IMG/VR virus record: IMGVR_UViG_3300042987_003051
Span: 1-64,000 of that record
Length of the DNA stretch: 64,000 nt
Source: a virus
Direction: 5' to 3' (one strand)
Every line of letters begins with the position of its first letter. Positions within the stretch are counted from its first letter, which is position 1. Of this stretch, positions 1 through 64,000 are shown piece by piece. The notes below the pieces were generated by a model. It was not told where the DNA came from. It worked only from the letters and a program-made list of their open reading frames with translations, and made no database searches. The position numbers were made by a program, and so were the translations under genes.

Positions 1-560
1 GAAAACTGTACAGAGCAGTCGCAAACGTTAATATTCTTGAAGGTATTCGCTTCTACGTTAGTTTTGCTTGTAGTTTCGCCTTTGGTGAACTTAAGCTTAT
101 GGAAGGATCCGCTAAGATCATCTCTCTCATCGCAAGAGACGAAAACCAACATCTAGTCATTACGCAAAATATTCTGAACAAATGGCGTGATGGTGATGAT
201 CCCGAAATGAAACAGATTGCAAAAGAAGAAAAAGAATGGGTATATAAGATGTTTGATCGTGCCGTAAATGAAGAAAAGAAATGGGCAGATTATCTGTTCA
301 AAGATGGTAGTATGATTGGACTGAATGACAAACTTCTTCAGCAATATATTGAATGGATTGCGAATCGTCGTCTAAAAGCGATTGGTCTTAAACCGCAATA
401 CGATATCTCAGCAAATAATAATCCACTTCCCTGGACTGATCATTGGTTAAATTCTAAATCTTTACAAAATGCTCCACAAGAAGTGGAAATTGAGCAATAT
501 TTAATAGGAGGCATCAAACAAGATGTTACCAAAAATACTTTCGCAGGATTCCAACTATGA
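1..560 (+). CDS. nrdB: Ribonucleotide reductase class Ia beta subunit (3' part; starts before the window)
   Basis: Frame open from position 3: NILEGIRFYVSFACSFAF, IARDENQH and C-terminal APQEVEIEQY are class Ia R2 motifs. Confidence 0.97.
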   Translation, partial: KLYRAVANVNILEGIRFYVSFACSFAFGELKLMEGSAKIISLIARDENQHLVITQNILNKWRDGDDPEMKQIAKEEKEWVYKMFDRAVNEEKKWADYLFKDGSMIGLNDKLLQQYIEWIANRRLKAIGLKPQYDISANNNPLPWTDHWLNSKSLQNAPQEVEIEQYLIGGIKQDVTKNTFAGFQL

Positions 561-672
561 TGAGTGGTGTGAACAAGAAATTCTGAATGCTTATAAAGAA
601 GCAGCAGAATGTGATGAGTTTATGTTTGGGGATTATGACTTTTGTAAGGAATGGTTAGGTACAAATAACTAA
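523..672 (+). CDS. Small hypothetical protein (49 aa, MLPKILSQDSNYDEWCEQE...)
   Basis: ATG 523 to TAA 672, read manually; overlaps the nrdB end. Confidence 0.55.
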   Translation: MLPKILSQDSNYDEWCEQEILNAYKEAAECDEFMFGDYDFCKEWLGTNN

Positions 673-710
673 TCTTATATAGATAGAGGAAGTAATGCTC
701 CTCTTTTTTA

Positions 711-872
711 ATGTCTAAAAATCAAATAAAAAAAGAAGAACTTAAAGTTCGTATTTTAAAACTAAAAGATCAACTTCATAAAGAGCATATTAGGCATGAT
801 ATGGATATGAAAGGACTTGCTCATAAATACCTTAATGAAGTCCTTGATATAATTGATGAGTATAGATATTGA
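711..872 (+). CDS. Small hypothetical protein (MSKNQIKKEELKVRILKLK...)
   Basis: ATG 711 to TGA 872, read manually; overlaps the next start. Confidence 0.55.
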   Translation: MSKNQIKKEELKVRILKLKDQLHKEHIRHDMDMKGLAHKYLNEVLDIIDEYRY

Positions 873-1299
873 CTATGAAAACCCTTGGATTTATAATGGA
901 GGTCCTTTTGTAAGTGCTGATATTGGAAACCACTATGGATTTGTTTATCTGATAGAAAATAAATTGAATGGTAGAAAATATATTGGGCGAAAGTATTTTT
1001 GGCAGTTTAGAACACCAAAGGGTAAGAAACGAAAGGTAAAAGCAGAATCTAATTGGAAGGAGTATTATGGGTCTTGTCCGGAACTTAAAGAAGACATTGA
1101 CAAATTGGGCAGAGAAAATTTTAGTAGAACTATCTTATCATTACATAAAACAAAGGGCAAAACAAACTACGAAGAGACCAGACAACTATTCAAATACGAT
1201 GTTCTCACAGAGTCTCTTGACAGCGGAGAACCCGCATTCTACAATAGTAACGTCTTGTCCCGATACTTCAGAAAAGATTACTATGGAAACTCAGATTGA
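856..1299 (+). CDS. GIY-YIG family endonuclease-like protein
   Basis: GFVYLIENKLNGRKYIGRK and YYGS motifs. Confidence 0.8.
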   Translation: MSIDIDYENPWIYNGGPFVSADIGNHYGFVYLIENKLNGRKYIGRKYFWQFRTPKGKKRKVKAESNWKEYYGSCPELKEDIDKLGRENFSRTILSLHKTKGKTNYEETRQLFKYDVLTESLDSGEPAFYNSNVLSRYFRKDYYGNSD

Positions 1300-1495
1300 T
1301 CCCGTTAATTATGTTCGGGATTGGGCAATGAATAAAATTGAACTTCTTCATGAAGCAGATAGGCACAGGAACGCAAAAGCACTTCTTGCTGAGTTTGATG
1401 AATGGATTAATCTTCCTGAAGGAGAAGATGAGATTACTTATATTTGTTTAGAAGAGGAAGAGAATTGGGGAGATCAAGAAGTTGATGTTCGGTAA
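1283..1495 (+). CDS. Hypothetical acidic protein
   Basis: ATG 1283 overlaps the upstream stop; the longer 1067 start runs out of frame through the GIY-YIG gene. Confidence 0.6.
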   Translation: METQIDPVNYVRDWAMNKIELLHEADRHRNAKALLAEFDEWINLPEGEDEITYICLEEEENWGDQEVDVR

Positions 1496-1663
1496 TCCAA
1501 CTTCTTGACAAATTCTAAATAATAACTTATAATGTTCAAATCCCTGTTATGAGCAGGGTTTTTTATTATGAGACTTTGATTTTGATTTAGAGCCGTGGAG
1601 ATTGCCTTCTGAGAAGAAGGATGTGTCCTTTCTTTATACGGATGTAGAGTTCTATTAAATTTA

Positions 1664-2290
1664 ATGCAAAAATTCTTTACTGTAGCCCTCTTGCCTCTTC
1701 TGGCAACGGTTACAACCACAACGGCAACACTGCCATCATCTGCTACTGCTCCTCAATACTCTATTATTAAGGAGTTTGAAACAGAGAAGACAGCAATCCG
1801 CGAGGTTGCTCCCGAAAAGCCAAAAGAGAAAAGGCTAATTTGTAAAGGGTGTAATGAACACGAAAATACTGCCCTGGCATACTTCCAGGACATTGGTATT
1901 AAAGATAAAAACGCCCTCGCTACCATCATGGGCAATATTCGTCAGGAATCAACTTTTATTCCTAACATTTGTGAAGGTGGTAGCAGAACCAGTTGGAGTA
2001 ACTGCGGTCGCGGTTATGGACTGATTCAATGGACATCTTCCGATCGTTATTATGGATTGGGTGCTTTTGCTAGAAAGACTGGTGGAAATCCATCATCTAT
2101 TCACACTCAACTTGACTATCTAACAACTGAAGTTCAATGGAAACGAATCGCAGACAGAATGAAAATGCCTGGTAAGTCTATTGATCGTTACATGAACTAT
2201 GCATATAGTTGGATTGGTTGGGGACATCATGGTGCCCGTACTTCGTATGCTTATGATTATGCAAAACGATTGGTAACGGTAGAAGTTTGA
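1664..2290 (+). CDS. Secreted phage tail-type lysozyme (Phage_lysozyme2-like)
   Basis: Signal-peptide-like N-terminus; AxIMGNIxQES and GYGLIQWT motifs. Confidence 0.8.
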   Translation: MQKFFTVALLPLLATVTTTTATLPSSATAPQYSIIKEFETEKTAIREVAPEKPKEKRLICKGCNEHENTALAYFQDIGIKDKNALATIMGNIRQESTFIPNICEGGSRTSWSNCGRGYGLIQWTSSDRYYGLGAFARKTGGNPSSIHTQLDYLTTEVQWKRIADRMKMPGKSIDRYMNYAYSWIGWGHHGARTSYAYDYAKRLVTVEV

Positions 2291-2334
2291 AAACTGAATA
2301 ATAAATAGTGGGGAGTCTTATACTCCCCTTTTTT

Positions 2335-2628
2335 ATGTCTATCGAAAATCTTCCAGATGATAAAAAGGACATTGTAAATCTTGCTGCAAGGGCAGGATAT
2401 CTCTCCATAGAAACTGAAATTGGTGAGATTAAATTAAACTCATACAATCAAGTAGAAATTCAACCAAAAGGAACACCATTTGGGGCAAAGATAAAAGTTG
2501 AAGAGAATGGTAATATAACTCCAACATTAACTTTTGATACTAAAAAATTAAGAGACCCAAAAAAGAATATAGATCCAAAACAACTATTGGATGATGCTTT
2601 AGAGGATTTTTGGGATGAGCATGACTAA
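2335..2628 (+). CDS. Hypothetical protein
   Basis: ORF track; coupled to the next ORF. Confidence 0.55.
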   Translation: MSIENLPDDKKDIVNLAARAGYLSIETEIGEIKLNSYNQVEIQPKGTPFGAKIKVEENGNITPTLTFDTKKLRDPKKNIDPKQLLDDALEDFWDEHD

Positions 2629-2905
2629 GTTTAATGTTTTTGAGTTTAAGTATGGTAAAGAAAAAAAATCTTTAAAGGAATGGATAAAGATTGGTGTAAT
2701 ATTTCATGGGTCTTTAGATTTAGTGTCTCTAATTCCTGGTATAGAGAAGAAGAAACTTTTTAACTTTATTGACGAATTGCAGTTAAGAATGGGAACCATT
2801 GATATCATTAATGATTATGTTATTCAAGATTCGGAACTAATTTTATATCGTATAGATAGAGTAATTAATCAATCAATCTCTGAGTACGAAAAAAATAATG
2901 TTTAA
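2615..2905 (+). CDS. Hypothetical protein
   Basis: ORF track; overlapping start and stop codons. Confidence 0.55.
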   Translation: MSMTKFNVFEFKYGKEKKSLKEWIKIGVIFHGSLDLVSLIPGIEKKKLFNFIDELQLRMGTIDIINDYVIQDSELILYRIDRVINQSISEYEKNNV

Positions 2906-3338
2906 ACTTTTTGAGGTTAGAGGGGGAAAATTTACTGCACTTCCAAATATAAATCCAAAAACTATTTGGGGTTCAATTCTTGCAATTATTATTGTGGTGG
3001 TGGTTACATCTGTATCTGGGTGGTTGAAGATGGATGAGAAGGACATCTGGAAGCTCTATAACAATATTATACACTATTTTGGATTAAAAGAAAACACTCC
3101 AATCATTAACGACCAGAAGAAACTTGATGCTGAAGTAGAGTCCGAAGTTGATAGAGCAATCTGGGAATATGAACGCTTGACAGGTGATTATGGAACACCT
3201 AGAATACCTTTGCCACGGTTGATAGAGAAAGATCCAGATAAAGCTTTATGTTATACTAAAGAATGTCAATCTCTTGGAGGAGAAATGAGACTTTGTGCTC
3301 CTTGGGTTGAAGACTGCATTTCGAAAGATGATAAATAA
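2898..3338 (+). CDS. Hypothetical membrane protein
   Basis: One hydrophobic helix; Cys-containing C-terminus. Confidence 0.6.
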   Translation: MFKLFEVRGGKFTALPNINPKTIWGSILAIIIVVVVTSVSGWLKMDEKDIWKLYNNIIHYFGLKENTPIINDQKKLDAEVESEVDRAIWEYERLTGDYGTPRIPLPRLIEKDPDKALCYTKECQSLGGEMRLCAPWVEDCISKDDK

Positions 3339-3370
3339 GTCATCCTTATTTTATTTTTTGGAGGATTATT

Positions 3371-3565
3371 ATGTCTACATCACAAGAACTACTTGATGCG
3401 ATTGAAGCATGGAAAGTAGAAGACGAAAAATTCAACAATGGTAATGCTTCTGCAGGTACTCGTGCCCGCAAGGCACTTCAGGAAATCGCCAAACTAGTCA
3501 AGACTCGTAGGACCGAGATTACTGAAGAAAAGAACGCTCGCAAGGAAGCAAAAGCAACAGCTTGA
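3371..3565 (+). CDS. Histone H1-like (Hc1-family) small DNA-binding protein
   Basis: GGAGG SD; KFNNGNASAGTRARKALQEI motif. Confidence 0.7.
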   Translation: MSTSQELLDAIEAWKVEDEKFNNGNASAGTRARKALQEIAKLVKTRRTEITEEKNARKEAKATA

Positions 3566-3590
3566 CACCTGGGCGTCGATACCCTACAAT
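3562..3590 (+). promoter_or_regulatory. Sigma70-type promoter upstream of the RNA cluster
   Basis: TTGACA-17 nt-TACAAT. Confidence 0.75.
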
Positions 3591-3679
3591 ACTCTCATAG
3601 GCAGCGGGGGTCCAAACTTCGCGTAAGACCTGCCCCTCCCATGCCTCTCAACGATGCACAAACAGAGAGGGTTCTTTAT

Positions 3680-3753
3680 GGGCTAGTAACTCAGTGGAAC
3701 AGAGTAACGCTCTTCTAAAGCGTGAGTCGTTGGTTCGAATCCAACCTAGCCCG
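3680..3753 (+). tRNA. tRNA-Arg(TCT)
   Basis: Cloverleaf; anticodon arm ACGCT-CTTCTAA-AGCGT. Confidence 0.93.
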
Positions 3754-3754
3754 T

Positions 3755-3838
3755 TGGAGTATTATACTCCATATATAAAAGTGATAGAGGGTAAGTCCCT
3801 GTTATATCCTTATGAGATATATCACACTTACTCCATCA
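3755..3838 (+). ncRNA. Unknown structured RNA, copy 1 (copy 2 at 8787-8873)
   Basis: Near-identical GTGATAGAGGGTAAGTC...ACTTACTCCATCA core in both copies; each follows a tRNA. Confidence 0.6.
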
Positions 3839-4014
3839 AATCGTAGGAAGTGCAACACCTCTCTCTGGTTAAGACTGGGTGATGTGAAAGGTGATTCTGC
3901 CCGCACATAGAAATCCCTCCTACCATCACTTGACAATCCAAACCAACTCTGGTATGATTGTCTTATGTTAAAGGGTATGATATTATAAATAAATGTATCA
4001 TACCTTAAAGCAAA

Positions 4015-4368
4015 ATGCCATATAAAAGTAAGGAAGACTACAAAAACTGGGAAAAAGGATATCGAAATGGATATCGCCAAAGACCAGAAGTAAAACAAAA
4101 GTTATCCGAACAGAGTAAATTGCGACGAGAACGAAATAAAAATTTTGTTCTTGAAAAAATGACTCCCTGTATTTCATGTGGCGAAAGCGATCCTGTCGTT
4201 ATTGATTTTCATCACTTAGATGGATCACAAAAAGATAAAGGCATATCGCAAATGATGAATAGTAGTTATTCATTAAATAAAATTGAAGAAGAGATAAGCA
4301 AATGCGTTTGTTTATGTTCTAATTGTCATCGTAAAGTTCATGCTGGAACTTTAGAATTGCGGGTGTAG
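4015..4368 (+). CDS. HNH endonuclease
   Basis: CxxC...DFHH...CxNCHRKVH; late promoter TATAAATA at 3984-3991. Confidence 0.9.
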   Translation: MPYKSKEDYKNWEKGYRNGYRQRPEVKQKLSEQSKLRRERNKNFVLEKMTPCISCGESDPVVIDFHHLDGSQKDKGISQMMNSSYSLNKIEEEISKCVCLCSNCHRKVHAGTLELRV

Positions 4369-4429
4369 TTTAGAGGTAAAATTCCTGCCTTCCAAGCAGT
4401 GGTCACGGGTTCGATTCCCGTCACCCGCT
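4359..4429 (+). tRNA. tRNA-Gly(TCC)
   Basis: Cloverleaf; loop CTTCCAA; overlaps the HNH stop. Confidence 0.92.
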
Positions 4430-4453
4430 CTTGACTTTTTTCCAAAAAAGTCT

Positions 4454-4461
4454 TATAAATA
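4454..4461 (+). promoter_or_regulatory. T4-type late promoter upstream of the leader peptide
   Basis: TATAAATA consensus. Confidence 0.65.
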
Positions 4462-4482
4462 AAACATACTTGTTAAACAAAA

Positions 4483-4596
4483 ATGACTCGCTTATCGCAA
4501 AAACCCCAATTTACATATCCACTTGGCAATATGTCCGATTGGAATCTTTGTGTGCATATTGCGAGTGAGTCCCCTTCTGCTCTTATGGAAGAATAA
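4483..4596 (+). CDS. Putative attenuator leader peptide containing all 20 amino acids (MTRLSQKPQFTYPLGNMSDWNLCVHIASESPSALMEE)
   Basis: Manual translation; the last codons overlap an antiterminator strand. Confidence 0.7.
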   Translation: MTRLSQKPQFTYPLGNMSDWNLCVHIASESPSALMEE

Positions 4597-4654
4597 AAAT
4601 CTTCAACCATAAAAGCAAAAGGGGAGAGAAACCAAAAGTTTCCTCCCCTTTTTT
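4571..4654 (+). terminator. Attenuator: antiterminator (4571-4588 with 4607-4624) and intrinsic terminator (4621-4654)
   Basis: 16 of 18 complementary pairs; GGGGAG-GAAAC/GTTTC-CTCCCC followed by T6; both structures need the GGGG run. Confidence 0.75.
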
Positions 4655-4724
4655 GTTGGTTGTGACAGTTTCACAAGTGTCCACCAATCTCCCCCCAGAG
4701 ACCAAACGGTGGTATTCTAATCAA

Positions 4725-4764
4725 GTGGTCGAGAGAGACCACGCAGAACATCGACAACTTAATA
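4725..4764 (+). promoter_or_regulatory. boxB-like hairpin plus rrn boxA-like element before the tRNA array
   Basis: GTGGTC-GAGAGA-GACCAC followed by GAACATCGACAACTTAATA. Confidence 0.45.
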
Positions 4765-4781
4765 TTTATCCTATATTATCT

Positions 4782-4853
4782 GGGTCGTTGGCAGATCGGT
4801 TTATGCACCCGGCTTTTAACCGGTAGAGAGAGGTTCAACTCCTCTACGACCCA
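4782..4853 (+). tRNA. tRNA-Lys(TTT)
   Basis: Cloverleaf; loop CTTTTAA. Confidence 0.9.
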
Positions 4854-4854
4854 T

Positions 4855-4907
4855 TAGATGATTCAGCAATTTCTTACTTTCTTTTGGGTAGAAAAAACAA
4901 TCATCTA
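4855..4907 (+). ncRNA. Stem-CAGCAA hairpin element (outlying member of the DUF2828-associated family)
   Basis: TAGATGATT-CAGCAA...AATCATCTA; same stem as 10882-10928. Confidence 0.7.
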
Positions 4908-4912
4908 GTTTT

Positions 4913-5006
4913 GGGAGAGTGGCTACTGTCGGCAATATGTGTAGTCCGTGTCTGTAAAACACGTACATAGGAACCATCGGGGGTTCGATTCCCTCCTCTC
5001 CCACCA
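4913..5006 (+). tRNA. tRNA-Tyr(GTA) with enlarged D-loop and encoded CCA
   Basis: CGTGT-CTGTAAA-ACACG; T-loop TTCGATT. Confidence 0.88.
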
Positions 5007-5007
5007 C

Positions 5008-5080
5008 GGGGTCTTAGCTCAGTTGGTAGAGCGCCTGCTTTGCAAGCAGGATGTCAGGGGTTCGAGTCCCCTATTCTCCA
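5008..5080 (+). tRNA. tRNA-Ala(TGC)
   Basis: Loop TTTGCAA; acceptor stem has mismatches. Confidence 0.9.
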
Positions 5081-5102
5081 TTCCCTTTATGGGAAATCTT
5101 AT

Positions 5103-5210
5103 GGGTATGTCTCATCGAAAACTATGGTGGGCGCCTATCATAGTGGTATGATGGGCTGTATGTACAGCAGTCGCCTAAGGCATCGTAGGTTCAAATCCTA
5201 TCCATACCCA
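5103..5210 (+). ncRNA. Atypical tRNA-like RNA (hairpin inserted in the D-loop, collapsed anticodon loop, variable arm)
   Basis: Acceptor GGGTATG/CATACCC; T arm GTAGG-TTCAAAT-CCTAT; anticodon arm GCTGT-ATGT-ACAGC. Confidence 0.6.
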
Positions 5211-5213
5211 CTT

Positions 5214-5288
5214 GCGGATTTAGTTCAGTGGTAGAACGCAACCTTGCCAAGGTTGATGTCATCGGTTCAAATCCGATAATCCGCTCCA
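5214..5288 (+). tRNA. tRNA-Gly(GCC)
   Basis: Loop TTGCCAA; encoded CCA. Confidence 0.93.
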
Positions 5289-5289
5289 T

Positions 5290-5362
5290 GGCCCATTCGT
5301 CTAGTGGTCTAGGACACATGCCTGTCTAGTATGTTACAGGAGTTCGAATCTCCTATGGGTCG
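5290..5362 (+). tRNA. tRNA-Asp(GTC)
   Basis: Loop CTGTCTA. Confidence 0.9.
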
Positions 5363-5477
5363 TCGTCCCTATACTTTGTCAGTTTTGTATGTGGGCAGTA
5401 TTGACAAACTGATAGAAATATCATAGTATTATAATCTTCTTATATAAGATGTATAATTAAATAATGATATTTCTTAT

Positions 5478-5562
5478 GGAGAGGCAATCCGATTGGCGAC
5501 GGAAGCGGTCTTGAAAACCGTAGAGTGTAAAAGCCTTGGGGGTTCGACTCCCCCTCTCTCCG
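5478..5562 (+). tRNA. tRNA-Ser(TGA)
   Basis: Loop CTTGAAA; long variable arm. Confidence 0.92.
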
Positions 5563-5628
5563 TTGGGTTGAGCATCAAGTAAAGACTGAGCAAGACAGAA
5601 GATGTTTGAGACTCTCAGTTACCCATAT

Positions 5629-5700
5629 GGTCCTGTCGTCTAATGGTTAGGACGCTGCCCTTTCAAGGCGGAAACGAGGGTTCAAATCCCTTCGGGACTT
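5629..5700 (+). tRNA. tRNA-Glu(TTC)
   Basis: Loop CTTTCAA. Confidence 0.92.
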
Positions 5701-5753
5701 TTCATTTTGGTTCGTTTCCCATATAAATAAAACTATACGGGAGTTGAACTTAA

Positions 5754-6257
5754 ATGAAAAACAAACATCATATCATTCCAAGATATATGGGTGGTAGCGA
5801 TTCTCCAGAAAATTTAGTTGAAGTAACTTTGACACAACACGCTATGTTTCATTATTGTAACTGGCGTCTTTGGGGAAATAAAGAAGATGAGATTGCTTGG
5901 AAAGCTCTTTCGGGGCAAATCTCCATAGAAGATGTTATCCTTGAATCAAGAAGACTTGGTGGGCGCAATAGTCATATCAAGCATCCTGAAATGAGACATA
6001 AAAATCTCAAAAGAACAGGAAATCCTCACACACTATGGAGAGGTACTCCAGTTGAAAGAAGAGAAGAAATTTCTAAAAAAGTTCAAAAAACAAAAGGCAC
6101 TGAAATTAAGTGTGTTAATAATTTAACTGGAGAAATTAATTCTTTTCCTTCATTAAAATCTGCTAGAAGTTATTACCAAATTGGTATGACTACTATTAGA
6201 AAATTGTATTCTGGAGAAATAAATTCTTATAATGGAATTTCTGTAATTAAATCTTAA
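5754..6257 (+). CDS. Free-standing HNH homing endonuclease within the tRNA array
   Basis: HHIIPRYMGGSD...NL...H...H motif; late promoter TATAAATA at 5722-5729. Confidence 0.88.
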   Translation: MKNKHHIIPRYMGGSDSPENLVEVTLTQHAMFHYCNWRLWGNKEDEIAWKALSGQISIEDVILESRRLGGRNSHIKHPEMRHKNLKRTGNPHTLWRGTPVERREEISKKVQKTKGTEIKCVNNLTGEINSFPSLKSARSYYQIGMTTIRKLYSGEINSYNGISVIKS

Positions 6258-6261
6258 ACGA

Positions 6262-6341
6262 TGGGATATAGCATAACGGAAATGCAGCTGGCTGTTAACC
6301 AGTGTCGGAAGACAATGTAGGTTCGAATCCTACTATCCCAG
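6262..6341 (+). tRNA. tRNA-Asn(GTT) with an extra variable arm
   Basis: GCTGG-CTGTTAA-CCAGT; variable hairpin GTC-GGAA-GAC. Confidence 0.85.
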
Positions 6342-6363
6342 TTGCCTACATAAGGCATAACAA

Positions 6364-6435
6364 CGGGGTGTAAGTCAGAGGTAGACGGCTTGCTTTGGGA
6401 GCAAGAAGGCAGAGGTTCGATCCCTCTCACCCCGA
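6364..6435 (+). tRNA. tRNA-Pro(TGG)
   Basis: Loop TTTGGGA. Confidence 0.92.
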
Positions 6436-6439
6436 CTTT

Positions 6440-6513
6440 GGGGACATATCTCCAATTGGTAGAGCACATGCCTGAAGAGCATGGTGTTATCGGTTCAAAT
6501 CCGATTGTTCCCT
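6440..6513 (+). tRNA. tRNA-Phe(GAA)
   Basis: Loop CTGAAGA. Confidence 0.9.
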
Positions 6514-6676
6514 CTTACTCTTAAAGTGGAATTCACAATAGGGTTCAACTTGATAAAGTAGTTTTAGATAGGTGTGCTGAACCCACACTGATAAGAACCT
6601 CCCTCGTAAGGAAGTCTTCTTGTACAAAACATCGAGTCTATGAAGAGTGGGATCATTCCCCACCGAGGGTACACAA

Positions 6677-6748
6677 AGGAATGTAGCTCAGTGGTAGAGC
6701 ACTCGGCTGATAACCGAGCGGTCACGAGTTCAAATCTCGTCATTCCTA
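6677..6748 (+). tRNA. tRNA-Ile(GAT)
   Basis: Loop CTGATAA. Confidence 0.94.
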
Positions 6749-6806
6749 TTGGTTGCGTTAAATAGAATTGGATAATATCCTTTTCGACTCAAACAGCGAC
6801 CATTAA

Positions 6807-6890
6807 GGAAGATTGGCAGAGTGGTTAATGCAGCGGTTTGCTAAACCGTGGGGCTAAACACCCCCGTTGGTTCGAATCCAACATCTTCCG
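6807..6890 (+). tRNA. tRNA-Ser(GCT)
   Basis: Loop TTGCTAA; long variable arm. Confidence 0.93.
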
Positions 6891-6894
6891 CCTT

Positions 6895-6979
6895 GGAGAG
6901 TTGTCCGAGTGGATTATGGTGAGATCTTGGAAAGGTCTTGGGCGTAAAAACCCCAGAGGTTCGAATCCTCTACTCTCCG
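6895..6979 (+). tRNA. tRNA-Ser(GGA)
   Basis: Loop TTGGAAA; long variable arm. Confidence 0.92.
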
Positions 6980-6983
6980 TTTT

Positions 6984-7055
6984 GGCAGTATAGTTCAGTG
7001 GTAGAACAGAAGATTCATACCCTTCTCGTCGGTGGTTCAATTCCACCTACTGTCA
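6984..7055 (+). tRNA. tRNA with CAT anticodon (elongator Met or Ile2)
   Basis: Loop TTCATAC; G1-C72 paired. Confidence 0.85.
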
Positions 7056-7056
7056 T

Positions 7057-7130
7057 GTGTAGGTAGCATAAATGGTTAATGCACCTGATTGTGAATCAGG
7101 TTTATGCGGGTTCAAGTCCCGTCCTACACC
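7057..7130 (+). tRNA. tRNA-His(GTG)
   Basis: Loop TTGTGAA; C discriminator; position -1 is T rather than G. Confidence 0.92.
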
Positions 7131-7132
7131 CC

Positions 7133-7206
7133 GCCCGATTAGCTCAGTGGTCTAGAGCAATTGTCTAGTAAACAATAGGTCGTCAGTTCAAATCTGACAT
7201 TGGGCT
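7133..7206 (+). tRNA. tRNA-Thr(AGT)
   Basis: ATTGT-CTAGTAA-ACAAT; GCC... acceptor typical of Thr. Confidence 0.88.
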
Positions 7207-7210
7207 TCGG

Positions 7211-7285
7211 GTTCCAGTCGCCAAGTGGATTTAAGGCAAGAGATTGCAAATCTCTCATTCGTCGGTTCAAATCCGACCTGGAACT
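7211..7285 (+). tRNA. tRNA-Cys(GCA)
   Basis: Loop TTGCAAA; U discriminator. Confidence 0.92.
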
Positions 7286-7290
7286 CTCAT

Positions 7291-7361
7291 TGGGGAATCG
7301 TCTAATGGCAGGACACCGCCCTTTGAAGGCGTTTATCTAGGTTCGAGTCCTAGTTCCCCAG
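7291..7361 (+). tRNA. tRNA-Gln(TTG)
   Basis: Loop CTTTGAA. Confidence 0.92.
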
Positions 7362-7364
7362 CCA

Positions 7365-7439
7365 GTCCGTGTAGCGCAATTGGTAGGAGGCACTATCTTG
7401 AGGGGGTAGACAGTGCGGGTTCAAATCCCGCCACGGACA
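7365..7439 (+). tRNA. tRNA-Leu(GAG), short variable loop
   Basis: Loop TTGAGGG. Confidence 0.88.
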
Positions 7440-7440
7440 T

Positions 7441-7497
7441 TGCCAGTTTCCGAACTGGCACATCACTCTTGACCTTCGGGGCAATCGGTGGTATTCT
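7441..7497 (+). promoter_or_regulatory. Palindromic motif plus sigma70-type promoter
   Basis: TGCCAGTT-TCCG-AACTGGCA, then TTGACC-17 nt-TATTCT. Confidence 0.65.
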
Positions 7498-7511
7498 AAG
7501 TAAGTGATTGA

Positions 7512-7585
7512 GGGCGTGTAGCGCAACGGTAGGAGGCAATAGACTTAGGATCTATACAGTGGAGGTTCGAATCCTCTCACGCCCA
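7512..7585 (+). tRNA. tRNA-Leu(TAG), short variable loop
   Basis: Loop CTTAGGA. Confidence 0.9.
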
Positions 7586-7590
7586 CTCCT

Positions 7591-7661
7591 GGGAGCATAG
7601 CTTAATGGTAGAGCGGCCTGCTTATAACGGGTTGGTCTGGGTTCAATTCCCAGTGTTCCTA
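7591..7661 (+). tRNA. tRNA-Ile(TAT)
   Basis: Loop CTTATAA. Confidence 0.88.
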
Positions 7662-7688
7662 TTGGCAATCTTAGAATTGTCGTTTAAT

Positions 7689-7763
7689 GTCCGTGTAGCG
7701 CAATCGGTAGGAGGCAACAGACTTAAAATCTGTACAGTGCGAGTTCGAATCTCGCCACGGACA
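7689..7763 (+). tRNA. tRNA-Leu(TAA), short variable loop
   Basis: Loop CTTAAAA. Confidence 0.9.
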
Positions 7764-7766
7764 TAT

Positions 7767-7840
7767 GCTGGTGTAGCGCAACGGTAGGAGGCAACCGACT
7801 CAAAATCGGTACAGTGTGGGTTCGAATCCCTCCACCAGCA
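7767..7840 (+). tRNA. tRNA-Leu(CAA), short variable loop
   Basis: Loop CTCAAAA. Confidence 0.9.
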
Positions 7841-7959
7841 TTCCATCGGCAGATGGAAAGGCGAATTTAGGTGATGCATCACTTATAGGAGCCTGGAACG
7901 ATTATCAATGGTTCGATTCCCTTCGCTCTGGTGAGGTGATAAAAGTTCCTTAATTTTTT

Positions 7960-8034
7960 GTTGGGTTGGTCTAATGGTAAGATGCAGGTCTCCAAAACCT
8001 TGCGATGGGAGTTCAAATCTCTCACCCTTCGCCA
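7960..8034 (+). tRNA. tRNA-Trp(CCA)
   Basis: Loop CTCCAAA; two U-U mismatches in the acceptor stem; encoded CCA. Confidence 0.85.
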
Positions 8035-8037
8035 CAT

Positions 8038-8112
8038 GCCCTGGTAACTCAGTGGAAGAGTGCTTCGCTACGAACGAAGAAGACGGGGGTTCAAATCCCT
8101 CTCAGGGTGCCA
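8038..8112 (+). tRNA. tRNA-Arg(ACG)
   Basis: Loop CTACGAA; encoded CCA. Confidence 0.92.
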
Positions 8113-8145
8113 TTACAATCTAAATACGGTAGGTGCAAAAGAATC

Positions 8146-8616
8146 ATGGAATTAGTAGAACCACATTCAACAATATTGGTTCTGAACAGTTCTTATGAAC
8201 CATTACATTTTACAAACTGGAAACGTGCAATTGTTCTTCTCTTCAAAGAGAAAGCAAAATTGATTACTAAACGTGTCATTCGTTTAGTCAGTTATGTGAA
8301 AATTCCTTTCACTCGTGGTAAAGACTCTTATCCTACAAGAGCACTTATCTATAAACGAGATGATCATGAATGTCAATATTGTGGATCTAAAAAAGATTTG
8401 ACGATTGACCATGTGATTCCACGATCTAGAGGTGGACAAGATACCTGGGAAAACCTTGTTGCTTGCTGCTATAAATGTAATCTGAAGAAAGGAAATCATC
8501 TTCTCTCCGAAACAAATATGACTTTGAAGAAAACTCCAGAAGCACCTTTCAACCGTGTTTATTTGGATCTTCAAAAAAGTCGGGTTTCTGAATGGAGAGA
8601 GTATGTAATTGGTTGA
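8146..8616 (+). CDS. McrA-type HNH endonuclease
   Basis: LVLNSSYEPL; RDDHECQYCG...TIDHVIPRSRGG...WENLVACCYKCN. Confidence 0.92.
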   Translation: MELVEPHSTILVLNSSYEPLHFTNWKRAIVLLFKEKAKLITKRVIRLVSYVKIPFTRGKDSYPTRALIYKRDDHECQYCGSKKDLTIDHVIPRSRGGQDTWENLVACCYKCNLKKGNHLLSETNMTLKKTPEAPFNRVYLDLQKSRVSEWREYVIG

Positions 8617-8673
8617 GGACGGTTTCGGAACTGTCATAAGGTAGTTGACAAAACATCCTATATACCCTATAGT
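8617..8673 (+). promoter_or_regulatory. Palindromic motif plus sigma70-type promoter upstream of the tRNA-Met/Val and DUF2828 unit
   Basis: GACGGTT-TCGG-AACTGTC, then TTGACA-17 nt-TATAGT. Confidence 0.7.
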
Positions 8674-8713
8674 ATAAAGGTAATCGGGGGTTTCACCTTA
8701 AACCCCTCAACAA

Positions 8714-8785
8714 CGTGGGGAAGTGTAACGGTTGCACAGAAGTCTCATAAGCTTCAGGAAGGAGGTTCAATTCCTCCCCCCGCCA
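8714..8785 (+). tRNA. tRNA-Met(CAT), initiator-like
   Basis: Loop CTCATAA; unpaired C1; lacks the three G-C pairs in the anticodon stem. Confidence 0.8.
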
Positions 8786-8786
8786 T

Positions 8787-8873
8787 TGGAAATCGATAGA
8801 TTTCCATATAAAAAAGTGATAGAGGGTAAGTCACCGTTATATCCTTATGAGGTATATCACACTTACTCCATCA
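8787..8873 (+). ncRNA. Unknown structured RNA, copy 2
   Basis: Homologous to 3755-3838; the first hairpin differs in sequence but still pairs. Confidence 0.6.
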
Positions 8874-8875
8874 TG

Positions 8876-8947
8876 CCTTGGGTAGTCTAGTGGTCAGGAC
8901 AGGCAGACAATGCACTTGGAGTTCGGGTTCGATTCCCGACCTGAGGA
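8876..8947 (+). ncRNA. tRNA-like RNA with degenerate anticodon arm
   Basis: Intact acceptor, D and T arms; anticodon arm reduced to GCA-GACAA-TGC. Confidence 0.6.
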
Positions 8948-8954
8948 AAAAATT

Positions 8955-9026
8955 GGGAGGTTAACTCAGCGGTAGAGTTCTTGCCTTACAAGCAAGCAGT
9001 CACTGGTTCGAATCCAGTACTTCCCA
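8955..9026 (+). tRNA. tRNA-Val(TAC)
   Basis: Loop CTTACAA. Confidence 0.93.
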
Positions 9027-9042
9027 TCACCTTCGGGTGTAT

Positions 9043-9104
9043 AAGATGAGGCAGCAATCTTACACGCACTAAACGTTAAATTTAGCCAGCCAAAAACTCA
9101 TCTT
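9043..9104 (+). ncRNA. Stem-CAGCAA hairpin element
   Basis: AAGATGAG-G-CAGCAA...CTCATCTT; inner hairpin CTAAA-CGTTAAA-TTTAG. Confidence 0.7.
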
Positions 9105-9109
9105 GTCTA

Positions 9110-9173
9110 AAGTTGATTCAGCAGAACAATGTCTCCAACATCTTCTGTGAAATCGACAATTCACAATCAACTT
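9110..9173 (+). ncRNA. Stem-CAGCA hairpin element abutting the DUF2828 SD
   Basis: AAGTTGATT-CAGCAG...AATCAACTT, immediately followed by GGAGA and ATG 9186. Confidence 0.7.
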
Positions 9174-9185
9174 GGAGAAAACATC

Positions 9186-10649
9186 ATGACTTTCATTACT
9201 GCTCTCGAAACTCAAATGAACGACACCGTGACCGCAAACGGTGCAAAATCTTATAAGTCCACGCTGAACAAGTGTCTGGATTTGTTTGGAAAAATTGGTG
9301 CTTGCCGTAACAATGTCAATCAGGCACAAAAACTGTTCGCCCATGCGTATGCTGAGAATCCTGAGACTGCAACTCGTATTCTCTTCTGGGCACGGGATAT
9401 TCGTGGTGGTCAGGGAGAACGTGCTGTTTTCCGTCAACTATTCAAATATCTTGTAGAGGAAAATGGTGAAATCGGTCAAAAACTGGTTTCTCTGGTTCCT
9501 GTCTATGGACGCTGGGATGACCTGCTCGTTCTGGAAAACACTTCTGCATGGGAAACTGTGCTGAATGTAATTCAGACTCAACTGAACGTGGATCGCATCT
9601 CTTACAAGGCAGGAGAATCCGTTTCTCTGCTTGCCAAGTGGTTGCCTTCTATCAACGCTTCCAGCAAGGACACCAAGCGTCTTGGTCGCAAGATTGCAGA
9701 GCATCTTGGACTGACTGAGCGTGAGTATCGTAAGATTCTGAGCAATCTGCGTACTCATATCAATGTCGTTGAGAAGGCGATGTGCTCTAAGGAGTGGTCT
9801 GCAATTGACTATTCCAAAGTACCTTCTCGTGCATCTTTCATGTACCGCAAGGCATTTGCAAAGCAAGATGGCACTCGTTACCAAGAGTATCTGAATGCTG
9901 TTTCAAAAGGTGAAGCAAAGATCAACGCTGCAACTCTGTACCCTTACGATATTGTCGAACAATATCTCTACAAGGGTGCTCGAAATGACAAGACTATCGA
10001 CCTGCAGTGGGAAGCACTTCCTAACTACATGGAAGGTAAGGAGTTCAACGGACTCGTTGTTGCAGACGTTTCTGGTTCTATGATGGGTCGTCCTATGGCA
10101 GTGTCTATCTCTCTTGCAATGTATATTGCAGAGCGTAATACTGCTCAAGTGTGGAAGAACAAGTTCCTGACTTTCTCTGAACGTCCTGAACTTCAATCCA
10201 TTGTTGGTTCTACCATCGGTTCTCGGATTGGTAATCTTTCCCGTGCTGCTTGGCAAATGAATACTGACCTCATGGCAGTGTTCAAGACTGTTCTTGATGC
10301 CGGGGTAAAGAATAATGTTTCCGCAGAGGACATGCCTCAAAAACTGATCATTGTCTCTGACATGCAGTTTGACCAGTGCTGCCGCTCTAACAAGCGAAGC
10401 AACTTTGAGCAAATTCAAAAACTCTACCGTAAGGCAGGGTATGAAATGCCTCAACTGGTCTTCTGGAATGTAAACTCTTATGGTGATGTTCCAATCAAAG
10501 CACATGATACTGGTACCTGCCTTGTGTCTGGTTGCAGTCCTTCAATTCTGAAGTCCGTGCTTACTGACAGTGTTCTCACTCCAGTTGACACGATGAACGA
10601 TGCGGTGTATGATGAGCGTTATGCACCAATTGGCGAAGTGTTCGCCTGA
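9186..10649 (+). CDS. DUF2828-type protein: Ro60/TROVE-like helical region plus C-terminal vWA domain
   Basis: ARDIRGGQGER, YGRWDDL and SLLAKWLPS motifs; MIDAS DVSGS and IIVSDMQFD; SD supports start 9186. Confidence 0.82.
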   Translation: MTFITALETQMNDTVTANGAKSYKSTLNKCLDLFGKIGACRNNVNQAQKLFAHAYAENPETATRILFWARDIRGGQGERAVFRQLFKYLVEENGEIGQKLVSLVPVYGRWDDLLVLENTSAWETVLNVIQTQLNVDRISYKAGESVSLLAKWLPSINASSKDTKRLGRKIAEHLGLTEREYRKILSNLRTHINVVEKAMCSKEWSAIDYSKVPSRASFMYRKAFAKQDGTRYQEYLNAVSKGEAKINAATLYPYDIVEQYLYKGARNDKTIDLQWEALPNYMEGKEFNGLVVADVSGSMMGRPMAVSISLAMYIAERNTAQVWKNKFLTFSERPELQSIVGSTIGSRIGNLSRAAWQMNTDLMAVFKTVLDAGVKNNVSAEDMPQKLIIVSDMQFDQCCRSNKRSNFEQIQKLYRKAGYEMPQLVFWNVNSYGDVPIKAHDTGTCLVSGCSPSILKSVLTDSVLTPVDTMNDAVYDERYAPIGEVFA

Positions 10650-10664
10650 TAAGTGTGAGGGGGG

Positions 10665-10694
10665 TTGACAATCTCTTCTCCCCTCTGCTAAGAT
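10665..10694 (+). promoter_or_regulatory. Sigma70-type promoter for the downstream small-RNA array
   Basis: TTGACA...TG-C-TAAGAT, inside a G/C hairpin after the DUF2828 stop. Confidence 0.65.
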
Positions 10695-10703
10695 AAAAAG
10701 ACA

Positions 10704-10758
10704 AAGATGGTTCAGCGACACTAAAAAATTACACTGAAATGTAACTAAAATCCATCTT
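10704..10758 (+). ncRNA. Stem-CAGCGA hairpin element
   Basis: AAGATGG-TT-CAGCGA...CCATCTT; inner TTACA-CTGAAA-TGTAA. Confidence 0.7.
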
Positions 10759-10765
10759 GATACAC

Positions 10766-10877
10766 GGGGAGGTAGCTCAGTTGGTAGAGCAACCGTCTAT
10801 AAAACCATCTTGTATAAGATGTATCTGCAATTAATACTAAAAACAGTTTGTCGTAAGTTCAATTCTTACCCTCCCCT
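10766..10877 (+). ncRNA. tRNA-scaffold RNA with the permuted stem-CTGCAA motif in place of the anticodon loop
   Basis: GGGGAGG/CCTCCCC acceptor, canonical D and T arms; insert CATCTT-GTAT-AAGATG-TAT-CTGCAA. Confidence 0.75.
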
Positions 10878-10881
10878 CTTA

Positions 10882-10928
10882 TAGATGATTCAGCAATTCT
10901 CCGCTGCTTATGCAAACAAAATCATCTA
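10882..10928 (+). ncRNA. Stem-CAGCAA hairpin element
   Basis: TAGATGATT-CAGCAA...AATCATCTA. Confidence 0.72.
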
Positions 10929-10933
10929 GTTTC

Positions 10934-11052
10934 ACCAGAATAGTGTAATGGTAGCACGCTTAAACAATCGGTTATCTAGTTTTAGATACGGACAGCAATT
11001 TCTATTAATCCATAGGGAGGAGGAAGTCTAGGTTCGATTCCTGGTTCTGGTA
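10934..11052 (+). ncRNA. tRNA-scaffold RNA with the permuted stem-CAGCAA motif
   Basis: ACCAGAA/TTCTGGT acceptor; insert TATCTA-GTTT-TAGATA-CGGA-CAGCAA. Confidence 0.75.
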
Positions 11053-11077
11053 TCAGACAGTTTTCTGTCTGTTTTAT

Positions 11078-11165
11078 GGGGAAATTACTCTGGGGGACCG
11101 GAGGTTATCTAGTTAAAGATAAATACTGCACCGTTCTTAATAAGTTCGACTCTTATATTTCCCCC
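11078..11165 (+). ncRNA. Minimal tRNA-scaffold RNA with the permuted motif
   Basis: GGGGAAA/TTTCCCC; T arm ATAAG-TTCGACT-CTTAT; TTATCT-AGTTAA-AGATAA-ATA-CTGCA. Confidence 0.62.
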
Positions 11166-11167
11166 CT

Positions 11168-11285
11168 GCCGAAGTAGTGTAATGGTAGCACGTTAAAAAG
11201 CGGTTATCTAGTTTTAGATACGGACAGCAATTACTCTAAATTCCATTGTCAGGGAGAGGTTTGGGTTCGATTCCCGACTTCGGCG
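11168..11285 (+). ncRNA. tRNA-scaffold RNA with the permuted stem-CAGCAA motif
   Basis: GCCGAAG/CTTCGGC acceptor; same insert core as 10934-11052. Confidence 0.75.
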
Positions 11286-11286
11286 T

Positions 11287-11341
11287 TAGGTGATTCAGCA
11301 ATTTTTACTTTCTTATTTGCTAAAGGAAAAAAAATCACCTA
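11287..11341 (+). ncRNA. Stem-CAGCAA hairpin element
   Basis: TAGGTGATT-CAGCAA...AATCACCTA (compensatory A-T to G-C change). Confidence 0.72.
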
Positions 11342-11382
11342 GATCTCTATTTTGATTGCATAAATATTTCAAAAAGAGTATA

Positions 11383-11910
11383 ATGGAAGTATTATTCAAA
11401 CTCTTAAGTGATGCTCAAGCATCACTTTTTGTGTTATTTCATAAAACTTGGGTTTACCACTGGAATGTGGTTGGAAAAGATTTTCAACAACTTCATACTC
11501 TTTTTGGTGGTCAATATGAGACTATCTTTGAAGAAATCGACAGACTTTCAGAACATATGAGATACTTAAATGTAAAACCTTTAAGTAGTCTTAAAAGAGT
11601 TCTTGAAGTATCTAAAATTGATGAAGCATCCAGTTCTGCAAACTCAGAGTCTATGATTTCTGATCTTCTTCAATCAAATATTGATTTTTGTGATATTATG
11701 TCTAAAATATCAGAAGAAGCAGAGAAACAAAAGTCGTATGCTACGGCAAACTTAGTTCAGGATTTAATGGAATCTCATGGTAAGTTTGTTTGGATGCTTA
11801 GAGCATTCTCTGATACTTCATCAAAAAAAGTTGAAGAATCTGTAGAACTAGAACTAGAACTAGAACCTGAAATTGAAAATAATGAATTGGAGAATACTGT
11901 AGAAGAGTAA
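11383..11910 (+). CDS. dps: Dps family ferritin-like DNA protection protein
   Basis: YHWNVVG...LHxLF...DRLSEH ferroxidase motifs. Confidence 0.9.
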   Translation: MEVLFKLLSDAQASLFVLFHKTWVYHWNVVGKDFQQLHTLFGGQYETIFEEIDRLSEHMRYLNVKPLSSLKRVLEVSKIDEASSSANSESMISDLLQSNIDFCDIMSKISEEAEKQKSYATANLVQDLMESHGKFVWMLRAFSDTSSKKVEESVELELELEPEIENNELENTVEE

Positions 11911-11918
11911 TTAAAATC

Positions 11919-12176
11919 ATGGAAAATTTAAAAATTAGATGTCGCTCTTGTGGAAAAGAGTTGGAAGGACATCATTCAAAAACAGTAACTTGTGGTTGTC
12001 CGAACATGTCAACAATTCGTGGAGATAAAATTTCTGCAGTTGACCTATCTCACATTGTCATGTTAAACTCATTAAAAGAAAATCAAAAAACAAATATCTT
12101 GAGTCATCAAGATATTGCTTGGCAGGAAGCACGTAGACAGCGTAAAGTTCGTCGTTTGGATTTTGAGATTCGCTAA
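11919..12176 (+). CDS. Hypothetical Zn-ribbon protein
   Basis: CRSC...CGC. Confidence 0.65.
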   Translation: MENLKIRCRSCGKELEGHHSKTVTCGCPNMSTIRGDKISAVDLSHIVMLNSLKENQKTNILSHQDIAWQEARRQRKVRRLDFEIR

Positions 12177-12183
12177 AACTTAT

Positions 12184-12268
12184 GGAAGGGCAATCCGATT
12201 GGCGACGGAACCGGTCTTGAAAACCGTTGAGTGTAAAAGCCTTGGGGGTTCGACTCCCCCTCCTTCCG
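12184..12268 (+). tRNA. tRNA-Ser(TGA), second copy
   Basis: Near-identical to 5478-5562. Confidence 0.9.
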
Positions 12269-12369
12269 TTTAAAATTTAATAATTTCTTTAACAGTGTTA
12301 CTAAATGAAAACAAAAGTTGACAGTGAAAGTTCTTTGACTAGTATATAGTAGTACTATGTTTCAAACAA

Positions 12370-12519
12370 ATGGATCAGCACACCTATGATAACTGGGTGA
12401 AGATCAAAGCAACTTTTGAATCTTCTGGTAATACAAATAATATGTTTTACCGAAGAGCAGTTGAAATAGTAAAAACACGTAGAGATCCTCTTGCAAAATT
12501 TCTTGGAGATGAGAAATGA
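12370..12519 (+). CDS. Small hypothetical protein (MDQHTYDNWVKIK...)
   Basis: Read manually; follows a TTGACA promoter and is coupled to the next ORF. Confidence 0.6.
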   Translation: MDQHTYDNWVKIKATFESSGNTNNMFYRRAVEIVKTRRDPLAKFLGDEK

Positions 12520-12719
12520 TGCACGAACAGGAAGAGTTTATTACACGTTCTGAAGTTCAGGAGATGATTGATGCAGCAATACGACGACACAACCGTAATG
12601 CTTCTATCATTAGCATGTGCGTCGGTTGGGTGGTTCTTGCTTTATTTGCTGAGGGACTTTTAAGATTGATAGGAGTCATTCCGCCATTATTACCATGGCT
12701 CAAAATCACTCTGAATTAA
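12516..12719 (+). CDS. Hypothetical membrane protein
   Basis: ORF track; hydrophobic C-terminus. Confidence 0.6.
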   Translation: MMHEQEEFITRSEVQEMIDAAIRRHNRNASIISMCVGWVVLALFAEGLLRLIGVIPPLLPWLKITLN

Positions 12720-12991
12720 TTTTTCTGGTTCCTTGGTTTGTTTTATTAATTATTTCAATATCAATGTTTGTTCAAGGTTGGATGATTATGAATGCTCATT
12801 ATGGGTATTCAAAAAGTCCAAAAGTTAAACATCCGGAGTTAAATAACGTAAAAGCAGGAGATCCATTACTAGTGATAAGATTTACCGAAGAAGACTTAGC
12901 GAAACTTCAAGAAAGAGTTTTAAAACAAAAAATGGAAGAACTATTTGAAGAACCATCAACTTATGAGGACGAGGACGAAGATGAAGAGTGA
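12695..12991 (+). CDS. Hypothetical membrane protein (DUF2973-like)
   Basis: TM helix followed by HPEL...LLVIRF. Confidence 0.55.
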   Translation: MAQNHSELIFLVPWFVLLIISISMFVQGWMIMNAHYGYSKSPKVKHPELNNVKAGDPLLVIRFTEEDLAKLQERVLKQKMEELFEEPSTYEDEDEDEE

Positions 12992-13184
12992 AGACATATA
13001 TACTGCAATGACAATTTTTGGTTTAATTGGAATTTTGATCATCTGGTCCTTGACACACGCATATCCATCATGATAAAATTTGTAGAGTTTATTCTAAGCA
13101 ATCAGATTTGCTTATTCATCATTGGTTGCCTATTGACAATCGTACCAGCAATGGGTATAATGTACATACACTCAACAAAACGAG

Positions 13185-13409
13185 ATGACTGAAAAAACTA
13201 AAGAACTTCAAAAATTTACAGTAAAAGAATTTCAATCTGATTTTGATAATCTTATGAGTAAAGTTGAGAGTGGTGAATCTTTTATCATCACAAGCGAACA
13301 TGGAAATGCAGTAATTGTTCCGTACAAAGAAGTAGTAAAAGTATTTGAAGAGGTTGTGGTAGATGACGATCTCATACGAATACATACCGATCACGAAGAA
13401 GGTAGTTGA
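13185..13409 (+). CDS. Phd/YefM antitoxin-like protein
   Basis: FTVKEFQSDFDNLMSKVESGESFIIT...AVIVP matches the Phd DNA-binding fold pattern. Confidence 0.6.
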   Translation: MTEKTKELQKFTVKEFQSDFDNLMSKVESGESFIITSEHGNAVIVPYKEVVKVFEEVVVDDDLIRIHTDHEEGS

Positions 13410-13448
13410 CAAAGAGTTCCAGATCCTCTATACTAGATCTGGATTTAA

Positions 13449-13536
13449 GCGAGTGAGACTTGGTAGTCAGAGGAGTCTTATAAACTCTTTCCGCCAGATT
13501 AGCGGCTTTGACCTGGTTCGAATCCAGGCACTCGTA
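13449..13536 (+). tRNA. tRNA with TAT anticodon, long variable arm and minimal D arm
   Basis: GCGAGTG/CACTCGT; GGAGT-CTTATAA-ACTCT; variable arm CCGC-CAGATTA-GCGG; own TTGACA promoter. Confidence 0.75.
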
Positions 13537-13721
13537 TTGGAGATTTCTATATAAACTCCAAAGAATAGTTCTACTTTACAGAACTCCCTTGGGGTGTGTC
13601 TAGAACTCAAGTAAATAGATTTTAGACAATCACCAACTTCAACCATAGGACACTTTCTAAAGCGTCCTACTTGACTCTCAAACATCATTCTTCTATAATA
13701 CTAAGGTCAACAATCAAAACA

Positions 13722-13937
13722 ATGACTATCACTGCTAAATTCAAGAAAGACATTCAAACTCTTCGTGGTGCTGCAAATGGAGATTTTTACCTTGATGTAA
13801 AAAATCCGAAACTCTATAAAAAGGTTCGTCGATATTATGAGAATGAAGGTGTAGTATTTTCTGGTGATCCTCTAGATGATTATGAAATGCTTATGGAGTA
13901 CGTATCTGCCGATCTTGAATCTGTTGAGGTTGCGTAG
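13722..13937 (+). CDS. Hypothetical protein
   Basis: ORF downstream of a TTGACT...TATAAT promoter. Confidence 0.65.
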   Translation: MTITAKFKKDIQTLRGAANGDFYLDVKNPKLYKKVRRYYENEGVVFSGDPLDDYEMLMEYVSADLESVEVA

Positions 13938-13943
13938 TTAAAT

Positions 13944-14332
13944 AGTCACGGAGAGACTTTAAAAGCACTGGTCGGGAGCAACCCCCTTTATGTCAAAAAC
14001 AAGTATCTTACGATATCTTGGGAACTTTCTTCTTATGATTGGTTATCAAACTATGTTGTGGGGAGATTTTAAGTATGGTTTATTGATGAAAGTTATTGGG
14101 GGATTACTCACAGTACCTTTTGCTATTAAACTTAAATTATGGGATGTACTATTCTTATGTGCATTTTTTGGAGTTAGTGAAACATCAAAACTAATTCATC
14201 TTTTCCTAGTTTCTCAAAACTAGGTGGTGGAGTCAAATATGACCCTCTAGAGTTTCCAATCTCTCTTTCAAGGATTGGTGGTGCGGATGGGGTAATCCCG
14301 CCTGGTTTCTCGCCTCCAGTTAAATGGCAAGT
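13944..14332 (+). ncRNA. manA-like cyanophage RNA motif, apparently interrupted by an ORF
   Basis: AGTC/GACT hairpin, CTGGTCGGGA, repeated TTTC-stem-TGGTG units and GTGCGGATGGG...CCCGCCTGGTTTC; recognised from memory of the motif. Confidence 0.5.
13990..14223 (+). CDS. Small membrane protein embedded in the manA-like RNA
   Basis: ORF track; hydrophobic. Confidence 0.6.
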   Translation: MSKTSILRYLGNFLLMIGYQTMLWGDFKYGLLMKVIGGLLTVPFAIKLKLWDVLFLCAFFGVSETSKLIHLFLVSQN

Positions 14333-14405
14333 AATATTTTAAATGTTTTGAGGAGGGTTGACAACAACCTTCCTTTTTTGTATGATTATTAAAAATAACT
14401 TATAT

Positions 14406-15455
14406 ATGAAAATAGCACTTATTACTGGAATCACCGGACAAGATGGTTCATATCTTACAGAGTTCCTTTTAGATAAAGGATACAAGGTTTATGGAATTAT
14501 TCGTAGAAATTCTACATCAGATTCAACCGATAGAATCAAACAACTTTTGGATAATCCAAATATTCATCTTCGCTATGGAGACTTATCTGATTTTTCAAAT
14601 ATTACTTCTTTGATTCAAGAAACTAAACCAGATGAAATTTATAATCTTGCTGCACAAAGTCACGTAAAGGTTTCTTTTTCAAATTCTCTATATACCACTG
14701 ATATTAATGCAGTTGGTGTAACTAGATTGTTGGAAGCAGTAAGAGTTCTTGGTTTAGAGAATAAAACAAAATTTTATCAAGCATCTACTTCTGAAATGTT
14801 TGGTAAAGTACAAGAAACTCCTCAGAATGAAAATACCCCATTTTATCCAAGATCTCCTTATGGTGCTGCTAAGTTATATGCGTATTGGATAGTCAGAAAC
14901 TATAGAGAATCATATAATTTATTTGCAAGTAATGGGATTCTTTTCAATCATGAATCCCCGCGTAGAGGAGAACTGTTCGTAACACGTAAAATTACCAAAA
15001 CACTTTCTGAAATTAAGGTTGGAATAAAGAAAGGTCCTCTTGAACTTGGAAATATAGACGCAAAACGTGATTGGGGACATGCAAAAGACTATGTTCGTGG
15101 TATGTGGATGATGTTACAAAGTAAAACTCCAGATGACTATGTTTTGAGTATGGGAGAACAACATTCTGTTCGTAATTTTATTAATATTGCTTGTAAAAAT
15201 CTTGGATTTGATATAGAATGGTCTGGTAGTGATATAAATGAAATAGGTGTCGATAAAAATACTGGAAAAATAATCATTCAAATCAATCCAGATTATTATC
15301 GACCAGCAGAAGTTGAAACACTTATTGGCGATTGTACTAAGGCAAAAACTCAACTTGGATGGAAACCTGAATACACATTTCAGCAATTAGTGGAAGAAAT
15401 GTGTGAATATGATTTAAAAAAAGCAATGGAGAAAAAAAATGAGTATGTATACTGA
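14406..15455 (+). CDS. gmd: GDP-mannose 4,6-dehydratase
   Basis: [41 protein letters not shown]. Confidence 0.96.
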
Positions 15456-16674
15456 AATTGAATCTTGTCGAGTTAGTAAAGAAAAAGATCTGGTAACGTT
15501 TTTAAATCTTGGAAACCAAAAGTTGACTGGAGTATTCCCTAAACCAAATGAAGAGTTAGAAACTGGACCTCTCGAATTAGTTTGGAGTCCTTCAAGTTAC
15601 CTTGTACAACTTAAACATACTTTTGAACCAACAGAAATGTATGGTGATAATTATGGATATCGTTCTGGACTTAATAATTCCATGGTTCAACACCTTGTCA
15701 ATAAGGTTAACTACTTAGTAGAGTTGTCTAAACTACAACCTGGCGATGTTGTTGTTGATATTGGGTCTAATGACTGCACAACTCTTAAAGCATTTCCAAA
15801 CTATGTCAAACGTATTGGAATTGACCCAACTATTAAAAAGTTTTCTCATTATTATCCAGAAGACATTCCATATGTTGCAGATTTCTTTTCTGAGGAAAGT
15901 TATAGATCTGTAGAAAAAGATAAAAATGCAAAACTAGTAGTGTCTATTGCTTGTTTTTACGATCTTGAGGATCCAATATCTTTTGTGAAAGATATTCGTT
16001 CTATTCTTGATGACAATGGACTTTGGCATTTTGAACAAGCATATCTTCCATCTACTTTAAGATCTCTTTCTTATGATACTGCATGTCATGAGCATATTGA
16101 ATATTATTCCATGCTATCTGTTGAAAATATTCTTCGACAAGCAGGAATGAAAATTGTTGATGTTACTCTGAATGATATTAATGGTGGAAGTTTTGCAGTT
16201 ACTGCATGTAAAGATACAAACACTTCTATTGAGGTAAATCATTCGGTTATTAACTGGTTGATTGATGAAGAATATAAAATGGGTCTTCATACCGCAAAAC
16301 CTTATTTTGAATTTGCTCAAAGAACGTATGAGCATCGTGATTCTCTTGTAAATCTTGTTCGTTCTTTGCGAGCAGATGGCAAAACAATCTATGGTTATGG
16401 TGCTTCAACAAAAGGCAATGTTCTCCTTCAATGGTGTGGATTTACGTCAGATGATATTACCGCAATTGGTGAAGTCAATTCTGATAAATTTGGATGCGTA
16501 ACTCCCGGAACAAATATTCCTATTATTTCAGAAGAGGAGGTTAAAAATAATAAACCTGATTACTTGATCGTTCTTCCTTGGCACTTTAAAAATGGAATTG
16601 TTCAAAGAGAAAAGGAATATATGAATTCTGGTGGTAAGTTTATTTTTCCACTTCCTTACATCCAAATTATTTAA
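15439..16674 (+). CDS. NDP-sugar C-methyltransferase (SAM-dependent)
   Basis: [25 protein letters not shown] and LPWHF motifs. Confidence 0.85.
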
Positions 16675-16680
16675 TTTATA

Positions 16681-17652
16681 ATGAAATATTCAAAAATTGT
16701 TATTTGGGGTCACCCATTATATTCACATACTCATTCTTATGTTCATGATGCTTATTATAGAGCATTTAAACATTTAGGATATGATGTATATTGGTTTCAT
16801 GATAAAGATTATCCTGAGGATTTTGATTATACAAACTGTCTTTTTATTGGAGAGGGATTTGCTGATGAAAAACTTCCAATAAATGACAGTAGTTGTTATT
16901 TGATCATGTACTGTCCATCGCCAATTAAATATCAAAATGCTGGAAGGTATATTGATATTAGAATGGCAGCAGTAGATTTTAAAGACCATATTCAAGAATA
17001 TTCTTTAAATAAAGAAACTGTAATTAAGTTGGGACCTGCATGTTATTTTGAACCAAAAACTGCTAATAAAGTAAGAGTAAAAAATGATTATGTAGATTAT
17101 GAAATAGATGATTATGATAAAGTTTATATAAGTTGGGCAACTAATCTTCTTCCCGATGAATTTGAAGAGGAAGATATCTATCTGGAAAGAGAAAACTCAA
17201 TTTATTATTGTGGAACAATTTCTCCTCATGGTGAATGTGAAAATTATTCTACATGGGAACCTTTTATCAAAACATGTCAAGAAAATGGAATTAGATTTAT
17301 TCATAACGATCCTTGGTCAAATCCACTTTCTATGGGGGATGTTATTGTAAGGACTCAAAAATCACTTTTGGGAATTGATATTAGAGGACCACAGCATTTA
17401 AAACAAGGATTATTGACTTGTAGGGTATTTAAAAATATGAGTTATGGGCATCTTGGTCTAACAAACTCAAAAGCAATTTTTGAAGAACTTGAAGGTAACT
17501 GTATCTTTAATGAAGATACGAAACAACTTTTTTATGATGGAATGAAGAATAAAGATAATTACATCTTGATTAAAAAAGGTATGCAGTATGTAAAAGAAAA
17601 TCATACATATGTAAATAGGATTGAATCAATCTTAAGTATTTTGGAGGAATGA
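16681..17652 (+). CDS. Glycosyltransferase-like protein (GT-B)
   Basis: C-terminal RVF...HTYVNRI pattern; cluster context. Confidence 0.6.
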   Translation: MKYSKIVIWGHPLYSHTHSYVHDAYYRAFKHLGYDVYWFHDKDYPEDFDYTNCLFIGEGFADEKLPINDSSCYLIMYCPSPIKYQNAGRYIDIRMAAVDFKDHIQEYSLNKETVIKLGPACYFEPKTANKVRVKNDYVDYEIDDYDKVYISWATNLLPDEFEEEDIYLERENSIYYCGTISPHGECENYSTWEPFIKTCQENGIRFIHNDPWSNPLSMGDVIVRTQKSLLGIDIRGPQHLKQGLLTCRVFKNMSYGHLGLTNSKAIFEELEGNCIFNEDTKQLFYDGMKNKDNYILIKKGMQYVKENHTYVNRIESILSILEE

Positions 17653-18266
17653 AAATGTATTTTTATGGCGGAGCGTTTCAGGATCAATTTGTAGCAAAAC
17701 TTTTAGATTTTAAAAAAAATGGTTATTGTGTAGATATTGGTAGTTGTCATTCTATTAATTTCAATAACACTTACACTTTTCAAGAACTTGGATGGACCTC
17801 AGTAAGTGTTGAAATTAATAGTGAGTATAATAATTCTTATTATAGTAGAAAAAAAGGAACTCATTATAATGAAGATGCATTAAAAATTGATTATAAACAA
17901 GCATTTGAAGAAAATGAATTTCCTTCAAGTATTGATTATTTGTCTTTGGATGTAGATACTTTATCGTTGGATGTTTTGAAGGTCCTTCCTTTTGACAAAT
18001 ATACTTTTAAGTGTATTACAATTGAACATGATGCATACATTTACGGAGATACTTATAGAAAAGAGCAAAGAGAAATATTAAAAAATCATGGATATCGTTT
18101 ATTGTGTTCAAATGTATTAGTTCCTGAACCAGGACATCAAGGATATAATGGGGAACCTTGTCCATTTGAGGATTGGTGGGTATACCCAAGTGATTTTGAT
18201 AAAGAAGTATTAGATAATATTGAGTGTGATATGTGTCATCCTATGAATATTATCTCTAAAATTTGA
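17649..18266 (+). CDS. FkbM-like methyltransferase
   Basis: QDQFV...VDIG...IDYLSLDVD...ITIEHD...EDWW. Confidence 0.78.
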   Translation: MKMYFYGGAFQDQFVAKLLDFKKNGYCVDIGSCHSINFNNTYTFQELGWTSVSVEINSEYNNSYYSRKKGTHYNEDALKIDYKQAFEENEFPSSIDYLSLDVDTLSLDVLKVLPFDKYTFKCITIEHDAYIYGDTYRKEQREILKNHGYRLLCSNVLVPEPGHQGYNGEPCPFEDWWVYPSDFDKEVLDNIECDMCHPMNIISKI

Positions 18267-18278
18267 TTGAGTTTGTAT

Positions 18279-19103
18279 ATGAGTAAATTAAAATGCTTGC
18301 TAATTGGAAATTGCCAGAATGATGGATTAATGCATTATTTGTCTCTTAGCAAAGAATTTTCTGAGACATATGATATGAAGCATTATACAAATTGGCAATT
18401 GATAAGAGATAATTGTGAAGTTCCGATGAATGATATTCAAAATGCAGATTTATTCATTTATCAACCTTTACGAATAGTTCATGGATGCTACTCTACTGAT
18501 CCTACTGTTGAAGGATCTATTGGGTCTTATGTAAAAGATAGTACTATTAAAATAGCATATCCTTATATCTTTTCTTCTTCTATGTGGCCACTCGTACAAA
18601 AAGGAAAAAATATAAACATATGGTTTGGTGGTGAAGTAATTGATAATTTACTTTCTGAAGGGTTATCCAGATATGATATTATTAATTTGTATCTTAAAAA
18701 TGAAATAAAGTGGGACTATAAAAATAGATTTAAAAAAAGTATACAAATTTTAAAACAAAAAGAAACAATAACAGATATTAAGGTGTCAAATTTTATAGAA
18801 AAAAATCTTTTAGACAAACTTTTATTTTTAATACCACAACACCCAACTAGTGAAGTATTTTTATATGTCACTAATCAAATTTTAAAAAAGTTAAATATGA
18901 AAGAACTTGCTGAGGATATAATTAAAACAGTAAATGATAGAAATATTCCAGACTCTACTTATGACCATCCATCAGGAATGCACCCATTACATGAATCTTT
19001 TATAGAGGAGTTAAATTTAAACTACGGAACAGAGTATCTATATGACTCTAAGGAATTTTACTTGCAAAGAATAATGACATATTTGAATTCAAATGGGATT
19101 TAA
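18279..19103 (+). CDS. WcbI-like polysaccharide biosynthesis protein
   Basis: GNCQ, DLFIYQP and LF...HPT motifs. Confidence 0.72.
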   Translation: MSKLKCLLIGNCQNDGLMHYLSLSKEFSETYDMKHYTNWQLIRDNCEVPMNDIQNADLFIYQPLRIVHGCYSTDPTVEGSIGSYVKDSTIKIAYPYIFSSSMWPLVQKGKNINIWFGGEVIDNLLSEGLSRYDIINLYLKNEIKWDYKNRFKKSIQILKQKETITDIKVSNFIEKNLLDKLLFLIPQHPTSEVFLYVTNQILKKLNMKELAEDIIKTVNDRNIPDSTYDHPSGMHPLHESFIEELNLNYGTEYLYDSKEFYLQRIMTYLNSNGI

Positions 19104-19151
19104 TTCTACCGTAAAGTATAATAACTATTAGAAAACAATCTGAAATTTATA

Positions 19152-19913
19152 ATGATGAAACATGTAGGATTTTTTTATAGTTGCTTTAAAGAAAAAAGAG
19201 CAACAGAATATTCCATCCAACAATTAAGAAATATCTATCCTGATTCTTCAATATACTTAGTATCTGATGGTGGTTTGGATTTTTCATATCTGGAAAATGA
19301 ATATGAAAATTTAAAAACCTCATTAGAGGAAGATACTATGGGCGATACATTTAATATTACTGCAGGTTCAACGGGATGTGATTATATTGTTGGTAACTAT
19401 AGAGAAGAATTTTACCAAAAAGCAATAAAAAAATGTGCTTATGCTATTTTAGATAGAATTGTAAGATCTATTGAATATTGCAATTATCCAGATTGGATGG
19501 TAATGTGTGATCCAGACTGTTTGATACGGGGGAAGTTAAATTTTCCTGAAAATGCAAAAATACTAGGTAGTAGAGTAAATTGTTGTTTACCTCAAGGATA
19601 TCAAAACTTACTAAGGAGCATTCCTGGAGCAGTTCCAATATCTAACTGGGGAGCATCTCCTTGTGTTTTTGAAGTAAAAACTTTTTTAAAGGCATTAGAA
19701 AAGTTTAGGTATCTTGACACTACAGAGAATCTTTTGGATAAGTTATGTTTAGAATTTTATGCGATGTATGCTCATGATGTTTTATTTCCAACATTATTTG
19801 CTTTAATCGGAGAAGAAGAAGTTTTTAATTCTGATGTGGTAGAATGTACAAGAAACCCAAATTGGAAAAACACTTTGCATCCATTAGTTCATCAATTTAG
19901 AGAATATTATTAA
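19152..19913 (+). CDS. Glycosyltransferase-like protein (GT-A)
   Basis: LVSDGG and DPD (DxD) motifs. Confidence 0.6.
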   Translation: MMKHVGFFYSCFKEKRATEYSIQQLRNIYPDSSIYLVSDGGLDFSYLENEYENLKTSLEEDTMGDTFNITAGSTGCDYIVGNYREEFYQKAIKKCAYAILDRIVRSIEYCNYPDWMVMCDPDCLIRGKLNFPENAKILGSRVNCCLPQGYQNLLRSIPGAVPISNWGASPCVFEVKTFLKALEKFRYLDTTENLLDKLCLEFYAMYAHDVLFPTLFALIGEEEVFNSDVVECTRNPNWKNTLHPLVHQFREYY

Positions 19914-19915
19914 AT

Positions 19916-20734
19916 ATGATAGGTTTTAATCATCTTGGGCAAATGGGTAGACTTGGAAATCAAATGTTCCAGTGTGCCGGTTTAGTTGGAATTGCAGAAA
20001 AGAGAGGATTTGATTATTGCATTCCTGACCATTCAATGTACCATGATTATGGTGGATATCGATATCATGAACTTCAATCTTGCTTTAAAATGAAAGATTT
20101 TGAAGGTAGATATGGATATGTTGATGGTAATATAGTTCAATTAGATCAATATCATTTTTGCGAAGAACTTTTAGAGGAATGTCCAGATGATTGCACTTTA
20201 ATTGGATATTTCGAATCTGAAAAATATTTCAAACATATTGAAGATAAAGTTAGAAAAAACTATCAGTTCCTGGATTCTATAGTAGAAATATGCTATAATT
20301 ACGGTAGGGATTATTTAAAAGATAATCCTGTAGGTGTTGTTGTTCGTAGAGGTGATTTCCTTGCAGAACATAATAAAAATAGACACAGTGTTTGTAGTAT
20401 TGAATACTATCAAAAATCTCTAGAAAAATTTAAAGGTAGAACAATTTTAGTTTTTTCTGATGATATTCCTTGGTGCAAGTCACAAGAAATATTCCAAAAT
20501 AAAAATATTTTTTTTATTGATGGAGAAAAAAAAATATTCAAAGGACATTTTGATATGTGTTTGCTTACTATGTGTTCTGATTTTATCATTGCCAACAGCA
20601 CTTTTAGTTGGTGGGGTGCTTGGTTGTCTTCTAATAAAGAAAAAAAAGTTATTGCTCCCCAAAAATGGTATGGTCCAGAACTACAACACTTAATACTAAA
20701 GGATCAATTGCCCGATAACTGGGAAAGAGTTTAA
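19916..20734 (+). CDS. Alpha-1,2-fucosyltransferase (GT11)
   Basis: GRLGNQMFQ, VRRGDF, VFSDD, ANSTFSWWGAWL. Confidence 0.9.
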   Translation: MIGFNHLGQMGRLGNQMFQCAGLVGIAEKRGFDYCIPDHSMYHDYGGYRYHELQSCFKMKDFEGRYGYVDGNIVQLDQYHFCEELLEECPDDCTLIGYFESEKYFKHIEDKVRKNYQFLDSIVEICYNYGRDYLKDNPVGVVVRRGDFLAEHNKNRHSVCSIEYYQKSLEKFKGRTILVFSDDIPWCKSQEIFQNKNIFFIDGEKKIFKGHFDMCLLTMCSDFIIANSTFSWWGAWLSSNKEKKVIAPQKWYGPELQHLILKDQLPDNWERV

Positions 20735-20736
20735 TT

Positions 20737-21540
20737 ATGAAAAATATTACAGTTGTTACTGCCCTTTACAATATTCAACGGCAGGATATGGATGGAAGAA
20801 AGTGGGATGAATATCTTGAGTGGTTTATCCAAACTCTAAAGTTAAATTGCCCTATGGTAATATTTGTTGAGGAAGAACTTCTTGACTTTGTAAATCAATA
20901 TAGAAATTCTTATAATACTCAGATTATTGTGCAAAAAATTGAAGATATTCCATACTACTATTTGAAGGAAGAAATGGATGCAATCCTTCAATCAAAAGAG
21001 TATAAAGAAAAAATAGGATGTCCTGATAGAATTGAGTGTAATTATTCTTTATACTCGATAATACAGTATTCGAAATTTAAATGGATTGAAGAAGCGATTT
21101 GTGGTAATTACTTCGACAGTGACTATTATTTTTGGTTGGATGCTGGTGCCTCCAGATTCTTTAAAAATTTTGATTTGAAATCAAGTTTTCCTGGAAATGC
21201 TGCTTTAGAAGCATTATATGATATTGGAGAAAAATTTTTGATTCAGTTAAATACCGAAACCTATCATGATCTTGTATATTCTGAAGAGTTGAGTAAAGAA
21301 TATTTTTATGATCCAAGATCATTTGTTTGTGGTACTTTTTTTGGTATGCACAGAAATATTCATTCCACTATATTAAATCTCATTGAAAAAATATTCATAA
21401 ATGATATGATAAAAAATAAAAATGTAAATAATGAACAAATTGCTTTAGCCTATTTGGTTAAAAATAATCCAGAACTTTTTGTAATTTTTTATAGAAATAA
21501 CTGGAAGCAGATTGCTTTATTTGAGGAGATGATAAAATGA
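20737..21540 (+). CDS. HtrL/YibB family glycosyltransferase
   Basis: TVVTALYNI, SKF, FWLDAG, EQ motifs. Confidence 0.75.
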   Translation: MKNITVVTALYNIQRQDMDGRKWDEYLEWFIQTLKLNCPMVIFVEEELLDFVNQYRNSYNTQIIVQKIEDIPYYYLKEEMDAILQSKEYKEKIGCPDRIECNYSLYSIIQYSKFKWIEEAICGNYFDSDYYFWLDAGASRFFKNFDLKSSFPGNAALEALYDIGEKFLIQLNTETYHDLVYSEELSKEYFYDPRSFVCGTFFGMHRNIHSTILNLIEKIFINDMIKNKNVNNEQIALAYLVKNNPELFVIFYRNNWKQIALFEEMIK

Positions 21541-22505
21541 AAATTTGTTTAGTTGGTCCTGGTATTATGCCGATCCCTCCTACTGGATGGGGTGCTGTTG
21601 AATCTATTATTTGGGAATGTGCTAATGAATTATCTGAGTTAGGGCACGATGGTATGATATTAAATACGCCAGATAAAAATGAGATTATATCAACAATTCA
21701 AGAAGAGCAATTTGATTTTATTCATATTCACTATGATGTTTTTTGCGATTTGATACCTGAAATTAAAAAAGTGTCTCCAAACTCTATAATTGCGTTATCA
21801 TCTCATTATCCATATATCAATCAGTTTGAAAAACACCGACTTGATGGATATGATAAAATTTTTGATTGGATGCTATCTAATAGCAACAGTTATTATAATT
21901 TTTGTGTTTCTGATAAAGATCTGGAGGTCTTTGCATCCAAAGGAGTTTCGAAAAATCAGTTGCATTTGTTTAAAACAGGAGCACAGCATAGAGATATAAA
22001 ACAGATTTTAACCCCAAAATACACTGATCGTTCAATATGTGTGGGTAAGATTGATAGAAGAAAAATGCAATATTTTTATCAATCTATAGACACTATTGAT
22101 TTTGTTGGTCCTATTGGTGATCCCTATAATTTTGATATCAATAAAAATTATTTGGGGGAGTGGACAAGAAAAAAAATATGTGATAAAATAGGCGAATATG
22201 CTAATATTGTTTTACTTTCTGTTGGGGAAAATGGAACACCTTTAGTAATCAAAGAGTCTTTGATGTCTGGTCTTGGTGTAGTGACTTCTGAATATTGTGC
22301 ATATGAGTTAGATATTAATTTACCATTTATTACTATTATTCCTTCCGATAAATTAAATGATTTAGAATATATCAGATCTTCTATAGTTGAAAATAGAAAA
22401 ATATCTCTTACTATGAGAGAAGAAATTATTGAATATGGAATTGAAAACTTTTCTTGGAAGAAATTAATTGAAACTTATTCGAAAAATATTGCTGAGTTAA
22501 AATGA
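21537..22505 (+). CDS. Glycosyltransferase (GT4-like)
   Basis: PIPPTGWGAVE; E-x7-E region. Confidence 0.8.
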   Translation: MKICLVGPGIMPIPPTGWGAVESIIWECANELSELGHDGMILNTPDKNEIISTIQEEQFDFIHIHYDVFCDLIPEIKKVSPNSIIALSSHYPYINQFEKHRLDGYDKIFDWMLSNSNSYYNFCVSDKDLEVFASKGVSKNQLHLFKTGAQHRDIKQILTPKYTDRSICVGKIDRRKMQYFYQSIDTIDFVGPIGDPYNFDINKNYLGEWTRKKICDKIGEYANIVLLSVGENGTPLVIKESLMSGLGVVTSEYCAYELDINLPFITIIPSDKLNDLEYIRSSIVENRKISLTMREEIIEYGIENFSWKKLIETYSKNIAELK

Positions 22506-23494
22506 AAATATCTATAATTGGTCCTGGTATTATGCCTATTCCTCCAATAGGATGGGGTGCTGTAGAAATTTTGATATGGGACTACAAACTAACACTTGAA
22601 AAACTAGGACATCAAGTTCAAATTGTAAACACTCCTGATTTGAATGACGCTATTGCACAAGTAAATAATTTTAATCCAGATTTTGTCCATATTCAATATG
22701 ATGATCATGTATACTTATATCCACATATAGATTATCCATGTGCAGTAACGACTCATTTTGCTTATCTTGAGAGAATTGAAATGATGGGTCCATATAAACA
22801 AAGGGTATTTGATGCATTTTCTCAGATAAAACCAAATATCTTTGGATTATCTGAGAGCATCAACTTTGTTTATGAAAATACTTGTAATATTTCTTCTGAT
22901 AAATTATTTTTAAATCCAAATGGAGTTAATCTTGACAACTTTAGAACTTCTTTAGAACCAAAGTTCCCTCAGAAATCAATTTATCTTGCTACCATAGATC
23001 ACAGAAAGAGGCAGTTCTTATTTCAAGATATTGAATCTGTCTGGTATGCTGGAAATATAAGGGATGATAGATTTGATAAAGATAGAAATTATTTGGGCGA
23101 GTGGAATAAAGAGTATCTGTACAATAACCTAACCGACTATGGAAATTTAATTCTTCTTTCTGATGGGGAAGCACATCCTCTAGTTTGTATGGAAGCTTTT
23201 GCTGCTGGACTTGGTGTGGTAATATGTGAATGGGCTAAAGCAAATCTTGATCTAAGTAAGAAATTTATTAGTGTTATTCCAGAAGATAAAATAGATGACA
23301 TTCAATATATTGAAAATCAAATCATAAAAAATAGAGAATACTCTATTAAAAATAGGAAAGAAATTTTAGAATATGCTAAACATTTTGAATGGTCTCAAGT
23401 CATACAAGATTATTACTTACCTAATGTTGAAAAAATAATTTCTAACTATGAAAATAAACAACAAAATTTAAAAACTCTAGTTGGAATTTTTTAA
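22502..23494 (+). CDS. Glycosyltransferase (GT4-like), paralogue of the upstream gene
   Basis: PIPPIGWGAVE; EAHPLVCMEA. Confidence 0.8.
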   Translation: MKISIIGPGIMPIPPIGWGAVEILIWDYKLTLEKLGHQVQIVNTPDLNDAIAQVNNFNPDFVHIQYDDHVYLYPHIDYPCAVTTHFAYLERIEMMGPYKQRVFDAFSQIKPNIFGLSESINFVYENTCNISSDKLFLNPNGVNLDNFRTSLEPKFPQKSIYLATIDHRKRQFLFQDIESVWYAGNIRDDRFDKDRNYLGEWNKEYLYNNLTDYGNLILLSDGEAHPLVCMEAFAAGLGVVICEWAKANLDLSKKFISVIPEDKIDDIQYIENQIIKNREYSIKNRKEILEYAKHFEWSQVIQDYYLPNVEKIISNYENKQQNLKTLVGIF

Positions 23495-24283
23495 ATGAAA
23501 ATAGCAATTAACTTTATTGGCACTGGAAATTACTTAAAGTTTTTTCCGAAATATTATGAGACCTTTATGGAATATTTTATTCCTGAGTGTGAAAAAGATT
23601 TTTTTGTATTTACTGATGGTGAACTGGGTGATGACATACCAGAAAATATCAAAGTTATCTTCGTTACTGAAGAGAGTGATATAAGAAAAGAAGACTATAA
23701 TGATTGGAGCTCCATAACAGTTAAGAGTATGGGGGGTTTAAAAAGATTTGAGCAAATACAAAAAATAAAAGATTATCTATTGGAATATGATTGGTATGTT
23801 TATCTTGATGCTGATATGTATTGTGGTTCAAACACAATTTTTTATGATGAGTTTTTTGATAATCAAAAAGACTTTTTTGCTGTCCAACATCCATGTCAAA
23901 ATACAGGGATGTGTAAATTTACTTCTCCATCTGTTGAAGAACTTCCATTTGAAAGAAATGAGATTTCTTTATCTTGTGTCAGATATGATGAACAAATTGA
24001 TGATATTTATGTTCAGGGATGTTTATGGGGAGGAAAAATACCAAAGATTTTTGACCTTATAGATACTCTATCAGAAAGAGTATCTAAAGATCTAGATAAT
24101 GGATTTATAGCTTTGGCTAGAGATGAAAGTCATTTAAACAAATATAGAATTGAAAATAGTAATAATTTTCATATTTTGCACCCTTCATTTGCTAAACCTG
24201 GAGATTATCCTACAGATCAATTTACTTTTGATGCAAGAATTATACATTCTCCATCCGATAAAATGAAAATTTTAAATTCTTAA
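23495..24283 (+). CDS. Glycosyltransferase family 6
   Basis: IGTGNY, FVFTD, DAD, WGG, DESHLNKY. Confidence 0.85.
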   Translation: MKIAINFIGTGNYLKFFPKYYETFMEYFIPECEKDFFVFTDGELGDDIPENIKVIFVTEESDIRKEDYNDWSSITVKSMGGLKRFEQIQKIKDYLLEYDWYVYLDADMYCGSNTIFYDEFFDNQKDFFAVQHPCQNTGMCKFTSPSVEELPFERNEISLSCVRYDEQIDDIYVQGCLWGGKIPKIFDLIDTLSERVSKDLDNGFIALARDESHLNKYRIENSNNFHILHPSFAKPGDYPTDQFTFDARIIHSPSDKMKILNS

Positions 24284-24285
24284 TT

Positions 24286-25077
24286 ATGGATAAAAATAAG
24301 TCAATATTTAAACTTAAAAATTTTGGTCCCATATATTATTTAAATTTAGATGATCAATCAGAAAGAAGAGAATATATAGAGTCTCAATTTAAACATTGGG
24401 AAATTGACAATTATACTCGTATTTCTGCTTATGATGGTCGTGAAGATGATTTAAGTGATATTATCTCTGGACGTTATCCTGAAATGATGACTTCAGGTGA
24501 AATTGGATGTGTCACTTCACATCTTAAAGCAATTAGATATTGGTATGAAACATCTGATAGTCCATATGCAGTTATTATGGAAGATGATTGTAATATTGAT
24601 ATTGCCAAATACTGGAATTTTACTTGGCAGGATTTTATTTCAAAAGTCCCATATTGTTGGGATGTGATTCAACTTGCAATTATTTGCACTGGAGACATTC
24701 ATGTTCCTATTCATACTCGGTTTGTAAATGATTTTTCGACTGCTTGTTATGTAATTACTAGACATCATGCAGAAAAATTAATTAAATATCATGTTCGCGG
24801 AAAAAAATATAAACTTGATAATGGAGTAAAACCTAGACCAGTTGCTGATGATTTAATTTATAATTCTGGAGTAACATATGCATCTCCATTATTCCTTTAT
24901 CAAATTGAATTAGGATCTTCAATTCATCCGGAACATGTTGATATTTTTCATAAAAATAGTTATAGTGCAATTCTTAATTTTTGGCAACAAATGGGCGCTC
25001 AGATGACCATAGAGAAGATTACAAATTATGATCCATACCTTGGTCGTATAACCGAATCTTCTTCACAATCTACTTGA
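24286..25077 (+). CDS. Glycosyltransferase family 25
   Basis: YLNLD...RR, GEIGC...SH, IMEDD. Confidence 0.85.
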   Translation: MDKNKSIFKLKNFGPIYYLNLDDQSERREYIESQFKHWEIDNYTRISAYDGREDDLSDIISGRYPEMMTSGEIGCVTSHLKAIRYWYETSDSPYAVIMEDDCNIDIAKYWNFTWQDFISKVPYCWDVIQLAIICTGDIHVPIHTRFVNDFSTACYVITRHHAEKLIKYHVRGKKYKLDNGVKPRPVADDLIYNSGVTYASPLFLYQIELGSSIHPEHVDIFHKNSYSAILNFWQQMGAQMTIEKITNYDPYLGRITESSSQST

Positions 25078-25219
25078 CAATACAATATAAAGATGATAGG
25101 ATAAATAAACCGAGTGACAAATGCCTCAACTACTTGCTGTAGTCACTTGAATCAACGGAGTCATGTCGAGACTCCTTACATCCGCAGGTATTATTCTGCG
25201 AGAAACTATAGAGGTACTT

Positions 25220-26701
25220 ATGTTTAAATCCGCTTTCGCAGCAACTCTTGCTGCAACTCCACTTGTCGCCGGTGCTGCGTTCGCAGAACCTTATGGCCCT
25301 TATGTGGATATGCCCCAAGTTACGAGCATCACCCAGTTCTCTGATGTTCGTCCTACTGACTGGGCTTACCAAGCACTTAACAACCTTGTAGAGCGTTATG
25401 GTTGTGTTGCTGGATATCCCAATGGTACTTTTGTTGGTGGTCAGTCGATGACCCGTTATGAAGCAGCAGCACTTCTGAATGCTTGCCTGGATCGTGTAAC
25501 CGAAGTTACCGATGAACTGAAGCGTCTGCAGGCAGAATTTGCTGCTGAACTTGCCGTTCTTCGTGGTCGTGTTGATGCTGCTGAGGCACGCATCGGCACT
25601 CTGGAAGCAACTCAGTTCTCTACCACTACCAAACTTCGTGGTGAAGCAACTTTCGTTCTGGGTGGTGTGGATGATTATCGTCCAAAGTCTGGTGAGAAGA
25701 CTAAATTCCTTGGTGATGATGTTACTAAGACCGCATTCAATTATGATGTTCGTCTGAATCTTGATACCTCATTTACCGGTAAGGATTTGCTTCGTACCCG
25801 TCTGCGTTCTTCAAACTTCAGTGCTGATCCTTTTGGTTCTTCCTCGTCATTGTTTAAACTTGACAAGGCAGACAATACTCAAACCTATGGTAATGATACC
25901 GTAGTTATTGATCGTCTGTATTATCAGTTCCCTGCTTTTAACAATAGCACTACTATTACTGCAGGTGCCAAAGTTCGTAACACAGAAATGGCATGGATCC
26001 CAACTGCATATAAGTCTGAGATTCTTGATTTCTTTACCGTTGCCGGTGCTCCTGGTGTTTATAATAAGGCAACCGGTGCAGGTGTTGGTGCTCTCTGGAC
26101 TCAAGGTAAGAAAGGATTTGTTGCTGGTCTGAACTATGTTGCTCAAGATGGCGACAGCAGTGAAACCGGGGCATTTGATGAATCTGGTGCTCTGAATACT
26201 CTGGCACAAATTGGTTATCGTGGTACTAACTATGGTATTGCTTTTGGTTATCGTTATGGTACTGAAGGCACCCGTGTTCGCACTTATAATGGTCTGAACG
26301 GTGCTTCTGGTACTCTGGTTCCCGGTCAAACTTCTAATGGTTACTCCGTGAATGCTTATTGGCAACCTGAGCAGTCTGGTTTGATTCCTTCCGTCTCTGC
26401 TGGATATGGTTGGAATACTGTGAGTGGTACCGAAAGTGCTGCTACTGATAGCGAATCTTGGTTCGCCGGTCTTCAGTGGTCTAATGTGTTCGTTAAGGGA
26501 AATTCTGCCGGTATTGCCGTAGGTCAGGCACCTACTGGAGAGGATCTAGAGTCTTCTACTCTTCTAGAAATCTTCTACAAGTATCAAGTATCTGATAACA
26601 TCAGCATCACTCCTGCTATCTTCTACGCAAGTGATAATCAGCGATTGACTGAGGATTCTTCTAATTGGGGTGGAGTAATCCAAACGAAGTTCACTTTCTG
26701 A
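25220..26701 (+). CDS. Cyanobacterial porin (SomA/OprB type, SLH domain)
   Basis: Signal peptide; FSDVRPTDWAYQAL...YGC; QFSTTTKLRGE; C-terminal F. Confidence 0.93.
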   Translation: MFKSAFAATLAATPLVAGAAFAEPYGPYVDMPQVTSITQFSDVRPTDWAYQALNNLVERYGCVAGYPNGTFVGGQSMTRYEAAALLNACLDRVTEVTDELKRLQAEFAAELAVLRGRVDAAEARIGTLEATQFSTTTKLRGEATFVLGGVDDYRPKSGEKTKFLGDDVTKTAFNYDVRLNLDTSFTGKDLLRTRLRSSNFSADPFGSSSSLFKLDKADNTQTYGNDTVVIDRLYYQFPAFNNSTTITAGAKVRNTEMAWIPTAYKSEILDFFTVAGAPGVYNKATGAGVGALWTQGKKGFVAGLNYVAQDGDSSETGAFDESGALNTLAQIGYRGTNYGIAFGYRYGTEGTRVRTYNGLNGASGTLVPGQTSNGYSVNAYWQPEQSGLIPSVSAGYGWNTVSGTESAATDSESWFAGLQWSNVFVKGNSAGIAVGQAPTGEDLESSTLLEIFYKYQVSDNISITPAIFYASDNQRLTEDSSNWGGVIQTKFTF

Positions 26702-26743
26702 TAAATATGGGAGGAGAAATCCTCCCTTTTTATGGAGATTATC

Positions 26744-27058
26744 ATGTTTAAAAAACTTTTACTTGGAGCAGCAATTTTAGGATTTGCTTCTCCTTCATGG
26801 GCACAAAGTATTCCTACATTTGGTAATAGTGTAGTTGATATTACTTCAAACGTTTCTTGTCGTAATAAAATAAGATCAAAATATTTTGAACTTGGTGCTA
26901 CAAATATGTCAGAGGCAAATAACAATTCTCAGTGGGCAATTATTAATGGACTGAGAGTTAATGTTTGGTGTCGTGAAACTCAAGCATTTATTACAGTTGC
27001 TGGATTTGCTACTAATGCTATTGTTGAACTTCGTGATGAAATTTCAAAAGCATTTTGA
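26744..27058 (+). CDS. Secreted hypothetical protein
   Basis: Signal peptide; GGAG SD. Confidence 0.65.
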   Translation: MFKKLLLGAAILGFASPSWAQSIPTFGNSVVDITSNVSCRNKIRSKYFELGATNMSEANNNSQWAIINGLRVNVWCRETQAFITVAGFATNAIVELRDEISKAF

Positions 27059-27063
27059 TTATT

Positions 27064-27342
27064 ATGTATGACTATTGGGTGGTGACTGAAAAATCCACAG
27101 GAAGAGTGATTGCTCACTGTGGGGATGAAAGAGATGCTATAATGATGCTTTTACTTGATAAAACAAATAGTAGAACTTATCGAAAACAGAAATTTATCAT
27201 GGATCAAGTGATTGATATTACTTCGGCATATGATAAACAACTTCCAGGTCAAATTGGACTTCCCGAAGGTGAAGTAAATCAACTTCAGGAGTTTAAAGTT
27301 AAACTTCCTGAGGGTGAAGGAGAACCTGTTAGAATTAAATAA
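27064..27342 (+). CDS. Hypothetical protein
   Basis: ORF track. Confidence 0.6.
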   Translation: MYDYWVVTEKSTGRVIAHCGDERDAIMMLLLDKTNSRTYRKQKFIMDQVIDITSAYDKQLPGQIGLPEGEVNQLQEFKVKLPEGEGEPVRIK

Positions 27343-27445
27343 TGTAAGCATTTATACTTATAAAGTTAAGAAGTCCTGACAAAGGGGGTTGACATGACCC
27401 CCTTTTCTGCTATATACTGTTGTAACAGTTCTTTACAAAACTTAT

Positions 27446-27640
27446 ATGACTGTAACAACGAATGAGTACGGACAACAAAATATGTGGGCAAAAGAACCCA
27501 CAATGTACTACCAAAATTATGGAATGCTGACTCCCAATCAAGTCAAGGAGCGAACTAATGGACGCTGGGCGATGGTCGGTTTTGTTGCTGGTGTTATTTC
27601 TTATGCTATCACTGGCAACTTTTTCTTCGGAATCTTCTGA
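27446..27640 (+). CDS. hli: High-light inducible protein
   Basis: ERTNGRWAMVGF...TG motif. Confidence 0.92.
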   Translation: MTVTTNEYGQQNMWAKEPTMYYQNYGMLTPNQVKERTNGRWAMVGFVAGVISYAITGNFFFGIF

Positions 27641-27725
27641 TGACTGAAGTAATTTTTACCATCACTGGGGTTGCATTTTTGGTGCTTCTGAGTTATTCTA
27701 TAGAGAAAGTCTGTGAAACTTACTG

Positions 27726-27998
27726 ATGAGTGCTGGTATGCTCGGGCAATTTGCAATTGCTCTTGAAAAACTTGGATGGTCAAATGATGATGAAATTGTC
27801 GTTGAGATTGGTGGTGTAGCAGTCACAGGAACTGCCACACACCCAGATGCAAATGCTAAATGGGCAAAACCATTTGGAACTGTATCTTATCAAAATGATG
27901 CTTTCATCATCATAAAAAATAAATCAAGGAACCCCGTAGTTCCTTCTCAACCCAACTCAGAACTTAAACAACAACACCCTTATCAAGGAGAAAACTAA
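27726..27998 (+). CDS. Hypothetical protein
   Basis: ORF track; translationally coupled. Confidence 0.6.
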   Translation: MSAGMLGQFAIALEKLGWSNDDEIVVEIGGVAVTGTATHPDANAKWAKPFGTVSYQNDAFIIIKNKSRNPVVPSQPNSELKQQHPYQGEN

Positions 27999-28117
27999 TG
28001 GAAAAATTTTTTACTGAAAAAGCTGAACGCATTAATGGTTGGGCTGCGATGATTGGATTCGTTGCTGCTGCTGGTTCTTATCTTGTGACTGGTCAAATTA
28101 TCCCTGGACTGTTCTGA
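27998..28117 (+). CDS. hli: High-light inducible protein (39 aa)
   Basis: Manual translation: AERINGWAAMIGF...TGQIIPGLF. Confidence 0.92.
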   Translation: MEKFFTEKAERINGWAAMIGFVAAAGSYLVTGQIIPGLF

Positions 28118-28128
28118 TGGAGGTTACT

Positions 28129-28656
28129 ATGCGTAAAGAAGGATACGAAATTCCTCAAGTAGAATTTGTATTTCGTGAAGCAGGTGAATTTGTAACTCGC
28201 ACATCAAAAGATCTTTTTGATGGTAAGAAAGTTGTAGTTTTTTCACTTCCTGGTGCATTTACTCCGACTTGTAGTGCATATCAACTTCCAGGATTTGAAG
28301 AAAAGTATGGAACATTCAGGGATCTTGGCATTGATGAGATCTATTGCATTTCTGTGAATGATGGTTTTACGATGAATGCCTGGGCACAAGACCAGAACAT
28401 CAAAAATGTAAAACTCATTCCTGATGGTAATGCATATTTCACACGTTCTATGGGTATGCTCGTCAGTAAGTCTAACCTTGGTTTCGGTGATCGCTCTTGG
28501 CGTTATGCTATGGTCGTGGATAATGGAATCATCAAAAAACTATTCGTTGAAGATGGTATGTGCGACAATGCAACCGAGGATCCCTATCTGGAAACAACTC
28601 CTGAAAGGGTACTAGATTATGTACGATCTACTGTTCTTGAATTAGAACTTGTTTGA
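28129..28656 (+). CDS. Peroxiredoxin (type II, Prx5-like)
   Basis: PGAFTPTCS, SVND, RSWRY; GGAGG SD. Confidence 0.92.
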   Translation: MRKEGYEIPQVEFVFREAGEFVTRTSKDLFDGKKVVVFSLPGAFTPTCSAYQLPGFEEKYGTFRDLGIDEIYCISVNDGFTMNAWAQDQNIKNVKLIPDGNAYFTRSMGMLVSKSNLGFGDRSWRYAMVVDNGIIKKLFVEDGMCDNATEDPYLETTPERVLDYVRSTVLELELV

Positions 28657-28720
28657 TTTTGAGGAGGGTGTTAACACCCTCCTTTTTTAATAAATAGGTT
28701 TACAGTATGATTGAAATAAA

Positions 28721-29425
28721 ATGAGAATAGATCTTCATAACTTTTTTAAACATTTTGATGAGAATAATCTCAAGCATATTGAGGCAGTTGAAAAACTAGA
28801 AAAAGTTTTAGAAAATAAAGTACCCGAAGAAATTGAAGATACTTCTGATTGGGTCAAAACTTTTAGAACAAAAGAACAACCGAAAGTTCCTTCAGTGCTA
28901 AATGTTCCTTTTTATCCACAAACAGATAATTATAGAGATGCTCAGAGAACTTGTAATTCATCTGCTTGTGCGATGTGCTTAGAGTATCTAAAACCAGGTA
29001 CTCTTTCTGGGGCAAAGGGAGATGATGCCTATATTCAAAAAGTTTTTGCTATTGGTGATACTACAAGTCACGAAGTTCAGACAAAAGTTTTATCATCTTA
29101 TGGTATTACTTCTAAATTTATTAAAAATTTATCTTTTGTTGATCTTGATCGTGAGCTTGCCGCTGGGAGACCTGTTGTTATCGGGATTCTTCATCGTGGC
29201 CCTTTATCTGCTCCTACTGGTGGACACATGCTTGTGGTAAAAGGTAAAAAAGGTGAAGACTATGTTGTGAATGATCCTTATGGTTCTTTGAATGACGGTT
29301 ATACTGGACCCGTAACGAATGGTAAGGATGCCTTATATAAGAAGTCTGACTTGGTTCGTAGATGGACTGTTGATGGTCCGAATACTGGATGGGGACGTAT
29401 CTTTGATCCAGTAAAAAAGTCCTGA
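28721..29425 (+). CDS. Peptidase C39-like protein (endolysin N-terminal part)
   Basis: VPFYPQTDN...CNSSACAM, GHML, VNDPYG catalytic pattern. Confidence 0.85.
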   Translation: MRIDLHNFFKHFDENNLKHIEAVEKLEKVLENKVPEEIEDTSDWVKTFRTKEQPKVPSVLNVPFYPQTDNYRDAQRTCNSSACAMCLEYLKPGTLSGAKGDDAYIQKVFAIGDTTSHEVQTKVLSSYGITSKFIKNLSFVDLDRELAAGRPVVIGILHRGPLSAPTGGHMLVVKGKKGEDYVVNDPYGSLNDGYTGPVTNGKDALYKKSDLVRRWTVDGPNTGWGRIFDPVKKS

Positions 29426-29895
29426 ATTCTATTCCTCTGAGTTCTGGAATAGAATTAATTAAAGAATTTGAATCTTGTGAATTAAAAGCATATCCTGATC
29501 CTGGAACTGGGAATCTTCCAATCACAATAGGTTGGGGAAGTACCAGAGATTTTGACGGAAAACCATTTAAAATTGGACAAAAGATTACTCAAGAATATGC
29601 TGATAAACTATTTGATCATCAGATACAAAATGAATTTCTCCCGAAATTGAAAGACATTCCTTATTGGAATGAAATGAATTCTAATCAACAAGGGGCACTT
29701 TTATCATTTGCGTATAATATAGGTGTTGATTTTTACGGAAAATCTGGTTATGATACAATCACAAGAGTATTGAAAAATAAAGAATGGAATAAGGTTCCTG
29801 ATGCATTATATCTTTATCGCAATCCGGGAACAAGTGTAGAAGTTGGATTAAAGAGAAGACGAATTGTTGAAGGAAACCTTTGGAGTAAAAAGTAA
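29413..29895 (+). CDS. GH24 lysozyme domain in the -1 frame, probably reached by frameshifting
   Basis: IKEFESCELKAYPDPGTG...TIGWG...ALLSFAYNIG...GLKRRR; no ATG/GTG/TTG before the catalytic residues; A_AAA_AAG plus hairpin. Confidence 0.8.
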   Translation, partial: KKVLNSIPLSSGIELIKEFESCELKAYPDPGTGNLPITIGWGSTRDFDGKPFKIGQKITQEYADKLFDHQIQNEFLPKLKDIPYWNEMNSNQQGALLSFAYNIGVDFYGKSGYDTITRVLKNKEWNKVPDALYLYRNPGTSVEVGLKRRRIVEGNLWSKK

Positions 29896-30216
29896 ATGTA
29901 TATGCAAAGAACTTTAAGAACCATAGTTGATCAAAACTTTTTCACAAAAGTAACTTTTTCTAGTGATAATGAAATTAAAATCACAGGGAGACTTTTGGAT
30001 ATTAGTGATTATGGATTTTGTATGATAATAAAACAAATCTTAAAAGACCCTCAAATTGAATCTGAGGGTTTTTTGGATTTAGAGAAAATGAAAAAAATAA
30101 TTACAGTACCAGTTACTATTAAGTGGATAGATCCACCCACAAAACTTTTGAGATGTATTGGGTTTGAAAGTCAGGTTAACTTAAGATCCAGTCTTTTGAG
30201 AGATTATATTATGTAA
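29896..30216 (+). CDS. PilZ-like domain protein
   Basis: QRTLR...DISDYG...V.W...G.E pattern. Confidence 0.5.
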   Translation: MYMQRTLRTIVDQNFFTKVTFSSDNEIKITGRLLDISDYGFCMIIKQILKDPQIESEGFLDLEKMKKIITVPVTIKWIDPPTKLLRCIGFESQVNLRSSLLRDYIM

Positions 30217-30545
30217 GGTTTTGCTACACCTTCATTCAACATTTTTTCATTTACCGTAACAGAATCTCCAGTCAGATAAAGAACTCCAAGCATTCTTCCG
30301 TATTTGTCTTCTTTTGTTGTTTGGATGATCCACTCTCCTTCACGGGAGAGTTCTTTTTTTAACCATTCTTTTGCCTCAAGACCTTTTGCTTTTTCTTCAA
30401 CATTTAAAGTTCTTGTTTCTGCGGCGTTAATATCTTTAAGACGAACTTTTTGTTTTATTGTAATACTAAATCCTAAATCAATTTCAAGGTCAACTGTGTC
30501 TCCATCAATGATTCTGTTGATCTTTTTTATCTTGTATTGATACAC
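30204..30545 (-). CDS. Thermonuclease (SNase) family protein
   Basis: IIDGDTV, VRL...AAE, DKYGRML. Confidence 0.88.
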   Translation of the reverse strand: MYQYKIKKINRIIDGDTVDLEIDLGFSITIKQKVRLKDINAAETRTLNVEEKAKGLEAKEWLKKELSREGEWIIQTTKEDKYGRMLGVLYLTGDSVTVNEKMLNEGVAKPYII

Positions 30546-30643
30546 TTTGTATTTCCTTATATGCTATATTGAGTATATAGTAAATACTAAAAGCAGTTCC
30601 TGCCAGTCCTATTGTTAGTAAAATAAATACGGACCAAACTATA

Positions 30644-30838
30644 TCAGTCATTTTTTTCTTGTGTATGAATCCAGGTTTTAAGTTCATGCAAATATTCTCT
30701 TAGCATATTCGCTTTTTCTAGATGCCAAATATTACCGCTCTTAAAGTATTCTTGGTTATGATTATCTATTGCTTTTAGAATATTATGTATTGGAGCATTC
30801 CAAGGTGCTCGTTTATCAGTGTTCCATTCTCGTGGCAA
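30644..30838 (-). CDS. Hypothetical protein
   Basis: ORF track; GAGG SD on the minus strand. Confidence 0.55.
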   Translation of the reverse strand: MPREWNTDKRAPWNAPIHNILKAIDNHNQEYFKSGNIWHLEKANMLREYLHELKTWIHTQEKND

Positions 30839-31057
30839 TTTTATACCTCACTTTTTCTTTCCACCATTTTTTGCTTTCTTTGCAGTAGCATTTCCTTGAT
30901 TCTGCTTTGAAGGTCCTTTCTTGGACTTTTTGTTGGGTGACTTAGACATTAGTAGTCATTATGGGTATGCAGTATTTATGGGGCTTGACAGGACCGTGAA
31001 GATCTGTTATGATAAATACATCAACGGGTTAAGAAATGTAACAACTTTTCAACTCTG

Positions 31058-31192
31058 TGACTTGCCGAAAAGGGACGATAACTCCTTACCGAGACTAGGC
31101 AAGTAAAAAATGTCTCTTATTATACCTTCACTTGAGGGTAGTGAAGGAAATAATGTAAAAGAGTAATCCCTATACTCATACTTATTTCTTTT
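31058..31192 (+). ncRNA. Structured psbA leader (PhotoRC-II-like motif)
   Basis: CCTTCAC-TTGAGGGTA-GTGAAGG hairpin whose loop GGG can pair with the downstream CCC; GAGAC/GTCTC; directly upstream of psbA. Confidence 0.6.
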
Positions 31193-31201
31193 TAAAAACA
31201 A

Positions 31202-33577
31202 ATGACTGCTACAATTGCTCAACAACGATCTAATAATAACTCCTGGGAACAGTTTTGCCAGTGGGTTACTTCAACGAACAACCGCCTTTATGTTGGTTGG
31301 TTCGGTACTCTGATGATTCCAACGTTGCTTGCCGCAACGATTTGTTTCATCGTCGCCTTCATTGCTGCACCTCCTGTAGACATTGATGGCATCCGCGAAC
31401 CAGTTGCTGGTTCTCTTATGTACGGAAACAACATCATTTCTGGTGCTGTTGTTCCTAGTTCTAATAGCATCGGACTACATTTCTATCCAATCTGGGAAGC
31501 AATGAGTCTTGATGAGTGGCTTTATAAATAATATTGGGTCACTTTAAATCGGGTGAACTGCTGGAAAGCTAAGTTCTCTTATGAAACACAAACATCATCT
31601 TACTCCAAAATATCTTGGTGGGTCTGACGAACCACAAAATCTTGTAGAGGTTTCTTCAACACGACATGCTATGTTTCATTATTGTAACTGGTGTCTTTGG
31701 GGAAATGAAGAAGATAAGATTGCTTGGAGAGCACTTGCAGGTTACTCTAAAAAAGAGGAAATAATCCATCAAGTTATTTCTCTTGCAGGTAAAAAAGGTG
31801 GTAAGGTTGCAAAAGAAAGCGGACAACTTCGGTCTGCTGCTCTTAAACAACCAAAAAGTGTAAGGCAAAAGATTGGTAAAAATCTTATCAACTATGCCTA
31901 CAAAAATCCTAAAAATGCTTCACAAGAAACTCTTACTAATAGAAAGTATAAGAAAGTATTTCACATTCACGAAAAACTAACTGAACGAACTATTGGTAAT
32001 CATCTTGGAGATGTGATTTTTAATCCAGAAGAAGATAAAACACTTAAAACTGTTTGTTCTATTATTCTGGAAAAATATGGGATAAAAGTTTATCCTTCAC
32101 ATCTTAATAGTGTTGCTAATGGAAATAGACTTTTAACGAGTGGTATTTCTTGTAGTTGGGTTTTAGAGAATACGTCAATCAGCAGCCAAGCCACAGACGC
32201 TTCTGTGGAAGGTTCAGAGACTACTGGGTTCAACAAGCGTGTTGAGTAATACCAGATTAGCGCCCGACACCTTATAAAATAATAAGGTGAAGATATAGTC
32301 CAGTCCATATGGAAACATATGGTTCCTCCAACTGCTATAATGGAGGTCCTTATCAACTGGTAGTGTTCCACTTCCTCATTGGCGTCTTCTGCTATATGGG
32401 TCGTGAATGGGAACTTTCTTACCGACTTGGTATGCGTCCTTGGATTTTCGTTGCTTACAGTGCTCCCGTCGCTGCTGCAACTGCCGTATTCCTGGTGTAT
32501 CCTTTTGGTCAAGGTTCTTTCTCTGATGGTATGCCTCTGGGTATCTCTGGTACTTTCAACTATATGCTTGTGTTCCAGGCAGAACACAACATCTTGATGC
32601 ACCCATTCCATATGCTTGGAGTTGCTGGTGTGTTTGGTGGAAGTCTTTTCTCCGCAATGCATAGGGAACTGTGCCCTTGTTGAGTAATCAGCAAGTGAAA
32701 ATCGGGTGAACTGCTGGAAACCTAAGTTACTAAAATGTTACTTGACTTATTATTGGTCTTGTAAAAAAGTTTAGTAATATGGTAATCAGCATCCAAGTCT
32801 TGAGTACACTCAAGAAAGGTTCAGAGACTACCTGAGGGATATAGTTCCCTTAATAACAGGTTTAAGTGCCCGACAACCTAATACAAATGGGTTGATGATA
32901 TAGTCCACACCTTATGAAAATAAGGAATAGAGGTGGGTTCCCTCGTAACCTCCTCACTAGTTCGTGAAACTACTGAAACTGAGTCTCAGAACTACGGATA
33001 CAAGTTTGGTCAAGAAGAAGAAACTTATAACATCGTAGCTGCACATGGTTATTTCGGTCGCCTTATTTTCCAATACGCATCGTTCAATAACTCACGTTCG
33101 CTGCACTTCTTCCTTGCTGCCTGGCCTGTTGTAGGCATCTGGTTCGCTGCTCTTGGTGTTTCTACGATGGCTTTTAATCTCAACGGATTTAACTTCAACC
33201 AGTCCCTACTGTCTTCTGACGGTCGTGTGATTAACACTTGGGCAGATATTCTGAACCGTGCTAATCTTGGTTTTGAAGTGATGCACGAGCGTTTTGTGAA
33301 CGCATGGCGCTCGTTAAATCGGATGAATTGCTGGAACTCTCTTGTAGACAATCAGCAGCCAAGCCTTGCAAGCGTGTAAGGAAGGTTCAGAGACTAGGCG
33401 GTGGATGACGCTTCATCCGTAATACGCCACTAGCGTCCGACACTCTTATGAGTGATGATATAGTCCGCTCCCTTTGGCGACAAAGGTTAAAACACAAGGA
33501 ATGCTCACAACTTCCCACTTGATCTTGCTGCTGTTAGCAACACTCCTGTTGCCTTGACTGCTCCAACCATCGGGTGA
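31202..33577 (+). CDS. psbA: Photosystem II D1; exons 31202-31521, 32335-32662, 32936-33292, 33500-33577 (360 aa)
   Basis: Joined exons total 1083 nt and restore DEWLYNGGPY, SAMHGSLV and [14 protein letters not shown]. Confidence 0.96.
31522..32334 (+). mobile_element. Group I intron 1 of psbA, with HNH ORF
   Basis: Exon ends in U, intron ends in G; core AACTGCTGGAA, AATCAGCAG, TTCAGAGACTA, AGATATAGTC. Confidence 0.92.
31581..32249 (+). CDS. Intron-encoded HNH homing endonuclease
   Basis: [12 protein letters not shown]...NL...H; late promoter TATAAATA at 31523-31530. Confidence 0.88.
   Translation: MKHKHHLTPKYLGGSDEPQNLVEVSSTRHAMFHYCNWCLWGNEEDKIAWRALAGYSKKEEIIHQVISLAGKKGGKVAKESGQLRSAALKQPKSVRQKIGKNLINYAYKNPKNASQETLTNRKYKKVFHIHEKLTERTIGNHLGDVIFNPEEDKTLKTVCSIILEKYGIKVYPSHLNSVANGNRLLTSGISCSWVLENTSISSQATDASVEGSETTGFNKRVE
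32663..32935 (+). mobile_element. Group I intron 2 of psbA (no ORF)
   Basis: U/G boundaries; same core motifs. Confidence 0.92.
33293..33499 (+). mobile_element. Group I intron 3 of psbA (no ORF)
   Basis: U/G boundaries; AATTGCTGGAA, AATCAGCAG, TTCAGAGACTA, ATATAGTC. Confidence 0.92.
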
Positions 33578-33644
33578 TATAATAAAGGGGAACTCTTCGG
33601 AGTTCCTTTTTTTATAAATATTTAAGCACGAAAGAAAGCACGAA

Positions 33645-34067
33645 ATGACTAAACTATACTCCGACCTGTATAGAACCTGTATGACCTGTGATGTTGAGAA
33701 GCACATTACAGAGTTTTATATGCGTGATAAGAAAACAGGTAGGAGGCATTCTGCCTGCAAAGAGTGTGATAAGGCAAGGGTGAAAGCAAGACATCAAGCA
33801 AACCCACAAAGAACAAGAAATAATGATCTAAAAAGAAACTATGGTATAACTCTTGAAGAACATACAAAAATGTTTGAAGATCAGAATGGGAGATGTGCTA
33901 TTTGTGGAAATGAAGGAAATGGTAAGTGGAAGAAGTTATGTGTAGACCACTGCCATACAACTGGTAAAGTAAGAAAACTACTCTGTCATAACTGCAACAC
34001 TGCTCTTGGACTTGTAGGAGACAACATCAGCACCCTTCAAAAAATGATAGAATACCTAAATAACTAA
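33645..34067 (+). CDS. Endonuclease VII-family free-standing homing endonuclease (F-CphI-like)
   Basis: YGIT...QNGRCAICG...VDHCH..GKVRKLLCHNCN..LG; late promoter at 33613. Confidence 0.85.
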   Translation: MTKLYSDLYRTCMTCDVEKHITEFYMRDKKTGRRHSACKECDKARVKARHQANPQRTRNNDLKRNYGITLEEHTKMFEDQNGRCAICGNEGNGKWKKLCVDHCHTTGKVRKLLCHNCNTALGLVGDNISTLQKMIEYLNN

Positions 34068-34082
34068 AAAGTATTGGTAAAA

Positions 34083-34427
34083 ATGGACGCACAAGAACTT
34101 CGCAATCTTCAAGAAGCATATAGTCAGGTTTATCAGTTAGATGAACTTGATAAAAGAACCTTACAATCTTATCAATCAAAGGCAAAAAATCAAGTTCTTG
34201 GTTCTATGAGTAATGTTAGTGATACTACTATAAAAAGAGTAAAAGGACTCAAACAAGCCCAAAAAAGATTGAGAGATAAAAAATACGGACAACAAAAAGA
34301 ACAAGCAGATATTTACGACATCATCCTCTCACATCTTCTTGATGAAGGATATGCTGAAACACCAGAAGCAGCAGAAGTTATTATGGCGAATATGAGTGAA
34401 GAGTGGAGACAAAGTATTGTCGGTTGA
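34083..34427 (+). CDS. Hypothetical cyanophage protein
   Basis: ORF track; LLDEGYAET...MSEEW motif. Confidence 0.65.
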   Translation: MDAQELRNLQEAYSQVYQLDELDKRTLQSYQSKAKNQVLGSMSNVSDTTIKRVKGLKQAQKRLRDKKYGQQKEQADIYDIILSHLLDEGYAETPEAAEVIMANMSEEWRQSIVG

Positions 34428-34503
34428 TATAAGTTAGAAAACTCTAACAGAGAGGGTCTTTGGACCCTCTTTTTTTATAGATAATGTAGTTGCATAAACT
34501 TTT

Positions 34504-34827
34504 ATGAAGTTTCTTCTAGCACTATTTGCATCACTTTTTTTCACTCTTCCTGCTTGGGCAGTGGATGTAACAATGGGGGCAAACGGCAATCTTATTTTTG
34601 AACCAGCAGAAGTCTCTATTGCTGCTGGTGAGTCAATTCACTTCGTCAATGGTATGCTTCCACCTCATAACGTCATTGTTGAAGACCACCCAGAACTCTC
34701 ACATACTGGGTTAGCATTTGCTGGCGGAGAGAGTTTTGATATTGCTTTTCCAGAGGCAGGGGACTATACTTTCTGGTGTGACCCTCACAAAAGTGCGGGT
34801 ATGATTGGACATGTACATGTTTCATAA
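34504..34827 (+). CDS. petE: Plastocyanin
   Basis: Signal peptide; PHNV...WCDPHKSAGM copper ligands. Confidence 0.93.
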   Translation: MKFLLALFASLFFTLPAWAVDVTMGANGNLIFEPAEVSIAAGESIHFVNGMLPPHNVIVEDHPELSHTGLAFAGGESFDIAFPEAGDYTFWCDPHKSAGMIGHVHVS

Positions 34828-35058
34828 TGCATAATCACGATCATTCAACTTGTATTCATTTAATTCATATGTTAGTCTGTTGCTTGGTAGGACTCGGTAT
34901 TGGTTCCCTAGCAGTCTGGGGATATACTAAAATTAAAGAGAACAAAAATCATAACCCTTGATGGTAACTTAATATTAAAAATTAGTGTCATTTCTCTAAA
35001 TAATTAAAATGACATAATTCACATTATGTTAATAAAATTCCCATCGCTTAGAAAAATC

Positions 35059-35700
35059 ATGGCAAATTTCGCTGCTCGTGTACATAGAGTTATTTCTATT
35101 TTAAGAGGAGAGCATGAAGTTCTCCTTGCCGAAAATGCAGATCTTAGAGAAAGACTTGCTGCTGCTCTTGCCGCTGACGCTGCTGACGCTGCTGCTGTTG
35201 CTGCTGCTCAAGAGGAAGCAGCAACCGCCAGATCCGCTGCTGATGCCGCTGCTGCAGAATCTGCACGCCTTCAGGGTCTTGTAGATGCTGATGCTGCTGA
35301 GGACGCTGCTCTAGAAGAGGTTCTGAGATCCGTTGAGGAATCTCACGAAGAACCCGCTGCTCCTGCTGAAGAAGTAGTTGCTGAAGAAGCACCTGCTGCT
35401 GAAGAAGTAGTTGCTGAAGAAGCACCTGCTGCTGAAGAAGTAGTTGCTGAAGAAGCACCTGCTGCTGAAGAAGTAGTTGCTGAAGAACCCGCTGCTCCTG
35501 CTGAAGAAGTAGTTGCTGAAGAAGCACCTGCTGCTGAAGAAGCCGCTGCTCCTGCTGAAGAAGTAGTTGCTGAAGAAGCCGCTGCTCCTGCTGAAGAAGT
35601 AGTTGCTGAAGAAGCACCTGCTGCTGAAGAAGCACCTGCTGCTGAAGAAGCACCTGCTGCTGAAGAAGCACCTGCTGCTGAAGAAGTTGGCGAAGGTTAA
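35059..35700 (+). CDS. Ala/Glu/Pro-rich repeat protein
   Basis: Coiled-coil N-terminus; tandem EEVVAEEAPAA and EEAPAA repeats. Confidence 0.75.
   Translation: MANFAARVHRVISILRGEHEVLLAENADLRERLAAALAADAADAAAVAAAQEEAATARSAADAAAAESARLQGLVDADAAEDAALEEVLRSVEESHEEPAAPAEEVVAEEAPAAEEVVAEEAPAAEEVVAEEAPAAEEVVAEEPAAPAEEVVAEEAPAAEEAAAPAEEVVAEEAAAPAEEVVAEEAPAAEEAPAAEEAPAAEEAPAAEEVGEG
35347..35690 (+). repeat. Coding tandem repeats (about 33-36 nt and 18 nt units)
   Basis: GAAGAAGTAGTTGCTGAAGAAGCACCTGCTGCT units. Confidence 0.9.
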
Positions 35701-35775
35701 TATCTTCAATTCGTAATAAAATTACAATTTAAAATACAACTCCTTATAATTATTAAGGAGTTTTTTTGTTTTTAT

Positions 35776-35982
35776 ATGAAAAACGAGCACAAATGTTGGG
35801 ATTTTGTAATGTCTTCATTTGTAAGAACTTATGGACTTTCTAAAGTAATGAATGATCCAAAATTTCATATTGTAGCTTTGGAATGGTGTGATGATAATAA
35901 TTACGTTTGTGACATAAGTTTAGATAGTCTGGTTAAAGTTGATTCTTATTTTAAAAATGTATATGAAATGTGGGAAAACTAG
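35776..35982 (+). CDS. Hypothetical protein
   Basis: ORF track. Confidence 0.5.
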   Translation: MKNEHKCWDFVMSSFVRTYGLSKVMNDPKFHIVALEWCDDNNYVCDISLDSLVKVDSYFKNVYEMWEN

Positions 35983-36114
35983 ATGATTTCTTCAGAAACA
36001 CCTTATAAACTTGCAAGCATTATTCGTGATACTTGGCCTGGTATTTACAGTCCACCAAAAATGGTATATCATGAATGTTCTATAAATATTCCACAAAATT
36101 ATAATAAAAAAGTT

Positions 36115-36351
36115 ATGAAATTTACAGTTTATTCGAAAGATGGTTGCCCGTATTGCAGTAAAATAGAACAAGTATTAAAATTAGCAAATTTGGAACATGT
36201 AGTGTATAAACTTAATGATGATTTTAGTAGAGAACAATTTTATGCAGAATTCGGGCAGGGATCTACATTTCCTCAAGTGATTATGAATGATAAGCATATT
36301 GGTGGATGCACGGATACAGTTCAATACCTTAAGGAGCAAAAATTAGTTTAA
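36115..36351 (+). CDS. nrdC: Glutaredoxin
   Basis: CPYC, TFPQV, IGG. Confidence 0.9.
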   Translation: MKFTVYSKDGCPYCSKIEQVLKLANLEHVVYKLNDDFSREQFYAEFGQGSTFPQVIMNDKHIGGCTDTVQYLKEQKLV

Positions 36352-36379
36352 TATTAATCTTTCAGAAAACCTTGGAGAT

Positions 36380-36592
36380 ATGGGTATGTCGGAAGATCTT
36401 GGAAACAAAAAAACAGAACTAAATAAGTCAGAACCTCAAATTAATAGGGGTATTGAACTTTTACTTAGGAATAAAAGGAGGAGAGAATTAAAACCAAAAA
36501 CCTTTCAAGTGAAGTTTGGTAAAATGATTTCTTTCCTCAGTAGAGAGTATCATTTTTTTATAGAATTTCATTTTGATATTAGAAAAAAATAA
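36380..36592 (+). CDS. Hypothetical protein
   Basis: ORF track. Confidence 0.5.
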   Translation: MGMSEDLGNKKTELNKSEPQINRGIELLLRNKRRRELKPKTFQVKFGKMISFLSREYHFFIEFHFDIRKK

Positions 36593-36610
36593 ACTCTCTG
36601 GAGAAGGCAA

Positions 36611-36844
36611 ATGGAATCAGCATACGTAATAACATTCTCAGTAATGTTCACTTTGCTCTTTTTTATGGTCGGTGGTATAATAGGATGGCTGACTTATAGA
36701 CATTTGTTAGAATCAAGACCTCCTTATTTGCATCCTGAATTTTTTGATGAAAATGGTCAGATTATACCTGACGAAATAGTATCTGTAAGATTTGAAAATA
36801 GCGATTACGATTATGACGACAACGAAGACGAAGACGAAGATTGA
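36611..36844 (+). CDS. Hypothetical membrane protein
   Basis: TM helix followed by HPEFFDENG. Confidence 0.65.
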   Translation: MESAYVITFSVMFTLLFFMVGGIIGWLTYRHLLESRPPYLHPEFFDENGQIIPDEIVSVRFENSDYDYDDNEDEDED

Positions 36845-37385
36845 AACTACAAATGAAGAACTGCCAGTAAATCCATTTACATTTGAAGTTTTAAGTCTTG
36901 TCTCAAAACAAAGAACAAATGAAAAAAAAGTGGAAATACTTAAAAAGTATGAAGATCCATCATTAAAAACTATTTTAATTTGGAATTTTGATGAATCTAT
37001 TATTTCTCTCCTTCCAGAAGGTGAGGTTCCATATGCAAGTACAGGAGAACAAACATCTTATAGTGGAACTTTGACTTCTAAAATTGATGATGCAGTTTCA
37101 AAGATGGAAGAACTGAATTCTAACTCTTTAGGATCTATGGACCAAGGTCGTTCATCTATAAGAAAAGAATATCAAATGTTTTATAATTTCGTGAAAGGTG
37201 GAAATGATGGATTGAGTTCTCTTCGGAGAGAAACTATGTTTATTAATATTCTTCAGGGACTTCATCCACTTGAAGCAGAAATTTTATGCTTGGTTAAGGA
37301 TAAAAAACTTCAAACTAAATATAAGATAACTCACGAAATTGTAAAGGAAGCATATCCTGACATTCAGTGGGGTGGTCGCTCATGA
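36813..37385 (+). CDS. Conserved T4-like phage hypothetical protein
   Basis: LLPEGEVPY and RRETMFINILQGLHPLEAE motifs. Confidence 0.7.
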   Translation: MTTTKTKTKIETTNEELPVNPFTFEVLSLVSKQRTNEKKVEILKKYEDPSLKTILIWNFDESIISLLPEGEVPYASTGEQTSYSGTLTSKIDDAVSKMEELNSNSLGSMDQGRSSIRKEYQMFYNFVKGGNDGLSSLRRETMFINILQGLHPLEAEILCLVKDKKLQTKYKITHEIVKEAYPDIQWGGRS

Positions 37386-37720
37386 CAGTAACGGTAGGAG
37401 TTGAAAAAGATATGGCAGAAAAGTCTAAAAATGAAAAACCTATTCTGCCTCATGAATATGGATGTGAAATTATTTTAGAAAAAACTACCATCGAAAAGGC
37501 AAAAAATCCATCTTTTCCAAATGATGCCTATTTAATTTGGTATCTCGATGAAGGAAAAGAGTATGTCGATTTAACTCGCTGTCATAAAAAAGTTCAGTTA
37601 TTTGATATGTATTATGATAAATATGGTGCTGGAGCAGTTCAAAAAATTGACTTTGGATATGGAAGAGTGAATCCCAAACTTTGGGGATATAAACAACCTG
37701 AGAAAAAGAAAAGAAAATGA
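37382..37720 (+). CDS. Hypothetical protein
   Basis: ORF track. Confidence 0.6.
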   Translation: MTVTVGVEKDMAEKSKNEKPILPHEYGCEIILEKTTIEKAKNPSFPNDAYLIWYLDEGKEYVDLTRCHKKVQLFDMYYDKYGAGAVQKIDFGYGRVNPKLWGYKQPEKKKRK

Positions 37721-37929
37721 GTGCAGGATTTGGTGGACAAGGAAAAGAAAATAGAATTGGTAAGGATGCAAATATTACTATTGATTTAGATAATATTAAT
37801 GTTGTATTAAAAAAATATAAAAAAATTAAAAAGTATATGAAATCTCCTTTGTTTGCTGTTAAAACAATGGATGGTACAGAAAAGATTGTGAGTTCGTTGG
37901 TAAAGGAAGCGGAGGAAAATCCACTGTAA
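37717..37929 (+). CDS. Hypothetical protein
   Basis: ORF track. Confidence 0.55.
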   Translation: MSAGFGGQGKENRIGKDANITIDLDNINVVLKKYKKIKKYMKSPLFAVKTMDGTEKIVSSLVKEAEENPL

Positions 37930-37930
37930 A

Positions 37931-38257
37931 ATGGGGAAGCATTATCTACTTAATTTGTATGGATGCTCGTTTGTCCTTTTGGACGACGAGATTTGTCTTA
38001 AAGATTTACTTGAAAATGCAGCAGTAGCAAGCGGGGCAACAGTAGTTCAAACTATTTCAAAAAAGTTTTATCCCCAAGGAGTAACTGTACTCTGTTTATT
38101 GTCAGAAAGTCATATTAGTATTCATACATGGCCTGAAGAAGGTAAGGCAGCAGTAGATGTATATACTTGTGGTGATTGTAACCCCAAGATTGGATGTGAT
38201 ATTATCATCCAACAACTTTATGCAACTAATCATACTCTGAGTTACATAGAACGGTAA
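37931..38257 (+). CDS. speD: S-adenosylmethionine decarboxylase proenzyme
   Basis: LSESHISIHTWPE...DVYTCG. Confidence 0.93.
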   Translation: MGKHYLLNLYGCSFVLLDDEICLKDLLENAAVASGATVVQTISKKFYPQGVTVLCLLSESHISIHTWPEEGKAAVDVYTCGDCNPKIGCDIIIQQLYATNHTLSYIER

Positions 38258-38309
38258 CAAAAGATACAAAAGTTCTTGCATAAATTTAAAGAGATGCTAT
38301 AATGCATTT

Positions 38310-38406
38310 ACGTTCATCGGAGAAATCCGACGCAAGTAGGACGGCGGAACGGGACGTTCATTCGCTATTCGCAAATAGCGAACGCAAACCGCCCGAAGGA
38401 ACGGGA
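38310..38406 (+). ncRNA. Tandem glutamine riboswitch (glnA/Downstream-peptide type)
   Basis: Two CGTTCA-hairpin-CGCAA...GGAACGG units after a TTGCAT...TATAAT promoter. Confidence 0.78.
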
Positions 38407-38435
38407 CTAACCATCTCATTCTGGAGGAAATCCTA

Positions 38436-38594
38436 ATGTCAAAAGTCGTTTATAGAGGGTGTCCTTATGACACCGAGGATGCAAAAAAAGAGTATGTATC
38501 ATGGTATAACCAGACACATGCTCCGGCACATCCAAAAAACACATATCGTGGTTTAACATACCGTCCTTGCAATAATGCGGAGGTGGCAAAATGA
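38436..38594 (+). CDS. DUF4278-like YRG-motif peptide
   Basis: Manual translation MSKVVYRGCPY...TYRGLTY; GGAGG SD. Confidence 0.75.
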   Translation: MSKVVYRGCPYDTEDAKKEYVSWYNQTHAPAHPKNTYRGLTYRPCNNAEVAK

Positions 38595-38758
38595 ATACTT
38601 ATTTCGTTCGCTATCTCAAGAAAAAGGCAAAGAAAGAAAAACTTCTTAAGGATGCACAACTGAATATGGCAAAGCAACCTCAAGTTGCTTGATTTTAGAG
38701 AGGGACTTGACTCCCTCTCTTTTTTTATGTATAATGACCTTTGTGGAGGTTGATAAAG

Positions 38759-38995
38759 ATGGATAGAGAAAAGCTTAAGCTTATTATAAGAAACCTTGAG
38801 TCTCTTTTGGAATGTTTAAAATCAGAAGTATATTCTAATGTAGATTCATATAAACAAGAACCACGATATGAGGAGATTGTACATTACATTGACGATTATG
38901 ATGAGGTCTTTTATGATGAGGAAGATGACTTTGATTTACCAAACGTAAATAGAAAATACAAGATTACAAACGATGATGATGGAGATGGACTATGA
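38759..38995 (+). CDS. Hypothetical protein
   Basis: GGAGG SD; LKSEVYS motif. Confidence 0.65.
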   Translation: MDREKLKLIIRNLESLLECLKSEVYSNVDSYKQEPRYEEIVHYIDDYDEVFYDEEDDFDLPNVNRKYKITNDDDGDGL

Positions 38996-39744
38996 AACCA
39001 ATTAAATCAAAAGATCTACTAAAACTCGACAAAAGGCTTCAGGTTGTAAAACTTCAATGCTATCCAATTCCAGAGCAAGTTATTTGGCAGGCAGGAAAGG
39101 GTGATTACTCTGAAGTTCCTATTCACGAAGTTAAAGTTCCAAGTCATCAGGAATGTGGTGAATGGATTGTGGAGCAACTTCTTGCAAATGAAAGAGGTCA
39201 TTGGGGTCCATTAGAGCATCCGGGAATTACTTTTTCAGTGGCTGGATTTGTTCATAGTGTAATGGTTCAGTCAAGAACTCATCGTATTGGAACTTCTTGG
39301 GATGTTCAATCTCAACGTTATACTGGAAAGCGTGTAGTAAAAGTTGCAAAAAAAGAACTGGACATAGAAGATGTCTTCTATGTGCGTCCTGAGGGGTTCT
39401 ACACCAATCGTAAAGGTAAGAAGTATGAATGGACCGAAGGGCACCGTCAACGCAAGTTAGAGAGGATTCTGAGTGAGTGTGAGGAGTATGCTGATTACTA
39501 TGAGCAAGGAATGTGTGAAGAGCATATTCGCGACTATCTTCCTCAAGCAATACGTCAGAATTTTGTAGTATCATTTAATCTTCGTTCTGTTCTTCACTTT
39601 ATGGATCTTCGTTCAAAACTTGATGCACAGGTTGAAATACAAGCACTTTGCGATGCTTTTATGCCTGAACTTCAAAGGTGGGCGCCTAATGTTTGGAAGT
39701 ATTATGAGGAGAAGAGGCTTCATAAAGCACGATTGAGTCCCTAA
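38992..39744 (+). CDS. thyX: Flavin-dependent thymidylate synthase
   Basis: GHWGPLEH, RTHR...SQRY, NLRS..HF..LRS. Confidence 0.93.
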   Translation: MKPIKSKDLLKLDKRLQVVKLQCYPIPEQVIWQAGKGDYSEVPIHEVKVPSHQECGEWIVEQLLANERGHWGPLEHPGITFSVAGFVHSVMVQSRTHRIGTSWDVQSQRYTGKRVVKVAKKELDIEDVFYVRPEGFYTNRKGKKYEWTEGHRQRKLERILSECEEYADYYEQGMCEEHIRDYLPQAIRQNFVVSFNLRSVLHFMDLRSKLDAQVEIQALCDAFMPELQRWAPNVWKYYEEKRLHKARLSP

Positions 39745-40009
39745 TATGCCGAAATAAAAGAAAAAGTCACTCTGGATATGTTTGGAAATATGTGATATAA
39801 TAATTTTTATTTAAAAAATAAAATGAAAAGTTGGTGCATCAAAGATCATTTAACTGGACATATATTCAAAATTCTTTTAAGTGAAGAGGACTTTCAAAAA
39901 TTTCTCAAAGAAAATCCAGATGTGGATGAATGTATTGATTGTGTAGAGTGCGATGATGCACCTTCAATTACTATTGAATAAATATTCCCATATAAAATGG
40001 AGGTTAGCA

Positions 40010-40258
40010 TTGGCAACGTATCCGGTTATCAATAAACAAACTGGTGAACAAAAAGAAATTACAATGAGTGTTCACGATTGGGACCAGTGGAAGAAAGACA
40101 ATCCAGAATGGGATAGAGATTGGTCTGATCCATCAACCTGTCCTGCTTCGGGTGAAGTTGGTGAAATTTATGATCGACTTAAAAAATCTCACCCAGGATG
40201 GAACAATGTCTTACATAAAGCTTCAAAGGTTCCTGGATCAAAAGTAAAACCAATTTAA
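40010..40258 (+). CDS. Hypothetical protein (FmdB-like)
   Basis: TTG start after GGAGG; ATYPVINKQTGE. Confidence 0.6.
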   Translation: MATYPVINKQTGEQKEITMSVHDWDQWKKDNPEWDRDWSDPSTCPASGEVGEIYDRLKKSHPGWNNVLHKASKVPGSKVKPI

Positions 40259-40265
40259 TTTTTAT

Positions 40266-41021
40266 ATGGCAAGAAGAAATAGGAAAGAAGACCATCCAAT
40301 TGGTGTTGGAATGACTGCAAGGCAAATGAAGCGCAAGAAACCAATTAGTTCTGATTTGATGAGAGATATTGAACCTCTTACAGAAAATCAAACACGACTT
40401 TATCAAGCATACGAAAAAGGGCAGCATATTGTTGCTTATGGATGTGCTGGAACAGGTAAAACTTTTATTACCTTGTATAATGCTCTTCAAGATGTACTTG
40501 ATGAGAGAAGCCCTTACGAAAAAATATACATTGTAAGGTCTCTTGTTGCCACTCGTGAAATTGGTTTTCTTCCTGGAGACCATGAAGATAAGTCTTCACT
40601 TTACCAAATCCCGTACAAGAATATGGTAAAGTATATGTTTACCCCACAAGATGAAGCGGCTGCTGAAATGCTTTATGGTAATCTCAAAACTCAAGGAACG
40701 ATTAGTTTTTGGAGCACTTCTTTTATTCGCGGAACTACTTTAGATAAAAGTATTATCATCGTTGATGAATTTCAAAACTTGAACTTTCACGAACTTGATA
40801 GTATAATTACTCGTGTAGGTGAAAATAGTAAGATTATGTTCTGTGGTGATGCCACTCAATCTGATCTTATCAAAACGAATGAAAAGAACGGAATCGTTGA
40901 TTTTATGAAAATTCTTCGTATGATGCCTTCAATTGATATTATTGAATTTGGAGTTGACGATATTGTTCGTTCTGGATTTGTAAAGGAATATATTCTTGCT
41001 AAAATGGAAGTTGGTGTATGA
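40266..41021 (+). CDS. phoH: PhoH-like ATPase
   Basis: GCAGTGKT, GFLPG, RGTTL, DEFQN, GDATQSD. Confidence 0.95.
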   Translation: MARRNRKEDHPIGVGMTARQMKRKKPISSDLMRDIEPLTENQTRLYQAYEKGQHIVAYGCAGTGKTFITLYNALQDVLDERSPYEKIYIVRSLVATREIGFLPGDHEDKSSLYQIPYKNMVKYMFTPQDEAAAEMLYGNLKTQGTISFWSTSFIRGTTLDKSIIIVDEFQNLNFHELDSIITRVGENSKIMFCGDATQSDLIKTNEKNGIVDFMKILRMMPSIDIIEFGVDDIVRSGFVKEYILAKMEVGV

Positions 41022-41698
41022 GTTTTGTTCATCATAATTTTTTAGGTGATCTTGAATTAGAAAAAGACGATACAAAACAATTTAGATTGTATCGTCTTCC
41101 AAATAACCAATGGGTGCCTTCAATTACTTCGGTTACTTCATTCTATAATCGTCAAATTTTCATTGATTGGAAAAAGCGTGTAGGACTTGAAGAAGCAAAT
41201 CGGATTACTAAAAAGGCAACAGCAAGAGGAACGGATTTTCACCAAGTTTGTCAAGATTATCTTGAAAACAAAGAACTTATCTGGGAAAGTTATCAACCTC
41301 TGACAAAGATTATGTTTCATCACGCGAAACCATATCTTGATAAGATAAATAATATTCACGCGATTGAAAGAACTTTATACTCTGAATATTATGGACTTGC
41401 GGGAAGAGTTGACTGTATTGCAGAATACGAAGGAGAATTAGCAGTCATTGACTTTAAAACTTCAGAAAAAATTAAACCTGAAGAATGGATTGAAAATTAT
41501 TTTGTTCAGGAAATGTTTTATGCTGCTGCTTATTATGAGCGGACTGGACAAATCGTTAAAAAACTCATCACATTAATGGTTACTCCAACTGGCGAAGTCA
41601 AGGTGTTTGACAAAAGAAACAAAGGAGATTATATTAAGTTATTAGTTCGCTACGTTAAAGAATTTGTACATCACAATATTAGGTCAGATGGAGAATGA
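41018..41698 (+). CDS. PD-(D/E)XK exonuclease
   Basis: PSITSV, RGT.FH, AGRVD, IDFKTS, Q...Y. Confidence 0.88.
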   Translation: MSFVHHNFLGDLELEKDDTKQFRLYRLPNNQWVPSITSVTSFYNRQIFIDWKKRVGLEEANRITKKATARGTDFHQVCQDYLENKELIWESYQPLTKIMFHHAKPYLDKINNIHAIERTLYSEYYGLAGRVDCIAEYEGELAVIDFKTSEKIKPEEWIENYFVQEMFYAAAYYERTGQIVKKLITLMVTPTGEVKVFDKRNKGDYIKLLVRYVKEFVHHNIRSDGE

Positions 41699-41945
41699 AT
41701 TAGAGAAAGCACTAGAAAGTAAATTTTATTGCCCCTCTAAGTTCGCACAAGAGATTGAAAATCTTGTACATATTAATACAGATATGAATTATATTGATGC
41801 AATTATTCATTTTTGTGAAGAAAACAATATTGATTTAGAATCAGTTCCCAAATTGATTTCAAAACCTTTGAAAGAAAAAATTAAGTATGAAGCAATGGAA
41901 TTAAACTTTTTGAAAAAAACTTCCCGTGCCAAATTGGTTTTTTAA
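41688..41945 (+). CDS. gp33: Late transcription coactivator gp33
   Basis: YIDAI...LKEKIKYEAMELNFL. Confidence 0.88.
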   Translation: MENELEKALESKFYCPSKFAQEIENLVHINTDMNYIDAIIHFCEENNIDLESVPKLISKPLKEKIKYEAMELNFLKKTSRAKLVF

Positions 41946-42541
41946 TGGCACCATTTGATTGTTATAAAATTTATCTTGCATTAAAAAATCATTTCACTAA
42001 AGATAACTACGATTACTTTAAGTATTGCGGAAAATCCAGAGCATCTATTCAATCTTTCTATAAACGAAAAGATAGATTTTGGTTTGAAAAGATTTCCCGC
42101 CAAAAATCAGATAAAGAAATTTTAGATTTTTTTGTTTCTAATTTTGTTTCTTGTAATGACCCCGAATCTTTGTGGATAGGTGAAATAATTAAAGAAGGAG
42201 AGAGTAGATACAAGGAGTGGCAGAAAAAAATTCAATCACTTTCTTATATTTTCAAACAAGAAAGCAAATCTTTATTTGAAGAAAATAAATTTGAAACTAT
42301 TTTTGAATGTTTAAAAGGACACCCAGTTCTTCTTAAACAATATTTGAGCGGTAACATATCTTTAGAGACTATAGTTCTTTATGATAAAATTTTTGAATAC
42401 TCAAAAAAATTTGATAAAAAACTTCTAGATCCTGTGTGGGAAACCGTCAGTCGTAGAATTAAAAAATATAAACCCTTTCTAAATATTGATGTATTTCAAT
42501 ATCGTAAAATTTTGAAGCAAATTATTTTGGAGGATCAATGA
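41945..42541 (+). CDS. gp59: Helicase loader gp59
   Basis: YLALKNHF...YDYFKY...FYKRKDRFWF. Confidence 0.88.
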   Translation: MAPFDCYKIYLALKNHFTKDNYDYFKYCGKSRASIQSFYKRKDRFWFEKISRQKSDKEILDFFVSNFVSCNDPESLWIGEIIKEGESRYKEWQKKIQSLSYIFKQESKSLFEENKFETIFECLKGHPVLLKQYLSGNISLETIVLYDKIFEYSKKFDKKLLDPVWETVSRRIKKYKPFLNIDVFQYRKILKQIILEDQ

Positions 42542-42882
42542 GTTTCTTTAGTTCGGAAGTCGTCCGTGCAGAGATGACTGAAATTGCGGAACTTCAAGAA
42601 CAAGTTTATGCAAATGTATTTAAATTTCCCTCAATGAGTAAAGAGGAAAAACTAGAACATGTTAAAGTTCTAGAGAAACTTTTAGATAAACAAAAAATTC
42701 TTTATACAAGAATGAGTTTATCTGATGATCCTGAGGCAGTTGAAATGAAAGAATGTATTGTTAATTCTGCAATTGGTATGGGTATGCCTCCTGGAACAGA
42801 TATGAATATCATTTTGAATAATATGTCTAAAATGCTTGATAATATGAAAACTCAGATTGACAAGACAGGTTCCGACCTGTAG
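42538..42882 (+). CDS. DUF1825-like protein
   Basis: MSFFSSEVV...RMSLSDDPEA. Confidence 0.75.
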   Translation: MSFFSSEVVRAEMTEIAELQEQVYANVFKFPSMSKEEKLEHVKVLEKLLDKQKILYTRMSLSDDPEAVEMKECIVNSAIGMGMPPGTDMNIILNNMSKMLDNMKTQIDKTGSDL

Positions 42883-42929
42883 AATATTGAAGTACACAAA
42901 GGCCAAATCTCAACAAATACGAGGTACAA

Positions 42930-43877
42930 ATGTCATTCCAAAATCTTAAAAAGCAATCTTCTCTTGGTTCACTGACTGAAAAACTTGTAAAGCAAGTTGA
43001 AAAAATGAGTGCCACTTCTAGTGGTCCTGATGAGCGTTTCTGGAAACCAGAAATGGGTAAAGATGGTGTCGGATCTGCAGTAATTCGTTTCCTGCCCGCA
43101 CCAGAAGGTGAAGAACTTCCTTGGACAAAAATGTATTCACACGCTTTCCAAGGACCTGGTGGATGGTATATTGAGAATTCACTTACTACAGTTGGTCAAA
43201 AAGATCCTGTGAGTGAATACAATCGTGGACTGTGGAATAGCGGTAGCGAGAAAGATAAGGATACTGTTCGTAAGCAAAAGCGTAAACTCTCTTATTACAG
43301 CAATATCTACGTCGTCAAGGATCCTGCAAATCCAGCAAACGAAGGTAAAGTTTTTCTTTTCAAGTACGGTAAGAAAATCTTTGATAAAATTCTGAATGCA
43401 ATGCAACCAGAATTTGATGATGAAGATCCAATCAATCCTTTTGACTTCTGGCAAGGTGCAAACTTCAAGATCAAAATTGTGAAGAAGGATGGTTACTGGA
43501 ACTATGATAAGTCTGAGTTTGATCGTGTAGCACCACTTCTTGATGATGACGATGCACTTGAAGCAATTTGGAAGAAAGAATATTCTCTGACTGCAATCAG
43601 TGCTCCTGATCAATTCAAGACATACGAAGAACTTGAGCGTCGTATGAATTACGTTCTTGGACTTAGTGAAACAAATACTCCTACTAAGTCCCGTGCTGTG
43701 ATTGAGCAAGAAGATGAGTTCGAATCTTATTCTTCTACTCCAAGTCGTGAAGAGCGAGTAATGGAAGAACTTGAAGAGTCTTACAATCGTAGTAAGTCTC
43801 CTTCACTTCCTAAAATTACTTCTGATGATGACGATGAAGATGATGCTCTTGCTTATTTTTCCCGTCTTGCTGAATAA
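42930..43877 (+). CDS. gp32: Single-stranded DNA-binding protein gp32
   Basis: DERFWK, AVIRFLP, WYIENS, acidic tail. Confidence 0.96.
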   Translation: MSFQNLKKQSSLGSLTEKLVKQVEKMSATSSGPDERFWKPEMGKDGVGSAVIRFLPAPEGEELPWTKMYSHAFQGPGGWYIENSLTTVGQKDPVSEYNRGLWNSGSEKDKDTVRKQKRKLSYYSNIYVVKDPANPANEGKVFLFKYGKKIFDKILNAMQPEFDDEDPINPFDFWQGANFKIKIVKKDGYWNYDKSEFDRVAPLLDDDDALEAIWKKEYSLTAISAPDQFKTYEELERRMNYVLGLSETNTPTKSRAVIEQEDEFESYSSTPSREERVMEELEESYNRSKSPSLPKITSDDDDEDDALAYFSRLAE

Positions 43878-43880
43878 TTT

Positions 43881-44600
43881 TTATTCATAAAGACGAATAT
43901 TATCTCCCTTCTTAAGGTTCTCAGAAACATATTGCTGAGAACCTTTTTTGTATGGCATTATATCATCCATATCATTGAATATAATATTTAAATATCTTGG
44001 TTTAAGAATGTAAATATTTCTTTTGTTTTCTTCAATGGTATTTTCATATTCATAATTTGTAATGGGTTTTATGAATGAAGATGATGGAACTTGAACGACA
44101 TATTCAAGTCCTTGGTCCCAATATTCATAGTAATAAGAAGTGTCATTTTTTATAAAGTTACCGTTAGTTTCCCAGGTAGGACTCATTTTTAATCCACCAG
44201 CAAGAACAGTAATTCCTAATGAGTTTTTAATTTCTTCAGTTTCATAGTGATGAATTCCATTGTACAGGTTGTCATATGAATTATATTTTTCCAATAAAAA
44301 TTCATCGAAAGTTTTTTGCGTCATTGGCCACTCTGATTGAATATTCAAAATATTATTGGAAAGAAGAATAACCCAATCTAATGTTGAATCATCGTAAAAT
44401 TTATAAGCGACATTATCAGGTCTTTCATCTCCGATGATTGAATACTTTTCAAAGAATGCAAGGTTTCCAAAAATGTCTTCACGAAGTTTTCCCCTCTTAA
44501 ATAAATTTTTTACAGGAATATAATCAGAGATATATTGTTCTCCTTTATTGCGAGAAACATATTCAAAGTTTGGAACTTGTCTGAAGTATGGCTTGGTCAT
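43881..44600 (-). CDS. gp53: Baseplate wedge gp53
   Basis: RPDNVAYKFY...WVILLSNNI...WP; HHYE. Confidence 0.9.
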   Translation of the reverse strand: MTKPYFRQVPNFEYVSRNKGEQYISDYIPVKNLFKRGKLREDIFGNLAFFEKYSIIGDERPDNVAYKFYDDSTLDWVILLSNNILNIQSEWPMTQKTFDEFLLEKYNSYDNLYNGIHHYETEEIKNSLGITVLAGGLKMSPTWETNGNFIKNDTSYYYEYWDQGLEYVVQVPSSSFIKPITNYEYENTIEENKRNIYILKPRYLNIIFNDMDDIMPYKKGSQQYVSENLKKGDNIRLYE

Positions 44601-44601
44601 T

Positions 44602-45831
44602 TTAGAATCCTATTGGATGATCTTTATAATCCCTACTATAAACTGGTTCAAGTTCTTGGAATTGTAAAGTTAACGTATAAGAAACCATTGTCCCTTCTGG
44701 ATATGTCATATAAGTTCCATTAGGAGTATAATCAACAGAACAATTTGTAAGAGCACATTCTTTAATTAAGTTTAGACCTGGATGTATTGTGTTTTTTTTA
44801 TATTGATACTGAATTTTAAAAACATTTGGTGCTTTTAAAAATAATCCTTGATCTCCTACAATGGGAGCCATATTTTCTTTAAAATATCTTATTATTTTTT
44901 TTACTACTTTTGCTTCATTTTCACTTCTTGGTGAGAGTTTGAATGTAAAATTAAATGGTCTTAATTGTGGGGATTGGAAAAGAAGTTCTAGGTTTGGATT
45001 GAGAACTTTTCCATTTAGTCTTGAAAGGAGATTATTGACTCCTACAGCTTGTCCGGCAAGATATGTTCTTACTTCAGACTGAGATACTCTCAAATCTTCT
45101 AGTGCTTGGGTGAACTTTTGAGAAACAGCTCCTGTAATATCTGTAGTACTACCAGATTCCATTATTCTTCTAGACAATCCAACTGCTTGCTTTTCAATTG
45201 GATTTAAAGTATCTTGTTCCCATCCAACGACATTTTGATCTGTAATTGAAGATTGAATTGGTAAAAGAACTGCAGGTCCAGTTGCGACTTTGGTTACGGG
45301 CAATACTTCAAAACCTTGACTTGGAACTCTACTTGGACTTGATGTATAAGTTAATGCTTGAAACATAATTCTATCCTGATCATCTTTCATGCGAATTGGG
45401 TATTTTAAATATGCATCCGATTCTCCTGTACTTTGATCTTGTGATGTCTGTGTTGGTGTTGAAGTTCCTTGTGTTCCTGGTTGATTTGGATTTGTAGTGG
45501 AACTATTCTGAGGTGCAGATCCTGTTATTTGTTGCTTTAGTCCAACATCTGCTCCTATGGACTGTACTTGAGATGCATTTCCGTTTGCAGTTTCTCGTCC
45601 AGGTGGATATGGACCATATCTCCAAGATCCTCCTTGCTGTTTTTCGTATCCAGAGACTAAAACATAATATCTTCCATTTTCATTTCCAGTATATTGCTCT
45701 CCAAATTTGTTTGCAACTCTTGTTGCTTCTGTTAGATTTGCTTCATAATAAATGCCTATGGTCTTTCCAGAAGGTGTTGATTGATACGCCCAAGTTCTTC
45801 CACCTTTACGGAAAGTTTTTAACTGAGACAT
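44602..45831 (-). CDS. gp48: Baseplate tail-tube cap gp48-like
   Basis: NPNLELLF...RPFNFTFKL.P, CALT...VDYTP, FQELEP. Confidence 0.82.
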   Translation of the reverse strand: MSQLKTFRKGGRTWAYQSTPSGKTIGIYYEANLTEATRVANKFGEQYTGNENGRYYVLVSGYEKQQGGSWRYGPYPPGRETANGNASQVQSIGADVGLKQQITGSAPQNSSTTNPNQPGTQGTSTPTQTSQDQSTGESDAYLKYPIRMKDDQDRIMFQALTYTSSPSRVPSQGFEVLPVTKVATGPAVLLPIQSSITDQNVVGWEQDTLNPIEKQAVGLSRRIMESGSTTDITGAVSQKFTQALEDLRVSQSEVRTYLAGQAVGVNNLLSRLNGKVLNPNLELLFQSPQLRPFNFTFKLSPRSENEAKVVKKIIRYFKENMAPIVGDQGLFLKAPNVFKIQYQYKKNTIHPGLNLIKECALTNCSVDYTPNGTYMTYPEGTMVSYTLTLQFQELEPVYSRDYKDHPIGF

Positions 45832-45905
45832 CAGAACTCCTCCTCAATTACAAGAGGATTAACTATCTCAATTGTTCGTAGAGTATGAGACATTGATAAG
45901 GAGTT

Positions 45906-46301
45906 TTATTTATTTAGACGGAATTTTCCATATTGTAATGAGATTAATTCATCTAACTCATTATATTTAACGACATGAAGTTTTCCTGCAACTTCTTCCC
46001 AAGTATATTGTCTTGATTTTCTCCAATGAAAGTTAATTCCACGAAATCCCCATTTTTCTATTGATGTGCAAGCAATTAATGGATGTTGGTCATATTCAAG
46101 TCCAGGAGTTTTTGCATTGTAAATGAATGTATAAAATTTTCCCACTTCAGGATATACTACTTCTTCTTTTAAAACATCTATAATGACTAACATTATATCT
46201 TCTGGATCTGTCAGTTCTTGTTTATTAACTCTTTTTAAGAGTTCTTTAATTCTTGGTGTTGTTGATTTTTTTTCTATATATTGACCGAAACCTTCTGCCA
46301 T
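45906..46301 (-). CDS. gp2-like (DNA end protector-related) protein
   Basis: GKFYTFIY.AKT...YDQHPL...GINFH. Confidence 0.6.
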   Translation of the reverse strand: MAEGFGQYIEKKSTTPRIKELLKRVNKQELTDPEDIMLVIIDVLKEEVVYPEVGKFYTFIYNAKTPGLEYDQHPLIACTSIEKWGFRGINFHWRKSRQYTWEEVAGKLHVVKYNELDELISLQYGKFRLNK

Positions 46302-46951
46302 CAGTTAATCCTTTTAACAAATTTTCCACCTTGCTTAAGAATATAATATCTAGAAAGTCCTGTGTTTTTTATTGCTTCAGACATAGATTTGTATATTTTA
46401 TTGTTATATTCAACTGGTTTAGAAGCATATGATTGATTTTTCATAAATTCACTATGATTTTTACGTTTTTCTATATCAGTTTTATTTCTTTCTACCATTT
46501 TCTTCAAGTTTTTTTCATAATAAGATATTGGTCTTGGATTATTTTTTAATTTTTCTTTCCATGTATTTGATATTTTTTGTCTTACTTCATTCGGAACTGT
46601 TCTTCCTTTTAATCTTTTTTTATTTGTAGCACCTATTTTTTCTTTAACCTCTGGTCTTTTTGTTGGGCTAGCATCGCCATACATTTTAGGAGGAGCATTA
46701 CCCCCATCAGCAATATTCATTAAAATACCAGTTCTATTACATTTTTTACCAAACACAGCAATCATATAGATTTCGTGCTTAAATGCTTCTTCTTCAGTTA
46801 GGTTTTGTTTGAGTTTGATTATTCTACTTTTATCTGTTGGAACTTTACAATTTTTACCTCTTCCATCATTCCATCTATTTCCTTTGCCCTTTCCGATATA
46901 ATATGGTTTTCCATCTTTTCTCAAGTAAGCATATGTATAATAATTATTCAT
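46301..46951 (-). CDS. GIY-YIG (Seg-like) homing endonuclease
   Basis: YYTYAY...PYYIGKG...R...E...N; basic NUMOD-like C-terminus. Confidence 0.82.
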   Translation of the reverse strand: MNNYYTYAYLRKDGKPYYIGKGKGNRWNDGRGKNCKVPTDKSRIIKLKQNLTEEEAFKHEIYMIAVFGKKCNRTGILMNIADGGNAPPKMYGDASPTKRPEVKEKIGATNKKRLKGRTVPNEVRQKISNTWKEKLKNNPRPISYYEKNLKKMVERNKTDIEKRKNHSEFMKNQSYASKPVEYNNKIYKSMSEAIKNTGLSRYYILKQGGKFVKRIN

Positions 46952-46988
46952 TCTTAAATTATTTGTTCTCTCTTATTATTTAGAATAA

Positions 46989-47426
46989 TTAAAAAAGATC
47001 CTCTTCTGTAATGACTTTAAATTCCAACATTCTATCTGCACACCACTCTTGTGCCGCTCTCCACTTTGCTTGATTCACTGCATAGGTTCTACATTCGTGT
47101 AAGTAAGATTTTGTTACTCTTGATTTTTGTTTTGGAGGAACTGTTTGTTTCTTTGGTTTCACTTCAATCACATAAGTTTTTATCTTACCCGATGACTCTT
47201 GAACTTTAATGAGATAGTCTGGAAAGTATCGATGCACTCTACCATCCACAGGAGACACATAACTTATACAAAATTCTTCAGATGCCCAAGAAATAATACT
47301 TGGGTTGTGGTCGCAGTAATAGCAAAATTTACGTTCCCAGCTGCTTCTACAAATTATATTATTTGCGTCGCCTTTATACTTTTCTGGATAAGATGGTTTG
47401 TAGATACTCTTAATACTTTCTGCCAT
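46989..47426 (-). CDS. gp4: Head completion nuclease gp4
   Basis: RSSWE, RYFPD, EVKP, VNQAKW. Confidence 0.92.
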   Translation of the reverse strand: MAESIKSIYKPSYPEKYKGDANNIICRSSWERKFCYYCDHNPSIISWASEEFCISYVSPVDGRVHRYFPDYLIKVQESSGKIKTYVIEVKPKKQTVPPKQKSRVTKSYLHECRTYAVNQAKWRAAQEWCADRMLEFKVITEEDLF

Positions 47427-47491
47427 TTCCCAGCATACATAATATATTAGTAAAAGTATTTATAGGTGACTAACTATTACACAAAAATAAA

Positions 47492-48466
47492 ATGGCAGAA
47501 ACTGGACAAACTCGCACTACAGATGCAAACGGTAATACGATAGTCACATCAAGTGAAGGTCTTTCTTATACTATTGTTAGACCAGCAACTGGAGTTCCTC
47601 TTCCATCAACTACAACAACATCAGGAAGTGGAACAAGTCCTGGCAATGGAACACCAACACAACCAACACCTGGAGATCAACCACCTCCACCTAGAATTAT
47701 TAAAAACTTTGAAATTACACAAAAGTTATTAAGACCTTCACTAACATCTCACTTTCAATGTTGGTTTAATCCCCCAAAACCAATAAGAGATAGTTCTGCA
47801 GGCCAATACTACTTAGATGGAGGTGAATTAATTTCTTTGCTCTGTTCTGAAGCATCTTTACCTGGATCTTCTGTGATTACCAATGAAGTAAATGATGATT
47901 ATACTGGAGTGACTGAAAGACTTGGGTATCGCAGACAGTATGATGATAGATCAGATTTTACTTTTTATGTTGATCATAAAAGACAGAATGGAAGTTATAA
48001 TGTGATTATGTTTTTTGAGGAATGGATAAGATATGCAATGGGAGAAACTAATTATGCTCCAGATTCTAATTATCATTACAGAGTAAATTTTCCTGATGGT
48101 GAAGGAGGACAATTTGGAACTGGATATAGAACTAATATGTTTATTACTAAATTTGAAAGAGATTTTGCCGGAAATTATCTAGAATATACTTTTGTTCAAG
48201 CATATCCAATAAGTATTACTTCAATGCCTGTTTCTTATGATTCTTCAGAGATATTAAAATGCACAGTTTCATTTACATATAATCGTTATATTGTAAATAG
48301 ACTGGATAATCGTATCACCAAAGAAGAACTTGAACGTGCATTAGATGCTGGTATTGCATCTGGAGTAGGTGCTGCGGCTGGATCGATGATGGCACAAGAA
48401 TTACTTAATAATAAATCAAGCGGTGGTCAACCCCCTCTCAACACAAGAGAGGTACCATTATGGTAA
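47492..48466 (+). CDS. Tail tube-like / baseplate-tail tube initiator (gp54/gp19 family)
   Basis: CSEASLPG, FYVD, AYP.SI...V.F.Y. Confidence 0.72.
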   Translation: MAETGQTRTTDANGNTIVTSSEGLSYTIVRPATGVPLPSTTTTSGSGTSPGNGTPTQPTPGDQPPPPRIIKNFEITQKLLRPSLTSHFQCWFNPPKPIRDSSAGQYYLDGGELISLLCSEASLPGSSVITNEVNDDYTGVTERLGYRRQYDDRSDFTFYVDHKRQNGSYNVIMFFEEWIRYAMGETNYAPDSNYHYRVNFPDGEGGQFGTGYRTNMFITKFERDFAGNYLEYTFVQAYPISITSMPVSYDSSEILKCTVSFTYNRYIVNRLDNRITKEELERALDAGIASGVGAAAGSMMAQELLNNKSSGGQPPLNTREVPLW

Positions 48467-48507
48467 ATGCTACATAAATAAGTATACTGAAGTTACCATA
48501 GGATATT

Positions 48508-49227
48508 ATGCCTTTACCTAAAATTTCTACACCAACTTATGAACTTGAGTTGCCTTCAACTGGACAAAAAATTAAATATAGACCTTTTTTAGTAAGAGAA
48601 GAAAAACTTTTATTAATTGCATTAGAATCTGAGGATACAAAACAAATTACTAATGCAATTAAAACTGTAATTAAAAATTGTATCGAAACAAAGAGTGTAA
48701 AAGTAGAAACACTTCCTACCTTCGATATTGAATACCTCTTTTTAAATATTCGGGGTAAATCTGTAGGAGAAGAAATAGAAGTTAATATTATTTGTCCTGA
48801 TGATGAAGAGACCACTGTTCAGGTGAAGATTAATGTAGATGATATTCAAGTTCAAAAGAATCCAGAGCATAGTAAACAAATTAAAGTTGATGACTTTATT
48901 ATGATGGAAATGAAATATCCATCATTAGATCAATTTATTAAGAGTAACTTTGATTTTTCCGCAGATAATACGATGGATCAGTCATTTGAATTGATTTCAT
49001 CTTGTATCGATAAGATCTATACTGATGAAGAAGTTTGGTCTACTGCGGATGTGACAAAAAAAGAATTGATGGAATTTTTAGATCAAATGAATTCTACACA
49101 ATTTAAAGAAATTGAAAAGTTTTTTGAAACTATGCCTAAACTTTCTCATACAATTAAAGTTAAAAATCCAGTTACTGAAGTTGAAAAAGAGGTTGTTCTA
49201 GAGGGGCTAACAAGTTTTTTCTCATAG
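48508..49227 (+). CDS. gp26: Baseplate hub gp26
   Basis: YRPFLVREEK, FDIEYLFLNIRGKSVGE. Confidence 0.92.
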   Translation: MPLPKISTPTYELELPSTGQKIKYRPFLVREEKLLLIALESEDTKQITNAIKTVIKNCIETKSVKVETLPTFDIEYLFLNIRGKSVGEEIEVNIICPDDEETTVQVKINVDDIQVQKNPEHSKQIKVDDFIMMEMKYPSLDQFIKSNFDFSADNTMDQSFELISSCIDKIYTDEEVWSTADVTKKELMEFLDQMNSTQFKEIEKFFETMPKLSHTIKVKNPVTEVEKEVVLEGLTSFFS

Positions 49228-49229
49228 GG

Positions 49230-49400
49230 ATGAGTTATATGGACTTGGAGAATTATTTTAAGTTAAATTTTTCTTTAATGCAGTATCATAAATATTCATT
49301 AACAGAGATTGAAAATATGATATCTTGGGAAAGAGATGTTTATGTTGGAATGTTAAAAAATCATCTGGAAGAAGAAGAATTAAAGGCACAACAACGTTAA
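49230..49400 (+). CDS. gp51: Baseplate hub assembly catalyst gp51
   Basis: Manual translation: NFSLMQYHKYSLTEIENMISWERDVY. Confidence 0.88.
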   Translation: MSYMDLENYFKLNFSLMQYHKYSLTEIENMISWERDVYVGMLKNHLEEEELKAQQR

Positions 49401-49404
49401 CAAA

Positions 49405-51684
49405 ATGAACTCAGTAACCGAAAAAATCGATGAGAGAATTTTAAGGCTACTGAGTCTTGATGATGTTTTTGACCTTGATTATGATACTTATTTAACTCTT
49501 CTTAAAGAGGCAATTGTTACTGGTGCAAATAAATTGCCTCAAGAAGAACTTGCAATGCTTTCAAATGAAAGAAGAAGAATAAGGGGGAAAAAAGGTAGAT
49601 TTAAACCCCAAAAAGAAAAAGTAGCAGTAAATAAAGTATCAACTACTAAATTTCTTAAAGCATCAAAAAAAACTTTAGCACTCCCTTTTGATAGTACAAT
49701 TCAACAACAAGATTTAACTGGAATTGGAAAACCACTTGAATCTATATCTAAAACTTTAGCAGCATTTTTAAAATTTAGTAAAAAAAATAACGAAGAGGAA
49801 AGAAAAGATAGAGAGTTTCAAAAAAGATCTAAAAGAGAAGAAAGTCTTGAGGGATTTAAGAAAGGGATCTCAGCAGTTTCAAGTGCAGCAAAAAAAATGC
49901 TTGCACCTTTTCAAAGTATCATAGATCGAATTTGGAGATTTATATCCTTTACTTTGTTAGGTAGGGCATTTACCCAATTTATGAGTTGGTTGGGTGATCC
50001 AAAAAATAAAGGAAAAATAGAAGTTCTTGGAAGATTTTTAAAGGATTGGTGGCCAACTCTTCTTGGTGCTGCAGTTTTATTTTTTACTCCTTTTGGTAAA
50101 TTTGTTAGAAGTACTTTAAAGTTAGTAGGATTTCTTGCAGGGAGATTGGTTAAAGCAATACCTCAGATTTCAAGAGCAGTTGCTGGACTTGGTAGGTTTG
50201 CTATTGGTAATCCTTTACTTACTATTGGAGCAACAACAGCAGCGGCAACTTTTGGTTCTGAAATGTGGAGGCAAGGAGAAGAAAAGAAACAACTTGAAAG
50301 TGAAGCAAAAAGACGTGGAGTAAATCAAGAAGTTGTAAAATTAGAATTAGAGGAAGCAAAGAGATCTCCTTTTGCGATATTTGGTGAAGCAATGCAAAAC
50401 ATTGGTAGCTTTGCTAAAGGTGGATCCATATTAAACTTAAATAATGGTTATGGTGGAATTGATGGTAATACTGGACAAAAAGTGTCTGGATTTGGTCCCG
50501 ATACTCAAATGATTGTTGCACAACCAGGTGAAGTTGTAATGAATAAAAAAGCAGTAAATGCTATTGGTGCAGATACTTTACTTGGATGGAATAGACAATT
50601 TGGTGGTCCCGGAGCAAATAAACCTAAGATGGGAAGATTATATAATACTGGTGGAATGGTTGGATATGAACCAAAAGAATTAATAGGAAATCCAGTTAAA
50701 CTGACAAAAGCAGGGGTTTCTAAGTTACCTTATTTCGGTGGATTTCGTAGACAAACTGGAACGCTTGATATGGGAGGTACAAGAGGTGCTGGACTTGGAG
50801 GAGGAACTGATGCTATTACTAAACAATCAAAAGAGATGTATTTTGGTGATCGACTCAAAAAATTATTTTTTGGAAAACCAAAGTATGGTTATGATCCTCA
50901 AGAGTATAATGGTGGTGGATTAATAGAGACAAAACAAAATCTAAATTTTGTGTTGCCTGGACTTGGAGGAGGTGGAGGAGGAACTGATGCTATTACTAAA
51001 CAATCAAAAGAGATGTATTTTGGTGATCGACTCAAAAAATTATTTTTTGGAAAACCAAAGTATGGTTATGATCCTCAAGAGTATAATGGTGGTGGATTGA
51101 TTGGGAGAAAAGCAACTGAATTGGTTAATATAGAAATGCCAAATACAATTCGTGATTATTATGAACAAATTCAAGATGGTTTTATTAGTCCTATGAGTTT
51201 TGAAGATACTAAAAAATTAATAGAAGAACAGAAAAAATTAAAAATTAGAAAATTAATTAGGGATTATCAAAATATGCCTCGCAGAAATGGCGGTGGACCT
51301 ATCAAAGAAAATACAGGTAAAAATATTCCAGGTGCAACCGCAGATAGACAATTAATAGCAGCACAGCCTGGAGAATATATTCTTCCTGTTGATACAGTAT
51401 CTCATCTTGGCACATCTTTAATTGATAAAATTGTATCATTAACTGATAGTAATTCAAATGCGGCAAAACTTGGACATAGGACAAAAAACATACCTAAAAT
51501 TACTCCACTTTCTAGGAGTAATAGCAGTAATGTAATGACACTTCCACCAATTACTCAATCAGCATCTGGTGGTATTAGTAATAATAACTCTGCTGGTTCT
51601 AGAGTTCCTACATTTTCTGCAGTATCTCCTAGTGGTGGATCCGAAAGATCTATTAATGCTGGTATCTATGGGATTGTAGGATAA
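49405..51684 (+). CDS. Virion structural protein (gp29/tape-measure-like) with internal duplication
   Basis: Position after gp51; AQPGE motifs; 125-nt direct repeat. Confidence 0.65.
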   Translation: MNSVTEKIDERILRLLSLDDVFDLDYDTYLTLLKEAIVTGANKLPQEELAMLSNERRRIRGKKGRFKPQKEKVAVNKVSTTKFLKASKKTLALPFDSTIQQQDLTGIGKPLESISKTLAAFLKFSKKNNEEERKDREFQKRSKREESLEGFKKGISAVSSAAKKMLAPFQSIIDRIWRFISFTLLGRAFTQFMSWLGDPKNKGKIEVLGRFLKDWWPTLLGAAVLFFTPFGKFVRSTLKLVGFLAGRLVKAIPQISRAVAGLGRFAIGNPLLTIGATTAAATFGSEMWRQGEEKKQLESEAKRRGVNQEVVKLELEEAKRSPFAIFGEAMQNIGSFAKGGSILNLNNGYGGIDGNTGQKVSGFGPDTQMIVAQPGEVVMNKKAVNAIGADTLLGWNRQFGGPGANKPKMGRLYNTGGMVGYEPKELIGNPVKLTKAGVSKLPYFGGFRRQTGTLDMGGTRGAGLGGGTDAITKQSKEMYFGDRLKKLFFGKPKYGYDPQEYNGGGLIETKQNLNFVLPGLGGGGGGTDAITKQSKEMYFGDRLKKLFFGKPKYGYDPQEYNGGGLIGRKATELVNIEMPNTIRDYYEQIQDGFISPMSFEDTKKLIEEQKKLKIRKLIRDYQNMPRRNGGGPIKENTGKNIPGATADRQLIAAQPGEYILPVDTVSHLGTSLIDKIVSLTDSNSNAAKLGHRTKNIPKITPLSRSNSSNVMTLPPITQSASGGISNNNSAGSRVPTFSAVSPSGGSERSINAGIYGIVG
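50797..51098 (+). repeat. Identical 125-nt direct repeat (50797-50921 and 50974-51098)
   Basis: Direct comparison. Confidence 0.9.
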
Positions 51685-54593
51685 TGATAGTTAATACACA
51701 GAAACTTTTACCTCCATCAAAATCATCATCATTACTTGTAAAAGTAAGTGGTTCCAAAATTATTCCATCGATTAAGAAAAAAAGTATTAATACTCAGAAA
51801 TTATTAGGGCCAAGAAAAGATGAACCTGGGCAAATAGTAAAAGTATTAACTGATATTGATGTTCGTTTAAAATTAATTTTAAAAGAGGATCAAAGTCAAC
51901 AAAATAAAAAAAGAAGAGAGAAAGAAAAAAAAGAGTTTGAAGATCAAGAAAAAAAATTAGAAGCACCAAAAGAAACTAAAAAATTTAAATTTCCATCTCT
52001 TTCGATTCCTGGATCAAGTTTTCTCGATCGTATTAAAAGATTTTTATTTTTTACTGCTCTTGGTTGGGTATTTACAAAATTTCAAGATCAACTTCCGAAA
52101 TTGCAAGGAGTTATTAAAATAATAACTCAAGTTTATGGAGTCGCTGAAAATATTTTTAAATTTTTATTAGAGTCTTTTGTAAATGTTATTGATCGTGGAT
52201 ACAAAGCTTATGATAAAGTTAGAGATCTTGCAAAGAGTATTGGTGGAGAAAAGGCACAAAAAGACTTTGATAATTTATCAAGTAAGTTAAATGAGTATAT
52301 TAATTATGCTCTAATTGGTGGAATGGCACTTACAGGTGCTATTAATGCGTTTTCTAATGAAGTTAAAGGAAGAAAAGGAAAAGATGGTGGAACTACTGCT
52401 GGAGTTGGTGGTAGACCAAGAACACCAGGAAGAACTTCTACTGGATATCGTTTAGTTCAAAGAGGTGGATCATCTAAAGGTCTTAGTGGAGGAAGGTATG
52501 GGTCGAGTCAAGTAGAAAGAATTGCAAAATTTGATCCATTAAAGAAGAATATTTTTCAGAGAGCAGGACAAGCATCGAGAATTGGTGCAAAAAAAGCAAC
52601 ACAAGCAGTCATTGGAAAACAAGCAACAAAACAATTATTAAGACTAGCAAAAGGTCCTTTATCACGATTACCACTTCTTGGTGGATTAATTGAATTTGGT
52701 CTTTCTTGGGCACTGGGAGATCCTGTAGGTAAAGCAGCATTTAGGGGAGTTGGAACTTTACTTCTTGGGGCTGTTGGTTCTTTAATACTTCCTGGATTTG
52801 GAACTTTTGTTGGTGGTTGGGCTGGTGCTGAACTTGCTGGAAAACTTTATGAAGTTTTATTTGAAAATAAAAAACCACAAGGGAAAGTTCAGAAGAAACA
52901 AGGTGGAGGACCAGTTACAAGAGGTGGAAAAACTCAGGGTGGACCATCAAGGTCTATTAAAATAACAAGAAGAAAACCTCTAAAAGTAAAACCAAAACAA
53001 TCTCAACCCGGTAAAGACGTTGGTGGTAAGAAGAAAATTAAAGAATTATACCCAGATCCATCAGCAAGATCTGATATTGAAGGAGAACAAAAAAGTGCTT
53101 GGTGGAAATTACTTCCACAACTTTCTAATAATCCAACTCCAGAAGAAATTCAACAAAGAAATGATAAAATTAAAGCACTTCCAAATTCATATAAAGCACT
53201 GACTGGAGTTGCAAAAATCTTAAAGGATATTCCTTTTGGTATTGGTGCATTAATGGGAGGTGCAGTTGATGTTGCTTTGGGGGAAAAGTTACCAAAAAAT
53301 GCTATTGATAATTTAAGTAATGGTATTTCCTATTTAATTAATGCAATTTCAAATAGACAACTAATCTCAAGTTTATCAAGCATTGAAAAAGAAATTACAA
53401 GAATGGAGACTGGTGGAGCAGTTCCACGCCTTAAAGATTTTAATACTCAGGATCAATTTGGATTGGGTAAAGATATTAGTAAAGTTCTTGATGGTATGAT
53501 TCGACAAAAAGTTGATGAAGCAATTCGTGAAGTTCAAAAACAATTGATGCCTGGTAAATATTCTGCGGTGGAGAGAGGTTCTCCTTCTGTTGATCCCGAT
53601 CGAGGTGGTGGAGGAGGTGGCGGCGGCGGTGGCACCGGTCAAGGACTTAATCAACCAAATGTTAGTGGAAAAAGTGGATATAAAGGTTCAACAAACGTAA
53701 TTGATACGGGATATAGAGATGCTAATGGTAGACCTATTAAATTAAATCCCGGAGCAGCACAAGCATTTAGAAATATGATCTCTGCAGGAATGCCATTTAG
53801 GTCAGGTGACGTTGCTAATGTTTATAGAGATGAGGCTGAATATTTGCGTTTAATTAATGCTGGATACAATCCAGCATCCAATTCTGCTCATAATTATGGA
53901 GAAGGTGCTGACATTCATGGTGCTATGGGGGAGTGGATTAAAAGAAATGGGAGAAGATATGGGTGGTATTATATTGACTATCCAGGAACTCATGGTGGGC
54001 ATTTTGAGTGGAAAGGTACGCCTACAAGACAACCAACACAAGGACAACCACCAGGAAGACCTCCTGGACAAACACCATCAGGAAGTGTTAGGCAGTCTGG
54101 TGAAGCATCTTGGTATGGTCCAGGTTTTTATGGAAATAGAACTGCAAGTGGAGATCTATTTCGTGAGGGAGATACTGAATATACTGCAGCACATCGAACT
54201 TTACCATTTGGGACAAAAGTAACAGTTACAAATAAATCAAATGGTAAAAGTATTCAAGTCAGAATTAATGATCGTGGACCATTCAAAGCTGGTAGAATTA
54301 TTGATTTAAACAAAGCAGCAAGAGATGCTTTGGGTGGTCAAGATTTAATGAATGTTGATCTAAGTTATAAAGGTGGTGGATACATTCCAAAACAATCTCC
54401 AAAAGACAGAACAAAATCTCTTACAAGTTACCCCTCATATTCATCTGAAGGTGGAATGATGATTGCTATTCAACCAATGATTATTGAAAAGACTATACCA
54501 GTTCCTTCAGGTCGAAGAAGTGGTGGTGGTGCTGTGATGTTTCCAATTGCTGGTGTAAATAATAGTAATATGCAAAGTTTAAGTAGAGGATAA
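51684..54593 (+). CDS. Tape-measure-like virion protein with M15-like peptidase and RlpA/DPBB domains
   Basis: SAHNYGEGAD...WIK.NG..YGW...HFE; ASWYGPGF...TAAHRTLPFGT...RINDRGP..GRIIDL. Confidence 0.8.
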   Translation: MIVNTQKLLPPSKSSSLLVKVSGSKIIPSIKKKSINTQKLLGPRKDEPGQIVKVLTDIDVRLKLILKEDQSQQNKKRREKEKKEFEDQEKKLEAPKETKKFKFPSLSIPGSSFLDRIKRFLFFTALGWVFTKFQDQLPKLQGVIKIITQVYGVAENIFKFLLESFVNVIDRGYKAYDKVRDLAKSIGGEKAQKDFDNLSSKLNEYINYALIGGMALTGAINAFSNEVKGRKGKDGGTTAGVGGRPRTPGRTSTGYRLVQRGGSSKGLSGGRYGSSQVERIAKFDPLKKNIFQRAGQASRIGAKKATQAVIGKQATKQLLRLAKGPLSRLPLLGGLIEFGLSWALGDPVGKAAFRGVGTLLLGAVGSLILPGFGTFVGGWAGAELAGKLYEVLFENKKPQGKVQKKQGGGPVTRGGKTQGGPSRSIKITRRKPLKVKPKQSQPGKDVGGKKKIKELYPDPSARSDIEGEQKSAWWKLLPQLSNNPTPEEIQQRNDKIKALPNSYKALTGVAKILKDIPFGIGALMGGAVDVALGEKLPKNAIDNLSNGISYLINAISNRQLISSLSSIEKEITRMETGGAVPRLKDFNTQDQFGLGKDISKVLDGMIRQKVDEAIREVQKQLMPGKYSAVERGSPSVDPDRGGGGGGGGGGTGQGLNQPNVSGKSGYKGSTNVIDTGYRDANGRPIKLNPGAAQAFRNMISAGMPFRSGDVANVYRDEAEYLRLINAGYNPASNSAHNYGEGADIHGAMGEWIKRNGRRYGWYYIDYPGTHGGHFEWKGTPTRQPTQGQPPGRPPGQTPSGSVRQSGEASWYGPGFYGNRTASGDLFREGDTEYTAAHRTLPFGTKVTVTNKSNGKSIQVRINDRGPFKAGRIIDLNKAARDALGGQDLMNVDLSYKGGGYIPKQSPKDRTKSLTSYPSYSSEGGMMIAIQPMIIEKTIPVPSGRRSGGGAVMFPIAGVNNSNMQSLSRG

Positions 54594-54595
54594 AA

Positions 54596-55915
54596 ATGTC
54601 AGCAAACTTTGCCGCACAGGCAGGCGAAGCCCAGATAAAACTATTTGAATTTGAATCAAACTACAATAAACCAGTAGATGTTTCTGGTGGTATTTTAGAG
54701 TTGAATTATTATGAAAGTATTCTTGATAACTCAATCAGAGCAACTGCTACTTTTGCCGATACTGGATACAGAAATGGAGAAGGTTCTGCCATTGTTGAGG
54801 AAGGTGATTTAAATTTAACAGTGGGTGAAAAGGTAAATCTAAAGGTTAATGATGGTAATCAGTTTGAGCTAAATTTTACTGGAGCAAAACAATTAAGAAT
54901 TAAAGAAACAAGAAATATAGATGAGAGTACTAATAAAATTATATTCACTGTAGATTTATTTTCTAAAGAGTCTATCAATAATGAGTTAGAACAATGTAGA
55001 GTTAAGCAAAGATTTGATGGAAAAATATCAGATTCAGTGGAGAAAATTTTAAAAGAAATTTTAAAAACAGAAAAAGAACTTGATATTGATACTACTCTTA
55101 ATCAATTAAGTTTTATTGGAAACGTTGAGAAACCTTTTTATAAATGCACTTGGTTGGGTCCAAGATCAGTTCCTGATGTACAAAATGCTAAAGGAAATTT
55201 ATCTGGATATTTTTTTTATGAAACTTATGAAGGATTTAAGTTTAAGTCAATTGATAAACTGTTTGAACAAAATCCAAAAAGAAAATTAATTTTTAATAAT
55301 ATTATTGGAGAAATTCCTCCTGGATATGATGGAAAAATTTTAGATTATTCTTTTGATAGTACTATTGATTTAAAAACTTCCCTTCTTACAGGATCACTTT
55401 TTAACTCAAAACTTAAGGGTGTTAATGCTTTTGAAAGTTCTTATCGTGAAAATCAGTTTGATCATAAAAACCAAGGACTTACTAATAATATAGGTGGGAT
55501 TGATTTCCCATTAGTTGCATCAGATTTAAAAATACAAGAACAGGTTACTAGAATATTATATAAGTGGGATGATCCAGGATTTCTTGTTGAAGGTAAAGAT
55601 TTGATATCACAACTTCTTAAATCTACCTATACTAATTATAACAATGATGAAATACTAAGGCAATCATATGTGAGATATAATAATTTGTTTAATATAAAAT
55701 TATCAATTGCAATATCAGGCGATATGAGTTTGAGGGCTGGAGATCTTCTTCATTGTGATTTTCCCGAAGTCACTTCGAATACAACAAAATCTTATAGTAA
55801 GAAGAAAAGTGGTATATATATGATATCAGATGTGTGTCATCGTATAACAAAAAATGGTTGTTATACTAGACTCAATTTAGTTAGAGATTCAATTGGTAGA
55901 AAACCATCTAAGTAA
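54596..55915 (+). CDS. Baseplate hub protein (gp27-like)
   Basis: YYESIL, YFFYET..GF.FKSID, SGIYMIS..CH, RDS. Confidence 0.68.
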   Translation: MSANFAAQAGEAQIKLFEFESNYNKPVDVSGGILELNYYESILDNSIRATATFADTGYRNGEGSAIVEEGDLNLTVGEKVNLKVNDGNQFELNFTGAKQLRIKETRNIDESTNKIIFTVDLFSKESINNELEQCRVKQRFDGKISDSVEKILKEILKTEKELDIDTTLNQLSFIGNVEKPFYKCTWLGPRSVPDVQNAKGNLSGYFFYETYEGFKFKSIDKLFEQNPKRKLIFNNIIGEIPPGYDGKILDYSFDSTIDLKTSLLTGSLFNSKLKGVNAFESSYRENQFDHKNQGLTNNIGGIDFPLVASDLKIQEQVTRILYKWDDPGFLVEGKDLISQLLKSTYTNYNNDEILRQSYVRYNNLFNIKLSIAISGDMSLRAGDLLHCDFPEVTSNTTKSYSKKKSGIYMISDVCHRITKNGCYTRLNLVRDSIGRKPSK

Positions 55916-55916
55916 A

Positions 55917-56132
55917 ATGGAAAAATCACTTCAACAACATATCAACGATGATCGTGATGAACTAGATAACCCTAATACTAGTGGTCAACGTCGTCGTCAT
56001 TTGGAAGGTGAACTTGATGCATTAGAGGCATATCAAGCAAATCATCCTGATGATGATCATGATCCAACTTCATTAGAACTTTATTGTGATACTCATCCAG
56101 ATGCTCTTGAATGTAGAGTTTATGAAGAATAA
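55917..56132 (+). CDS. cp12: CP12 Calvin cycle inhibitor
   Basis: LELYCDTHPDALECRVYE. Confidence 0.88.
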   Translation: MEKSLQQHINDDRDELDNPNTSGQRRRHLEGELDALEAYQANHPDDDHDPTSLELYCDTHPDALECRVYEE

Positions 56133-56680
56133 TGAACGCTTACTCGGGAAACTTTGATTTGAATAGTGTTACATCTCTTCCTGTTTGGTTTGGGAGAGTT
56201 GTATCTAGTGTTTCATGGCAGGATAATATTGAAGCATCACACTTTGACCCATCACAAAAGAAGGGATGGGGATTTCGTTATCGCGTAAGGTATTTTGGAT
56301 TGCATTCTTCAAGCACTCAAGATTTGCCTGATGAACAATTGCCTATGGCAAATGTAATGTTGCCTGTAACTTCAGGATCTGGTCTTGGTGGATTTGTAGA
56401 AACTCCATCATTATCTTCTGGTTCAATTGTTGTTGGTTTTTTCCTTGATGGGATGGCGGGTCAGGAACCATATATTTTTGGGGTATTGGTCAATTCAAAT
56501 AATGAAGTTCCTAAAGAACAACCACAAGATCAAACTGGAGGGGCAAATCTTTTTAATGATACTTATGTTAGAGGAACTAGTCCTCAAACTGGGTCTTTTG
56601 TTCCTGACTTTCTCCAAACTCTTAGGGTACAGGATAGACCTTCATATGCTAGTACACAGTATAAAATAAATTCGCAATAA
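56132..56680 (+). CDS. gp5 N-terminal OB-fold protein
   Basis: RYRVR..G.H...LPMA...VVGFFLDG...QEP. Confidence 0.8.
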   Translation: MNAYSGNFDLNSVTSLPVWFGRVVSSVSWQDNIEASHFDPSQKKGWGFRYRVRYFGLHSSSTQDLPDEQLPMANVMLPVTSGSGLGGFVETPSLSSGSIVVGFFLDGMAGQEPYIFGVLVNSNNEVPKEQPQDQTGGANLFNDTYVRGTSPQTGSFVPDFLQTLRVQDRPSYASTQYKINSQ

Positions 56681-56681
56681 A

Positions 56682-58403
56682 ATGGTTTACAGAAAAACTT
56701 CAGACGGAATATATCAAGTATCAGATCGCAATGTAAATTTAGGTAGTTCTAAAGACACTAAATCTGCAGATCAAGCTCAACAAGATGCAAACAGACCTGA
56801 AGCAGTACAAAGTCCCTGTAAAAATGATGGAACAAAAGCAATACAATCTATAATTCAAAACCTTCAAAATGATATTAGTAATATACAAAGGTACACTAAT
56901 AGATTTTCAACTATAAATGGTGCTGTTAGTGTTTTTGTAAATGAAGATTCTGGAGTAGGAAAAGACATAAAAACTATTGTTGATTTTGCAACAACAGATA
57001 TTGGATCTAATATAAAAACTATGTTAGATCCTATGCGTGCATGGACTATTAATGAAATACAAAGGAAAGCAAAAGAGACGATGCCATTTCTTTTTCCTGG
57101 AGAAGTTCCTTCTTTTGTAGATAATCTTAGGAAAGGGACAAATTTAATTTCTTGTGCTTTTGGGAAAGTAATAGAGACTTTGTTTGGAACAATTGGAGAT
57201 TTGTTATTACAATTTATAGATCAATTTATTAATGGTCCTTTGTGTGCGATTCAGGATTTTATTTCTAATTTATTTGATAGTATTTTAGGTCCAATTGTTG
57301 ATAGTATTAATTCTGCACTTTCACTTATAACAGGAACTATTGGTGATATTGCATCAAAATTGTTTAATGCTCTTGATTTTGTTAATGATCTTATAAATTT
57401 CTTTAAATGTGAAACAAAACCAGAGTGTCCTTCCGTTGATTCTATAAATCTTGCTGGAACTGTATTTTCTACAGATGCTCTTAATTTACAATCATCTCCT
57501 CCTGAAAATTTTAAATATAATAGTTCCGGTATTGGAACTCTTCCAATACCCGGATGTCCAACAAATCCAATACCTTGCGGACCTCCTCAGGTTCAGTTTT
57601 TTGGTGGTGGTGGATTTGGTGCTGCTGCAAATCCAATTATAAGTTCTAATTCATCTTCGGTCATTGGATTTGATATTGTAAATCCAGGCACGGGATTCTT
57701 AGAAGCACCTAAAGCAACTCTTGTAGATTCTTGTGGGAATGGTTCGGGTTCTTCTCTTCAAGTTATAATGGAACCTGCAGGTATTGGGACCACTTCAATA
57801 ATAGGCATTGGAACTACTTCAACTTTAAAAGTCAAAAATATTGCAATTCTTGCTCCCGGAGATGGATACCTCTCAACCCTAGATGGGTCAATGGGAGGAA
57901 ATGGTAGGGTTTGGAAAGAAAAGGATGAATGTTATGTTGAAACAAGTGATGGAAAATATTATGTTGTTCCTGATAAAAATGCTGTACAATTGAATGATGG
58001 TGATACATTGATTTGTTCTCCCCCAGCATCAGAAGTTGATTCATATCAAGTTGTTACTGAAATAGAAGATATTCTTGTACTTGATTCTGGATTTGGATAT
58101 GAACCAGGAGATTCTCTTGAGGTTGTTCCGAGTAATGGATCTCAAATAGAACCTGTTATAAATGATAGGGGAGAAATTGAAAGAATTAATATAATAAATC
58201 CCGGAATTGGATTTACGGATATACCAGAAATTTTTGTAAAATCTAAAAATGGATATAATGTAAAATTAGTTCCAGTATTAAAATCAACAAGAATAAGTAA
58301 TCTAGATCCAACCATTGTTCCACCAGGAACGCAAATTATTTCTGTTGTTGATTGTGTTGGAAGAATATTACCTAAAACTACATTTAATAGAGTACCAAGA
58401 TGA
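56682..58403 (+). CDS. Baseplate/gp5-associated structural protein
   Basis: GGGGFGAAA, VNPGTG, SVVDCVG motifs typical of the cyanophage gp5 C-terminal part. Confidence 0.7.
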   Translation: MVYRKTSDGIYQVSDRNVNLGSSKDTKSADQAQQDANRPEAVQSPCKNDGTKAIQSIIQNLQNDISNIQRYTNRFSTINGAVSVFVNEDSGVGKDIKTIVDFATTDIGSNIKTMLDPMRAWTINEIQRKAKETMPFLFPGEVPSFVDNLRKGTNLISCAFGKVIETLFGTIGDLLLQFIDQFINGPLCAIQDFISNLFDSILGPIVDSINSALSLITGTIGDIASKLFNALDFVNDLINFFKCETKPECPSVDSINLAGTVFSTDALNLQSSPPENFKYNSSGIGTLPIPGCPTNPIPCGPPQVQFFGGGGFGAAANPIISSNSSSVIGFDIVNPGTGFLEAPKATLVDSCGNGSGSSLQVIMEPAGIGTTSIIGIGTTSTLKVKNIAILAPGDGYLSTLDGSMGGNGRVWKEKDECYVETSDGKYYVVPDKNAVQLNDGDTLICSPPASEVDSYQVVTEIEDILVLDSGFGYEPGDSLEVVPSNGSQIEPVINDRGEIERINIINPGIGFTDIPEIFVKSKNGYNVKLVPVLKSTRISNLDPTIVPPGTQIISVVDCVGRILPKTTFNRVPR

Positions 58404-58966
58404 AATCTAAAAATTACGAAGGAAAAACGATAGGAACAAAAGATGGGCAAATTCGGTTTGGTCACATTCATGCAGATCAAGTTAAATCATCATTTATGAT
58501 TCAGGGACAGGAGTCTCTCGAATATATTGCAATTGATCAGACAGAACCAAGGAAAAGATGGATAACCTCAAGATGTAGGGGACGTTACCAAGTTAAGTGT
58601 GGTGATGATATTCCAAAAGATCAAATCGGGATGTGGTTTAATGCAGATCGTAGTGATATTCTAATTCAAACTAAAGGTAGAATTAGAATGGAAGCGGAAA
58701 ATATTGATTTGATTGCTCGTGGACCTGATGATTCTAAAGGAGTAATAAATTTAATTTCCAATGAAAGTGTAAATATAAAAACAAAACGATTTACATCTGA
58801 TGCAAGTGAGTCAATTAGTTTATTTACAAATGGAGAGATGCTTCAAAGTGCAATAAATATTATGAAAATTTATGGTGGAAGTATTCAAAAAATGACTTCG
58901 ATGAGTTCAATTAAACCACCAGAGTTTCCGATAGTTTCAGATTTGCTAAAATTAGTAAAACAATAA
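58400..58966 (+). CDS. Hypothetical baseplate-region protein
   Basis: ORF track; synteny. Confidence 0.6.
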   Translation: MKSKNYEGKTIGTKDGQIRFGHIHADQVKSSFMIQGQESLEYIAIDQTEPRKRWITSRCRGRYQVKCGDDIPKDQIGMWFNADRSDILIQTKGRIRMEAENIDLIARGPDDSKGVINLISNESVNIKTKRFTSDASESISLFTNGEMLQSAINIMKIYGGSIQKMTSMSSIKPPEFPIVSDLLKLVKQ

Positions 58967-58969
58967 CAT

Positions 58970-59635
58970 ATGACAAGTTCTAGTGATTTTGAGTTGATTC
59001 ATGGTCAACTTCATGTAACAAATACGGCATCAAAGCCAGAACCATTAGGTAGAGGACCTGCGGCAATTCGTGGTGCTACTTATATGCAAGGGCCTACTCA
59101 AGTAGGTAATGATTCTGATTTTTCCAATGTAGATGCGACAATGATAATTGGAAAATTGAATAATGGCGATGTAAAAAGTTCTCCTCTATATTCTCTTTGG
59201 GTTAAATTATATTCAAGATTTCAAAATTTTGTTAGAATAGATACTTTATTAAAAGTAAAATTTATAGAAGCAAAAATAGTTAGAACAAAAATTCTTCAGG
59301 CATCTATTAAAAATTTTGTTATAGATCATCCAACAAAAGAGGGAAAAAAGTTAGTTCATACTTGTTTAGAAGGACCAGAAAATGGAGTGTACATTAGAGG
59401 AACTTTGCGTAATAAAGATATTATAGAATTGCCAGAATATTGGACTAATTTAATTGACGAATCGACTATAACAGTTTCTATTACTCCTGTAGGATCCCAT
59501 CAAGATATTATTGTGAAAGGAATATCGGATAATAAAGTGTATCTTCAAGCAAGACCGGGTATTCCTATAAATTGTTTTTATCACATTTTTGCAACAAGAA
59601 AAGATGTCCCAAAATTAATTACGGAGATTGATTGA
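58970..59635 (+). CDS. Virion protein with KNF..HP...LEGPE C-terminal domain
   Basis: Motif shared with the next ORF. Confidence 0.65.
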   Translation: MTSSSDFELIHGQLHVTNTASKPEPLGRGPAAIRGATYMQGPTQVGNDSDFSNVDATMIIGKLNNGDVKSSPLYSLWVKLYSRFQNFVRIDTLLKVKFIEAKIVRTKILQASIKNFVIDHPTKEGKKLVHTCLEGPENGVYIRGTLRNKDIIELPEYWTNLIDESTITVSITPVGSHQDIIVKGISDNKVYLQARPGIPINCFYHIFATRKDVPKLITEID

Positions 59636-59637
59636 TA

Positions 59638-60348
59638 ATGTCATTTACATTTAAGAGTTATGGAACTTTTGCTGGACCTGGATCTCCTTTTTCATTTAGG
59701 GATGATGATGATTTTGATGTAAGTGGATACACTGATGAAACTTTTAATTTAGATGACGTATCTCTTTGTCTTGTTAATACTGTAAATGATTATGTTTACA
59801 TGCACTTAGATGGAACAAGTACATCTAAGGTTACTTTGGAAAAAAACACTGGTCCAATTTCAATTTTTAATGTAAGATCTAATGTTTCTATTTTTAGTGG
59901 GGAAGTTTATTCAAATGCAGGTGGACATAGACTTTCTGCTAAGAAAAATTTTGATATACCGCACCCAAATAAATCAGGATGGAGATTAAGACATACTTGT
60001 GTAGAGGGTCCTGAGAATGCTGTATATTTTAGAGGAAGATTGAAAGATAATAATGTAATTAATCTTCCTGAATATTGGAGAGGTTTTGTTGATCCAGAAA
60101 GCATTACTGTAAATTTAACTCAAATCGGAAGTCCTCAAGATTTAATTGTTGAAAAAATTGAATGGGGTTCTAGAATTATAATTCGTTCAGGATCTGGTTC
60201 CAATATAGATTGCTACTACATAGTGTATGGTAATCGTATGGATGGTGAAAGTTTAATTCCAGAATATGAAGGAGAAACTCCAGCAGATTATCCGGGGAAT
60301 AATGATGAATATTCTATTGTTGGTTGGAATTATGATGTAAGGTACTAA
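59638..60348 (+). CDS. Virion protein, paralogue of the upstream gene
   Basis: KNFDIPHP...CVEGPE...LPEYW. Confidence 0.65.
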   Translation: MSFTFKSYGTFAGPGSPFSFRDDDDFDVSGYTDETFNLDDVSLCLVNTVNDYVYMHLDGTSTSKVTLEKNTGPISIFNVRSNVSIFSGEVYSNAGGHRLSAKKNFDIPHPNKSGWRLRHTCVEGPENAVYFRGRLKDNNVINLPEYWRGFVDPESITVNLTQIGSPQDLIVEKIEWGSRIIIRSGSGSNIDCYYIVYGNRMDGESLIPEYEGETPADYPGNNDEYSIVGWNYDVRY

Positions 60349-60363
60349 AATTAAAGGTAAAAA

Positions 60364-62904
60364 ATGACAACAACATTTTTATATGCTAAAAGATATTCTG
60401 TAGATAATACTCAAGAATATGTTGTTGGATTAGATACCAATGTAGATCCGCCAATAGAATATTCTATTCCTGATGTAATTGAAGATTTAGAGGTTGATAA
60501 TTTTAAAATTAACAAGGCTCTTTATGATGCATTTGCAACCACAGGTAAAGTCGGACAAGTACTTATCACAGATGCTACCAAAGTTTTTTGGAGTGATATT
60601 TCTGGAGTAGGAACTCCTTTACAAACAATTGGATTGTATGATGAAAATACATTTCAAGGACTAATTTCAAACTTAAATTTTTTTGATGGAACTGATCCTG
60701 ATAATTTAGTAAAAGCAAACATAAATGGAATCAATACTGCTTTTGGTGATATTTTCATCTCTGATAGATGGTCAAAAGTAATATCTTCAGGTGTAACAAA
60801 TATCTATAGAAACAGTAAAGTTGGAATTTTTAATGTAAATCCATCATATGATCTTGATGTTACTGGTACTTTAAGGGTAACTTCTTCAGTTGAATTTGAC
60901 TCGACGTTAAATGTTGATGGTAACGTAACTTTTACTAATACTACATCATCTACAACAAAAGACACTGGAGCACTTGTAGTAGATGGTGGAGTTGGTATTG
61001 AAGAAAACTTGAATGTAGGTGGAGTTGCAAAAGTTCTTTCTACAACATCATCTACAACAAAAGATACTGGAGCACTTGTAGTAGACGGTGGAGTTGGTAT
61101 TGAAGAAAACTTAAATGTTGGAAATAACGCTAAAATAACAGGTACACTAGAATTAGATTCATCTTTAATTGATATAAACAATAGCACGGCAACTGGAAAG
61201 TTTGATTATCGTCTTTCTTCTGTTGGAACCGGAGTATCTTGGAGACCTCCTGGTGTTCAGACGCAAAATGCCATTTGGGTAACCATGGATGGAAATGATT
61301 CTAATAGTGGTTATTTGGAAGGAGATGCAAAAAGAACCATTGGAGCAGCGGCAGCAATTGCAGAACCAGGAGATACAATTTTTGTTCGTTCCGGAGTTTA
61401 TTTTGAAAATAATCCAATTGGTTTAAGAACGGATGTTTCTGTTTCTGGACAAGACCTAAGACTTGTGACTATTATTCCAACTAATCCAATCAAAGATGTT
61501 TTTCATGTAAGAAGAGGATGTCTGGTTGAAAATGTAAGTTTTGCTGGAAACAGTGTTTCTATCGCACATACTGGTGCCGGTGCAGTGGCATTTCCACCAA
61601 CAACTGCGGATATAAATGCAGGAATATCTCATGCTGCAGTATCCGGATATTTAGATCCAGGCCCTGCAACAGAAGGCCCAACAGGAAGATGGAAGTCTCC
61701 TTATATAAGAAACTGCACTAATTTCATGACCAAAAGTATTGGTATGAAAATTAATGGTAATCATGCAACCGCATCATCTATTGGTGCAGATTTAAAATCA
61801 ATGGTTTGTGATTCATTCACTCAATATAATGAAAATGGTATTGGTGTTTCAATTACAAATAATGGATATGCTCAGTTAGTTTCTATTTTTACTATTAACT
61901 GTGATATTGGAATTTTCGTATCAAGTGGTGGATCTTGTGATCTTACAAACTCTAATTCTTCATTTGGGAATTATGGTCTTTATGCCGTTGGATTAGGTGC
62001 AACAGAATTTACCGGAATTGTTGGAACTTATCCTCCAACAAGAACTCAACCAGGTGTTGATGCTGGATCAGATGTTGTGACTTTTGAGAATATGAAAGAT
62101 GATTCTAATGGTGGTATTGGAACTGTTAGGAGACCTTATGATGGACAGGCACTATTCTTTAAAATTGATTTAAGTAAATATTCCGATACTGTAATCACGG
62201 GACTGTCAACCACAATTCTTCAGGAACCTATGGTTCAGATTGAATCCATCAAGATTACCAATGGAGGATCTGGATATAGTGCGGTTACTCCACCAACAGT
62301 ATTTGTTTATGATTTTAATGATAATTCTCAACAACCTAAAGGACCTCAGGGAATTATTGCAGAATTAAGTCCAACAATCGACGAAGTTAGTGGAGTAATA
62401 ACTGCAATTGATGTTGTAAATAGTGGAAGAAATTATTTACCAACTCAAGATTTAAGAGTTTTTATTGATGGTGGAGCGGCAACTGCAGAAGTTATTACGC
62501 AACCAATTTATTATACCGTTGATGTTGCTACACAACCCACATCAGTTACCGGAATTACTACCGTGACTTTTAATGAATTTATTCCTTATGAATTATTTGG
62601 TGGTGAAGAAGTTTCACTTAAGAGAATTAGTCGTATTCTTACAAGTTCACATTCGTTCGAGTATATTGGTACCGGTGTAGATATAAATACTTCGACACCA
62701 TTTAAGGGTGCCGTTCCCATTAAAGAAAATGAAATTGTTGCATTGGATGGGGCACAAATTCCATTTACAAGTACAGATCAAAAAGGAAATTTTGATATTG
62801 GTGAGGGATTTCAGATTAATCAACCAACGGCGACAATTAGAGGAAGAGATTTTAGTAAGGCAATACAGGCAGAAGTTACACCACTCATACTTGCACTGAG
62901 ATAA
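60364..62904 (+). CDS. Tail fibre / beta-helix virion protein
   Basis: Duplicated TGALVVDGGVGI repeat; GNDSNSG; SPYIRNCT. Confidence 0.72.
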   Translation: MTTTFLYAKRYSVDNTQEYVVGLDTNVDPPIEYSIPDVIEDLEVDNFKINKALYDAFATTGKVGQVLITDATKVFWSDISGVGTPLQTIGLYDENTFQGLISNLNFFDGTDPDNLVKANINGINTAFGDIFISDRWSKVISSGVTNIYRNSKVGIFNVNPSYDLDVTGTLRVTSSVEFDSTLNVDGNVTFTNTTSSTTKDTGALVVDGGVGIEENLNVGGVAKVLSTTSSTTKDTGALVVDGGVGIEENLNVGNNAKITGTLELDSSLIDINNSTATGKFDYRLSSVGTGVSWRPPGVQTQNAIWVTMDGNDSNSGYLEGDAKRTIGAAAAIAEPGDTIFVRSGVYFENNPIGLRTDVSVSGQDLRLVTIIPTNPIKDVFHVRRGCLVENVSFAGNSVSIAHTGAGAVAFPPTTADINAGISHAAVSGYLDPGPATEGPTGRWKSPYIRNCTNFMTKSIGMKINGNHATASSIGADLKSMVCDSFTQYNENGIGVSITNNGYAQLVSIFTINCDIGIFVSSGGSCDLTNSNSSFGNYGLYAVGLGATEFTGIVGTYPPTRTQPGVDAGSDVVTFENMKDDSNGGIGTVRRPYDGQALFFKIDLSKYSDTVITGLSTTILQEPMVQIESIKITNGGSGYSAVTPPTVFVYDFNDNSQQPKGPQGIIAELSPTIDEVSGVITAIDVVNSGRNYLPTQDLRVFIDGGAATAEVITQPIYYTVDVATQPTSVTGITTVTFNEFIPYELFGGEEVSLKRISRILTSSHSFEYIGTGVDINTSTPFKGAVPIKENEIVALDGAQIPFTSTDQKGNFDIGEGFQINQPTATIRGRDFSKAIQAEVTPLILALR

Positions 62905-62907
62905 GAT

Positions 62908-63576
62908 ATGGCAGTTGCACCACTTAATAAGTTTTTAACCATTGCAGTTCCGGTTGCTCCAGGAGAACAGACAGTTTATACGACACCTGTCGGAGTATCA
63001 GCAATTGTTCTTTATGCTCAGGTTGCAAATGTTGGAGTGAATACATACCCCACAATAACGTTTACTCATCGTAGAAAAAGTACATCTGCAAGAACCGCCG
63101 GAAATACAAGAAATATAAGAGTTATAAAACAGGCAGAAATTCCACCAAATGATTCTTTAATCATTATTGATGGTAGATTGGTTTTAGAAAGAACCGCAAT
63201 AATTACGGACTCTATCGTAATTGAAGGAACTCAAACTGGAATTGTTACTGTCACAAACTGTGTTTATGATAACACCACAGGAGTTACTACGGTTACAACA
63301 TCCACTGCTCATAATTTTGTTACCGGTGATGAGGTTACCATGAGTGGATTGGCATTTACTTGCAGTGGATCATTTGGATTAACGACATCAATTTTCCCAT
63401 CACCTCAACAATCTTTTACCGTTAATTCTATAATTGGAGATGTTGGAACGTCAAAAACTTTTGTGACTAATTCTGGAGTTGTTGTTGGAATTGCTCATAC
63501 CTATGTCAGTGGTGGATTGGTTGCTCCACTTCAAATGGAATTTATCTGTAGTATTCTAGAAAATAGTACCACATAA
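62908..63576 (+). CDS. Virion structural protein
   Basis: ORF track; TAHNF..GD.V motif. Confidence 0.62.
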   Translation: MAVAPLNKFLTIAVPVAPGEQTVYTTPVGVSAIVLYAQVANVGVNTYPTITFTHRRKSTSARTAGNTRNIRVIKQAEIPPNDSLIIIDGRLVLERTAIITDSIVIEGTQTGIVTVTNCVYDNTTGVTTVTTSTAHNFVTGDEVTMSGLAFTCSGSFGLTTSIFPSPQQSFTVNSIIGDVGTSKTFVTNSGVVVGIAHTYVSGGLVAPLQMEFICSILENSTT

Positions 63577-63578
63577 TT

Positions 63579-64000
63579 ATGGCAAAGTATTTATCAGGAC
63601 GTTCTAAAAGAACACCACAATCGGCACTATCCGATGAGAGGTATAGATATCTGTCAGTTGGTGATGCAGAACCTAATTTTGGAGACCCTATTTTTCCCGG
63701 TGATTTTCCTCCATTTGGACAACAATATCAAATTGTTTCTGTTGAAGGATATCCTGGAGAACGATATTGGGTTCCAATTGGTGGGGGAGTTATTCCAGGT
63801 TCAATTTCTGTTTTTGATGAGGGTAATCTTGTTGGTGGTTCAAATAGTACAACTGAGATAAATTTTGTTGGAGCGGCGATTACTGTAATTGGAATAAGTG
63901 GTCCTCCACCAGGGACTGGAGTGACTGTTACGGTATTTGCGCCCGGAAATAATTCTGAAATTTTATTTAATACTTTTAATGATTTTTCAACTTCACCAAA
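63579..64000 (+). CDS. Virion structural protein, 5' part (runs off the window)
   Basis: Manual translation MAKYLSGRSKRTPQSALSDERYRYL...; frame open to the end of the window. Confidence 0.65.
   Translation, partial: MAKYLSGRSKRTPQSALSDERYRYLSVGDAEPNFGDPIFPGDFPPFGQQYQIVSVEGYPGERYWVPIGGGVIPGSISVFDEGNLVGGSNSTTEINFVGAAITVIGISGPPPGTGVTVTVFAPGNNSEILFNTFNDFSTSP

Follow-up and report, generated by a model that had tools for sequence, protein, structure and literature searches.

In the enterobacterial amino-acid operons, trpL, hisL, pheL, thrL and ilvL act as leader-peptide transcription attenuators, and the pyrBI leader, antibiotic-responsive leader ORFs and the mycobacterial whiB7 uORF sense translation stress or transcription-translation coupling. 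We know of no element of the pyrBI, antibiotic-responsive or whiB7 type upstream of tRNA genes or in a phage, and to our knowledge ribosome-mediated attenuation is hardly documented in cyanobacteria. Arrays of tRNA genes are common in phages. In the literature we searched, we found neither a description of how their expression is regulated nor a report of an attenuator or leader peptide ahead of tRNA genes in a phage, and the sections of the S-CREM1 paper (PMC9964418) considered here mention no such attenuator or leader peptide. For Anabaena PCC 7120, excerpts of two reports describe a long tRNA array, the trn operon, which is induced by translational stress and is under the control of a repressor, TrcR, whose binding site at the -10 box is TGTAGTAT (PMC8421152, PMC10272220). 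The main text of PMC8421152 contains 0 occurrences of “attenuat”, “leader peptide” or “terminator”.

We analysed a 64,000-nt stretch of an IMG/VR virus record (IMGVR_UViG_3300042987_003051; hereafter the window). The region from about 4431 to 4660 is, in our reading, the leader of the main tRNA operon and most likely a ribosome-dependent transcription attenuator, to which we assign a probability of roughly one half; the module probably ties tRNA output to the translation performance of the ribosomes. A sequence-only reading had proposed an attenuator here that uses all 20 amino acids, ahead of a tRNA array, and the module does precede tRNA-Lys and the main array. As in trpL/hisL-type attenuators (see also PMC1183508 and PMC3082878), a short ORF follows a promoter and is itself followed by an intrinsic terminator, an alternative helix from the ORF sequence overlaps the terminator 5' arm, and in the main lineage a third pairing, between the 5' and 3' halves of the ORF, is predicted to compete with the antiterminator. 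Unlike them, the phage leader precedes tRNAs rather than biosynthetic enzymes, has a phage late motif, a cyanobacterial host and a short arm overlap (5-9 nt), and contains no cognate-codon runs, each amino acid occurring one to three times. The absence of regulatory-codon runs, the hallmark of classical attenuators, counts against attenuation and is the leader's chief difference from that family (no amino acid is used more than about three times). The likeness to the pyrBI, antibiotic-responsive and whiB7 leaders (see also PMC4335068 and PMC5021804) is that ribosome progress would be the signal, not one amino acid; those leaders, by contrast, control pyrimidine or resistance genes. With the trn operon, the closest published case, as far as the excerpts describe it, the locus shares a tRNA array from the cyanobacterial world, expression that would rise under impaired translation, and an HNH endonuclease gene upstream; there, however, it is a protein repressor, TrcR, that reaches the similar end.

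The promoter region, ORF, hairpins, spacer element, boxB/boxA-like signal and tRNA-Lys gene described here all lie on the plus strand. The putative promoter region (4431-4461), its function assigned by motif, combines a σ70-like TTGACT (4431-4436), a 17-nt spacer and a TATAAA that overlaps the T4-type late motif TATAAATA. This motif reads directly at 4454-4461, where a late promoter had been placed earlier (its activity is putative), and the TATAAA within it doubles as the -10 of the σ70-like TTGACT-17-TATAAA. The promoter spacer forms a hairpin, GACTTTTTT..AAAAAAGTC, whose arms change together from GACT/AGTC to GAGT/ACTC in S-PM2, L017 and L134. The leader ORF (4483-4596; 37 codons and TAA) encodes MTRLSQKPQFTYPLGNMSDWNLCVHIASESPSALMEE. 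The window copy has no SD ahead of it, as the sequence-only reading had itself cautioned. The ORF body (4486-4570) is predicted to be structured, its 5' codons pairing with codons 22-29 and enclosing a CCAAUU..GAUUGG hairpin. Next comes the long hairpin, or antiterminator (4570-4625): its 5' strand consists of codons 30-36, its 3' strand of an A-rich spacer and the terminator's GGGGA, and the stop codon sits in its apical mini-hairpin. The intrinsic terminator (4621-4658) has an 11-bp stem with one bulged A (GGGGAGAGAAAC / GTTTCCTCCCC, 4621-4648), a CAAAA loop and then TTTTTTGTTG, with T6 at 4649-4654; both it and the ORF read directly at the positions first proposed (4621-4654 and 4483-4596). 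The terminator hairpin alone folds at -15.6 kcal/mol, its base pairs are retained in 69-78 of 78 unique elements, and it separates the leader ORF from the downstream tRNA genes, a terminator of other sequence (GGGGGGC..GCCCCCC) standing at the same site in the fourth lineage. Beyond it lie a conserved spacer element ending in CGGTGGTATTCT (4659-4724; about 80% identical to S-PM2 and absent in the fourth lineage), a boxB-like hairpin (GTGGTC-GAGAGA-GACCAC) followed by the boxA-like GAACATCGACAA (4725-4757), and tRNA-Lys(UUU) (4781-4854; ARAGORN), the first gene of the main array.

In the mechanism that we propose, transcripts would start about 6 nt past the late motif, with the 37-codon ORF beginning about 15 nt further on, and the last codons of the ORF would pair with the A-rich spacer and the first bases of the terminator 5' arm. 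A ribosome at the end of the ORF as the polymerase makes the terminator would unwind this hairpin, and the full terminator would form and release a leader RNA of about 190 nt. With a ribosome lagging or stalled in the first ~25 codons, the hairpin would keep the base of the terminator open, and transcription would pass the boxB/boxA-like signal and enter tRNA-Lys and the array. What the element would gauge is overall decoding speed, not one amino acid. A ribosome-coupled attenuator before a tRNA array would make tRNA supply respond directly to decoding performance, which bears on current ideas that phage tRNAs offset host tRNA loss. S-PM2, a cultured phage, carries the module, so that the attenuator hypothesis is directly testable.

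The pairing at the heart of this mechanism is evident in the window. Region 2, CCCCTTCTGCTCTTATGG (4571-4588), pairs with region 3, CCATAAAAGCAAAAGGGG (4607-4624), at 16 of 18 positions by hand count, both mismatches being C.A; the sequence-only reading had reported the same count. The duplex is worth -25.1 kcal/mol, compared with -13.2 ± 2.4 in shuffles (0 of 300 as good). Across 13 of 13 representatives, the 25-nt region 3 pairs with the 3' end of the ORF better than 300 dinucleotide shuffles (0-6 as good). We also used a 14-nt probe (6 spacer and 8 terminator-arm nucleotides; 100 shuffles per element), and in 75 of the 78 unique elements it outdoes 95 or more of the 100 shuffles; it invariably finds its partner 12-25 nt ahead of the stop and engages 5-8 of its 8 arm nucleotides. 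What pairs with the final 12-25 nt of the ORF is the spacer together with the opening 5-8 nt of the terminator 5' arm, and the 3' strand of the hairpin always continues into that arm.

How strictly the two structures compete is less clear-cut. They had been described as mutually exclusive: they do share GGGG(A) and compete for it, but they are nearly isoenergetic, and the minimum free energy (MFE) fold of the 204-nt leader holds both. In the window copy the overlap is limited to these 5 nt and the 204-nt MFE shows a shortened hairpin beside the full terminator, which argues against attenuation, whereas a local fold favours the full hairpin and leaves the terminator open at its base. The terminator and antiterminator states are 2.2-5.4 kcal/mol apart in six of six representatives, and the local MFE keeps the antiterminator in three of them (the window, L015 and L138). 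Thermodynamic folds without a ribosome contain the antiterminator in 44 of 78 elements and lack it in 34. As a footprint-mask model allowed pairs across the ribosome, 72 of 78 elements still “read through” in it with a ribosome at the stop.

The predicted anti-antiterminator is not the same in every lineage. The main-lineage ORF body is predicted to fold into a rod that sequesters the AUG and competes with the antiterminator; among 13 representatives this rod is the MFE in 5, the 5' arm stays free in 34 of 78 elements, and one pair shows double changes in three sequences. In the window lineage the 5' half of the ORF does not compete with region 2, and rod and antiterminator coexist. An unbiased covariation scan of the main lineage found few double changes, region 2 being almost invariant in that lineage. 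RNAalifold on the 78 unique elements recovered only the terminator, the cross-lineage alignment not being a structural one, and RNAalifold on the element downstream of the terminator gave nothing on either strand.

We found the module in 124 IMG/VR loci and in phage S-PM2, falling into four lineages. It is present in 119 of 124 loci retrieved by a terminator pattern, in 12 of 12 retrieved by a pattern inside the ORF, and in 29 of 30 retrieved by a pattern outside the module (in the 4659-4724 spacer element). Among 50,697 phage records, a set that may lack those near the window's own genome, it occurs in S-PM2 only (3 records). Exact TATAAATA lies upstream in 119 of the 124 terminator-pattern loci, three of the remaining five being cut by the contig end, and in all loci newly found by the ORF-internal pattern. 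The attenuator anatomy is likewise conserved: in all four lineages the ORF is kept, its ATG lies 19-22 nt past TATAAATA and its stop codon sits at the apex of the long hairpin. The two strands of the hairpin also co-vary. Own-lineage duplexes average -25.3 kcal/mol, as against -19.9 for cross-lineage ones, and own-lineage pairing equals or exceeds the best cross-lineage pairing in 10 of 11 cases. In the fourth lineage, with its different terminator, the ORF reads UCCCCCGUG, CCCCCCUG or UCCUCCCUG, each complementary to CAGGGGGG(A).

Conservation of the reading frame suggests that the ORF is translated. All 77 unique peptides from the four lineages have an open frame, homologues having 32-38 codons; the one exception, L025 (1 of 30 loci), carries a 1-nt deletion. 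Main-lineage ORFs of 33 (44 sequences), 32 (18) and 36 codons (1) differ by whole codons, through 3-nt deletions at three separate places and one 9-nt insertion, whereas the aligned 5' UTR and spacer contain 1-nt gaps. AGGT is found 8-9 nt ahead of the AUG in three lineages. These features make it very improbable that the locus encodes an untranslated, structured late RNA, a rod-like sRNA in which the ORF is incidental, and a search of Rfam with 4431-4780 gave no match at E ≤ 1 except the neighbouring tRNAs. Such an RNA would fit the very stable fold of 4462-4665 (204 nt; z = -5.79, 0 of 200 shuffles as good), the main-lineage rod with its sequestered AUG, the window lineage without SD, and conservation that tracks stems over codon position (16, 17 and 23 variable sites at the three positions).

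A translated ORF could instead be a stand-alone late gene for a microprotein of 32-38 residues with its own strong terminator, the hairpin stabilising the 3' end of the mRNA and the array being served by downstream promoters. We regard this as a real but minority possibility. It is consistent with the conserved frame, with a terminator of textbook form, with promoter candidates past that terminator, and with gene callers having predicted the ORF (7 small proteins of 32-38 aa among 1.84 billion representatives). The overall pN/pS of 0.43 also fits, and in a 16-sequence alignment of three lineages M, Q, W, I and A show no variation and H almost none; invariant or near-invariant W, H, I, Q and A could point to a functional peptide. 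The constraint, however, coincides with the RNA helices: pN/pS is 0.05 in the central stem and 0.08 in region 2, as opposed to 0.45 in the N-terminal part, 0.98 in the codons E,G,x and 0.89 in the C-terminal part. Codons in the loop of the central hairpin vary freely (R to Q, L or P; Y to D, E, K or A), and a C-to-M change in L024 and L031 re-registers the central stem. Pfam and PHROG searches returned no family at E up to 1 apart from a sub-threshold match of the S-PM2 peptide to DUF6695 (E = 0.18). A microprotein would also leave unexplained why the 3' end of the ORF tracks the terminator arm across lineages. The weak constraint on peptide identity outside the helices is in keeping with a leader whose translation counts but whose product is unimportant.

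If the ORF is a leader, what might it sense? The window peptide contains all 20 amino acids within its first 29 residues, as the translation of 4483-4596 confirms. Repeated residues had also been said mostly to use different codons, which holds for Thr, Ser and Pro and in part for Leu, but not for Gln (CAA twice) or Asn (AAT twice). We estimate the probability of all 20 in 29 codons, Met given, at 1.4e-4 under the phage amino-acid composition. Nulls built from stop-free frames of the tRNA array, or from random codons with the ORF base composition, give about 1e-4 or less; none of 14,100 sliding 29-residue windows from 57 long ORFs of the window reaches 20, and among its 295 ATG-ORFs of at least 29 aa the leader ORF alone does. 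The composition is unusual within the window; many such cases would nevertheless turn up among many millions of scanned ORFs at a rate of 1.4e-4 per ORF.

The strict form of the hypothesis, in which the leader is selected to include every amino acid and senses depletion across all tRNAs, such as anticodon nucleases would cause, fares poorly on the homologues and seems to us improbable. The sequence-only reading had named homologues without full amino-acid coverage as grounds for its own refutation, and completeness is not conserved: only 4 of 77 unique peptides contain all 20 amino acids, and Val is absent from 60 of 77 although the phage carries tRNA-Val. S-PM2-type lineages have 15-19 distinct amino acids, and S-PM2 and L106 only 14-15 before region 2. 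In the strict form's favour, beside the window copy itself and the nearly complete array downstream, 72 of the 77 peptides (32-38 residues) have at least 18 distinct amino acids, as against a mean of 15.2-15.6 and P(≥18) of 6-8% in nulls of 33 residues; the 22-23 main-lineage codons that precede region 2 hold 15-19 (median 17; P(≥17) 1.2%, P(≥18) 0.13%). The lineages share ancestry, so that these high counts are not independent, and a column-permutation test for compensatory retention of diversity was not significant (18.635 versus 18.538 ± 0.059; 325 of 5000 permutations reach the observed value). Amino-acid diversity in the family is only moderately high: 32-33 residues typically contain 18-19 different amino acids, which places them in the top 1-8% of nulls. 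The window copy is peculiar in using all 20, and this is not a conserved design.

A looser version keeps the attenuator and drops completeness. By sampling 18-20 amino acids once or twice each, the leader would act as a decoding-speed gauge, opening late transcription into the near-complete tRNA set when the supply of any tRNA or aminoacyl-tRNA lags (through host shut-off, starvation or anticodon nucleases) and closing once phage tRNAs restore speed. This is speculative and we hold it to be unlikely as stated; if true, it would be a homeostatic tRNA-supply loop built from a trp-type attenuator.

The array itself is close to what had been claimed. tRNA-Lys lies within 260 nt 3' of the module in 110 of 124 loci. 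Within 1.5 kb, most loci carry 10-15 tRNAs. Downstream of 4654 in the window, ARAGORN detects 19 of the 20 amino-acid specificities proposed earlier; Tyr is missing and is represented only by a tRNA-like stretch with a GUA anticodon loop (4913-5002), which is sub-threshold in Rfam (27.8 bits against the tRNA-Sec model).

Metatranscriptome contigs from RNA libraries of three studies, of 342, 295 and 358 nt (4479-4813, 4496-4790 and 4453-4810), cross the terminator and suggest that the polymerase reads through it, with the proviso that they carry no strand, ends or level and that DNA may be present in RNA libraries. X2 and X3 have zero depth in bins 4000-4458 and 4816-4968, and the uncovered parts were not counted as evidence; the small-share RNA-library runs X8-X15 were excluded from the evidence. 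Between the terminator and tRNA-Lys, the boxA-like sequence matches the cyanobacterial ITS boxA, GAACCTTGAAAA as given in the excerpted PMC8461337, at 9 of 12 positions in the window, 10 of 12 in the main lineage and 11 of 12 in S-PM2, by eye, and the arms of the boxB-like hairpin differ among lineages yet stay paired. The combination of a hairpin and a 9-11/12 boxA match resembles rrn-type boxB/boxA antitermination (PMC8461337, in excerpt); unlike there, the putative signal neighbours an attenuator and would act after it.

The array may have other sources of transcripts. The sequence-only reading had cautioned that promoters exist downstream, and the candidate behind its position 4713 is the extended -10-like TGGTATTCT (4710-4718), between terminator and tRNA-Lys; the fourth lineage has one too, a σ70-like TTGACA-18-TATTGT embedded in its terminator. 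With σ70-like candidates past the terminator, the array need not depend on read-through, and control by the attenuator would be partial. The TTGACA-18-TATTGT also runs counter to the idea that the fourth lineage has no room for a promoter between terminator and tRNA-Lys. A further candidate, TCGACA-17-TATTAT (4751-4779), is unlikely to be the promoter of tRNA-Lys: it ends 2 nt before the gene and would start transcripts inside the tRNA. We rejected a bidirectional terminator serving a minus-strand RNA, as the neighbouring genes are all on the plus strand and the A-rich spacer co-varies with the ORF. A scan of the region does list the terminator hairpin on the minus strand. Upstream of the leader, the HNH endonuclease gene occupies 4015-4368.

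The module lies directly downstream of tRNA-Gly (4359-4430, + strand) in the window. A σ70-like -35 hexamer, TTGACT (4431-4436, +), follows this tRNA and is separated by a 17-nt spacer, itself a hairpin, from the late-promoter motif TATAAATA, which direct reading placed at 4454-4461 (+). Further features described in the sequence-only reading are also present: the leader ORF (4483-4596, +; product MTRLSQKPQFTYPLGNMSDWNLCVHIASESPSALMEE) has all 20 amino acids within residues 1-29, and in a long hairpin CCCCTTCTGCTCTTATGG (4571-4588) pairs with CCATAAAAGCAAAAGGGG (4607-4624) at 16 of 18 positions, the GGGG of the 3′ strand opening a terminator (4621-4648) that is followed by T6. Folding of the 204 nt from 4462 is far more stable than that of shuffles (z = -5.79). 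tRNA-Lys(UUU), from 4781 (+), heads the tRNA array. The proposal that this array serves all 20 amino acids holds for 19 specificities detected by ARAGORN; Tyr occurs only as a sub-threshold tRNA-like stretch at 4913-5002, whose anticodon loop carries GUA and whose D region is oversized (not called by ARAGORN, 27.8 bits with the Rfam tRNA-Sec model); this stretch is kept in several relatives (e.g. loci L023 and L139). The arms of the promoter spacer hairpin (4433-4452) co-change from GACT/AGTC to GAGT/ACTC in S-PM2, L017 and L134, and this hairpin may serve as a binding site for a protein or, on transcripts from the upstream tRNA, form in the RNA.

The same arrangement is present, without annotation, in S-PM2. 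A hypothetical CDS there, S-PM2p162 (118191-118547, minus strand; 2706-3062 of the S-PM2 copy, L001), lies antisense to the conserved promoter, leader ORF and terminator, which it overlaps, and is probably a mis-call. Searches with the conserved element 3′ of the terminator matched 30 IMG/VR loci, 29 of which have TATAAATA, the ORF and the terminator, and the remaining one ends at the contig end. A terminator pattern matched at least 119 stretches, and among the matches listed both promoter motif and ORF are present in 119 of 124 loci analysed. Seven small relatives emerged from a profile search against 1.84 billion protein representatives; degenerate patterns built within the ORF matched 12 + 12 loci, some of them belonging to a fourth lineage whose terminator differs. 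The family comprises 77 unique peptides of 32-38 residues. The module is a real, conserved leader. In the listed loci, tRNA-Lys is found ≤260 nt downstream in 110 of 124 (the others: 3 tRNA-Arg, 6 without tRNA, 5 at contig ends) and tRNA-Arg(UCU) upstream in 79; most have 10-15 tRNAs within 1.5 kb, as does lineage 4. In loci L021 and L106 the element that lies 3′ of the terminator is present as a rearranged or duplicated copy.

The frame is open in all 77 unique peptides, with the ATG 19-22 nt 3′ of TATAAATA across the family. Main-lineage ORF lengths of 33 (44 sequences), 32 (18) and 36 (1) stem from 3-nt losses at three different positions and a single insertion of 9 nt; 1-nt gaps occur in the aligned 5′ UTR and spacer. 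The exception is L025, where loss of 1 nt from the ORF still gives an open frame of 35 codons that stops at the second TAA. Overall pN/pS is 0.43 and very uneven: it is 0.05 for the codons D, C, W, H and I, which build the stem of the central hairpin, and 0.08 for P, L, F and A of region 2, the ORF-end codons that form the antiterminator 5′ strand; the N-terminal part has 0.45, the E-G-x codons 0.98 and the C-terminal part 0.89. Loop codons of the central hairpin vary freely, and a single C-to-M change re-registers its stem. This pattern fits an RNA with conserved helices and a frame obliged to stay open, that is, a leader and not a sequence-dependent protein. The helices would suit an untranslated RNA as well, a reading which, set beside the open frames, we consider very improbable. 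The counterpoint to the leader reading is five invariant columns in a 16-sequence alignment of three lineages; that the module is simply a small late gene, with these columns on one side and the uneven constraint on the other, seems to us unlikely, if the least so of the alternatives.

Every lineage has a long interrupted hairpin: the last ORF codons form its 5′ strand, the stop codon is placed in its small apical hairpin, and its 3′ strand is an A-rich spacer running into the terminator 5′ arm. The duplex between the ORF end and region 3 (spacer and arm bases pairing with region 2) beats 300 dinucleotide shuffles in 13 of 13 representatives (0-6 shuffles as good). Before the terminator 3′ arm is made, the MFE fold contains this antiterminator duplex in eight representatives and, in the other five, a rod with the ORF 5′ half paired to its 3′ half. 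For 75 of 78 unique elements, a 14-nt probe that genuinely competes with the terminator outperforms at least 95 of 100 shuffles; its partner always lies 12-25 nt 5′ of the stop, and 5-8 of the first 8 arm bases are engaged. Arm and ORF co-vary: GGGGAG with CUCCCC in the main and window lineages, GGGAGGG with CCCUCC in S-PM2, and GGGGGG with CCCCC(C) or CCUCCC in lineage 4. Mean pairing energy is -25.3 kcal/mol within lineages versus -19.9 across them, and in 10 of 11 cases own pairing is no worse than the strongest cross-lineage duplex. The terminator and antiterminator states differ by 2.2-5.4 kcal/mol in all six representatives, and the local MFE in three of these keeps the antiterminator and leaves the terminator base unpaired. 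These pairing, co-variation and state-balance properties are those of an expression platform.

The sequence-only reading proposed the element as a sensor of general tRNA depletion that would switch on the phage tRNA set. Given the amino-acid composition of the 57 long ORFs in the window, the probability of all 20 amino acids in 29 codons is 1.4e-4, which stands out within one window: of 14,100 sliding windows from real ORFs, none contains all 20, and the leader is the sole ORF to do so among the window's 295 ATG-ORFs of ≥29 aa. Two further nulls, one built from stop-free tRNA-array frames and one from random codons, give the same answer. By our arithmetic, a search through many millions of ORFs should turn up a 20/20 case, so the informative test is the one suggested in the sequence-only reading, the comparison of homologues. 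Completeness is not conserved among them: all 20 amino acids occur in just 4 of 77 unique peptides, 19 in 43, 18 in 25 and 15-17 in 5, with Val missing from 60. Null sequences of 33 residues have on average 15.2-15.6 distinct amino acids, and reach at least 18 in 6-8% and at least 19 in ~1% of cases. The 22-23 codons before region 2 in the main lineage encode 15-19 (median 17; P(≥17) = 1.2%), and the 14-15 in 24 codons of S-PM2 and L106 are ordinary. No signal of compensation for amino-acid diversity was found in the leader peptides. Diversity is moderately high in two related lineages and completeness is without conservation; a strict pan-amino-acid sensor is improbable, the window's own 20/20 notwithstanding.

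We put the probability that the module controls the tRNA array by ribosome-dependent attenuation at about 0.5. Its anatomy matches that of trp-type attenuators, except that regulatory codons are absent. The pyrBI leader and whiB7 uORF are coupling or stress sensors, and the logic of the module is similar to theirs. Several observations count against the attenuator: hairpin and terminator of the window copy have only 5 nt in common, this copy lacks an SD (as had been cautioned), the leader has no runs of regulatory codons, the anti-antiterminator is specific to lineage, and simple ribosome-free folding gives the antiterminator in 44 of 78 elements and a free arm in 34. Downstream promoters, also anticipated, appear in every lineage as σ70-like candidates 3′ of the terminator; control by the attenuator could thus extend to just part of array transcription, plausibly the late, TATAAATA-driven part. 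Terminator-bridging contigs were found in three of four metatranscriptome runs, from four studies (342, 295 and 358 nt; spanning 4479-4813, 4496-4790 and 4453-4810), with zero depth in the flanks in runs X2 and X3: a hint, from contigs which carry neither strand, ends nor level, that RNA passes the terminator. Our literature search found no account of an attenuator ahead of phage tRNA genes. The closest published case is the Anabaena trn array, described in the portions cited as induced by translational stress via the repressor TrcR and not by attenuation (PMC8421152, PMC10272220).

A conserved ~65-nt element 3′ of the terminator (4659-4724) ends in an extended -10-like CGGTGGTATTCT; it is ~80% identical to S-PM2 and absent from lineage 4 (L134-L139). 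By eye, GGTGGTAT shares 6/8 positions with the Anabaena TrcR site TGTAGTAT. Between terminator and tRNA-Lys there is also a hairpin, GTGGTC-GAGAGA-GACCAC, followed by the boxA-like GAACATCGACAA (4725-4757). The boxA of the cyanobacterial rRNA spacer, as it appears in an excerpt of PMC8461337, is GAACCTTGAAAA, with matches at 9/12 positions in the window, 10/12 in the main lineage and 11/12 in S-PM2. Lineage 4 has the hairpin and boxA-like stretch ~12 nt after the terminator. In L134 of this lineage, a σ70-like promoter match, TTGACA-18-TATTGT (10281-10310; 10/12), is embedded in the terminator, with the -35 in its loop and the -10 in its T tract.

Upstream, an HNH endonuclease-like ORF (4015-4368, 117 aa) extends into the beginning of tRNA-Gly (4359). 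tRNA-Arg(UCU) directly adjoins the module on this side in most relatives, which makes the HNH gene plus tRNA-Gly look like an insertion; long cyanobacterial tRNA arrays, too, are described in the portion cited of PMC8421152 as having a conserved HNH gene upstream. An abiF RNA motif (RF03085; 3635-3671; 45 bits versus a gathering score of 37) lies just 5′ of tRNA-Arg(UCU), and cyanophage S-CREM1 is reported to carry this motif as well (PMC9964418, Table 4, as excerpted). Three Rfam tRNA matches without an ARAGORN call (10766-10877, 10934-11052 and 11168-11285; 112-119 nt, 43-53 bits) may represent either tRNAs that carry large insertions or chimeras resembling tRNAs.
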